The position numbers and the translations under genes are program-made. Shown here piece by piece: positions 1-38,299 of a stretch of DNA of 38,299 nt. The number at the start of each line of letters is the position of its first letter. Positions within the stretch are counted from its first letter, which is position 1. Source of the DNA: Syntrophomonadaceae bacterium (GTDB lineage Bacteria > Bacillota > Dethiobacteria > DTU022); assembly GCA_003553895.1 (NCBI GenBank), contig PWFM01000039.1:1-38299 (forward strand). Reading direction: 5' to 3'. Under the pieces are notes generated by a model. That model did no database searches. It was not told where the DNA came from and saw only the letters and a list, made by a program, of their open reading frames with translations.

Positions 1-1
1 A

Positions 2-559
2 CTCCGCAAGGAGATCATAAAGTTTAGAGACCGCTTTACCGGGGCAGAAATTGCTGAAAAAAGCGCCCGCATTGCCCAAAACCTCTATTCGGTTCCGGCT
101 TACCGGGAGGCAAATGCGGTGATGTTCTTTATCTCTTTTGGCAGCGAAGTTGATACCGGTCCGATGATTAAAGAAACGATGAAACGGGGCAAGCAGGCGC
201 TTGCCCCTAAAGCTGTCCCTGAAACGAAAGAGCTGATTCCCTCGGAAATTTTTGACCCGGATCGGGATCTGGTTCCCGGGGCCTACAATATCCCGGAACC
301 GGGCCCGGAAACCCTGCGCCCCCGGGATCCCGAGATCATCGATCTATTAATAGTCCCCGGGGTGGGTTTTGATCTCGAAGGAGGCAGGCTGGGCTATGGA
401 GGCGGTTATTACGATCGCTTTTTTGAACGCCTCAGGCCCGGTGTCCCTCTGGTGGCCCTGGCCTTTGAAATGCAGATCAGGCCATATGTTCCTCTTGATC
501 AATGGGACCGGCGGGTTGACCTTATAATTACAGAAAAAAGAATCATTGCCGGAACTTGA
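2..559 (+). CDS. 5-formyltetrahydrofolate cyclo-ligase (5'-partial)
   Basis: Frame is open from position 2 (LRKEIIKFR...). Contains SEVDT and the family signature DLLIVPGVGFD...RLGYGGGYYDRF. Confidence 0.93.
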   Translation, partial: LRKEIIKFRDRFTGAEIAEKSARIAQNLYSVPAYREANAVMFFISFGSEVDTGPMIKETMKRGKQALAPKAVPETKELIPSEIFDPDRDLVPGAYNIPEPGPETLRPRDPEIIDLLIVPGVGFDLEGGRLGYGGGYYDRFFERLRPGVPLVALAFEMQIRPYVPLDQWDRRVDLIITEKRIIAGT

Positions 560-594
560 TGAACTCTGAGCCGGCCTGCGCCCCCGGATAGTTC

Positions 595-1236
595 TTAACC
601 TTTTTTGCTTTTAGGCTGGTTCTTGAAGAACCCGTGAAATAGCATGTCGATGATTATATTAGCAATTCTATCCAGGTCCTGCTCTCTTTCATTAACCACT
701 TCCCAGATAAAACGATCGACCAGCAGTATATAGGCCTTTGCTCCCAGTTGAACATCGAATTCCTGGGCCAGACCTTTTTCCTGGGCATAAGTAAAGGAGC
801 GGGCGGAGCTTTCTATAAAATGGGCCTTTACTCCGTACCAGTGCCCGGATATTGAATCAGACTGGCCCAGCGCTTGCTGGTAGACTTTCATGATCGGACG
901 ATGCTGTTCCGCAAGGCGGAAAGAGGTTAAAATTAATTCGTAATAAGCGCTGCGGGCATCTTCCAGGGTTTTGGGGGCAAATGGTACTTCGAGCAGGTTG
1001 TAAAACTCAACCAGCACGTTGTCGACGACTTTGTTCAAAATATCGTCTTTGCCTTTAAAATGGCTGTATACTGTGCCGTAGCCCACCTTGGCCTGATCGC
1101 TGATTTTGGCTATCGTAGTTTTGGCATAGCCTTCTGTAAGGAATACATCCAGGGCAGTGTCCAGGATTAGCTTCCGCGTGATGCGGCTGCGTAAATAACG
1201 ACGTGGCCTCCTACTATTGTTTTTTTCCAAGGTCAA
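595..1236 (-). CDS. TetR/AcrR family transcriptional regulator
   Basis: N-terminal HTH (ILDTALDVFLTEGYAKTTIAKISDQAKVGYGTVYSHFKGKDDIL). Start placed at a TTG (1236 or 1230) downstream of AAGGAGG at 1248-1242 on the minus strand. Confidence 0.9.
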   Translation of the reverse strand: MTLEKNNSRRPRRYLRSRITRKLILDTALDVFLTEGYAKTTIAKISDQAKVGYGTVYSHFKGKDDILNKVVDNVLVEFYNLLEVPFAPKTLEDARSAYYELILTSFRLAEQHRPIMKVYQQALGQSDSISGHWYGVKAHFIESSARSFTYAQEKGLAQEFDVQLGAKAYILLVDRFIWEVVNEREQDLDRIANIIIDMLFHGFFKNQPKSKKG

Positions 1237-1423
1237 AGGAACCTCCTTCATCTTGTTAGAATAGCAATGCAACTTGCAACGATATTTTATCATTTTATAA
1301 AAATATTTGCAAAGCTTAATTTTAGATAAAATTAGTTTTAATGGGCAGAAAAAAGTTACTTTTGCTTTTCACCCTTTGATTTAGTAAGATTGAAAAGGCA
1401 AATATTCCAGGCGGGGTAAAAAA

Positions 1424-2116
1424 ATGGCTATTTATGCGCTCGGCGATCTGCACCTTTCCCACGAAAAGGATAAACCGATGGACATATTTGGTCCTGAGTG
1501 GGAGAATCATACAGAAAAGATCAGAGAAAACTGGAACAGCCAGGTTGGCCGGGAAGACCTGGTTATTGTGCCGGGTGATATATCCTGGGCCATGCGCCTG
1601 CCGGAAGCTCTCCCGGATTTGCATTGGTTGTCGGGTTTGCCGGGGACAAAGCTTTTAATCAGGGGCAACCACGATTACTGGTGGTCTTCCATCGGCAAGG
1701 TCAGAGCCCGCCTTCCAGCCACTGTCTTTGCCCTGCAAAATGATCATTTTGCCTGGGAAGGGTGGGCCATATGCGGCACCAGGGGCTGGATCTGCCCCGG
1801 CGAAGAAGGATTTGACAATGACCAGGATCAAAAAATATATCTCAGGGAAGCCCAGCGCCTTCAGATGTCTCTCGACAGCGCCCGGGAAAAATCATTTCAA
1901 GATCTTATCTGCGCCCTGCATTTTCCGCCTTTTAACCGCAAAGGCCATGATAGCGCTTTTACTGACCTCCTGGAAGAATACGGTGTAAGGATCTGCGTCT
2001 TCGGCCATATCCATGACGAAGGCAGGAACCATATTTACCAGGGCCAAAGAAACGGGGTCGAATACCGTTTTGTGGCTGCGGACGGCAATAATTTTGCGCC
2101 GGTGCTATTGGTTTAG
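1424..2116 (+). CDS. Calcineurin-like metallophosphoesterase
   Basis: Motifs GDLHL, PGDISW, GNHDYW, HFPP, FGHIH. Confidence 0.9.
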   Translation: MAIYALGDLHLSHEKDKPMDIFGPEWENHTEKIRENWNSQVGREDLVIVPGDISWAMRLPEALPDLHWLSGLPGTKLLIRGNHDYWWSSIGKVRARLPATVFALQNDHFAWEGWAICGTRGWICPGEEGFDNDQDQKIYLREAQRLQMSLDSAREKSFQDLICALHFPPFNRKGHDSAFTDLLEEYGVRICVFGHIHDEGRNHIYQGQRNGVEYRFVAADGNNFAPVLLV

Positions 2117-2159
2117 AATGATGATTATGTTCTATTTTTCTCAAATTCCCGATTTATGA

Positions 2160-2188
2160 GCAGGATTTATCTATGATAACGAGAATAA
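2160..2188 (+). promoter_or_regulatory. Putative SigH-type promoter of the redox operon
   Basis: GCAGGATTT-N14-GAATAA matches the Firmicute sigma-H consensus RNAGGAWWW...GAAT. A TATACT at 2213-2218 could be a second (SigA) -10. Confidence 0.5.
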
Positions 2189-2248
2189 ATAAAGCAGGTA
2201 AAAACTAAGTTTTATACTTAGATAAGAAACAATAAGGAGGTAAGTGAT

Positions 2249-2740
2249 TTGAGCAGTGAGGCTGAGGTTGCGGCCGTCAACCAGGACATCGATTTGAGCC
2301 AGGTCGATTCGATTATCGAACCGTACCTGGGAAGGAAAGAAATGGTCATCCCAATTTTGCAAAAAGTGCAGGAACATTTCGGCTACCTGCCGCGCCCGGC
2401 AATGGAACATGTATCCCGCCGGATGCGTATCCCTCTTAGCCGTCTTTACGGTGTTACCACGTTTTATGCCCAGTTTAAATTAAAGCCCCGGGGGCGAAAC
2501 ATTATCAGGGTCTGTAAAGGCACGGCCTGCCACATCCAGGGCAGCCCGAAGATATCCGAAAGGATCGAGGAAATCCTGGATGTAGAAAGCGGCGACACTA
2601 CCGAGGACTTGAGGTTTACCCTGGAAGAAGTAGCCTGTATCGGGTGCTGCGCGCTGGCGCCGGTTATCATGATCAATGACGACCCGCATGGACGGTTAAC
2701 GCCGGACAAGGTTAAAGATATTCTGGAAAGTTATGAATAA
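2249..2740 (+). CDS. NuoE/HydC-like [2Fe-2S] subunit
   Basis: GVTTFYAQF, CKGTAC and ACIGCC thioredoxin-like 2Fe-2S ligands. AAGGAGG RBS, TTG start. Confidence 0.93.
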   Translation: MSSEAEVAAVNQDIDLSQVDSIIEPYLGRKEMVIPILQKVQEHFGYLPRPAMEHVSRRMRIPLSRLYGVTTFYAQFKLKPRGRNIIRVCKGTACHIQGSPKISERIEEILDVESGDTTEDLRFTLEEVACIGCCALAPVIMINDDPHGRLTPDKVKDILESYE

Positions 2741-2757
2741 AAATAGGAGGTATCCCG

Positions 2758-2937
2758 ATGGAGAAGTTTCTTGATCCTTGTTGTGAAAAATGCACCCATA
2801 GCAAGGACACTCCTTGTAAAGATTTTGTGGACTGCTGCGTGGAAGGTCCCATCTGCCATGAAAATCAAGAATGTGCCGATAAACGCAAAGCTATTATTGA
2901 AAAAGTAGCCCTGGACGAAAAATTTGTAATCAGTTAA
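2758..2937 (+). CDS. 59-aa Cys-rich protein (not in the ORF track), probable metal/Fe-S-binding subunit
   Basis: AGGAGG RBS 7 nt before ATG 2758. Translates as MEKFLDPCCEKCTHSKDTPCKDFVDCCVEGPICHENQECADKRKAIIEKVALDEKFVIS* (8 Cys, 2 His) and fills the nuoE-nuoF gap. Confidence 0.85.
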   Translation: MEKFLDPCCEKCTHSKDTPCKDFVDCCVEGPICHENQECADKRKAIIEKVALDEKFVIS

Positions 2938-2971
2938 CGGACTTGACCAGGGAAAGGGAGGTTAGAGGCTA

Positions 2972-4789
2972 TTGTACGAGAAACACATAATGATTTGCGG
3001 AGCTACGGGCTGTCTGTCTTCGGGTTCAAACCAGATCGCGGAAGCTTTGACTGAAGAACTTGAAAGCCGGGGAATTAGAGATAAATACCGCCTGGTCATG
3101 GGAGGGTGCCCCGGATTCTGCGAGGTTGGCCCCATCATCGTGATTTACCCTGATGAAGTTTTCTACTGCCGCCTGAAGACAAAAGATATGGCCGAGCTGG
3201 TAGAACAGCACCTGATCGGTGGAGAAATAGTTGAACGCCTGCTTTACAAGGGCCCGGATGTGGACGCGCCGGCCCGTTTTTACGACACCATCCCCTTTTA
3301 TTCCAAGCAGAAATTTAATGTTCTGCGCAACAGCGGGGTTATTGACCCGGAGAGCATCGACGAGTATATTATGCGCGGCGGATACCGGGCCCTGAGACGC
3401 GCCCTCCAGATGGATTCTCAGGCCATCTGCGACGAAGTCAAGGATGCCGGTTTGCGCGGCCGCGGCGGCGCCGGTTTCCCGACCGGCATTAAGTGGGGTT
3501 TTACCAATAAAGCCCCCGGTCCCAAGAAGTATATCGTTTGCAACGCCGACGAAGGCGACCCCGGGGCCTTCATGGACCGCAGTATCCTCGAAGGCGATCC
3601 TCATGCCATCATTGAAGGGATGCTGATTGCCGGAAAAGCCTGCGGGGCCGATGAAGGATATATTTACTGCCGGGCTGAATACCCGTTAGCGATTAAAAGA
3701 CTCAGGGACGCCATCAAGCAGGCGGAAGATTACGGCCTGCTGGGCAGCAACATTCTTGACTCCGGCTTTAATTTTAAAATGAATATTAAAGAAGGGGCGG
3801 GAGCTTTTGTCTGCGGCGAAGAGACGGCGCTCCTGGCTTCCATTGAAGGGAAGAGGGGCATGCCCCGTCCCCGGCCGCCCTTCCCGGCCCAGGTGGGCGT
3901 ATTTGGCAAACCGACCACCATCAACAACGTGGAAACCTTTGCCAACGTTCCCCTGATTGTAAAAGAAGGGGGAGCAGAGGAATTTAAGAAAGTCGGGACT
4001 GAAGGCAGCAAGGGGACCAAGGTATTTGCCCTGGCCGGCAAAGTTCGCAATACCGGTCTGGTCGAAGTCCCCATGGGCATCACCATCGAAGAAATTATAT
4101 TCGATGTCGGCGGCGGTATCCAGGGCGGCCGGGAATTTAAGGCAGTCCAGGCCGGCGGGCCTTCAGGGGGATGTATTCCCCAGGACCTGATCAACCTGCC
4201 CATTGACTACGATTCCCTGACCCAGGCCGGAGCAATCATGGGATCCGGCGGCCTGGTGGTCATGGACGACCGGACCTGTATGGTCGACCTGGCCAACTAC
4301 TTCTTGAGTTTTACCCAGAAAGAATCCTGTGGCAAGTGCACCCCCTGCCGGGAAGGGACCAAGCGGATGCTTGAGATTCTCGACCGGATCACCGAGGGGG
4401 AAGGAAAGCCGGAAGACCTCGATACGCTGGACAGCCTGGCCCACAGTATCAAGGACAGCGCCCTCTGCGGCCTGGGGCAGACCTGCCCCAACCCGGTTTT
4501 AACCACGATTCGCTACTTCCGCCATGAATATGAAGAGCATATTAATGAAGGTTACTGCCGTTCCGGGATCTGCAAACCCCTGTTCCAGTACTTGATCGAC
4601 CAGGAGAATTGTACCGGCTGCCGGGCCTGCGTCAGGGTTTGCCCGGTGGAAGCGATCAAGGGCGAAAAGAAAGAGCCCCATGAAATCATCCAGGACCTGT
4701 GCACCCGCTGCGGCAGTTGTATAGAAAAATGCCGCCAGGATTGCATTATGATTACTCGTGTAGGGAGTGAAGCTGATGTCGGCAATTAA
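2972..4789 (+). CDS. NuoF/HydB-like NADH/FMN-binding subunit (bifurcating-type architecture)
   Basis: N-terminal 2Fe-2S domain (CGATGC...CPGFC), GLRGRGGAGFPTG, NADEGDPGAFMDRS, GAFVCGEETAL, NNVETF, GGPSGG, CGKCTPCREG, CGLG, and two C-terminal CxxCxxCxxxC motifs. Confidence 0.95.
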   Translation: MYEKHIMICGATGCLSSGSNQIAEALTEELESRGIRDKYRLVMGGCPGFCEVGPIIVIYPDEVFYCRLKTKDMAELVEQHLIGGEIVERLLYKGPDVDAPARFYDTIPFYSKQKFNVLRNSGVIDPESIDEYIMRGGYRALRRALQMDSQAICDEVKDAGLRGRGGAGFPTGIKWGFTNKAPGPKKYIVCNADEGDPGAFMDRSILEGDPHAIIEGMLIAGKACGADEGYIYCRAEYPLAIKRLRDAIKQAEDYGLLGSNILDSGFNFKMNIKEGAGAFVCGEETALLASIEGKRGMPRPRPPFPAQVGVFGKPTTINNVETFANVPLIVKEGGAEEFKKVGTEGSKGTKVFALAGKVRNTGLVEVPMGITIEEIIFDVGGGIQGGREFKAVQAGGPSGGCIPQDLINLPIDYDSLTQAGAIMGSGGLVVMDDRTCMVDLANYFLSFTQKESCGKCTPCREGTKRMLEILDRITEGEGKPEDLDTLDSLAHSIKDSALCGLGQTCPNPVLTTIRYFRHEYEEHINEGYCRSGICKPLFQYLIDQENCTGCRACVRVCPVEAIKGEKKEPHEIIQDLCTRCGSCIEKCRQDCIMITRVGSEADVGN

Positions 4790-7223
4790 ATTAACCATAG
4801 ACGGACAAGAGATCGAGGTGGCTCCCGGTACGACGATTCTCGAAGCCGCCCGGCAGCTCGGGATCGACATTCCGACTTTTTGCCACGACCCCGAACTGCC
4901 CCCCAACGGGGCCTGCCGCATTTGCGTGGTCGAAGTGGAAAAAGCCCGGGCCCTGGTGGCTTCCTGTGTGGCTCCTGTCGGCCCGGACATGGTCGTCCAT
5001 ACCGAATCGGAGCGGGGGGTTAAGGCCCGGAAAAACAACCTGAGCCTGATGCTGGCCAATCACCCCCTGGATTGCATTACCTGCGAAAAAACTGGTGAAT
5101 GCAAGCTTCAGGATTATTGCTATCGTTACGGGGTAGCCAGCACCGAGTTTGAGGGTGAGGTTAAAAACCTGCCCTATGACGATACCAACGAATTTTTCCT
5201 GCGCGATATGAACAAATGTATCCTCTGCGGTATCTGTGTCGGTAAAGACCAGCTGGTAGTGGGGGCCGGCGCGATCGATTTTTCGAAGCGCGGGTTTACT
5301 ACCAATGTCAGCCCCGGATTTGAAGATCCGATCGAAGAATCATCCTGCGTTTTCTGCGGGATGTGCATAGACAACTGCCCGGTAGGGGCCCTGATTCCCA
5401 AGTATGTGACCGGCAAGGGGCGTCCCTGGCAGACCGAAAGCGTGCCTGCAGTATGCCCTTACTGCAGCCTTGGTTGTAATATAAACCTGCACGTCAAGGA
5501 CAATGAAGTAATCGGGGTCAGCCCCGTTATGGAAAGCCCGGTTAACCGCGGCCATCTCTGCGTGCAGGGCAAATTCGGCTGGGACTTCGTTCACAGCGGC
5601 GACAGGGTTACCGCGCCGATGGTGAAAACTAACGGGGTTTTCGTCGAAGTCAGCTGGGAAGAAGCGCTCGATTACATTGTTGACAATATTAAGGAAATCC
5701 AGTCCCGTTACGGGGCCGATGCCCTGATGGGCCTGAGTTCACCCAAGATCAGCAATGAAGAGAGCTACCTCTTCCAGAAGCTGGTCCGATCCCTGGGCAC
5801 CAACAACGTGGACAGCTACAGCAAACACTGCCACGCCTCTGCGGTGGACGGGATGATGGACGCTTTTGGCAATGCCGCCACCACCAACAGCATTAACGAA
5901 GTAGCGGCTACAGGTGCGGTCCTGGTCATCGGGTCCAACCCGGCGGAAAGCCATCCGATCCTTGACTACCGGGTTCGCGAAGCGGCCCGTAACGGCGCCG
6001 AACTTATCATTGCCACTCCCGACACGATCGGGCTGGTAGATGTATCAACGGCGTACCTGCCCCTTAAAGAAGGCACGGAAGTGGCCCTGCTGAATGCTAT
6101 GGCCAATGTTATTATCAGCGAAGGTCTGCATGACCAGGACTTTGTTGATAAGAGGACCGAAGGCTTTGCAGAGCTTAAAAAAGCAGTCGATCAATACAGC
6201 CCCGCTTACGCCGCCGGGATCACCGGGCTGGGCGAAGAAGAAATCCGTTCTGCCGCCCGGGCTTACGCTTCCGCTGAAAAAGCGGTAATAGTTAGTGATG
6301 CCTGCGCTGGTGAATATATCGGTGGCGCCGATTTTGTCCGGGCCCTGGCCAACCTGGCCATGCTGACCGGCAACGTGGGCAAAGAAGCGACCGGCGTCTA
6401 CGTGCCCTACGGGGAAAACAACCTCCAGGGTATGACCGACATGGGCGTGCTGCCCAACATCGCGACCGGTTACCAGCACCTCAAGGAGAAAGCGGTCCGG
6501 GATAAGTTTTCCAAAGCCTGGGGCGTTGAAATCAGCGAAACCCCCGGTATGACCGTTGCGGAAGCCTTTGCCGGAGGAAAGAATACCTCGATTAAGGCCA
6601 TGTATATCATGGGTGAAAATCCGGTAACCTGCGGAGGAGGAAGTCCGGAGGTGGTTGATTACCTGAATAACCTTGAATTCCTGGTAGTTCAGGACATCTT
6701 TATGACCGAAACGGCCGCTCTTGCCGATGTAGTGCTCCCGCAAGCGGCATTTGCTGAAAAGCTGGGCACCTATACCAACACCGAACGAAGGGTGCAGCTC
6801 AGCCAGCCCGCCCTGGAACCCCCGGGAGAAGTTTTTCCCGATTGGGCCGTCCTGGTCGAACTGGCCGAATGGCTGGGGTTTGAATGGGACTATGCCGGGC
6901 CGGAGGAAATATTTGAGGAAATAGCCTCCCTGACGCCCGACTACAGCGGGATCTCCTATCAACGTCTGGCCGAGGAGGGTCTGCAGTGGCCCTGTCCGGA
7001 CGCAGACCATCCGGGTACAAAGTTCCTGCACGAAGAGGAATTCAGCCGCGGCAAAGGACTCTTAAGCGCAGTGGCTTACAAGCCGGAAGCGCTGCCGGTC
7101 AAAGGCGGGCATGCCGCTGTTTCTACTACCGGCGCTTATCCCGTATGCCAGTGCTTGAGCGAGAGCCTGAGCAAGCGCTCTGTGATCAAGGCTTTTAAAC
7201 AGGCTGCCCTTTCCGGCAGTTAA
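4776..7223 (+). CDS. FdhF/NuoG-like molybdopterin oxidoreductase family subunit, degenerate active site and C-terminally short
   Basis: NuoG-like N-terminus (2Fe-2S; HxxxCxxCxxxxxC; 2x4Fe-4S), CPYCSLGC...HLCVQG cluster, NNVD..CH, GENP, QDIFMTETA, GTYTNTERRVQ, LQWPCP. Start likely ATG 4776. Confidence 0.88.
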   Translation: MSAIKLTIDGQEIEVAPGTTILEAARQLGIDIPTFCHDPELPPNGACRICVVEVEKARALVASCVAPVGPDMVVHTESERGVKARKNNLSLMLANHPLDCITCEKTGECKLQDYCYRYGVASTEFEGEVKNLPYDDTNEFFLRDMNKCILCGICVGKDQLVVGAGAIDFSKRGFTTNVSPGFEDPIEESSCVFCGMCIDNCPVGALIPKYVTGKGRPWQTESVPAVCPYCSLGCNINLHVKDNEVIGVSPVMESPVNRGHLCVQGKFGWDFVHSGDRVTAPMVKTNGVFVEVSWEEALDYIVDNIKEIQSRYGADALMGLSSPKISNEESYLFQKLVRSLGTNNVDSYSKHCHASAVDGMMDAFGNAATTNSINEVAATGAVLVIGSNPAESHPILDYRVREAARNGAELIIATPDTIGLVDVSTAYLPLKEGTEVALLNAMANVIISEGLHDQDFVDKRTEGFAELKKAVDQYSPAYAAGITGLGEEEIRSAARAYASAEKAVIVSDACAGEYIGGADFVRALANLAMLTGNVGKEATGVYVPYGENNLQGMTDMGVLPNIATGYQHLKEKAVRDKFSKAWGVEISETPGMTVAEAFAGGKNTSIKAMYIMGENPVTCGGGSPEVVDYLNNLEFLVVQDIFMTETAALADVVLPQAAFAEKLGTYTNTERRVQLSQPALEPPGEVFPDWAVLVELAEWLGFEWDYAGPEEIFEEIASLTPDYSGISYQRLAEEGLQWPCPDADHPGTKFLHEEEFSRGKGLLSAVAYKPEALPVKGGHAAVSTTGAYPVCQCLSESLSKRSVIKAFKQAALSGS

Positions 7224-7249
7224 AAGAGCGTTTTTAAATGGATCTGTGA

Positions 7250-7279
7250 ACAGCGCCCCCTTGAAGAAGGGGGCGCTGT
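7250..7279 (+). terminator. GC-rich hairpin after the redox operon (probable terminator)
   Basis: Perfect 13-bp stem ACAGCGCCCCCTT/AAGGGGGCGCTGT with a GAAG loop. No clear U-tract. Confidence 0.6.
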
Positions 7280-7281
7280 CT

Positions 7282-7311
7282 GCAGGAAACCGTCCTCACC
7301 GCGCAGAATAA
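7282..7311 (+). promoter_or_regulatory. Putative SigH-type promoter of the GH1 gene
   Basis: GCAGGAAAC-N15-GAATAA directly after the hairpin. Confidence 0.35.
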
Positions 7312-7361
7312 AACATACAACCAAACGCTTAGCATACTTGCGCCGGCAGGAGGGGGCTAAT

Positions 7362-8714
7362 ATGTCAAGATATCATTTTCCCGATCATTTCATCTGGGGA
7401 GCGGCCACTTCATCTTATCAAATCGAAGGGGCTCCCGAAGCTGACGGCAAGGGTGAATCAATCTGGGATCGGTTTACCCGGTCCGGTGGCAATATCCTGG
7501 ATAACGCCACCGGAGATATTGCCTGTGACCATTACCGGCGCTATGAAGAAGACGGGCAATTGATGGCCGGACTGGGCCTCCAGGCCTACCGTTTCTCTAT
7601 TTCCTGGCCGCGCCTCTTCCCGGAAGGCGGCGGCAGGCCGAACAAAAAGGGCCTCGATTTTTACCGGCGGCTGGTTGATCAACTGCAGGGCTTCAATATT
7701 GCCCCTTTCGCAACCCTGTATCACTGGGATTTACCGCAGGCCCTGCAGGACAAAGGCGGCTGGACCAACCGGGATACGGCCAAATATTTTGCTGAATATG
7801 CCGCTTTTACATTTGAAAACCTTGATCTGCCGGTCCGGGGTTGGATTACTATCAATGAACCGTGGGTTGCCGCCTTTCTGGGCCACGCCATGGGCCTCCA
7901 TGCTCCCGGCTGGACCGACTTCAACCTGGCCCTGGCCGCTGCTCATAACCTGCTGCTCGGCCACGGATTGGCGGCGCAAAGATTCAGGGAGCAGGGGCGT
8001 AAAGACGAAGAAATCGGGATAGCCCTTAACCTCGCGCCCATTCCCCCCTTTTCTGAATCTGAAGAAGACCGGGCTGCAGCCAGGCGGACGGACGGCTTTA
8101 TGAATCGCTGGTTTCTAGATCCCCTCCTGGAAGGCGCCTACCCCCAGGATATGGTCGACCTCTACAGGCGTCATTTTACACTGCCCCCGGTGGAGGAAGG
8201 GGACATGGAAATAATTGGCGGCCCGCTCGATTTTTTGGGGATCAATAACTATACCAGGCATGTAGTAAGGGCCGGCGATTCAGAAAGCGACTTGACCGGC
8301 AATTTTGTCAACCCTCCAGAAAGTGAATATACGGAGATGGGTTGGGAAGTATATCCGCGGGGCCTTTATGAGCTTCTAAGCAGGATTGGGCGGGACTACG
8401 GGCCTATTCCTCTTTACATAACCGAAAACGGGGCCTCCTTTCCGGATCAGCTGGAAGAGGACGGAACCGTAAATGACCAGGCCAGGATTAACTACCTGCA
8501 AAGTTATATTTTTGAAGCATGGCAGGCGCTCGAAGAAGGAGCCCCTCTCAAGGGCTACTTTGTCTGGTCGCTTATGGATAATTTTGAATGGACTTTTGGC
8601 TACAGCAAGCGTTTTGGCCTCATTTATATTGATTACCAAACCCTGGAACGGCGCTGGAAAAATAGCGCTTACTGGTACAGAAAGGGGATCAGCCGAAACG
8701 GCCTTGACTTATAA
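7362..8714 (+). CDS. GH1 beta-glucosidase
   Basis: FIWGAATSSYQIEG, acid/base TINEP, nucleophile ITENG, WSLMDNFEW...KRFG. GGAGG RBS before ATG 7362. Confidence 0.95.
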   Translation: MSRYHFPDHFIWGAATSSYQIEGAPEADGKGESIWDRFTRSGGNILDNATGDIACDHYRRYEEDGQLMAGLGLQAYRFSISWPRLFPEGGGRPNKKGLDFYRRLVDQLQGFNIAPFATLYHWDLPQALQDKGGWTNRDTAKYFAEYAAFTFENLDLPVRGWITINEPWVAAFLGHAMGLHAPGWTDFNLALAAAHNLLLGHGLAAQRFREQGRKDEEIGIALNLAPIPPFSESEEDRAAARRTDGFMNRWFLDPLLEGAYPQDMVDLYRRHFTLPPVEEGDMEIIGGPLDFLGINNYTRHVVRAGDSESDLTGNFVNPPESEYTEMGWEVYPRGLYELLSRIGRDYGPIPLYITENGASFPDQLEEDGTVNDQARINYLQSYIFEAWQALEEGAPLKGYFVWSLMDNFEWTFGYSKRFGLIYIDYQTLERRWKNSAYWYRKGISRNGLDL

Positions 8715-8754
8715 AAGAGTTTTGCAATCAAGCTGAAAACAGGAGGAAAAATAA

Positions 8755-9540
8755 GTGGACCGGAACCGAACCGCGCCGGTGGAAATCATTAGAATCCGCC
8801 AGGGGGAGCATGAAAAAGTAGATGACCTGGTAACGATTGAAGCGCCGGTTACTATCTACCTGAATGGCGCTGAACTGGTTACCCTTCTCTGCACACCGGA
8901 AAAACTGGAGTTCCTGGCCCTCGGCTTCCTGCGTTCCGAAGGGCTCCTTTCCGAAATGGCGGACCTGGAATCGATCCGGGTCAGGGAAGAAGAAGGCCTG
9001 ATTGAGGTTGATTTGAAAAAAGGGGCCGGTCTTGCTGAAAAGCTCTATGGCAAAAGGACTGTGACTTCAGGCTGCGGCAAGGGCACGGTTTTCTTCAACG
9101 CCCTTGATTCCCTGCGCAGCAACCCCCTGACCGGAAAACTGCAGGTCAGCGCCGAAACAGCAATCGGATTGATGAGCTCTTTGCAGGAAAAAGCGGAATT
9201 GTATAAAGCTACCGGCGGGGTCCACAGCGCCGCTTTGGCCGACCAGGATCAGATCCTCTATTTTTGCGAAGATATCGGCCGCCACAATGCCATCGATAAA
9301 ATAGTGGGCCAGTGCCTGCGGGAAGGCATATCTACCGAAGATAAAATTATCGTCTCCAGCGGACGCCTCAGTTCGGAAATCCTGCTCAAATCGGCCAAGT
9401 TGAAAATTCAACTGCTCATCTCCCGGGCAGCGCCCACTTCGCTGTGCTTAGAACTGGCCCGAAACTTAAACATCACCCTGATCGGCTTTGCCCGGGGCAA
9501 ACGCTTAAACATCTATACCCACAGCTGGAGAATACTCTAG
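8755..9540 (+). CDS. fdhD: Formate dehydrogenase accessory sulfurtransferase FdhD
   Basis: ALGFLRSEG, TGGVHSAAL, EDIGRHNAIDK, SGRLSSEI, SRAAPT, LIGFARG. Confidence 0.95.
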   Translation: MDRNRTAPVEIIRIRQGEHEKVDDLVTIEAPVTIYLNGAELVTLLCTPEKLEFLALGFLRSEGLLSEMADLESIRVREEEGLIEVDLKKGAGLAEKLYGKRTVTSGCGKGTVFFNALDSLRSNPLTGKLQVSAETAIGLMSSLQEKAELYKATGGVHSAALADQDQILYFCEDIGRHNAIDKIVGQCLREGISTEDKIIVSSGRLSSEILLKSAKLKIQLLISRAAPTSLCLELARNLNITLIGFARGKRLNIYTHSWRIL

Positions 9541-9546
9541 CAAAAT

Positions 9547-9613
9547 TGGAATATCGGGGACGGTTCTAATTATTCCAGGGTGGGATGGAATATCGGGGAC
9601 GGTTCTAATTATT
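9547..9613. repeat. Two exact 28-bp direct repeats separated by 11 bp
   Basis: TGGAATATCGGGGACGGTTCTAATTATT at 9547-9574 and 9586-9613. Confidence 0.95.
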
Positions 9614-9633
9614 TTGAACGAGGAGGAAAGCCA

Positions 9634-10605
9634 GTGAAAAAAGTGTATGTGACCCGTAGAATACCCCAGAAAGCGTTGGATTTAATTGAAGCGGAGTGCC
9701 GGCTGGAAGTCAATCCCCACGACCGGGTTCTGAGCAGCGAAGAGCTGGCCGCAGCGGTCGGCGATGCCGAGGGCCTGTTGTGCCTGTTGACCGATCATAT
9801 TGACGCAAGCCTGCTCGATCAAGCGCCCCGGCTTAAAGTTGTCGCCAACTGCGCCGTCGGCTATGACAATATTGATGTCCAGGCCTGCACGGAAAGAAAG
9901 GTGGCAGTTTCCAATACCCCTGGTGTGCTGACAGAAACCACGGCCGATATGGCCTGGGCCCTGCTAATGGCCGCGGCGAGGCGGGTGGTCGAGGCTGATC
10001 GCTATGTCCGGGAAGGAAAGTTTAAGGCCTGGGAGCCAATGCTTTTTCTGGGCGAGGAAGTTAACAACAAGGTGCTTGGTCTGGTGGGGATGGGCCGGAT
10101 CGCCGCTGCGATGGCCAGGCGGGCTGCCGGCTTTAATATGACGGTGTTTTATTACGATGCCACCAGGAAAAGCCCGGAAGAAGAACAAGACCTGGGCGTG
10201 GAATATCGAAACCTCGAAGATCTGCTGCAGGAAGCCGACTATATATCCCTGCATGTTCCTTTGAATGATCAGACCAGGCATATGATTGGCGAGCGGGAAT
10301 TGAAACTAATGAAGGATACTGCTTACCTGGTCAATACCTCACGGGGTCCGGTAATCGATGAGGCAGCGCTGGTCCGGGCTTTAAAGAACAATAAGCCGGC
10401 CGGGGCGGCCCTGGATGTTTATGAACACGAACCTGAACTGGCCCCGGGTTTGGCCGAACTGGAAAATGTAACCCTGGCTCCCCATATTGCCAGCGCCACC
10501 GTGCAAACCAGGACCAGGATGGCGGTTATGGCCGCAGAGAACCTGCTGGCCGGTTTAAAAGGGGAGAAGATGCCCAATCTTGTCAACAAGGAACTGGAAC
10601 TATAA
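9634..10605 (+). CDS. D-2-hydroxyacid dehydrogenase (glyoxylate/hydroxypyruvate reductase-like)
   Basis: AVGYDNID, NTPGVLTETTAD, GMGRIA, NTSRGPVIDE, LDVYEHEP, PHIASA. AGGAGG RBS before GTG 9634. Confidence 0.93.
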   Translation: MKKVYVTRRIPQKALDLIEAECRLEVNPHDRVLSSEELAAAVGDAEGLLCLLTDHIDASLLDQAPRLKVVANCAVGYDNIDVQACTERKVAVSNTPGVLTETTADMAWALLMAAARRVVEADRYVREGKFKAWEPMLFLGEEVNNKVLGLVGMGRIAAAMARRAAGFNMTVFYYDATRKSPEEEQDLGVEYRNLEDLLQEADYISLHVPLNDQTRHMIGERELKLMKDTAYLVNTSRGPVIDEAALVRALKNNKPAGAALDVYEHEPELAPGLAELENVTLAPHIASATVQTRTRMAVMAAENLLAGLKGEKMPNLVNKELEL

Positions 10606-10622
10606 CAGGTGACCGGGTAAAT

Positions 10623-11516
10623 TTACTTTTTTATTAACCCGGCAGTGGCCAACTTTCGAATCGTTTCTTTATCCCTGATCAGGTTCTCATCCATGTGCAG
10701 TTTTTTGGCATGGACGTTAACCTCGTCAAGATAGAAACCGGTCCGGTACTCGACCTCTTCCTTAAGTGTTCGCTGGACTTCGTGGAGCAGTTTATCAAGC
10801 CGCAACTCCGGTAAACGGGCCAGGTCGATAGCCAGTTCTATCTCTAAAACCACCCTGGATCTCCCGTTTTCCAGATCAAGGGAGAGTACTTTATAAATGC
10901 CGGGGAGTTCTGAAATCAGGTGCCGGGCCAGATCGGTAATGACATGCTCGGCAATGTAAAAATTACCCAGGTTGCTAAAAATCGGCCTGATTACGGAACG
11001 TTCCGGGGGGACATCACCTGTTTTGGCGGAAGGAAGGTTGAAAAAAGAACGGACCGGATCGATAATATAACCGGGGAATTCTTTTTTGATGGCAAATGTA
11101 GGCAGCGGTATGACATGGCGGTTATCCCTGGCTCTTATGGCCATGGCTTTTTTAATTGAATCTCTATCTGATACTTCCTCGATGTTGTAGATGAAAGTTG
11201 GCCTGGGCAGGCCCAGGTTTTCGGCAATTACTTCGGACATCCGCCTGGAAGTGCCCAGAATCAAGATTTTTGGGGGTTTGATTTCTTCAATTTTTTCCCT
11301 TACCTGCCGGGCATGTTCAGGATCTTTAAACACAGCCCGTTTTATAGCTCCATAGCGGGTGCTTTCCCTTTTTGCCGAACGTCCGGCCAGGTTGTGATGG
11401 CCCTTAATCAACAAGCCGTCGTCCACAATATATTCTATATCATGCTTCTTCGCCAGCAGCGGGGCATGATGGCTTTTTCCGGTTCCACTATGTCCGATTA
11501 AAGCGTATACTTCCAT
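10623..11516 (-). CDS. P-loop-containing protein with C-terminal Asp23/Gls24-like domain
   Basis: N-terminal Walker A GHSGTGKS. C-terminal IAEHVITDLA...VQRTLKEEVEYRTGFYLDEVNVHA resembles the Asp23 fold. Confidence 0.7.
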   Translation of the reverse strand: MEVYALIGHSGTGKSHHAPLLAKKHDIEYIVDDGLLIKGHHNLAGRSAKRESTRYGAIKRAVFKDPEHARQVREKIEEIKPPKILILGTSRRMSEVIAENLGLPRPTFIYNIEEVSDRDSIKKAMAIRARDNRHVIPLPTFAIKKEFPGYIIDPVRSFFNLPSAKTGDVPPERSVIRPIFSNLGNFYIAEHVITDLARHLISELPGIYKVLSLDLENGRSRVVLEIELAIDLARLPELRLDKLLHEVQRTLKEEVEYRTGFYLDEVNVHAKKLHMDENLIRDKETIRKLATAGLIKK

Positions 11517-11741
11517 AAAGGACCCTTTCAGGGCTGATAATTTAGCAGACTTTGTTTGCTGCTACTTGCGCCGCTTTTAAAAACTGTTTATTATTATAAC
11601 ATATAAATACCAGATCTTCAGGCGGGACCCCGGCCTCCCGGTTTTATTTGTCGAAGAGCTCCAGTGTTAGTCCCATCAAACCAGGGGTCCGGTAAACCTG
11701 TCAATATAAACTACAGACATAAAGATTAAGGAGAAAAGGCC

Positions 11742-13022
11742 ATGATCATCATAACCTCACCCCGGGAAAAACTGGCAGGAGAGCTAACGATACCGGGTGA
11801 CAAGTCGATCACGCACCGGGCGATCATGCTTGGCGCCCTGGCCCGTGGAGTGACCGAGATCAGGGGGTTTCTCGACGCCGAGGACTGCTGGTCTACGGTG
11901 AACTGCCTGAGGGCCCTGGGAGTGAAGATTACTTTAAAAGGCAGGCGCCTACTGGTCGAAGGGCGTAACAAAAAACTGACCGAACCGGCCGGTAAACTAG
12001 ATGCCGGCAATTCCGGCACGACGGCCCGTCTCCTTTTGGGAATCCTGGCCGGACAGGATTTCCGGGCCACACTTTCCGGAGACCGCTCTTTACAGCAAAG
12101 GCCGATGAAAAGAATAATTGATCCGCTCCGGCAGATGGGTGCTGATTTTGAAGATAACGAAGGAACCCTGCCTATATCGATCAGGGGCGGAAAGCTGCAG
12201 CCAATCAGCTTTAAATCACCCCGGGCCAGCGCCCAGGTCAAATCGGCTGTTCTGCTGGCCGGGCTTTTTGCCGACGGGGCGACAGTTGTCGAAGAACCAT
12301 CCCGGAGCCGGAACCACACCGAGCTGATGCTTTCTCGATTCGGAGCCGGGATCAGGGTTGACGACAACCGGATTACCTTGCAGGGCAGGACTGTTTTAAA
12401 AGGCGGCCCGGTCCGGATCCCGGGTGATATCTCAGCCGCCGCTTTTTTAATGGTCGCCGCGGCGATTACCCCTGGTTCGGAGCTGCTGCTTAAAGATGTG
12501 GGTGTTAATCCGACCAGGAGCGGTGTTATCGATGTTCTGCTTGAGATGGGCGCCTCGCTGGAGCTGCAGCAAGAAAAAACCTGGGGCCGGGAACCGGTCG
12601 CTGATATTATGGTTAAAGGCAATACCGGTTTAAAAGGAGTTAAAATCGGTGGCGAAATGATTCCCCGCCTGATTGATGAGATACCGGTCCTGGCCGTGGC
12701 TGCTGCTGTGGCCGAGGGAAAAACCATAATCAGCGATGCTTCGGAACTGAGAGTTAAAGAATCGGACCGGATTTCTGCTTTGGCCGGAGAGCTAAAAAAA
12801 ATGGGCGTTCGTATCGAAGAAACAGATGACGGCCTGGTTATAGAAGGCGGGGAAAAATTGCAGGGAGCCGATGTGCAAAGCTGTGGAGATCACCGTGTTG
12901 CCATGGCCCTGGCTGTAGCCGGCCTGGCGGCGGAAGGAGAAACCGCTGTTAGCGATGCCGAAGTGATTAACATCTCCTTCCCCGGTTTCATGCAGGCGCT
13001 GCGCTCCGTAATTGATAATTAA
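11742..13022 (+). CDS. aroA: 3-phosphoshikimate 1-carboxyvinyltransferase (EPSP synthase)
   Basis: PGDKSITHR, GNSGTTARL, RPM, SAQVKSA, RNHTE, IDEIP, RVKESDRI, DHR. Confidence 0.97.
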   Translation: MIIITSPREKLAGELTIPGDKSITHRAIMLGALARGVTEIRGFLDAEDCWSTVNCLRALGVKITLKGRRLLVEGRNKKLTEPAGKLDAGNSGTTARLLLGILAGQDFRATLSGDRSLQQRPMKRIIDPLRQMGADFEDNEGTLPISIRGGKLQPISFKSPRASAQVKSAVLLAGLFADGATVVEEPSRSRNHTELMLSRFGAGIRVDDNRITLQGRTVLKGGPVRIPGDISAAAFLMVAAAITPGSELLLKDVGVNPTRSGVIDVLLEMGASLELQQEKTWGREPVADIMVKGNTGLKGVKIGGEMIPRLIDEIPVLAVAAAVAEGKTIISDASELRVKESDRISALAGELKKMGVRIEETDDGLVIEGGEKLQGADVQSCGDHRVAMALAVAGLAAEGETAVSDAEVINISFPGFMQALRSVIDN

Positions 13023-13028
13023 GCTTAA

Positions 13029-13057
13029 TTGACGCTGATGGTTACTTATGTTAATAT
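13029..13057 (+). promoter_or_regulatory. Putative SigA promoter for the his-aro operon
   Basis: TTGACG-17 bp-TAATAT with a TG extension, in the AT-rich aroA-hisD gap. Confidence 0.45.
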
Positions 13058-13128
13058 ATGGTTGTTGTTTCCAGTAGTTAACATCCTATTACCCGTTCAT
13101 CATTACACCCAGGTTAGGAGCGCCACTG

Positions 13129-14427
13129 ATGCTACCCCTATATTCATATAAGCAGTACAAGCAGAATCGACCGGATCCTTCGCCCCTGGATTATGCTAAT
13201 GAGCGCGAACAGGTAGCCGAGATTATTGAAACAGTAAGGCGCAGCGGCGATTCGGCTCTGAAAGCATATACCCTCCGTTTTGACCAGGCCGACCTGCGGG
13301 AGTTGAAAGCAGCGGACCGGGAAATTGAGCAGGCAACAGGGGAAGTGGATCCCTTGTTGCTTGCGGCTATCCGGGAAGCGAAAGGCAATATTGAAAGGTA
13401 CCACCGCCACCAGCTGGCCCAGAACTGGTGGGAAAGCGGGCCCGGCTGGACCGCCGGTCAGCGTTATATACCCCTGCAGTCGGTCGGCGCTTATATCCCC
13501 GGCGGGACTGCCGCCTATCCTTCTTCCGTGCTCATGACTGTAGTGCCGGCGAAAGTGGCCGGGGTAAAAGAAATCTATATCTGCACTCCCCCCGACAGTT
13601 CCGGGAGGATTAATCCGCTGACCCTTGCCGCTGCCCGGGAAGCGGGGGTCTCGGCCGTGTTTAAAATAGGAGGGGCCCAGGCTGTTGCCGCCATGGCTTA
13701 CGGGACGGAAACAATTCCGGCCGCGCAAAAGATTGTCGGTCCCGGCAATATTTATGTCACCCTGGCTAAAAAAGAAGTTTTCGGCCAGGTCGGGATAGAC
13801 ATGCTGGCCGGGCCCAGCGAAATAGTGATCGTGGCCGGAGCGGAGGCCAGGGCTGATTATATTGCCGCGGACCTGCTTTCCCAGGCCGAGCACGATCCCC
13901 TGTCCCGTTCACTGCTGGTTACTCCATCGGAAAATCTGGCTGCGGAGGTAAAAAATCACCTGGCGGAACAAATAATTTCCCTGCCCAGGAGGAGAATAGC
14001 CGAGCAATCGCTAACAGAACAAGGAGCGGTTATAATGGTCCCCGGCCTGGAAGAAGCCTGGCCGGTGGTAAACGACCTCGCTCCCGAGCACCTTGAGTTG
14101 CACCTGGATGAAGCCTGGCAGTACCTGGACCGCATAACCAGCGCCGGGGCGGTCTTTATCGGCCCCTATACGCCGGAATCCCTGGGCGATTACTGGGCCG
14201 GCTCCAACCACGTTTTGCCTACTTCGCGGGCGGCGCGCTACGCCTCCGCCCTCGGGGTTGCTGACTTTATAAAAAGGTCACAGGTGATCTGCTATACTAA
14301 AGAAGCGCTGCAGGAATCGGCAAGCCGGATTGCCGCCCTGGCCCGGGCGGAGGGACTGGAAGCCCATGCCCGTTCAGTGCTGATGAGGAGGCATAAAAAT
14401 GACCCGCAGGGCCAAGATAGAACGTAA
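13129..14427 (+). CDS. hisD: Histidinol dehydrogenase
   Basis: YIPGG, GGAQAVAA, GPGN, IDMLAGPSE, SQAEHD, APEHL, GDYWAGSNHVLPT. Confidence 0.97.
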   Translation: MLPLYSYKQYKQNRPDPSPLDYANEREQVAEIIETVRRSGDSALKAYTLRFDQADLRELKAADREIEQATGEVDPLLLAAIREAKGNIERYHRHQLAQNWWESGPGWTAGQRYIPLQSVGAYIPGGTAAYPSSVLMTVVPAKVAGVKEIYICTPPDSSGRINPLTLAAAREAGVSAVFKIGGAQAVAAMAYGTETIPAAQKIVGPGNIYVTLAKKEVFGQVGIDMLAGPSEIVIVAGAEARADYIAADLLSQAEHDPLSRSLLVTPSENLAAEVKNHLAEQIISLPRRRIAEQSLTEQGAVIMVPGLEEAWPVVNDLAPEHLELHLDEAWQYLDRITSAGAVFIGPYTPESLGDYWAGSNHVLPTSRAARYASALGVADFIKRSQVICYTKEALQESASRIAALARAEGLEAHARSVLMRRHKNDPQGQDRT

Positions 14428-14989
14428 AACCAGGGAAACCTCAATATTCCTGGACTTAAATATTGACGGCAGTGGCGAAGCCGATTTAAAAACGGGCCTG
14501 CCTTTCCTGGAGCACATGCTTAACCTGTGGTGCCGCCACGGTTTTTTTGACCTGGTTATCAGGGCTGAAGGAGATCTTGAGGTTGATCCCCACCACCTGG
14601 TGGAAGACCTTGGTATCTGCCTGGGCCGCAGCTGGCAGCAGGCCCTGGGAGATAAGAGGGGGATCAGGCGTTACGGTTTTACGATGACTCCTATGGATGA
14701 AGCGCTGGTAACTGCTGCCGCCGATCTTTCCGGCCGCTCCTGGCTGCATTATGATCTGAAGACGCCTCCGGGCGAAGTTGGTTCTATGGACACAGAACTT
14801 TTTGCGGTCTTCTGGCAGGCCTTTGCCGATGAAGGGCGGTTTAACCTGCACCTGGTTTTAAACCACGGCCAAAACAAGCACCATATAATTGAAGCCTCTT
14901 TCAAGGCCGCCGCCCGGGCTTTAAACGAAGCCGCCACCCTGCTTAAGGGCTACGATGAAATTTTATCCACCAAGGGTAGACTGGAATGA
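14399..14989 (+). CDS. hisB: Imidazoleglycerol-phosphate dehydratase
   Basis: RKTRET, FLEHML, DPHHLVED, PMDEAL, NKHHIIEA, STKG. Confidence 0.97.
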   Translation: MTRRAKIERKTRETSIFLDLNIDGSGEADLKTGLPFLEHMLNLWCRHGFFDLVIRAEGDLEVDPHHLVEDLGICLGRSWQQALGDKRGIRRYGFTMTPMDEALVTAAADLSGRSWLHYDLKTPPGEVGSMDTELFAVFWQAFADEGRFNLHLVLNHGQNKHHIIEASFKAAARALNEAATLLKGYDEILSTKGRLE

Positions 14990-14999
14990 GGTGACCGCT

Positions 15000-15719
15000 A
15001 TGCTGGTAATTCCCGCCATTGATTTAAGGAAAGGCCGCTGTGTCAGGCTCTACCAGGGCGATCCCGAAAGAGAAACCGTCTACGGTGATAATCCTGTGGA
15101 AGTTGCCCGCCAGTGGGAACAGCTGGGGGCAAAAATGCTGCACCTGGTCGATCTGGACGGCGCTTTTACCGGCATGTCCCAGAATGCGAAGGTGATCAGC
15201 GCGATCGGTGAAGAAGTCAGGATCCCGCTTCAGCTGGGCGGGGGGATAAGATCCCGGGAAGCGGTAGAAAAAGCAATTTCCTTCGGTATTTCCAGGGTTA
15301 TCATTGGCACTATCGGTATAGAAGAACCCGACCTGGCCCGGGAGCTGATTAAAGATTTCGGCGCAAGTATCCTGGTCGGCATTGACGCTCGGGACGGAAA
15401 GGTGGCCGTCAAAGGCTGGACCGAGTCTTCGGCGGTGGAAACCGTGGAGCTGGCCAGGCAGGTTGAGCAGTGGGGAGTGAAAGAAATAATATATACCGAT
15501 ATTAAAAAGGACGGGACCATGCAGGGTCCTTCGCTGGAGGGCTTAGAAGAAATTATTGAGAAGACCTCGCTGCAGGTGATCGTCTCAGGCGGAATATCCT
15601 CGAAAGAAGACCTGGCTTTGCTCAAACCGTTCAGCAGCCGCGTCAGGGGCGTGATCATCGGTAAAGCCCTTTACACCAATCAGCTCACTCTGCCCGATGC
15701 CATGGCCGTATTTGAATAA
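15000..15719 (+). CDS. hisA: ProFAR isomerase
   Basis: VIPAIDLRKGRCVRL, HLVDLDGA, GGGIR, TDI..DGTMQG, SGGI, GKALY. GAGGTG RBS before ATG 15000. Confidence 0.96.
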   Translation: MLVIPAIDLRKGRCVRLYQGDPERETVYGDNPVEVARQWEQLGAKMLHLVDLDGAFTGMSQNAKVISAIGEEVRIPLQLGGGIRSREAVEKAISFGISRVIIGTIGIEEPDLARELIKDFGASILVGIDARDGKVAVKGWTESSAVETVELARQVEQWGVKEIIYTDIKKDGTMQGPSLEGLEEIIEKTSLQVIVSGGISSKEDLALLKPFSSRVRGVIIGKALYTNQLTLPDAMAVFE

Positions 15720-15764
15720 ATTTTTATTAAGCAATCAAAACAATACCCGGACGGAGGTTTAAGC

Positions 15765-16154
15765 GTGGGAGATTTTAAAAGTGATCAAGAATTGCATCCC
15801 CTGGAGTTGGGAGAATTAAAATACGACCGGGACGGCCTGGTCCCGGCGGTGATCCAGGATCACCGCAATAACAGCGTCCTCATGGTCGGCTACATGGATA
15901 AAGAAGCCATCAGGCGCACTTTAGATAGTGGCAGAGTTTGCTTCTGGAGCCGCAGCCGCCGGGAGTACTGGGTCAAAGGCGAGAGTTCGGGCAACTTCTT
16001 CGAGGTAAAAAGTATACATGCCGATTGCGATGCCGATACCCTGCTGGTTAAGGTTATTCCTCTAGGGCCGGGCCTGGCCTGCCATACCGGGCGCTATTCA
16101 TGCTTTTTTAATACCCTGACCGGTTTTGATCAAGGGGAGCAAGGAAATGATTGA
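15765..16154 (+). CDS. hisI: Phosphoribosyl-AMP cyclohydrolase (monofunctional)
   Basis: WSRSR, KGESSG, DCDAD, ACHTG..SCF. No HisE domain. Confidence 0.95.
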   Translation: MGDFKSDQELHPLELGELKYDRDGLVPAVIQDHRNNSVLMVGYMDKEAIRRTLDSGRVCFWSRSRREYWVKGESSGNFFEVKSIHADCDADTLLVKVIPLGPGLACHTGRYSCFFNTLTGFDQGEQGND

Positions 16155-16944
16155 TTACCACCTTCACACTGCGCGCTGCTGCCATGCAACCGGCGCCCTC
16201 GATCAATACGTGGCTGAGGCGGAGAAGAAAAAGCTGGCCGAAATCGGCTTTGCCGACCACTTTCCGCTGGCCCTGCTGGGCTTTGCACCCCGCAACCAGG
16301 TGACAATGAACCCCGGAGAGCTGGATGAATACATGGAGCAGGTGCATGCCCTGAAAAAGAGCTCCGGTCCGGTTAAGGTCAAGGTGGGAATAGAAGTTGA
16401 CTACCTGCCCGGGACAGAAGAAAGAGTGGCGGAACTGCTGGGCCAGTGGAATTTTGACTATGTTATCGGTTCGATCCATTTTCTTGGCGACTGGGACTTT
16501 ACCCACCCCGTATATGCTGATGATTATAAAAATAAAGATATGGCCGCCCTTTATCGCCGCTACTATGCCCTGGTGAACCGGGTTTGTGAATGCCGGCTTT
16601 TTGATATTATCGGCCACATCGACGTGGTCAAGAAGTTCGGTTACCGCCCGCAGGAGGACCTGGAGGCGATCCGGCTCGAAACGGCCCGCCTGCTCCATAA
16701 AACGGGCACCTGTCTGGAGCTTAATACCGCCGGCAGGGATGCCCCGGTGGGCGAGTTTTATCCCGACCGGCAATTCTTGGCCATGTGCCGCTCCGAGGGA
16801 GTCGAGGTCACCCTGGGCTCAGATGCCCATGCCCCGGATCAGGTGGGACGCTATTTTCCGGAAGCCATAGAACTGTTAAAAAAAACCGGATACCAGGAAC
16901 TGACCGTATTCGAGGGCCGTAAAAAAAGCAAACAACCTCTATAA
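16147..16944 (+). CDS. PHP-family histidinol-phosphatase (HisJ/HisK type)
   Basis: DYHLHT, ADH, GIEVDY, IGSIH, GHID, GSDAH; lies in the his cluster. Start ATG 16147. Confidence 0.9.
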   Translation: MIDYHLHTARCCHATGALDQYVAEAEKKKLAEIGFADHFPLALLGFAPRNQVTMNPGELDEYMEQVHALKKSSGPVKVKVGIEVDYLPGTEERVAELLGQWNFDYVIGSIHFLGDWDFTHPVYADDYKNKDMAALYRRYYALVNRVCECRLFDIIGHIDVVKKFGYRPQEDLEAIRLETARLLHKTGTCLELNTAGRDAPVGEFYPDRQFLAMCRSEGVEVTLGSDAHAPDQVGRYFPEAIELLKKTGYQELTVFEGRKKSKQPL

Positions 16945-16978
16945 AAGAGAGACTTTTAAGGGAAAAGGAGAGCAGGCC

Positions 16979-17464
16979 GTGCCCGATCTGTATTGTGATC
17001 GTATCGATACGCCAAAAGGCGTTTTTTTGCTTTTATTTCACCCCGGCGGCATCTACAGGATCTATTTTCCCGGCCGGGAACCGGCACAAGCTTATCCGGA
17101 GGGCAAGTTGCCCTGGAGCGGGCTGGTTGAAGATTTTAACCGGTACCTGGCCGGCGAAGTGGTGGACTGGTCGCATTATCCCCTCGATACTTCCGGCTAT
17201 CGTTCTTTTACCAGAAGGCTCCTCGATCAGGTCCGCCAGATCCCCTTTGGCCGGGTGTGCACATACCGGGAAGCCGCCGAAAAAGCCGGATCTCCCCGGG
17301 CCTGGCGGGCGGCCGGGCAGGCTTTAAAAGCCAACCGCCATCCGGTCCTGGTGCCCTGCCACCGGGTAATTGCCAGCGGAGGCAAACCGGGTGGTTTCAG
17401 CGGGCCGCCCGGCTGGAAACAGATGCTGCTGGATATTGAAGCAGGGCGGGACAGGAGGCGGTAA
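16979..17464 (+). CDS. ogt: Methylated-DNA--protein-cysteine methyltransferase
   Basis: IPFGRVCTY, RAAG, active site PCHRV. Confidence 0.9.
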   Translation: MPDLYCDRIDTPKGVFLLLFHPGGIYRIYFPGREPAQAYPEGKLPWSGLVEDFNRYLAGEVVDWSHYPLDTSGYRSFTRRLLDQVRQIPFGRVCTYREAAEKAGSPRAWRAAGQALKANRHPVLVPCHRVIASGGKPGGFSGPPGWKQMLLDIEAGRDRRR

Positions 17465-17466
17465 AT

Positions 17467-18633
17467 ATGCGTTTTTTAACCGGCGGCGAATCTCACGGCC
17501 CCTGCCTGACCGGGATTATAGAAGGATTGCCGGCCAACCTTGAGTTGGACAGCAGGACCATAAACAAGCAGCTGGCCCGTCGTCAACAGGGATATGGACG
17601 CGGCGGAAGGATGGAAATTGAAAAAGACCGGGTCGAGTTCTTATCCGGACTGCGTTTTAACCGGACTACCGGCAGCCCCCTTACCCTGCAGATCAAAAAC
17701 CGCGATTGGGAGAACTGGCGCCAGGTTATGGCGCCGGAAGGTGCCCCGCCGCCAGAAGTGAAAACTTTGACCCGGCCCCGACCCGGTCATGCCGACCTGG
17801 CCGGCGCATTGAAGTACAATCACCGGGATCTGCGCCAGGTTCTCGAACGTTCCAGCGCCAGGGAAACGGCGATGCGGGTGGCGGTGGGCACCGTGGGCAG
17901 GGTGTTGATGGAGTGGTTTAGCCTCCAATTTTTCAGCCACGTGATCAGGATTGGATCCGCCACCTCTCCGGTCTGCGCTTCAACCCTGCCTGAGCTTGCC
18001 GACAGGGTTGAAGAGTCATCTCTGCGCTGCGCCGATTCCCGGGCGGAACAGGCCATGCGCAAGGAAATAGACCGGGCCGGCCTGGAAGGCGACACCCTGG
18101 GCGGAGTGATCGAACTGGTGATCACCGGCGCGCCTCCCGGGCTGGGCAGCCACGTCCACTGGGACCGCCGCCTGGACGGCCGCCTGGCCGGAGCGCTTAT
18201 GAGTATTCAGGCCATAAAAGGTGTGGAAATTGGAGCAGGCTTTTCTTCGGCCGGCCGGCCTGGTTCACAAATCCATGATCCGGTAGCCGCCGATCCTGAA
18301 GAAGGGATTAGCCGGACCACTAACCGGGCCGGCGGCATAGAAGGCGGTATTAGCAACGGGGAAAATATCTTAATCCGGCTGGCTATGAAACCCATTCCCA
18401 CCCTGGCCAATCCCCTTTCCAGCGTTGACTTAGAGACAGGGTTGGGCGCCCCGGGGACGGTGGAAAGGTCCGATGTCTGCGCAGTGCCTTCGGCCGCTGT
18501 AGTGGCCGAAGCGGTGGCAGCCTGGGAACTGGCTGCCGCCTTCCTGGAGAAATTCAGCGGCGATTCTATTGAAGAAACAGAGGCCTCCTACAATTACTAT
18601 ATGGAGGCCGTAAAGAGGCGTTTACGGCGGTAA
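17467..18633 (+). CDS. aroC: Chorismate synthase
   Basis: GESHG, RPGHAD, ERSSARET, GGIEGGISNG, MKPIPT, RSDVC. Confidence 0.97.
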   Translation: MRFLTGGESHGPCLTGIIEGLPANLELDSRTINKQLARRQQGYGRGGRMEIEKDRVEFLSGLRFNRTTGSPLTLQIKNRDWENWRQVMAPEGAPPPEVKTLTRPRPGHADLAGALKYNHRDLRQVLERSSARETAMRVAVGTVGRVLMEWFSLQFFSHVIRIGSATSPVCASTLPELADRVEESSLRCADSRAEQAMRKEIDRAGLEGDTLGGVIELVITGAPPGLGSHVHWDRRLDGRLAGALMSIQAIKGVEIGAGFSSAGRPGSQIHDPVAADPEEGISRTTNRAGGIEGGISNGENILIRLAMKPIPTLANPLSSVDLETGLGAPGTVERSDVCAVPSAAVVAEAVAAWELAAAFLEKFSGDSIEETEASYNYYMEAVKRRLRR

Positions 18634-18712
18634 AGGCCGGCCTAAAAAGCCGGGGCCGGTTGTGACCGCCCCGCATAACCAGGGCCTTAAAAGAAGGGAG
18701 ATGGGGCCACCT

Positions 18713-19813
18713 TTGAAGGGACGGGAAATAGAGGTAACAACCGGGACTTTTGCTTACCGGGTCCTGATCGAAGAAGATCTGCTGGCTGAAACGGGACGGC
18801 TGCTCCGGCTGGCATTACCGCCCGGTCGCGCCCTTTTGATCAGCGACCACAATGTTTTTTCCCGCTACGGCAATGCGGTCCTGCAATCCCTGGCTGCTGA
18901 AAAATGGCAGGTAAAAACCGCCCTCATAAAACCGGGTGAAGGTTCTAAAACAGTGACCGGCGCAAAACGCCTTTATGAAGCCTGCATTGATGCCGGGCTT
19001 GATCGCACTTCGCCTGTCATCGCCCTGGGGGGCGGCGTGATAGGGGACCTGGCCGGGTTTGTGGCCGCTACTTTCATGCGGGGCGTGCCCCTGATTATGC
19101 TGCCCACTTCCCTGCTGGCCCAGGTGGATAGCAGTGTGGGCGGCAAAGTGGCCGTTAACCATCCCCGCGGGAAAAATATGATCGGGGCCATCTACCCGCC
19201 CCGCCTGGTCCTGATTGATCCGCTGGTTTTAAAGACCCTGAACAACAGGCAGTTCAGGGCCGGAGCCGCCGAAGTTATAAAATACGGCATTATTGAAGAC
19301 GAAACTTTTTTCACCCGGCTGGAGGAAAAAAGCGATCGGCTCCTGGCCCGGGACTCCGGTTTTTTGGCGGAAGCGGTAGCCGCTTCAGTCCGCTCCAAGG
19401 CCAGGGTGGTTGAAAAAGACGAATATGAGCAAGATTACAGGCGCATCTTAAATTTTGGACATACCATCGGCCATGCTCTGGAAGCGGCCACCGCATACCG
19501 TTATTACCTGCACGGCGAAGCGGTCCTGGTGGGCATGGTCCTCGCCGTTAAACTGGCTCAAAAACTTTCCTGCCTCGATGCGGGAACAGCCGGGCGGATC
19601 AACAGCCTCCTGGGCCGGTTGAGAATGAAAAAGCCGCCGCAAGGCTTGACGGCTGGAAAAGTAATCGATAAACTGGAGCATGATAAAAAACGCCTGAGAG
19701 GCGATCTGATCTTTGTCCTCCCGGACCGGATCGGTTCCGCCATGATGGTTCCTGTAAAAGATATGGAAATGATTGCCGGGGTTATTGAAACCTACCTTGA
19801 ACCGGGCGGCTGA
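18713..19813 (+). CDS. aroB: 3-dehydroquinate synthase
   Basis: GGGVIGDLAGF, PTSLLAQVDSSVGGK, AEVIKY, LNFGHTIGHALE, HGEAV. Start uncertain (TTG 18713 or ATG 18701). Confidence 0.95.
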   Translation: MKGREIEVTTGTFAYRVLIEEDLLAETGRLLRLALPPGRALLISDHNVFSRYGNAVLQSLAAEKWQVKTALIKPGEGSKTVTGAKRLYEACIDAGLDRTSPVIALGGGVIGDLAGFVAATFMRGVPLIMLPTSLLAQVDSSVGGKVAVNHPRGKNMIGAIYPPRLVLIDPLVLKTLNNRQFRAGAAEVIKYGIIEDETFFTRLEEKSDRLLARDSGFLAEAVAASVRSKARVVEKDEYEQDYRRILNFGHTIGHALEAATAYRYYLHGEAVLVGMVLAVKLAQKLSCLDAGTAGRINSLLGRLRMKKPPQGLTAGKVIDKLEHDKKRLRGDLIFVLPDRIGSAMMVPVKDMEMIAGVIETYLEPGG

Positions 19814-19830
19814 ATGTAAGCAAAAAGGTA

Positions 19831-19859
19831 CTGACATTTTCGACTTTCTCAGCTATACT
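19831..19859 (+). promoter_or_regulatory. Putative SigA promoter of secDF
   Basis: CTGACA-17 bp-TATACT. Confidence 0.55.
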
Positions 19860-20055
19860 GGACAGAGTCATATTTTAGATGCAACTTGCGAGTGGCGGCC
19901 TGCCGCTTTAACTGCCGCCTCTTCAAAGCAGGCGCAGTTAAGATCATAAAAAAATTACTTTAATAACCGGCGGGATGCTGCAACGGGAGGAGACAACCGG
20001 CCCGGCACCGGGCGCAGCCGGCCGGCCTTTTTGATGTGAATGGAGAGTGATGTGA

Positions 20056-21297
20056 TTGAAAACAAATTTTAAACCGGGCCGCTTTTTAATCCTGGTTCTA
20101 CTATGTTTGTTAATTATCTACTCCGGCTTCCACGCTTTTCAGAATGCAGCGGACAGGGAAGAGGGGATCAGGCGCGGCCTGGATATCGCCGGAGGGCTCT
20201 ATGTGCTCATGGAAGCGGTCGAAACCGAAGGTCGCGAAGTTGATGACGATACCATCGACCGGGCTATCGCCGTGATCAGGAACAGGATTGATGAGCTGGG
20301 AGTGGCAGAACCGGTTATCGCCCCCCAGGGTGATGACCGGATCAGGATTGAACTGCCCGACCTGGATGATGTCGAAGAGGCCCGCGAGATTATTGGGAGA
20401 ACGGCCATGCTGACTTTTGTTGGCCCCGACGGCGAAGAAATAGTGACCGGCGCCAACCTGGAAAGGGCCCGGGCTGAAAGGCAGCCGGAAGTTTCGCCCA
20501 ATCCTTTTGTCAGCCTGGAGTTTGACAGAGAAGGAACCCGGCTTTTTGCCGAAGCTACCCAGAAATATTATGGAGAACCGATAGCGATCTACCTGGACGA
20601 TGAAATAATATCCGAACCCGTAGTGAGGGCAATAATTACCGAAGGGCATGCAACCATTGAGGGCAACTTTGATTTTGAAGAAGCGTCGCAGCTGGCCCTG
20701 CTTTTGCGCAGCGGTTCCCTGCCCGTGGAATTGCGGGAACTTGAATCCCGCCTGGTTGGGCCAACTTTGGGCCAGAGAACGGAAGAAATTGCCGCTTATG
20801 CGGCGGCAGTGGGCCTGGCCCTGGTTTTCCTGTTCATGATTGCCTACTACCGCCTGGCCGGGATAATCGCCGGGATGGCCCTCATTTTTTACCTGTCCCT
20901 GGTTTTGTGGGCCCTGACTTACCTGCCTGCGACCCTGACATTGCCCGGTATTGCCGGTTTGATCCTTTCCATCGGTATGGCGGTTGACGCCAATGTGATT
21001 ATTTTTGAAAGAATTAAAGACGAGTTGCGTTCCGGGCGGACTATGCGCAGCGCCATGGAAAGCGGCTTCAAGCGCGCCTTCCGGGCTATCCTCGATGCCA
21101 ATGTAACCACCTTGATTGTTACCGTAGTCCTCTTTATGCTGGCCAGCGGCCCGGTCAGGGGATTTGCTGTAACCCTCTTCATCGGCATCATCTGCAGTAT
21201 GTTTACGGCCATAGTGCTGACCCGGATTCTGATGCGCCTCGCTTTTAAATCCGGCCTGATCCAGAGCGGGGCTTACGTGGGGGTGAAGCTGTCATGA
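20056..21297 (+). CDS. secD: Protein translocase subunit SecD
   Basis: GLDIAGG, RIDELGVAEP, GSLP, VGPTLG, LTLPGIAG, GMAVDANV, DANVTT, GPVRGFA. Confidence 0.96.
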   Translation: MKTNFKPGRFLILVLLCLLIIYSGFHAFQNAADREEGIRRGLDIAGGLYVLMEAVETEGREVDDDTIDRAIAVIRNRIDELGVAEPVIAPQGDDRIRIELPDLDDVEEAREIIGRTAMLTFVGPDGEEIVTGANLERARAERQPEVSPNPFVSLEFDREGTRLFAEATQKYYGEPIAIYLDDEIISEPVVRAIITEGHATIEGNFDFEEASQLALLLRSGSLPVELRELESRLVGPTLGQRTEEIAAYAAAVGLALVFLFMIAYYRLAGIIAGMALIFYLSLVLWALTYLPATLTLPGIAGLILSIGMAVDANVIIFERIKDELRSGRTMRSAMESGFKRAFRAILDANVTTLIVTVVLFMLASGPVRGFAVTLFIGIICSMFTAIVLTRILMRLAFKSGLIQSGAYVGVKLS

Positions 21298-22220
21298 TTG
21301 AATTTATCGGCAACCGCCGTAAGGCCTACCTGCTGTCGGCAGCGCTGATCCTGGCCGGTTTGTTTTCCCTGGCCATCTTTGGTTTAAACCTGGGCATCGA
21401 TTTTACCGGTGGCACCGTGCTGCAGTTTACCCTGGGAGAAGATGTTTCTATGGATGAGGTAGATGAGGCCCTGGAACCCTTTGACGAACTGGAAGGCGCG
21501 GCCGTGCAGATGATCCAGGGCCGCGACCTGGCCGGTGACCCGACGGACGAAGGCTTGATCATCAGGGGACCTGTCATGTCCGAAGAACGGCGCGATGCCT
21601 TGATTAATGAATTCAGGGACCGTTTTCCGGAAATGACCGCCGACGATTTGCGGGTGGAAAGCGTCGGGGCGGTGATCGGGGCTGAGCTGACCCGCCAGGC
21701 TCTGTTATCGCTTTTTGTGGCCATTGTGGCTATGATCGCCTATATAACCTTCCGCTTTGAGTTCAAGTTTGCCCTGGCCACCATAACCGCCCTTTTGCAT
21801 AATGTGCTTATTGTGGTGGGCATTTTTTCCATCCTCCAGATGGAGATTAATGTTCCTTTTGTGGCGGCTATTCTCACTGTTTTTGGCTACTCCGTCAATG
21901 ATACTATTGTGATCATGGACCGGATCCGCGAAAATATTAAATACAGGAAAAAAGACGAGTATGTCGAAGTAGTCAACGAGAGCATCAACCAGAACCTGGT
22001 CAGGTCGATCAATACCTCCCTGACCACCCTGCTCGTGCTCGTTTCCCTGCTGTTTGGCTTTAATTACTATATCGGCAGCCTGGACTTGATCGTCTTTGTG
22101 GTAGCCCTGATCCTGGGAGTATTAGTCGGCACTTATTCATCGATATTTATCGCCAGCCCCCTGTGGCTGAACCTGCAGGATGTTAATTTAAGTTTAAACC
22201 GCCGCCGGAAAGCGGCATAA
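21294..22220 (+). CDS. secF: Protein translocase subunit SecF
   Basis: GIDFTGG, RFE, GYSVNDTIVIMDRIRE, RSINTS, GTYSSIFIA. Confidence 0.96.
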   Translation: MIEFIGNRRKAYLLSAALILAGLFSLAIFGLNLGIDFTGGTVLQFTLGEDVSMDEVDEALEPFDELEGAAVQMIQGRDLAGDPTDEGLIIRGPVMSEERRDALINEFRDRFPEMTADDLRVESVGAVIGAELTRQALLSLFVAIVAMIAYITFRFEFKFALATITALLHNVLIVVGIFSILQMEINVPFVAAILTVFGYSVNDTIVIMDRIRENIKYRKKDEYVEVVNESINQNLVRSINTSLTTLLVLVSLLFGFNYYIGSLDLIVFVVALILGVLVGTYSSIFIASPLWLNLQDVNLSLNRRRKAA

Positions 22221-22332
22221 ATTCAATAGTTCAGGGATCCGGCCCTTTCTTCAGGGACCGCCTGCCGGGCCTGCCTGGAAGGGCCGGACCTATAATAATG
22301 CTCTGTAAGCCGCCGGCGGAAGGGATAAGCTG

Positions 22333-22749
22333 ATGAGTTCTTTCTATTTAATCTTGGCCCTGGTTTTCAGTTTGATCATTGCCGTCGTGGCTGTAGCCAA
22401 TACGGAACCGGTGACTGTAAATTACCTTTTTGGCCGGGCTAACGTTTCCTTGATCATACTAATTCTTGGTTCGGCTTTTACCGGGGCCCTGGTTATGGGT
22501 CTGATCAGCCTTTTTCGCAGCATCCGCTCTGCCCTGGCATTCCGCCAGGTAAAACATGAAAAACAAGCCCTGCAGAAACAGATCAAGGAGCTCGAGGAAG
22601 AAAAGGTTTTCCTGGAAGCTGAACTGAACAAGGCCCTCTCCGTTCCGGCAGAGCCTGAAGAAAAAAGATTGCAGTTAGAAGAAGAAGCGGAAGAAGAGCA
22701 AGGTGGCGATCAGGAAGTGGATGAGGATTTTAATGAGCCTGAACGGTAA
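22333..22749 (+). CDS. LapA/DUF1049-like membrane protein with acidic coiled-coil tail
   Basis: Two TM segments flanking 'ANTEPVTVNYLFG', then a coiled coil and a Glu-rich tail. Confidence 0.75.
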   Translation: MSSFYLILALVFSLIIAVVAVANTEPVTVNYLFGRANVSLIILILGSAFTGALVMGLISLFRSIRSALAFRQVKHEKQALQKQIKELEEEKVFLEAELNKALSVPAEPEEKRLQLEEEAEEEQGGDQEVDEDFNEPER

Positions 22750-25159
22750 ACAGTGGGTATTCCCGGAGCATGACCGCGAGACTGTAAATAAAATAGCGAC
22801 AACCCCTGGTTTTAGCCCTGCCCTGGCAAGCCTGCTTGTCAACCGCGGCATTACCGATCCCGGAGAGGCCCGGGCTTTTTTATGCCCTTCACTGGACCAG
22901 CTTCATTCCCCCTGGGAAATGGCGGGGATGCAAAGCGCAATCGATCGCCTTCTCAAAGCCCTGGAAGACAAAGAGAAAATAATCATTCACGGCGATTATG
23001 ATGCCGACGGGATTGCCGCTTCGGCGATCATGGTCGAGGGTCTGCGCCGCCTGGGCGGCGATGTAGGCTATTATCTGCCCAGCCGTTTTGGCGAGGGTTA
23101 CGGCCTGCATATTGAACCGCTGATGCAGTTCAAAGCAGAAGGGGCAGGCCTGGTGGTTACCGTTGATTGCGGCATAAATGCGGTGGAAGAACTGCAGTGG
23201 GCCGCGGAAAACGGGCTTGATATCATTGTTACCGATCATCACCAGCCTCTTGCCGCCATTGGGGGTGCGGTGGCCGCCGTCAATCCTCTCCAGGAAGGCT
23301 GCCCCTATCCCTTCAAAGAACTATCCGGGGCCGGTATCGCCTTCAAAGTAGTAACCGCCCTGATGGAAAAACTTGATCAGCCTTTTCCCGAAGATCTGCT
23401 CGATCTGGCGGCCCTGGGCACCGTGGCTGATGTGGTTCCCCTGCTCGGGGAAAACAGGGTTATAGTCTATTATGGCCTGCAGGTACTGCGCCGTATGCGC
23501 AGAGTGGGTTTTAAAGCCCTGAGTGAAGCGGTCAACCTGGACGAGCAAAAAATAACCAGCACCGCCCTCTCGTTTGTCCTGGCCCCGGCCATTAATGCAG
23601 CCGGAAGGATGGGAGAGGCCCTACCGGCTGCGGAGCTGCTGCTGGAAGAGGAACCTTCCCGGGCTCAAACCCTGGCCGAAACCCTGCACCGGGCCAACCA
23701 GCTCCGGCGCAGCACGGAACAGAATATCCTCCTGGAAGCGGAAGAAGCGGCAATCAAGATGATTTCTGAAGGCAACCAGAAGATAATCACCCTGGCCGGG
23801 GCGGGCTGGCACCATGGTGTAATCGGCATCGTCGCTTCCAGGCTGGTAGAGAAGTATAACCGCCCCTTTTGCCTGATTGCCCTGGAAGGCGAGGAAGGAC
23901 GGGGTTCGGCCCGCAGCGTGCCCGGTTTTGATATAACGGCGGCCCTTGCGGACTGCTCTTCAAACCTGGAAAGGTTTGGCGGCCATGAACAGGCAGCGGG
24001 CTTTACAGTCCGGGCCGACCGGGTTGAGGCCCTCAGGGAATGCCTGAATCGCTTTGCCGGCCTTAACCTGGAGGACAGCGACCTGAAACCGCGCCTCTTG
24101 ATCGAAGCCGAACTGGATGACAGGGAAATACATTTTGATTTGACCGCCCGCCTGGAACAACTGCAGCCTTTCGGCACCGCCAATCCTGCCCCGCTTTTTG
24201 CCAGCAGTAACTGGGAAATCCAGTCCTGGCGCCTGGTGGGGGCCGATCGGAAGCATCTAAAGTTGTGGCTTAAAAAAGACAGTCGCAGCCTTGATCCAAT
24301 TGTATTTGGAGGATCGTCACTCGAAGCGAAGCTGGAAAAAGGGCGCCGGGTCGATCTGGCTCTTAAATTAAAAGAGGGTTATTTCAGGGAACAGAAAACC
24401 CTCGAAGCGGAGGTAAAAGATCTCCGCTACAATGACAGTTATAAATCGGGTTGCCTGGAAGTAATCGATCAGCGCGGCTGCAAAGACCGGCTGACCATTG
24501 CCGGCGAAATCCTGGACCGGCAGGGAAATAACAGTATTGTATTTGCTTCCACTGCGGCCCGCTCGGAAAAACTGAAGAAAGCCGCTTTTCTGCAGGCCCC
24601 ACCCCACTTTATTACCAGCGGGTCTTTTAACGGCCCCGCCAACCCGCCGGCTGCCGGCGGTCCGATCCTGCTTTATGACCTGCCTTTGCATGAAGATATC
24701 CTGCGGCATGTATTCAGCAGGGCTGCCAGGGGAAAACCGGTCCCGGTCTATCTTTTATACAACCGTGAAGATTTAAAGCGTAACCGGCAGCTGCTTGACC
24801 TGTCCCTGCCCTCGGCGCAGGACCTGGAGCAGATTGCCCGGGCGATAATTGATAACCCCGGGGCGGTTAACAGCGCGAATTTCCCCGCTCCGTACGCCGG
24901 CAAGCTTGGTTTTAAGCCCGCCCCCAGCTACTGGGAGAGGACCGCCAGGATTATGAATGAAATCGGTCTCATTGCTGATGATGCTCTGACCAGGCAGGGT
25001 CCGGAGTTAATGGCTGTCTGGCCCTCCTGCCTGAATGATTCGCCCACCTACTGCTCTGCCATGGAGCTGCGTGAGCAGTGCGAAACCTTTCAAAGAAAAC
25101 TGCTTGAAGCAGCGCCGGAGGAAATAGCTTCTATTTTAGGTGATCTTGCCGCCGATTAA
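22733..25159 (+). CDS. recJ: Single-stranded DNA-specific exonuclease RecJ
   Basis: HGDYDADG, EGYG, TVDCG, TDHH, GTVADVV, NAAGR, GSARS, GGHEQAAG, PFGTANP; long C-terminal extension. Start likely ATG 22733. Confidence 0.95.
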   Translation: MSLNGKQWVFPEHDRETVNKIATTPGFSPALASLLVNRGITDPGEARAFLCPSLDQLHSPWEMAGMQSAIDRLLKALEDKEKIIIHGDYDADGIAASAIMVEGLRRLGGDVGYYLPSRFGEGYGLHIEPLMQFKAEGAGLVVTVDCGINAVEELQWAAENGLDIIVTDHHQPLAAIGGAVAAVNPLQEGCPYPFKELSGAGIAFKVVTALMEKLDQPFPEDLLDLAALGTVADVVPLLGENRVIVYYGLQVLRRMRRVGFKALSEAVNLDEQKITSTALSFVLAPAINAAGRMGEALPAAELLLEEEPSRAQTLAETLHRANQLRRSTEQNILLEAEEAAIKMISEGNQKIITLAGAGWHHGVIGIVASRLVEKYNRPFCLIALEGEEGRGSARSVPGFDITAALADCSSNLERFGGHEQAAGFTVRADRVEALRECLNRFAGLNLEDSDLKPRLLIEAELDDREIHFDLTARLEQLQPFGTANPAPLFASSNWEIQSWRLVGADRKHLKLWLKKDSRSLDPIVFGGSSLEAKLEKGRRVDLALKLKEGYFREQKTLEAEVKDLRYNDSYKSGCLEVIDQRGCKDRLTIAGEILDRQGNNSIVFASTAARSEKLKKAAFLQAPPHFITSGSFNGPANPPAAGGPILLYDLPLHEDILRHVFSRAARGKPVPVYLLYNREDLKRNRQLLDLSLPSAQDLEQIARAIIDNPGAVNSANFPAPYAGKLGFKPAPSYWERTARIMNEIGLIADDALTRQGPELMAVWPSCLNDSPTYCSAMELREQCETFQRKLLEAAPEEIASILGDLAAD

Positions 25160-25238
25160 AGCCACCCTGTAGAAATTAAAGCCTTTTTTTAGTATTATAG
25201 ACATGATTACCAAAAACATTTCCCGGGGAATGGATCCT

Positions 25239-27425
25239 ATGGCGGTTAAAGAGAAAAAGCTCAATGAATTGAAAAAAAGAATCCAGCGCTACTATCCGGA
25301 CCTGGAGGACTGGGAACTGGTCGAACAGGCTTATAACTTTTCGGTGCAGGCCCATTCCGGCCAGCTTCGCGAATCGGGCGAATCTTATATCACCCATCCG
25401 CTGGGGGTAGCGCTGATCCTGACCGAACTGGAACTGGACCTGGTTACAATAGTGGCCGGGCTGCTCCATGATGTGGTCGAAGATACTCCGGTCACCCTGG
25501 ATCAGATCCAGGATCAATTCGGAGAAGAAGTAGCCGCCCTGGTGGACGGGGTAACCAAGCTGAGCCGCCTCGATTTCACCTCCAAGGAAGAGCAGCAGGC
25601 GGAAACCCTGCGCAAGATGTTTATCGCCATGGCCCAGGATATCCGGGTGGTTCTGATCAAGCTGGCCGACCGGACCCATAACCTGAGGACGCTCCGCTAC
25701 CTGAATACCCACAAGCAAAAAGAAATCGCCCGGGAAACTATAGAAATATATTCGCCCCTGGCTCATCGGCTGGGAATTTACATGATCAAATGGGAGCTCG
25801 AAGACCTCGCCTTTCGCTACCTTCAGCCCGATGATTATTTCGAGCTGGTGGATAAGCTGGCCAAGAAGAGGCGGGAGCGCGAAAAATTTATTAACCGGAT
25901 CATCTGGATTCTGCAGGATTACATCTCTGAGGCCAATATCGAAGCGGAAATACAGGGCCGTCCCAAGCACCTCTACAGCATTTATAACAAGATGAAGTCC
26001 CAGGGTAAGGACCTGAGCGAGATTTACGACCTGACCGCGATCCGGATAATTGTGGACACCGTCAAGGATTGCTATCATACTTTAGGCATTGTCCACACCA
26101 TCTGGAAGCCCATTCCGGGCCGTTTCAAAGACTTTATCGCCATGCCCAAGCCCAACATGTACCAATCATTGCATACCACCGTTTTTGCCGCTGAGAACGA
26201 ACTGGCCGAGATCCAGATCAGGACCTGGGACATGCACCGCACCGCCGAATACGGAATCGCCGCCCACTGGCGCTACAAAGAAAATGTAAGAGAAACAGAA
26301 ACACCGGACGAAAAGCTGACCTGGCTGCGCCAGCTTCTGGAGTGGCAGCATGATTACCGCGATGCCCGCGATTTTATCAAAGACCTGAAAGGAGAGCTGT
26401 TCACCGATGAGGGCTTTGTCTTTACTCCCAAGGGAGATGTAATCGATCTCCCGGCCGGGTCGGTTACCTTGGATTTTGCCTATAAAATCCATACCGATGT
26501 TGGCAACCACTGCACCGGAGCCAAGGTCAACGGGCGCCTGGTGCCCCTGGATTACCAGCTAAAAACCGGGGATATGGTCGAAGTAGTTACCTCGAAACAG
26601 GGATCGCCAAGCCGGGACTGGCTCAAGTTTGTCAAAACCTCCCACGCCAAGAACAAGATCCGCAACTGGTTTAAAAAAGAACGGCGGGAAGAGAATATCG
26701 AGAAGGGCCGGGAGATGCTGGAAAGAGAGATCCGGCGTATCAATGTAGAGCAGCGAATTTCTTTAAAAAGCGACCTGCTTGAAGAAGCCGGGCGGAGTTT
26801 CAATATCCTGACCGTGGAAGACCTCTACGCTGCCATCGGCTACGGGGGCATTTCAGTCAACCAGGTTATCAGCCGCCTGCGGGAAGAATACAAGCGCAAG
26901 TACGGGGAAGAAGAGAAAGAAAAATCAACGCCTGACGTCAAGCCGGTCAAGCGGCCCAAGCATCAATCGGTGGGCATATCAATCCAGGGCATGGAAGGCC
27001 TCCTGGTCCGGGTGGCCCGCTGCTGCAATCCGGTGCCGGGCGATGATATTATCGGCTTTATTACCCGCGGCCGCGGCGTGTCGGTGCACAGGCGGGACTG
27101 CCCCAACCTGGCCCAGAAAACGTCCGAAAAAGGCCGGTTCCTGGAGGCTTCATGGGCAGGAGAACCGGAGGCGTCATACCCGGTGGAGGTTGAAATCACT
27201 GCTGAAGATCGTAAAAACCTCCTGGCCGACATCATGTCTTCAGTAAACGAAAGTAAAGTCGACATTACGGCGGTCAATGCCAGGGCCGATAAAAATAACC
27301 TGGCTACTATTTACCTGACCATGGTGGTAAGAGATCAGGCCCACCTGGATCAAATCATGGCAAAAATAAAGAAGATTAAAGAAGTATACGAAGTTCGTCG
27401 TTATGTGTACGGATCAAACAATTAA
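25239..27425 (+). CDS. relA: Bifunctional (p)ppGpp synthetase/hydrolase Rel
   Basis: HD domain LHDVVED, KLADRTHN, GRPK, YQSLHT, EIQIRT, TGS domain, CCNPVPGD, C-terminal ACT. Start 25239 or 25230. Confidence 0.97.
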   Translation: MAVKEKKLNELKKRIQRYYPDLEDWELVEQAYNFSVQAHSGQLRESGESYITHPLGVALILTELELDLVTIVAGLLHDVVEDTPVTLDQIQDQFGEEVAALVDGVTKLSRLDFTSKEEQQAETLRKMFIAMAQDIRVVLIKLADRTHNLRTLRYLNTHKQKEIARETIEIYSPLAHRLGIYMIKWELEDLAFRYLQPDDYFELVDKLAKKRREREKFINRIIWILQDYISEANIEAEIQGRPKHLYSIYNKMKSQGKDLSEIYDLTAIRIIVDTVKDCYHTLGIVHTIWKPIPGRFKDFIAMPKPNMYQSLHTTVFAAENELAEIQIRTWDMHRTAEYGIAAHWRYKENVRETETPDEKLTWLRQLLEWQHDYRDARDFIKDLKGELFTDEGFVFTPKGDVIDLPAGSVTLDFAYKIHTDVGNHCTGAKVNGRLVPLDYQLKTGDMVEVVTSKQGSPSRDWLKFVKTSHAKNKIRNWFKKERREENIEKGREMLEREIRRINVEQRISLKSDLLEEAGRSFNILTVEDLYAAIGYGGISVNQVISRLREEYKRKYGEEEKEKSTPDVKPVKRPKHQSVGISIQGMEGLLVRVARCCNPVPGDDIIGFITRGRGVSVHRRDCPNLAQKTSEKGRFLEASWAGEPEASYPVEVEITAEDRKNLLADIMSSVNESKVDITAVNARADKNNLATIYLTMVVRDQAHLDQIMAKIKKIKEVYEVRRYVYGSNN

Positions 27426-27532
27426 GGACCGGTTTTTCAGGCGCCGCCTTTTGCTCTCGTTTAAACAATTAAGCGAGCATAGTGAAGCTGTTCATGAAAA
27501 AGCCAGTCTGGACAAATCAGGGGAGGTGCCAG

Positions 27533-27982
27533 ATGAGGGCAGTGGTTCAAAGAGTGCGCCGGGCGCACGTAGAAGTGGGTGGCGAAAAAGTGGGGGAAAT
27601 AGGGCCCGGCATGGTGGTTTTTTTGGGAGTCGGCCGCGAAGACTCCGAAAAAGACAATGACTACCTGGCTTCCAAAATAGCCGGCCTGCGGATTTTTGAA
27701 GATAATGAGGGCTTGATGAACCTTTCGGTCCGGGAATGCGGTGGAGGGGTTCTGTGTATCTCCCAGTTTACCCTTTACGGCGATTGCCGCAAGGGACGCC
27801 GTCCCGGTTTTTCAGCAGCAGCGCCTCCGGAGCAGGCGCAGCGATTATACAATGATTTTTGTGACCGCCTCAGGGGCTTCGGCCTCAAGGTTGCTACAGG
27901 GCAGTTCCAGGAACATATGCGCATCCTGGTCGATAATGACGGTCCGGTAACGATGCTCCTTGACAGCAAGAAGCAATTTTAG
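27533..27982 (+). CDS. dtd: D-aminoacyl-tRNA deacylase
   Basis: [38 protein letters not shown] before ATG 27533. Confidence 0.97.
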
Positions 27983-28110
27983 GAAAATTACCAGGTAGGC
28001 CTGGTCCGCTCTTGAAGCGCTGCAGCAACAGTGCCAGGGTAGCTGAAGAGCCAGGCCGTGATTTTAAAACAGGCAATTACATTTATTTATTGGTGGAGAG
28101 GAGCTAGAGA

Positions 28111-31100
28111 ATGAAATATAAGGCACCGCGCGGGACACGAGATATATTACCGGAAGAAGCAAAAAAGTGGCATTACCTCGAATCAATGTTTATGAAGTTT
28201 TGCGACCTTTATGGCTTCGGTGAAATCAGGACACCCATGTTTGAACAAACCGAGCTATTTGCCCGCAGTGTTGGCGAAGACAGCGATATTGTTTCCAAGG
28301 AAATGTATACCTTTAAGGATCGCAGCGGGCGCGATCTGACCCTGCGCCCGGAGCTGACCGCTGCCGTGGCCAGGGCTTACCTGGAGCACAACCTGGGGGA
28401 AAAACCCCAGCCGATCAAGCTCTATTACAGCGGCCCCATGTTTCGTTATGATCGTCCCCAGGCCGGCCGTTATCGCCAGTTTAACCAGTTTGGCCTGGAA
28501 ATTTTCGGATCTGAACATGCCGCTGCCGATGTGGAAGTAATATCGTTTTGCTACAATTTTTTCAGAGCCCTGCATATTGAAAATATCTCTATCGAAATCA
28601 ACAGCGTCGGTTGTCCGGCCTGTCGGCCCCGGTACAGGGAGAACCTGGTGCCGTACCTGGAAAACCTGGAAAACGGCCTCTGCGATGACTGCCGCAACCG
28701 CTATAAAAACAATCCCCTGAGGGTCCTGGATTGCAAGCAAGAAAGCTGCCGGGAACAGGTTAAAGATGCGCCCCGCCTGGTCGATCACCTCTGCCCGGAT
28801 TGCGCCACTAATTTTGAAACCGTAATAAGTCTGCTTACCAGGTTGAATATACCTTATAACCTTAACCCCAACCTGGTCCGGGGTCTTGATTATTACACCC
28901 GCACAGCATTTGAAATCAGCGCCGGAGGCGCCGGGGCCCAGGCCTCGTTATGCGGCGGGGGGCGTTATGATCACCTGGTTGAGCATATCGGCGGGCCCCA
29001 GGTGCCCGGTGTAGGAGTAGCTTTTGGCGTGGAGCGGATTATGCTGGCCATGGAGTGGGATAAAATCAAAGCCGAGCCCGGTTTGCCCGTATTCATTGCC
29101 ACTGCCGGCAGCGGGCTGGAAGGAGAAGCCCTGGCCCTGGCGGCCGAACTGCGCAGCGGGGATGTGCCCGCAGAAACCGATTTGCTTGCAAGAAGCCTGA
29201 AAGGGCAGATGAAGTACTCCGGGCGGCGGGGTTTCAGCCGGGTGGTAATTATTGGGGAAAAAGAAATAGAACAGGGCCTTGTAACCCTGCGGGATATGGA
29301 AAGCGGGGAGCAAAAAGAAATGCCCCGCCGGTCTCTTCTGGATCAACTAACCGGCAAAGCCCCGGTGCCGGGTCCGGCCGAAGAAGAGGGCGGGCCGCTG
29401 GACGAGGCGGAAGTGATTATGCCCGGGCGGCCGGGCAGCCATATAGAGGAGGCCCAAAAAACGCATTACTGCGGCAAACTGGACGCCGGACATGTAAATA
29501 AAGAAGTGGCCCTTGCCGGCTGGGTAGGTAAGCGCCGCGATCACGGCGGTTTGATTTTTATCGACCTGCGCGATCGCAGCGGCCAGGTGCAGCTGGTTTT
29601 TGATCAGCGCCAGGGAAAAGGCCTTTTTCAGCAGGCCGAAAGCCTGCGCAGCGAGTATGTGGTGGCTGTAAAAGGAGAGGTCCTGCGCCGGTCTCCCGAG
29701 ACCGTTAACCCTTCCCTGCCTACCGGTGAAATTGAAGTCCGGGTTACGGCAATGGAGATTTTAAACAGTTCGAGAACCCCTCCTTTCTATATCGAAGATA
29801 ATCTTAATGTAGATGAAAACCTGCGCCTGCGTTACCGCTACCTCGATTTAAGGCGACCGGAAATGTTGAAGCGCCTTCAACTGCGCCACCGGGCAGTAAA
29901 AATGATCCGCGATTACATGGATCGCTACGATTTCCTGGAAGTGGAGACCCCGGTGCTGACCCGCAGCACCCCCGAAGGGGCCAGGGACTTTTTAGTCCCG
30001 AGCAGGGTGCAGGGTGGCGAGTTTTATGCCCTGCCTCAGTCGCCCCAGCTTTTCAAGCAGCTGCTCATGGTCAGCGGAATTGAACGCTATTTCCAGATCG
30101 TGCGCTGTTTCCGGGATGAAGATTTAAGGGCCGATCGGCAGCCCGAATTTACCCAGGTTGATATTGAAACCTCTTTTTTCAGCGCCGAAAACCTTTTTGC
30201 CCTTACCGAAGGTTTGGTGGCCGAGCTCTGGGAAAAAATCCACGGGCGGGAAATTAAGCGTCCCTTTGTCCGTATTCCTTACCGGGAAGCGATGAACCGG
30301 TTTGGCACTGACAAGCCCGATCTGCGATATACAATGGAACTGGCAGACCTGGAGGAGCCGGCCGGAAAAAGCGAGTTTAAAGTTTTTAAAACGGCCCTGG
30401 AAGACGGTGGAGCAGTCAAGGGCCTGCGCATCCCGGGCGGAAAACGTCTCAGCCGTAAAGACCTGGATGATCTGACCCTGCAGGCCCGCCAGCTGGGGGC
30501 CAGAGGCCTGGCCTGGGCTTATGTAGAAGAGGAAGGCTGGCGTTCACCGATCAGCAAATTTTTTAGTGAAGAGCTGATCGAAGAGATTAATATAAAGATG
30601 AGGGCTGAACCCGGCGATGTCCTGCTTTTTGTAGCCGACCGGTGGCATACAGCCTGCACTGTCCTGGGGCACCTGCGCTCTAAGTTTGCCCCGGCCGATC
30701 TTCCTGAAGAGCCGCACTTCTTGTGGGTGGTTGATTTCCCCCTCTTTCACTATAATGAAGAGGAACAGCGTTATGATTCTGATCATCACCCCTTTACAGC
30801 CCCCCGGCCTGAAGACATGGACCTCCTGGAAAAAGAGCCCCTTTCCGTCCGGGCCCGCGCTTACGACCTGGTCCTCAACGGTGTGGAAATTGGAGGCGGC
30901 AGCATGCGTATTCACGATGCCGCCACCCAGGCTAAGATATTTGGCCTGCTGGGGCTTTCAGAAGAGGAGAGCAGGGAGAAATTTGGCTTCTTATTGGAGG
31001 CCCTGTCATATGGCGCTCCGCCGCATGGCGGGATAGCGCTGGGCCTGGATCGCCTGGCCGCCCTTTTAAGCGGTGACGATTCAATCCGCCAGGTAATCCC

Positions 31101-31215
31101 CTTTCCAAAAACAGCTACCGCCAGCTGCCTGATGACCGGGGCCCCTTCCCTTGTTTCCGAAAAACAGCTGGAGGAGTTGGGAATAAAAATGGCGCCGGAA
31201 AAAGAAGATAAGTGA
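28111..31215 (+). CDS. Fused histidyl-tRNA synthetase / aspartyl-tRNA synthetase (HisS-AspS)
   Basis: aa 1-~413 is a complete HisRS (PRGTRD, LRPELTA, RYDRPQAGRYRQF, LVRGLDYY, GGGRYD, FGVERI, anticodon domain). A ~37-aa linker follows. aa ~451-1034 is a complete AspRS (THYCG, RDHGG, LRYRYLDLR, TPEGARDF, LPQSPQ, FRDEDLRADRQPEFTQ, HHPFT, GAPPHGGIALGLDR). No in-frame stop between them. Confidence 0.92.
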   Translation: MKYKAPRGTRDILPEEAKKWHYLESMFMKFCDLYGFGEIRTPMFEQTELFARSVGEDSDIVSKEMYTFKDRSGRDLTLRPELTAAVARAYLEHNLGEKPQPIKLYYSGPMFRYDRPQAGRYRQFNQFGLEIFGSEHAAADVEVISFCYNFFRALHIENISIEINSVGCPACRPRYRENLVPYLENLENGLCDDCRNRYKNNPLRVLDCKQESCREQVKDAPRLVDHLCPDCATNFETVISLLTRLNIPYNLNPNLVRGLDYYTRTAFEISAGGAGAQASLCGGGRYDHLVEHIGGPQVPGVGVAFGVERIMLAMEWDKIKAEPGLPVFIATAGSGLEGEALALAAELRSGDVPAETDLLARSLKGQMKYSGRRGFSRVVIIGEKEIEQGLVTLRDMESGEQKEMPRRSLLDQLTGKAPVPGPAEEEGGPLDEAEVIMPGRPGSHIEEAQKTHYCGKLDAGHVNKEVALAGWVGKRRDHGGLIFIDLRDRSGQVQLVFDQRQGKGLFQQAESLRSEYVVAVKGEVLRRSPETVNPSLPTGEIEVRVTAMEILNSSRTPPFYIEDNLNVDENLRLRYRYLDLRRPEMLKRLQLRHRAVKMIRDYMDRYDFLEVETPVLTRSTPEGARDFLVPSRVQGGEFYALPQSPQLFKQLLMVSGIERYFQIVRCFRDEDLRADRQPEFTQVDIETSFFSAENLFALTEGLVAELWEKIHGREIKRPFVRIPYREAMNRFGTDKPDLRYTMELADLEEPAGKSEFKVFKTALEDGGAVKGLRIPGGKRLSRKDLDDLTLQARQLGARGLAWAYVEEEGWRSPISKFFSEELIEEINIKMRAEPGDVLLFVADRWHTACTVLGHLRSKFAPADLPEEPHFLWVVDFPLFHYNEEEQRYDSDHHPFTAPRPEDMDLLEKEPLSVRARAYDLVLNGVEIGGGSMRIHDAATQAKIFGLLGLSEEESREKFGFLLEALSYGAPPHGGIALGLDRLAALLSGDDSIRQVIPFPKTATASCLMTGAPSLVSEKQLEELGIKMAPEKEDK

Positions 31216-31288
31216 ATAAAAATTCAAACCGGGGAGATTTACGGGCCGGTTTTGCCTGCAGAATAATCAACTGCCGGTTTTGAGCGTC

Positions 31289-31317
31289 TTGCCAGTTGAC
31301 CGTTTTTGTGCTATGAT
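31289..31317 (+). promoter_or_regulatory. Putative SigA promoter of 6S RNA
   Basis: TTGCCA-17 bp-TATGAT with an extended TG. Confidence 0.55.
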
Positions 31318-31347
31318 TCAATTGCAAAAAGCAAGTATACATGGGCG

Positions 31348-31523
31348 TGACCCTGCTGTGTTCGTGACAGCCGATTAAGTTTTGAGCCAACATTGATCAG
31401 ACGGGAGCCCGGCCTTCAGTTGTGGCGCAGATGCCTTTGCAAAGAGGACCTGTAAAGCAGCTGAGAGGGCACCCACCTTTTGGGGGAACTGTTCAAAACC
31501 AACGGCCCACGGCATGGCGGGGT
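31348..31523 (+). ncRNA. ssrS: 6S RNA
   Basis: ~175-nt rod closed by CCCTGCTGTG/CATGGCGGGG. Contains segments typical of Firmicute 6S (GTGTTCG, TTTGAGCCAACA, GGGAGC, GGCACCCACC, GTTCAAAAC), is followed by a T-tract, and sits downstream of aspS as in Bacillus. Ends are approximate. Confidence 0.85.
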
Positions 31524-31597
31524 TTTTTTATGCCTTTCTAAGTGCTATAATAAAATTTGTTTGGCCGTTGATTACATGCTGCGGGGAGTTGGGAGCA

Positions 31598-32920
31598 TTG
31601 ACCATACAAGAATTGACCCGTTCGATCAGCAGAGAACTGGCAGCCGGGGTCCATCCCGGCGACCTGCTGGATCAAATCGAAGACCTGGAAATCGAAGAAA
31701 AAGTTGGTCTGATGCAGGAATTATCCAGCGAAGACGCCTCCCTGATCCTGCAGGAGATGGAGGATTTTGAACAGGCAGAAATCATCCGGCACCTGGACCG
31801 GGACCGGGTCAGGGAAATCCTGACCAACCTCGCTTCCGATGATGCTGCCGATGTTCTTGGAAAGTTAACGCCGGAAGAAACAGAAGAAATGCTCCAGCTG
31901 ATTGATGAGGAAGAACCGGCCGATTTTGGCAGCCTGTTAAAATATCCTGAAGATAGCGCCGGCGGTATTATGACTACCGAGTTTATATCCCTGCCGGCCG
32001 ATATTCCTGTTGAAGACGCTATCCAGCGCTTAAGAGAGATTGCCCCCGAGGCCGAAACGATTTATTATGTCTATGTCGTCGACCAGGAGGGGCAGCTGAT
32101 CGGGGTCCTCTCCTTAAGGGACTTGATCGCCGCCTCGGACGGCACCCTGCTAAAATCAATCATGCGCAGCAATGTCATTAACGTCAATGCCGCCCTGGAC
32201 CAGGAAGAGGTAGCCCGGATTGTTTCTAAATACGACCTGCTTGCCGTTCCGGTGGTAGATGATCGGAACCGGCTGCTCGGTATTATCACGGTTGACGATG
32301 TTATCGATGTTATGGAGCAGGAGGCCACAGAAGACATTTACCGTCTGGCCGGGGCCAGTAAGGTAGTGGATATGGAGCTCACAGAAGCTCCCGTCAGCAA
32401 GGTTGTCCGCCTCCGCCTGCCCTGGCTTTTTATCAGCATGGTCGGCGGTTTCATTTCCGGCAGCGTAATCGGGGGCTATGAAAGCACCCTGGAAGCGATC
32501 GTGGTCCTGGCGGTATTTATCCCCGTGATCATGGACATGGGGGGCAATGTAGGGACCCAGTCTTCCACCATATTTGTTCGCGGTATTGCCACCGGGGAAA
32601 TAGACCAGGCTGAAATGTGGCCCTATTTTTTCCGGGAAATCAGGATCGGCCTGACCCTGGGGATAATATGCGGGGCTATTATATCAGTAGCCGCCTTTAT
32701 ATGGCAGGGCAACCCCTACCTGGGCCTGGTTGTGGGCATTTCCATGTTGGGCACGATCAGCGTGGCCGCTTTAATCGGAACCCTGGTTCCCCTGATCTGC
32801 AGTAAAAACAACATTGATCCGGCTATTACAGCCGGCCCCTTTGTTACCACCATCAAAGATGTTACCGGCCTGATGATCTATTTCGTTATCGCCACTACTT
32901 TCCTTGAATACCTGCGTTAG
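31598..32920 (+). CDS. mgtE: Magnesium transporter MgtE
   Basis: Acidic N-domain, CBS pair (SAGGIMT...GIITVDD), RLPWL, GGNVGTQS, DPA...GPFVTT..D. Likely TTG start at 31598, downstream of a TGcTATAAT extended -10 (31543-31551). Confidence 0.95.
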   Translation: MTIQELTRSISRELAAGVHPGDLLDQIEDLEIEEKVGLMQELSSEDASLILQEMEDFEQAEIIRHLDRDRVREILTNLASDDAADVLGKLTPEETEEMLQLIDEEEPADFGSLLKYPEDSAGGIMTTEFISLPADIPVEDAIQRLREIAPEAETIYYVYVVDQEGQLIGVLSLRDLIAASDGTLLKSIMRSNVINVNAALDQEEVARIVSKYDLLAVPVVDDRNRLLGIITVDDVIDVMEQEATEDIYRLAGASKVVDMELTEAPVSKVVRLRLPWLFISMVGGFISGSVIGGYESTLEAIVVLAVFIPVIMDMGGNVGTQSSTIFVRGIATGEIDQAEMWPYFFREIRIGLTLGIICGAIISVAAFIWQGNPYLGLVVGISMLGTISVAALIGTLVPLICSKNNIDPAITAGPFVTTIKDVTGLMIYFVIATTFLEYLR

Positions 32921-33336
32921 CTGCTTTTTATTAAACGTGCACCACTGTCTCTGCCGTTCAGCTTATCTTCCGTGCAAATTTTGCTTACTGCGCACGATGT
33001 TCCTTTCTTCTATGATCCGCTTCATCAAAGTATTTGTTATATTTGTAGTTTTGCATGTACTCCCAATAAGCTCCTTCAGTATTTATTTTCTTTGTTTGCA
33101 ACCAGGCCACTTCATCTCTAGCCTCGTTGCTGTTCTTGCTCTAAATATATTTATCAAACCACGCTGTTTGCTGGAGTTATGGGCGGCGAAAACTGCGGGC
33201 TGATGAAGATCCTGCTGTCAACCATATAATGGAAATATGGGCCCCTGCTTGGCTAAAATTACTATCAATTTCCTCTTTTTTTTATTTTTTTTGCTTTTTT
33301 AGCAGGAGAATGCAAATAAGGGTTGAAATATAGAGG

Positions 33337-33370
33337 AAAGTGGTGTAAAGTGGTGTAAAGTGGTTGTAAA
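33337..33370 (+). promoter_or_regulatory. MraZ-binding direct repeats
   Basis: Three AAAGTGG units at 10-bp periodicity (GTGG at 33340, 33350, 33360) immediately upstream of mraZ. Confidence 0.85.
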
Positions 33371-33392
33371 TCTCCCAGATGGGGGCGAACAC

Positions 33393-33824
33393 ATGTTCAC
33401 AGGCGAATTTCACCATACGCTGGATGGAAAGGGGAGAGTGATTATCCCTTCTCGCTTGAGGGAAGGTCTTGGTGAGCGCTTTGTGATTACCCGCGGACTG
33501 GATCATTGTCTTTTTGTCTACCCCAACTCCGAATGGGTGCGCCTGGAACAGAAACTGAAGCAGCTGCCTTTTACCAGGAAAGATTCAAGGGCTTTTACGC
33601 GACTGTTTTTTTCCGGGGCTATGGAAGTGGAGGCCGACAGGCAGGGACGGGTCTTGATACCACAAAACCTGCGGGAATACGCCGGTATTGATAAAGAGGT
33701 TATGGTTATCGGCGTATCAAACCGGGTCGAAATCTGGAGTGAACCGGCCTGGAGGGAATACTTTGGCCAGGCGGATGAAAACTATGAAGAGCTGGCCGAG
33801 AAAATGGGCGATTTTGACCTTTAA
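33393..33824 (+). CDS. mraZ: Transcriptional regulator MraZ
   Basis: [32 protein letters not shown]. True start ATG 33393. Confidence 0.97.
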
Positions 33825-33856
33825 GAGGGCTTTTTAATAGAAAGTGGTGCTTAAAG

Positions 33857-34819
33857 ATGGTTGAACTGCACCTGCCGGTTATGGAAAAAGAAGTGCTTGC
33901 CCACCTGGTCCACCACCGTGATGGGGTCTATGTTGACGCCACTGTAGGCGACGGAGGCCATGCGGAAGCAATCTGCCGCAGCATTGCCCCGGAAGGGCAG
34001 TTAGTCGGGCTGGACTGGGACGAAGCGGCCCTGGAACGGGCCCGGGAAAGACTGGCCGGGTCTTCCGGACAGGTGAAGCTGGTTCACGCCGATTATACAG
34101 ACATTGAAACTGTGCTGGGCGAAGCAGGGTTTTCCGGGGTTGACGGTATCCTGATCGATCTCGGGGCGTCGACCTTGCAGTTAATGGATCCGGAAAGAGG
34201 TTTTTCTTTTCACCAGGGCGGAGACCTGGATATGCGCATGGATCGCCGCCTGCCGGTTACAGCAAAAGAGATAATCAACACATACAGCGCCGCCGACCTG
34301 GCCGGGATATTTTATAAATTCGGCGAAGAGCGCTGGTCAAAACGGATTGCGGCCCGGATCCTGCAGGAACGGGAGCAGGCCGGCCCCATTACCGACAGCG
34401 CCCAACTGGCCGAAGTGGTTAAAGAAGCGATTCCCGCCCGCTACCGGCGCAGCGGAGGCCATCCTGCCCGCAGGGTGTTCCAGGCTTTGCGCCTTGCCGT
34501 TAACCGGGAGCTGGATAACCTGGAGCAGGTTTTGCCCCAGGCAGTGAGATGCCTGGCCCCTGGCGGGCGCCTTTGCATCATAGCCTATCATTCGCTGGAA
34601 GACCGGCTGGTAAAAAATTATTTTCGGAGCCGGACCGGACAGTGCAGCTGCCCGCCCGGAAAACCGTGTGTATGCGATAAGAAAGCAGAGTTAAAAATTC
34701 TCACCTCAAAAGCGGTTAAGCCTTCAAAAGAAGAGGTAACCGCCAATCCACGGGCCCGCAGCGCCCGCCTGAGAGCCGCAGAACGCCTGGCTAACCAGGG
34801 ACGGAAAGAAGGTGAATAA
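33857..34819 (+). CDS. rsmH: 16S rRNA m4C1402 methyltransferase
   Basis: HLPVM, DATVGDGGH, RGFSF, LDMRMD, FQALR, YHSLEDR, NPRARSARLR. Confidence 0.97.
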   Translation: MVELHLPVMEKEVLAHLVHHRDGVYVDATVGDGGHAEAICRSIAPEGQLVGLDWDEAALERARERLAGSSGQVKLVHADYTDIETVLGEAGFSGVDGILIDLGASTLQLMDPERGFSFHQGGDLDMRMDRRLPVTAKEIINTYSAADLAGIFYKFGEERWSKRIAARILQEREQAGPITDSAQLAEVVKEAIPARYRRSGGHPARRVFQALRLAVNRELDNLEQVLPQAVRCLAPGGRLCIIAYHSLEDRLVKNYFRSRTGQCSCPPGKPCVCDKKAELKILTSKAVKPSKEEVTANPRARSARLRAAERLANQGRKEGE

Positions 34820-34821
34820 AG

Positions 34822-35262
34822 ATGCAGCAGGCCACAAAAGTATCTAAAGTTAACCGGCCGGTTTCTCCCCCTCAACCTACCAGGGAACATATCCCGGGAG
34901 CACAGCCGGCCCGCTGGCTAAAAAAGGTCAAACTGCTCGCCATTGCCCTGACCTGTTTTATGCTCAGCCTGGTCGTAATAGCGCAGTATTCATCACTGGT
35001 GATCATGAACCACCACCTGGGGAGCGCCCGGTCCGAACTGGCAGAGGCCAGGGAATCTGTCCGGTCCCTGGAGCTGGAAGCAGCCCGGCTTGGTTCGATC
35101 AGCCGGATCGATGAAATCGCCAGGGAAGAGCTGGGGATGATTGAACCGGAAGCGGCCCAGCTCCAGGTTATAAGCGCTTCGCAGAGGGAAAGATCTCAGC
35201 CGGGGGAGGGAGCTGAATGGCTAATTTTACCGTTAAACGGACCACAATCAGGCGAAGGCTGA
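34822..35262 (+). CDS. ftsL: Cell division protein FtsL
   Basis: Single TM, leucine zipper, RIDEIAREELGM; located between rsmH and the PBP gene. Confidence 0.8.
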   Translation: MQQATKVSKVNRPVSPPQPTREHIPGAQPARWLKKVKLLAIALTCFMLSLVVIAQYSSLVIMNHHLGSARSELAEARESVRSLELEAARLGSISRIDEIAREELGMIEPEAAQLQVISASQRERSQPGEGAEWLILPLNGPQSGEG

Positions 35263-36953
35263 TCCTGGTTTTTGTCCTGACTGTCCTTGCCACCTTGCTT
35301 TTAATTAGCCGTTTGGCCTGGATCCAGATAGTCCAGGCGGACCAGTTATATGAACAGGCCTGGGAGCAGTGGAATCATATTGTGCCGGTGCAGACCGCCC
35401 GCGGTTCCATCTATGATCGCCATGGGAACCTGCTGGCCGGAAGCGTTACCGCAGATACGATTGCCGCTATTCCAAACCAGATCGACAACCCGGAGGAAGT
35501 GGCCGGGGCGCTGGCCCCGATCCTGGAGATGGATGAAGCCAGAATCAGGGAGCTCATAACCATGGATTACAGTTCAATTTATATCAAGCGGCGGGTTCCC
35601 GCCGATATGTCCAAGATGATCCGGGAAATGAATATTCCGGGAATAGTCTTTTTTCCCGAGGAAAAAAGAAATTATCCGGGCGAACAGCTGGCCTCGCAAC
35701 TACTCGGCTTTGTCGGAATGGACCAGGGCCTGGCCGGGCTGGAGCACTACTATGAAGAATACCTGAGGGGGGCGGAAAGTAACCTGCTCTACCCGGCCGA
35801 TGAAAGAGGCCGGCAGCTGCCGCATCACTTTAACCGCTTTGCGCCCCTGCCGGAAAACTATGATCTGCGCCTGACTATTGATGAAAGTATCCAGCATATT
35901 GTCGAAAAGGAGCTGGCCGTAATCATGGAGCAGGCAGCTCCCCGGCAGGCCGTGGCGGTGGCCGTAGACCCCCATAGCGGGGCGGTGCTGGCCGCGGCTT
36001 CCAAGCCGGATTATAACCCGGGAGAATATGATAGTTTTGATCCCGATAGCTGGTCTTTACCTGTTTTCAGCTCTTCCTTTGAACCGGGATCAACTTTTAA
36101 AATGGTGACCCTGGCGGCCCTGGTTGAAGAGGGGCTTTTCGAACCCGACCAGGAATTCCACTGCCCCGGTTACGCCACCGTGGGGGGACGGAGAATTAAT
36201 TGTTGGACTTCAAGCCGCGGCGGGCACGGGGATATCAGCTATTATGAGGCCGTAGGCGGATCCTGTAACCCGGCTTTTATCGAACTTGGTGAAACCCTGG
36301 GCAAAGAAAAATTGTTTCATTATATAGAAGGCTTTGGTTTTGGCCGTCAAACCGGGGTTGATTACCCCGGCGAAAGCAGCGGTGTTATTTTTGAGCTTGA
36401 TCAGATCGGGCCCCAGGAGCTGGCCACCTCTTCTTTCGGGCAGGGCATCTCGGTTACGCCTATTCAGCAGGCTATGTCCACTGCGGCCATGGTCAACGGC
36501 GGCTACCTGTTTAAGCCCTACCTGGTGGAAGAAATAGTTGACCAGGACGGAGAAACTTACATTAAAAGGGAACCGGAAATGATCAGGCAGGTTGTCTCGG
36601 AAGAAACCTCTGCCCAGTTGATCGATTTGATGGAAAGCGTGATTTTGGAGGGCACCGGGACGACGGCCGCCCTGGAAAACTACCGGGTAGCCGGCAAAAC
36701 GGGGACGGCAGAAAAAATTGACGACGAGGGTACTTACCGGTCTGATGAATTTATTTATTCCCTGGCCGGTTTTGCCCCGGTTGAAGACCCGAAAATTGTG
36801 CTTTACGTGGCTGTTGACGGGGTAACCAGGGGGCCGCGTTTTGGATCGCAGACCAGCGCGCCCCTGTTCAGGAGAATCATGGAAGACACCTTAAACTACC
36901 TGCAGGTTTCTCCATCGAAACAACCGCCGGAAGAGGTAGACCCGGAAGAGTAA
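35217..36953 (+). CDS. Class B penicillin-binding protein (FtsI/SpoVD-like), no PASTA domains
   Basis: N-terminal TM, RGSIYDR, RNYP, GLE, EPGSTFK (SxxK), SCN (SxN), KTGT. Confidence 0.93.
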   Translation: MANFTVKRTTIRRRLILVFVLTVLATLLLISRLAWIQIVQADQLYEQAWEQWNHIVPVQTARGSIYDRHGNLLAGSVTADTIAAIPNQIDNPEEVAGALAPILEMDEARIRELITMDYSSIYIKRRVPADMSKMIREMNIPGIVFFPEEKRNYPGEQLASQLLGFVGMDQGLAGLEHYYEEYLRGAESNLLYPADERGRQLPHHFNRFAPLPENYDLRLTIDESIQHIVEKELAVIMEQAAPRQAVAVAVDPHSGAVLAAASKPDYNPGEYDSFDPDSWSLPVFSSSFEPGSTFKMVTLAALVEEGLFEPDQEFHCPGYATVGGRRINCWTSSRGGHGDISYYEAVGGSCNPAFIELGETLGKEKLFHYIEGFGFGRQTGVDYPGESSGVIFELDQIGPQELATSSFGQGISVTPIQQAMSTAAMVNGGYLFKPYLVEEIVDQDGETYIKREPEMIRQVVSEETSAQLIDLMESVILEGTGTTAALENYRVAGKTGTAEKIDDEGTYRSDEFIYSLAGFAPVEDPKIVLYVAVDGVTRGPRFGSQTSAPLFRRIMEDTLNYLQVSPSKQPPEEVDPEE

Positions 36954-36983
36954 GCGGGCGCGGTTTGGAAGGAGTTGCAAGCG

Positions 36984-38299
36984 ATGAAGTTCAGGGCATC
37001 TGAAATAATTGAAGCCTGCCGGGGCCGGCTGCTCCGGGGCAGCCCCGGACAACCTGTGTATGGCGCGGCCATCGATTCCAGGGAAGTTAAAAAGGGCGAC
37101 CTGTTTATTCCCTTTGCCGGAGAGCGGACTGATGGGCACATGTTTATAAAACAGGCCGCCGAAAAAGGCGCAGCCGGCGCTTTCCACCTCCTCGACCGGA
37201 AGCCCGATCCCACCCTGCCGGAAGATTTTCTGCTGATCGGGGTGGAAGACACTTTGGATGCCCTGCAGCAGCTGGCTGCAGTTTACCGCAAACGTTTTTC
37301 ATTGACTGTGGTTGGCATTACCGGCAGCAGCGGTAAGACCACTACCAAAGATTTTATAGCCGGAGTCCTCTCCGCCAAATACAATACCCTGAAAACAACA
37401 GGCAACCTGAACAATGAAATTGGTTTGCCTTTAACCATATTGCAGCTGGAAGAAAGCCACCAGGTGGCGGTCCTGGAAATGGGCATGAGCGCCGGTGGCG
37501 AAATCAGGACCTTATGTGAAATTGGCGATCCTTCAATTGGCGTTTTGACCAACATAGGGGAGGCCCATATTGAACTGCTTGGCTCCATTGAAGCCATAGC
37601 GGCAGCGAAAGGAGAATTGCTAGATTACCTCGGCTCAGGCGGGGTAGCCGTTTTAAACGGCGATGATCCCCGCCTCCTAAGTTTGGGAAAACGCTTCCCG
37701 GGAAAAGCACATTACTATGGCTTTAACCAGGGCGATATAAAAGGCTTGCAGTTGTCTCAAAGGGGAGAGAAAAGCTTTTTCCGGGCGCGTTTTCCCAATA
37801 ATAAAGAGGAGTGGTTTGAATCACCACTACCTGGACGGGAGTCGGTCAGTAATGCCCTGGCGGCTCTTACCGTCGGATATATCCTTGAACTGAGCCTGCC
37901 GGAAATGCAAAAAGGGCTTAAAGCAGCCCGGTTAACGGCGGGCCGGTTCCAGGTTCTGCGCAACCGGCACGGAACCGGGATTATTGATGACTCATATAAT
38001 GCCAATCCCAGTTCGGTCAGGGCAGCTTTACGGCTGCTCTCTGAACTTGGAGGAGAGAAAACCTTGGCCGTGCTTGGTGATATGCTTGAACTGGGCCCCG
38101 GCGCCGGGGAAGCCCACTTTTCCTGCGGCCGGTATGCCGCCGAATGCGGTGTTGACTGTCTTGTTACCGTTGGCGAACTGGCCCGCGGATTTGCCGAAGG
38201 GGCCCGCAGCGCCGGTTTAGAGGCCCGGACCTGTGAAGATCACGATCAGGCCCTGGCGGTCCTGGCCGGGATGGATCTCGATGAAAACTGGTTTGTCCT
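36984..38299 (+). CDS. murF: UDP-MurNAc-tripeptide--D-Ala-D-Ala ligase (3'-partial, not in the ORF track)
   Basis: AAGGAG RBS before ATG 36984. Reads MKFRASEII...IDSR...GERTDGH...GITGSSGKTTTKD...NNEIGLP...EMGMS...DDSYNANP...LGDMLELG and runs off the window end. Confidence 0.93.
   Translation, partial: MKFRASEIIEACRGRLLRGSPGQPVYGAAIDSREVKKGDLFIPFAGERTDGHMFIKQAAEKGAAGAFHLLDRKPDPTLPEDFLLIGVEDTLDALQQLAAVYRKRFSLTVVGITGSSGKTTTKDFIAGVLSAKYNTLKTTGNLNNEIGLPLTILQLEESHQVAVLEMGMSAGGEIRTLCEIGDPSIGVLTNIGEAHIELLGSIEAIAAAKGELLDYLGSGGVAVLNGDDPRLLSLGKRFPGKAHYYGFNQGDIKGLQLSQRGEKSFFRARFPNNKEEWFESPLPGRESVSNALAALTVGYILELSLPEMQKGLKAARLTAGRFQVLRNRHGTGIIDDSYNANPSSVRAALRLLSELGGEKTLAVLGDMLELGPGAGEAHFSCGRYAAECGVDCLVTVGELARGFAEGARSAGLEARTCEDHDQALAVLAGMDLDENWFV

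Follow-up and report, generated by a model that had tools for sequence, protein, structure and literature searches.

The gene at positions 28111..31215 (plus strand) of the 38,299-nucleotide stretch of Syntrophomonadaceae DNA analysed in this work (the window) very probably encodes a genuine bifunctional HisRS-AspRS, and this is the best explanation of the data as a whole. The translation is a single frame of 1034 aa uninterrupted by stops, and it contains a complete HisRS and a complete AspRS, as the original prediction had stated: both modules gave full-length matches (TIGR00442 and PRK00476), and all of the Pfam domains expected for the two enzymes were found. The gene, its ribosome-binding region and its two modules are arranged as follows:

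28111..31215, plus strand: whole fused hisS-aspS open reading frame, ATG start, 1034 aa plus stop
28095..28103, plus strand: Shine-Dalgarno-like GGAGAGGAG, 7 nt 5' of the fused-gene ATG, read from the sequence
28111..29325, plus strand: HisRS module, residues 1-405 (TIGR00442, Pfam, whole-genome family search)
residues 8-310: HisRS class IIa catalytic core, PF13393 (Pfam)
residues 327-413: HisRS C-terminal anticodon-binding domain of the HGTP type, PF03129 (51.5 bits, cut-off 21)
29452..31212, plus strand: AspRS module, residues 448-1034 (PRK00476, TIGR00459, Pfam)
residues 466-551: AspRS N-terminal OB-fold anticodon-binding domain, PF01336 (Pfam)
residues 568-1001: AspRS class IIb catalytic core, PF00152 (Pfam)
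residues 759-852: AspRS GAD insertion, PF02938 (Pfam)

The NCBIfam hisS model TIGR00442 matched residues 4-405 over model positions 1-405 of 406 (521.5 bits vs. a cut-off of 286.75), and the whole-genome family search placed hisS at 28120-29325 (499.6 bits). The aspS model PRK00476 (NF001750) matched residues 448-1029 over model positions 3-588 of 590 (836.4 bits vs. 443), and TIGR00459, the model of the bacterial-type aspartate--tRNA ligase, reached 749.2 bits (cut-off 373.85). The closest solved chains were 1qe0_A for the HisRS module (E 1.4e-120) and 6hhv_A and 1efw_A for the AspRS module (E about 6e-188). The alignment of 84 fused proteins (A1) contains hundreds of invariant columns in the HisRS and AspRS halves, including R257-G-L-D-Y-Y262 and G283-G-R-Y286 in HisRS and Q643-S-P-Q646, F667-R-D-E670 and G978/D980/R981 in AspRS, which we take to be catalytic signatures.

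The fusion characterises one family of uncultured anaerobic Bacillota, which appear in the records as Syntrophomonadaceae or Firmicutes bacterium. The original prediction would have been undermined had all close relatives carried separate genes; the close relatives are in fact fused, the junction being open in 58 of the 72 genomes of the family (16 genera) and in none of the 42 sister-family genomes. At the 32 fused loci compared, the linker spans 75-150 nt and its length is a multiple of 3 every time; not one has an in-frame linker stop, whereas the two alternative frames contain stops at 25 and 24 of the loci. With the open junction shared by 58 of 72 genomes and all 32 loci free of in-frame linker stops, the result lies far beyond chance, and at the level of sequence this comparison shows that frame continuity of the linker is under selection. 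Fused rows in the tree do not form long branches. A neutral ratchet could account for the long retention of the fusion.

Among 1.84 billion cluster representatives, the only fused cluster was that of this family. The contig search for fusions elsewhere gave an open frame longer than 900 aa at 3 of 80 loci, and two of these three (L033 and L034) belong to the fused family. Locus L071 was rejected as an independent fusion: the only synthetase there is AspRS, preceded by a long open frame in a genome of high GC content. Protein P0100 (775 aa, a singleton from an unrelated high-GC source) was also rejected; in it HisRS is followed by the first 247 AspRS model positions and then by Arg/Gly-rich sequence, and as such a tail is typical of a lost frame, P0100 is probably an assembly artefact.

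The two modules are joined by a linker, the text of which had been quoted correctly in the original prediction and is present in the translation. Four features were located in this region:

29326..29451, plus strand: linker, residues 406-447, about 42 residues, between the TIGR00442 and PRK00476 matches
29348..29350, plus strand: TAA outside the reading frame, predicted earlier and confirmed here (locus L001 has no in-frame stops and three in frame +1)
29407..29424, plus strand: motif A-E-V-x-L-P, here A433-E-V-I-M-P438, conserved in clade A
29428..29442, plus strand: region with a 4-residue in-frame insertion, present in this genome only among 23 aligned relatives (alignment A2)

Linker length varies from 31 to 53 residues in the 84 fused proteins (median 40), and no Pfam family, WHEP included, matches the linker. 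In the predicted structure its N-terminal part is a short helix extending HisRS, and residues about 416-446 are flexible (pLDDT below 50 at residues 416-429 and 441-445 in the full-length model, and at 419-446 in the model of a 241-aa construct). The A-E-V-x-L-P motif is conserved to different degrees across the 68 clade-A proteins (A 65%, E 62%, V 75%, L 82%, P 96%), and in 48 of the 50 clade-A matches to a loose pattern the distance from it to the Cys in the THYCG start is 18 residues; the insertion lengthens this to 22 residues in the present genome. The motif is absent from all 16 proteins (of the 84) of the other fused clade, which comprises genera g28, g4, g2 and g33. Its codons vary synonymously, indicating conservation at the protein level and not at the codon level. 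A relic ribosome-binding site plus aspS start was considered as the origin of the motif and rejected, given this synonymous variation and the codons used (E is mostly GAA and L mostly CTG). The segment would act as an N-terminal extension of AspRS, at a fixed distance from the module.

Metagenome assemblies may contain indels, and a sequencing or assembly indel that deleted the hisS stop or merged the two frames would produce a false fusion, as the off-frame TAA in the linker and the resemblance of P0100 to such an artefact might suggest. This explanation is refuted and we give it practically no weight. The contig of an 81-kb run spans the whole stretch with no gaps, contigs from two other, later soda-lake studies span 29279-29592 and 29312-29835, also with no gaps, and the frame is kept in 58 genomes despite diverged linkers. 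The indel near the junction that had been named in advance as evidence against the fusion was thus absent from independent contigs across 29279-29835. RNA coverage from metatranscriptome run X9 consisted of a single 197-nt contig (29028-29224), inside the HisRS part and outside the junction. Runs X5-X8, X10 and X11, whose word shares were small, contribute nothing to this evidence. It is also highly improbable that either half is a paralogue lacking catalytic activity (a regulator of the HisZ type, for instance) and that the true synthetase is encoded elsewhere. HisZ models do score partially, but TIGR00443 reaches 189.4 bits where its cut-off requires 271.65; hisS, by contrast, far exceeds its own cut-off. 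Furthermore, no second hisS or aspS exceeded the cut-off in near-complete genomes: the fusion was the only hisS in G000 and 5 genomes 94-100% complete, and the only aspS in G000 and 4 genomes 98-100% complete. A separate AsnRS gene was detected, which indicates that these searches are able to find paralogues. Because the fused gene is the sole hisS and the sole aspS above cut-off, the fused protein would charge both tRNA-His and tRNA-Asp, one chain supplying both activities.

Two further explanations accept the open frame and concern its products. The linker might be cut after translation, perhaps at or near A-E-V-x-L-P, releasing separate HisRS and AspRS dimers, so that the fusion merely equalises their synthesis. 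A processing site could take the form of a short conserved motif at a fixed distance from AspRS, set in a linker that otherwise varies and for which flexibility is predicted; nevertheless, we consider cleavage unlikely, as the motif is missing from the whole second clade, which kept the fusion nonetheless, no protease gene is linked to the fused gene in the window, and bacteria rarely make housekeeping enzymes as processed polyproteins. Less probable still is that ribosomes additionally initiate within the linker, here at M437, to give free AspRS beside the fusion. The motif L position is ATG in this genome (29419-29421) and in G003 and TTG in G009 and G015, and a weak GAGG lies 11 nt upstream of the M437 ATG in the window. 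Against this, the L position is a non-start codon (CTG, CTT, TTA or ATA) in the other 14 of the 18 clade-A loci, synonymous sites vary freely, neither a Shine-Dalgarno sequence nor an internal start is conserved at the motif among these 18 loci, and the promoter/terminator scan revealed no distinctive signal at the junction. Some internal initiation at M437 is possible in this particular genome.

The bifunctional HisRS-AspRS would have originated from the usual adjacent hisS-aspS pair. In the sister families, hisS and aspS are adjacent but separate genes (50-64% identical), in agreement with the original prediction that this is the normal arrangement. The two genes are in the same frame at 7 of 15 separate sister loci, and at four of these seven they are separated by a single stop; these same-frame loci are the likely precursor state. 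Loss of the hisS stop codon within one family of uncultured Bacillota would then have created the fusion, with the linker deriving from the tail of HisRS and from what had been the intergenic spacer. The fused gene shares with the ordinary Bacillota pair the gene order, the upstream relA and dtd and orthologous sequences, but it has no intervening stop, no conserved aspS start and no aspS ribosome-binding site, and where the pair has a spacer of 64-191 nt, the fused gene has about 25-50 linker codons. The fused gene is preceded by a 128-nt spacer, and the window yielded no T-box leader at the Rfam gathering score.

The protein is presumably synthesised as a single chain, of about 115 kDa judging by its length, in which the C-terminal anticodon-binding domain of a class IIa HisRS would be tethered to the N-terminal OB-fold of a class IIb AspRS by about 40 residues, predicted to be largely flexible. 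Free HisRS and free AspRS are homodimers, and for this reason two chains would most likely pair via both modules to form a closed two-chain particle with a fixed 1:1 stoichiometry; open-ended chains would be the alternative. The full-length AlphaFold2 model was of modest confidence (pLDDT 68.1, pTM 0.46), and the predicted folds suggest a flexible tether with domains in no fixed arrangement. They neither support nor refute the closed bifunctional dimer or the higher-order network, a mini multi-synthetase complex, suggested in the original prediction. The block containing the motif (residues 431-440) had a pLDDT of 72 in this model, between flanking blocks of 31 and 58, but the motif fell below 50 in the 241-aa construct, and docking of the motif consequently gains no structural support. 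Complex prediction with HisRS 1-410 and linker-AspRS 428-1017 (score 0.00, mark 0.32) weighs neither way. We tentatively propose, as a rather doubtful possibility, that the closed particle forms through the HisRS and AspRS interfaces and that A-E-V-x-L-P has a docking or regulatory role, coupling the two activities or tRNA handling. Such a particle, if real, would be a bacterial counterpart, evolved independently, of the fused and complexed synthetases of eukaryotes.

Animals, with EPRS, and eukaryotic complexes are the setting in which fusions between two different tRNA synthetases are normally described. As in EPRS, two complete synthetases of different specificities are joined in one chain by a non-catalytic linker, and the arrangement is conserved across a large clade. 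By contrast, EPRS combines a class I GluRS with a class II ProRS through structured WHEP repeats and resides within the eukaryotic multi-synthetase complex, while both halves of the bacterial fusion are class II dimers, joined by a linker of predicted flexibility in which Pfam finds no domain. Judged from its sequence, the HisRS-AspRS fusion is EPRS-like in design and is not a member of EPRS. The AspRS-GatC fusion (NF009460/PRK12820) is similar in that a bacterial AspRS is covalently joined to a translation-related partner, but that partner is a small C-terminal GatC and there is no second synthetase; membership of the fused protein in NF009460 was rejected (639.8 bits vs. a cut-off of 1379, the match stopping at model position 618 of 723). 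The AARS Online review names EPRS as the example of a two-synthetase fusion and lists the fused (alpha-beta)2 GlyRS and the double-length trypanosomatid TyrRS as fused synthetase isoforms. The latter two join subunits or copies of one synthetase with one specificity, whereas HisRS-AspRS joins two. In the literature searched (supplements excluded), neither a description nor a solved structure of a HisRS-AspRS fusion was found, and the fusion is apparently an undescribed bacterial parallel to animal EPRS.

The source annotations name the fused proteins solely aspartate--tRNA ligase or aspartyl-tRNA synthetase, and because of this annotation as AspRS alone, automated reconstructions of these genomes may report hisS as missing. 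Family-wide in these bacteria and the sole source of two essential activities, HisRS-AspRS would offer a simple natural test system for asking how a fusion affects stoichiometry, tRNA handling and regulation, and how two obligate dimers assemble when fused. Since the precursor state persists in sister lineages, the path to the fusion should be reconstructable and the two states comparable.

The hisS-aspS gene was an uninterrupted frame of 1034 codons in the translation, running from an ATG at 28111 to a stop at 31213-31215. The following features surround it:

25203-27982: relA/spoT (740 aa) and, also identified by domain matches, dtd (D-Tyr-tRNA deacylase), the two lying immediately before the fused gene
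28095-28103, + strand: Shine-Dalgarno-like ribosome-binding site GGAGAGGAG, read from the sequence
31347-31527, + strand: 6S RNA (RF00013), 97.4 bits over the full model (1-187), 132 nt past the fused gene

Residues 4-405 matched the NCBIfam histidine--tRNA ligase model TIGR00442 (model 1-405 of 406, 521.5 bits, cut-off 286.75) and residues 448-1029 the bacterial aspartate--tRNA ligase model PRK00476 (model 3-588 of 590, 836.4 bits, cut-off 443). The order of Pfam domains was HisRS core, HGTP anticodon-binding domain, AspRS OB fold, class II core and GAD insertion; the Pfam search returned no domain in the linker. The original prediction of a complete HisRS and a complete AspRS in one 1034-aa frame was thus confirmed by the ORF and the full-length NCBIfam matches, and the linker sequence and off-frame TAA (29348-29350) that it described are both present. 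Among solved structures, the closest chains belong to separate enzymes (1qe0_A for HisRS, 6hhv_A and 1efw_A for AspRS), and none spans both halves.

The window, contig C202, belongs to an assembly of 1.77 Mb and 78% completeness. Logan contigs were compared with its junction stretch (28900-29900). A 1400-nt contig of run X1, possibly the source sample, spans the whole stretch with five substitutions and no gaps. Contigs from two other soda-lake studies also cross the junction without gaps, at 29279-29592 with one difference (run X3, record 7) and at 29312-29835 with three differences (run X4, record 11). No insertions, deletions or joints were found among the Logan contigs over 28900-29900. 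These gap-free contigs, two of them from other studies, exclude an assembly artefact as the source of the fusion. In the stretch proposed for a read check (29300-29470) the junction-crossing contigs showed no indel. The fused gene is real, and is a conserved bacterial fusion of two synthetases.

The distribution was surveyed in all 114 genomes of the order: 72 in the window's family (f1), including its own, and 42 in four other families. The original prediction had proposed a search for fused relatives, and these were plentiful, with an open junction in 58 of the 72 family genomes.

Junction of hisS and aspS in the genomes of family f1
Stop-free match across the junction: 58 genomes, 16 genera
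hisS and aspS clearly separate: 5 genomes (G043, G040, G057, G058, G059)
hisS terminated by a stop: 2 genomes (G067, inspected; G065, open-frame length only)
hisS contig terminating at the junction: 1 genome (G062)
Fragments distant from the junction: 3 genomes (G022, G064, G073)
No match at E 1e-120: 3 genomes (G005, G066, G072)

No open junction was detected in the four other families (0/42); in 41 of these genomes the genes are separate, or in frame with one to four stops, and one has no match. In a collection of 5.8 billion protein clusters, 84 of the best 120 matches to residues 300-560 were 1022-1051 aa long with both domain sets, and eight further ones were truncated fusions. When 1.84 billion representatives at 50% identity were searched exhaustively, each cluster being seen through a single member, only P0074 covered both halves (1464.7 bits). 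The next match was an ordinary AspRS (713.6 bits), and all 149 other matches were limited to residues 440-1034. As a fusion in another lineage should outscore free AspRS, the architecture appears to be confined to family f1. Named records with the fusion include 'Firmicutes bacterium UBA993' and 'uncultured Syntrophomonadaceae bacterium'.

Public names of P0011, P0017, P0045, P0075 and other fused proteins are only 'aspartate--tRNA ligase' or 'aspartyl-tRNA synthetase', leaving the HisRS half unnamed. P0100, a high-GC 775-aa singleton on a 54-kb contig, has a full HisRS and the first 247 AspRS model positions. It was considered as a second fusion lineage, but is probably an assembly frameshift, given an Arg/Gly-rich tail resembling a lost reading frame. 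One genome (G014) has two fused copies on different contigs (G014:C146:178-3237 and G014:C258:5-2482), each 63% identical to the query, which could reflect mixed strains or a genuine duplication.

The origin was examined with a quick maximum-likelihood tree (LG+G4) of 47 concatenated HisRS and AspRS rows with the linker removed, leaving out loci L029-L031 (no adjacent hisS), L132-L133 (no aspS) and all loci of the separate contig search. The fused proteins formed clade A (23 rows, support 100) and clade B (9 rows, support 96), which share an unresolved polytomy with the family's unfused lines. The best tree has two changes of state, well-supported branches force only one, and a single fused clade was not rejected by the AU test (p 0.43). 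The fusion would therefore have arisen either once or twice at closely spaced points.

The DNA between the HisRS and AspRS anchors was measured in 32 fused and 15 separate loci. In the fused loci it was 75-150 nt, always a multiple of three, with no in-frame stop (0/32) and stops in the other two frames in 25/32 and 24/32; the fusion is under selection for an open frame. Separate loci had spacers of 64-191 nt with one to three stops in the hisS frame. Both genes share a frame in seven of these 15, four of them with a single intervening stop (G031, G027, G028, G038). At locus L020 (G031:C128, sister family) the hisS TAA is immediately followed, without a change of frame, by the TTG that starts aspS, a state one point mutation short of fusion. 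Since such pairs exist, loss of a single stop codon would be a sufficient route.

The linker was 31-53 residues long (median 40) in the 84 fused proteins. Its mean top-residue frequency in clade A was 0.35, compared with 0.81 in HisRS and 0.83 in AspRS. Clade A carries a motif, A-E-V-x-L-P (A 65%, E 62%, V 75%, L 82%, P 96%), found in loose form in 50 of 68 proteins and as strict AEVxLP in 23 of 68. In the window it lies at:

29407-29424, + strand: A-E-V-x-L-P motif, residues A433-P438

The loose motif stands exactly 18 residues ahead of the Cys of THYCG, the start of the AspRS module, in 48/50, and linker length varies on its HisRS side. The window's motif is 22 residues ahead, owing to a 4-residue in-frame insertion (29428-29442) seen only in its genome among 23 aligned relatives; the CCGGGC-repeat context suggests replication slippage. 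Clade-B proteins (genera g28, g4, g2 and g33) lack the motif (0/16) and have a Gly/Pro/Ala/Glu-rich linker. A relic Shine-Dalgarno sequence and start codon was rejected on codon variation: in clade-A loci every third position of the motif varies, GAA predominates for E, and the codon for L is start-capable (ATG or TTG) in only 4/18. In unfused relatives AspRS starts four or five residues ahead of THYCG and the motif is absent. From synonymous variation and this absence, the motif is a feature of the protein rather than the DNA and arose once the genes had fused. The aspS part has no conserved start of its own.

The full-chain AlphaFold2 model (84 aligned sequences) was of modest quality (pLDDT 68.1, pTM 0.46), with residues 416-429 and 441-445 below pLDDT 50 and block 431-440 at 72. 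In a 241-aa construct of HisRS anticodon domain, linker and AspRS OB fold, folded with 23 clade-A sequences, both domains exceeded pLDDT 90, residues 419-446, including the motif, were below 50, and pTM was 0.46. The low linker pLDDT and this pTM predict a flexible tether with no fixed orientation of the HisRS and AspRS domains. Free HisRS and free AspRS are homodimers, and only by analogy with that state might the fused protein be pictured as a closed dimer.

Above cut-off, family searches returned a single hisS in the window's genome and in each of five relatives (94-100% complete), and a single aspS in the window's genome and in each of four relatives (98-100% complete). A separate AsnRS is present. 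Hundreds of columns are invariant in each half of the 84-protein alignment, and the fused rows of the tree include no long branches. With no second copy, both halves conserved and no long branches, we infer that both activities must come from the fused gene.

The neighbourhood consists of ordinary core genes upstream (aroC, aroB, secD, secF, recJ, relA, dtd), with 6S RNA, mgtE, mraZ, rsmH, ftsL, a PBP and murE downstream. The order relA-dtd-hisS-aspS is the usual one in Bacillota. The mechanically listed mgtE start (31514) overlaps the 6S RNA 3' end, and mgtE probably starts further downstream. The window contains no tRNA genes, and no T-box at the Rfam gathering score.

No description of a HisRS-AspRS fusion was found in the main texts of the openly accessible literature, where the term 'HisRS-AspRS' was absent and no paper using 'hisS-aspS' had a title or abstract opening on a fusion. 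The accessible portion of the AARS Online review (PMC11580382) counts among fused or split isoforms EPRS, double-length TyrRS, fused GlyRS, AlaRS, PheRS and PylRS, HisRS-AspRS not being among them there. In the available text of a survey of > 2500 prokaryotic genomes (PMC5388404) MprF-LysRS is the sole fusion mentioned, and that of PMC7694997 has a MetRS-aminotransferase fusion. The HisRS-AspRS fusion is apparently undescribed in bacteria. It resembles EPRS, the animal GluRS-ProRS fusion, in design, as two synthetases in one chain, but is not a member of the EPRS family. The fusion joins two essential enzymes.
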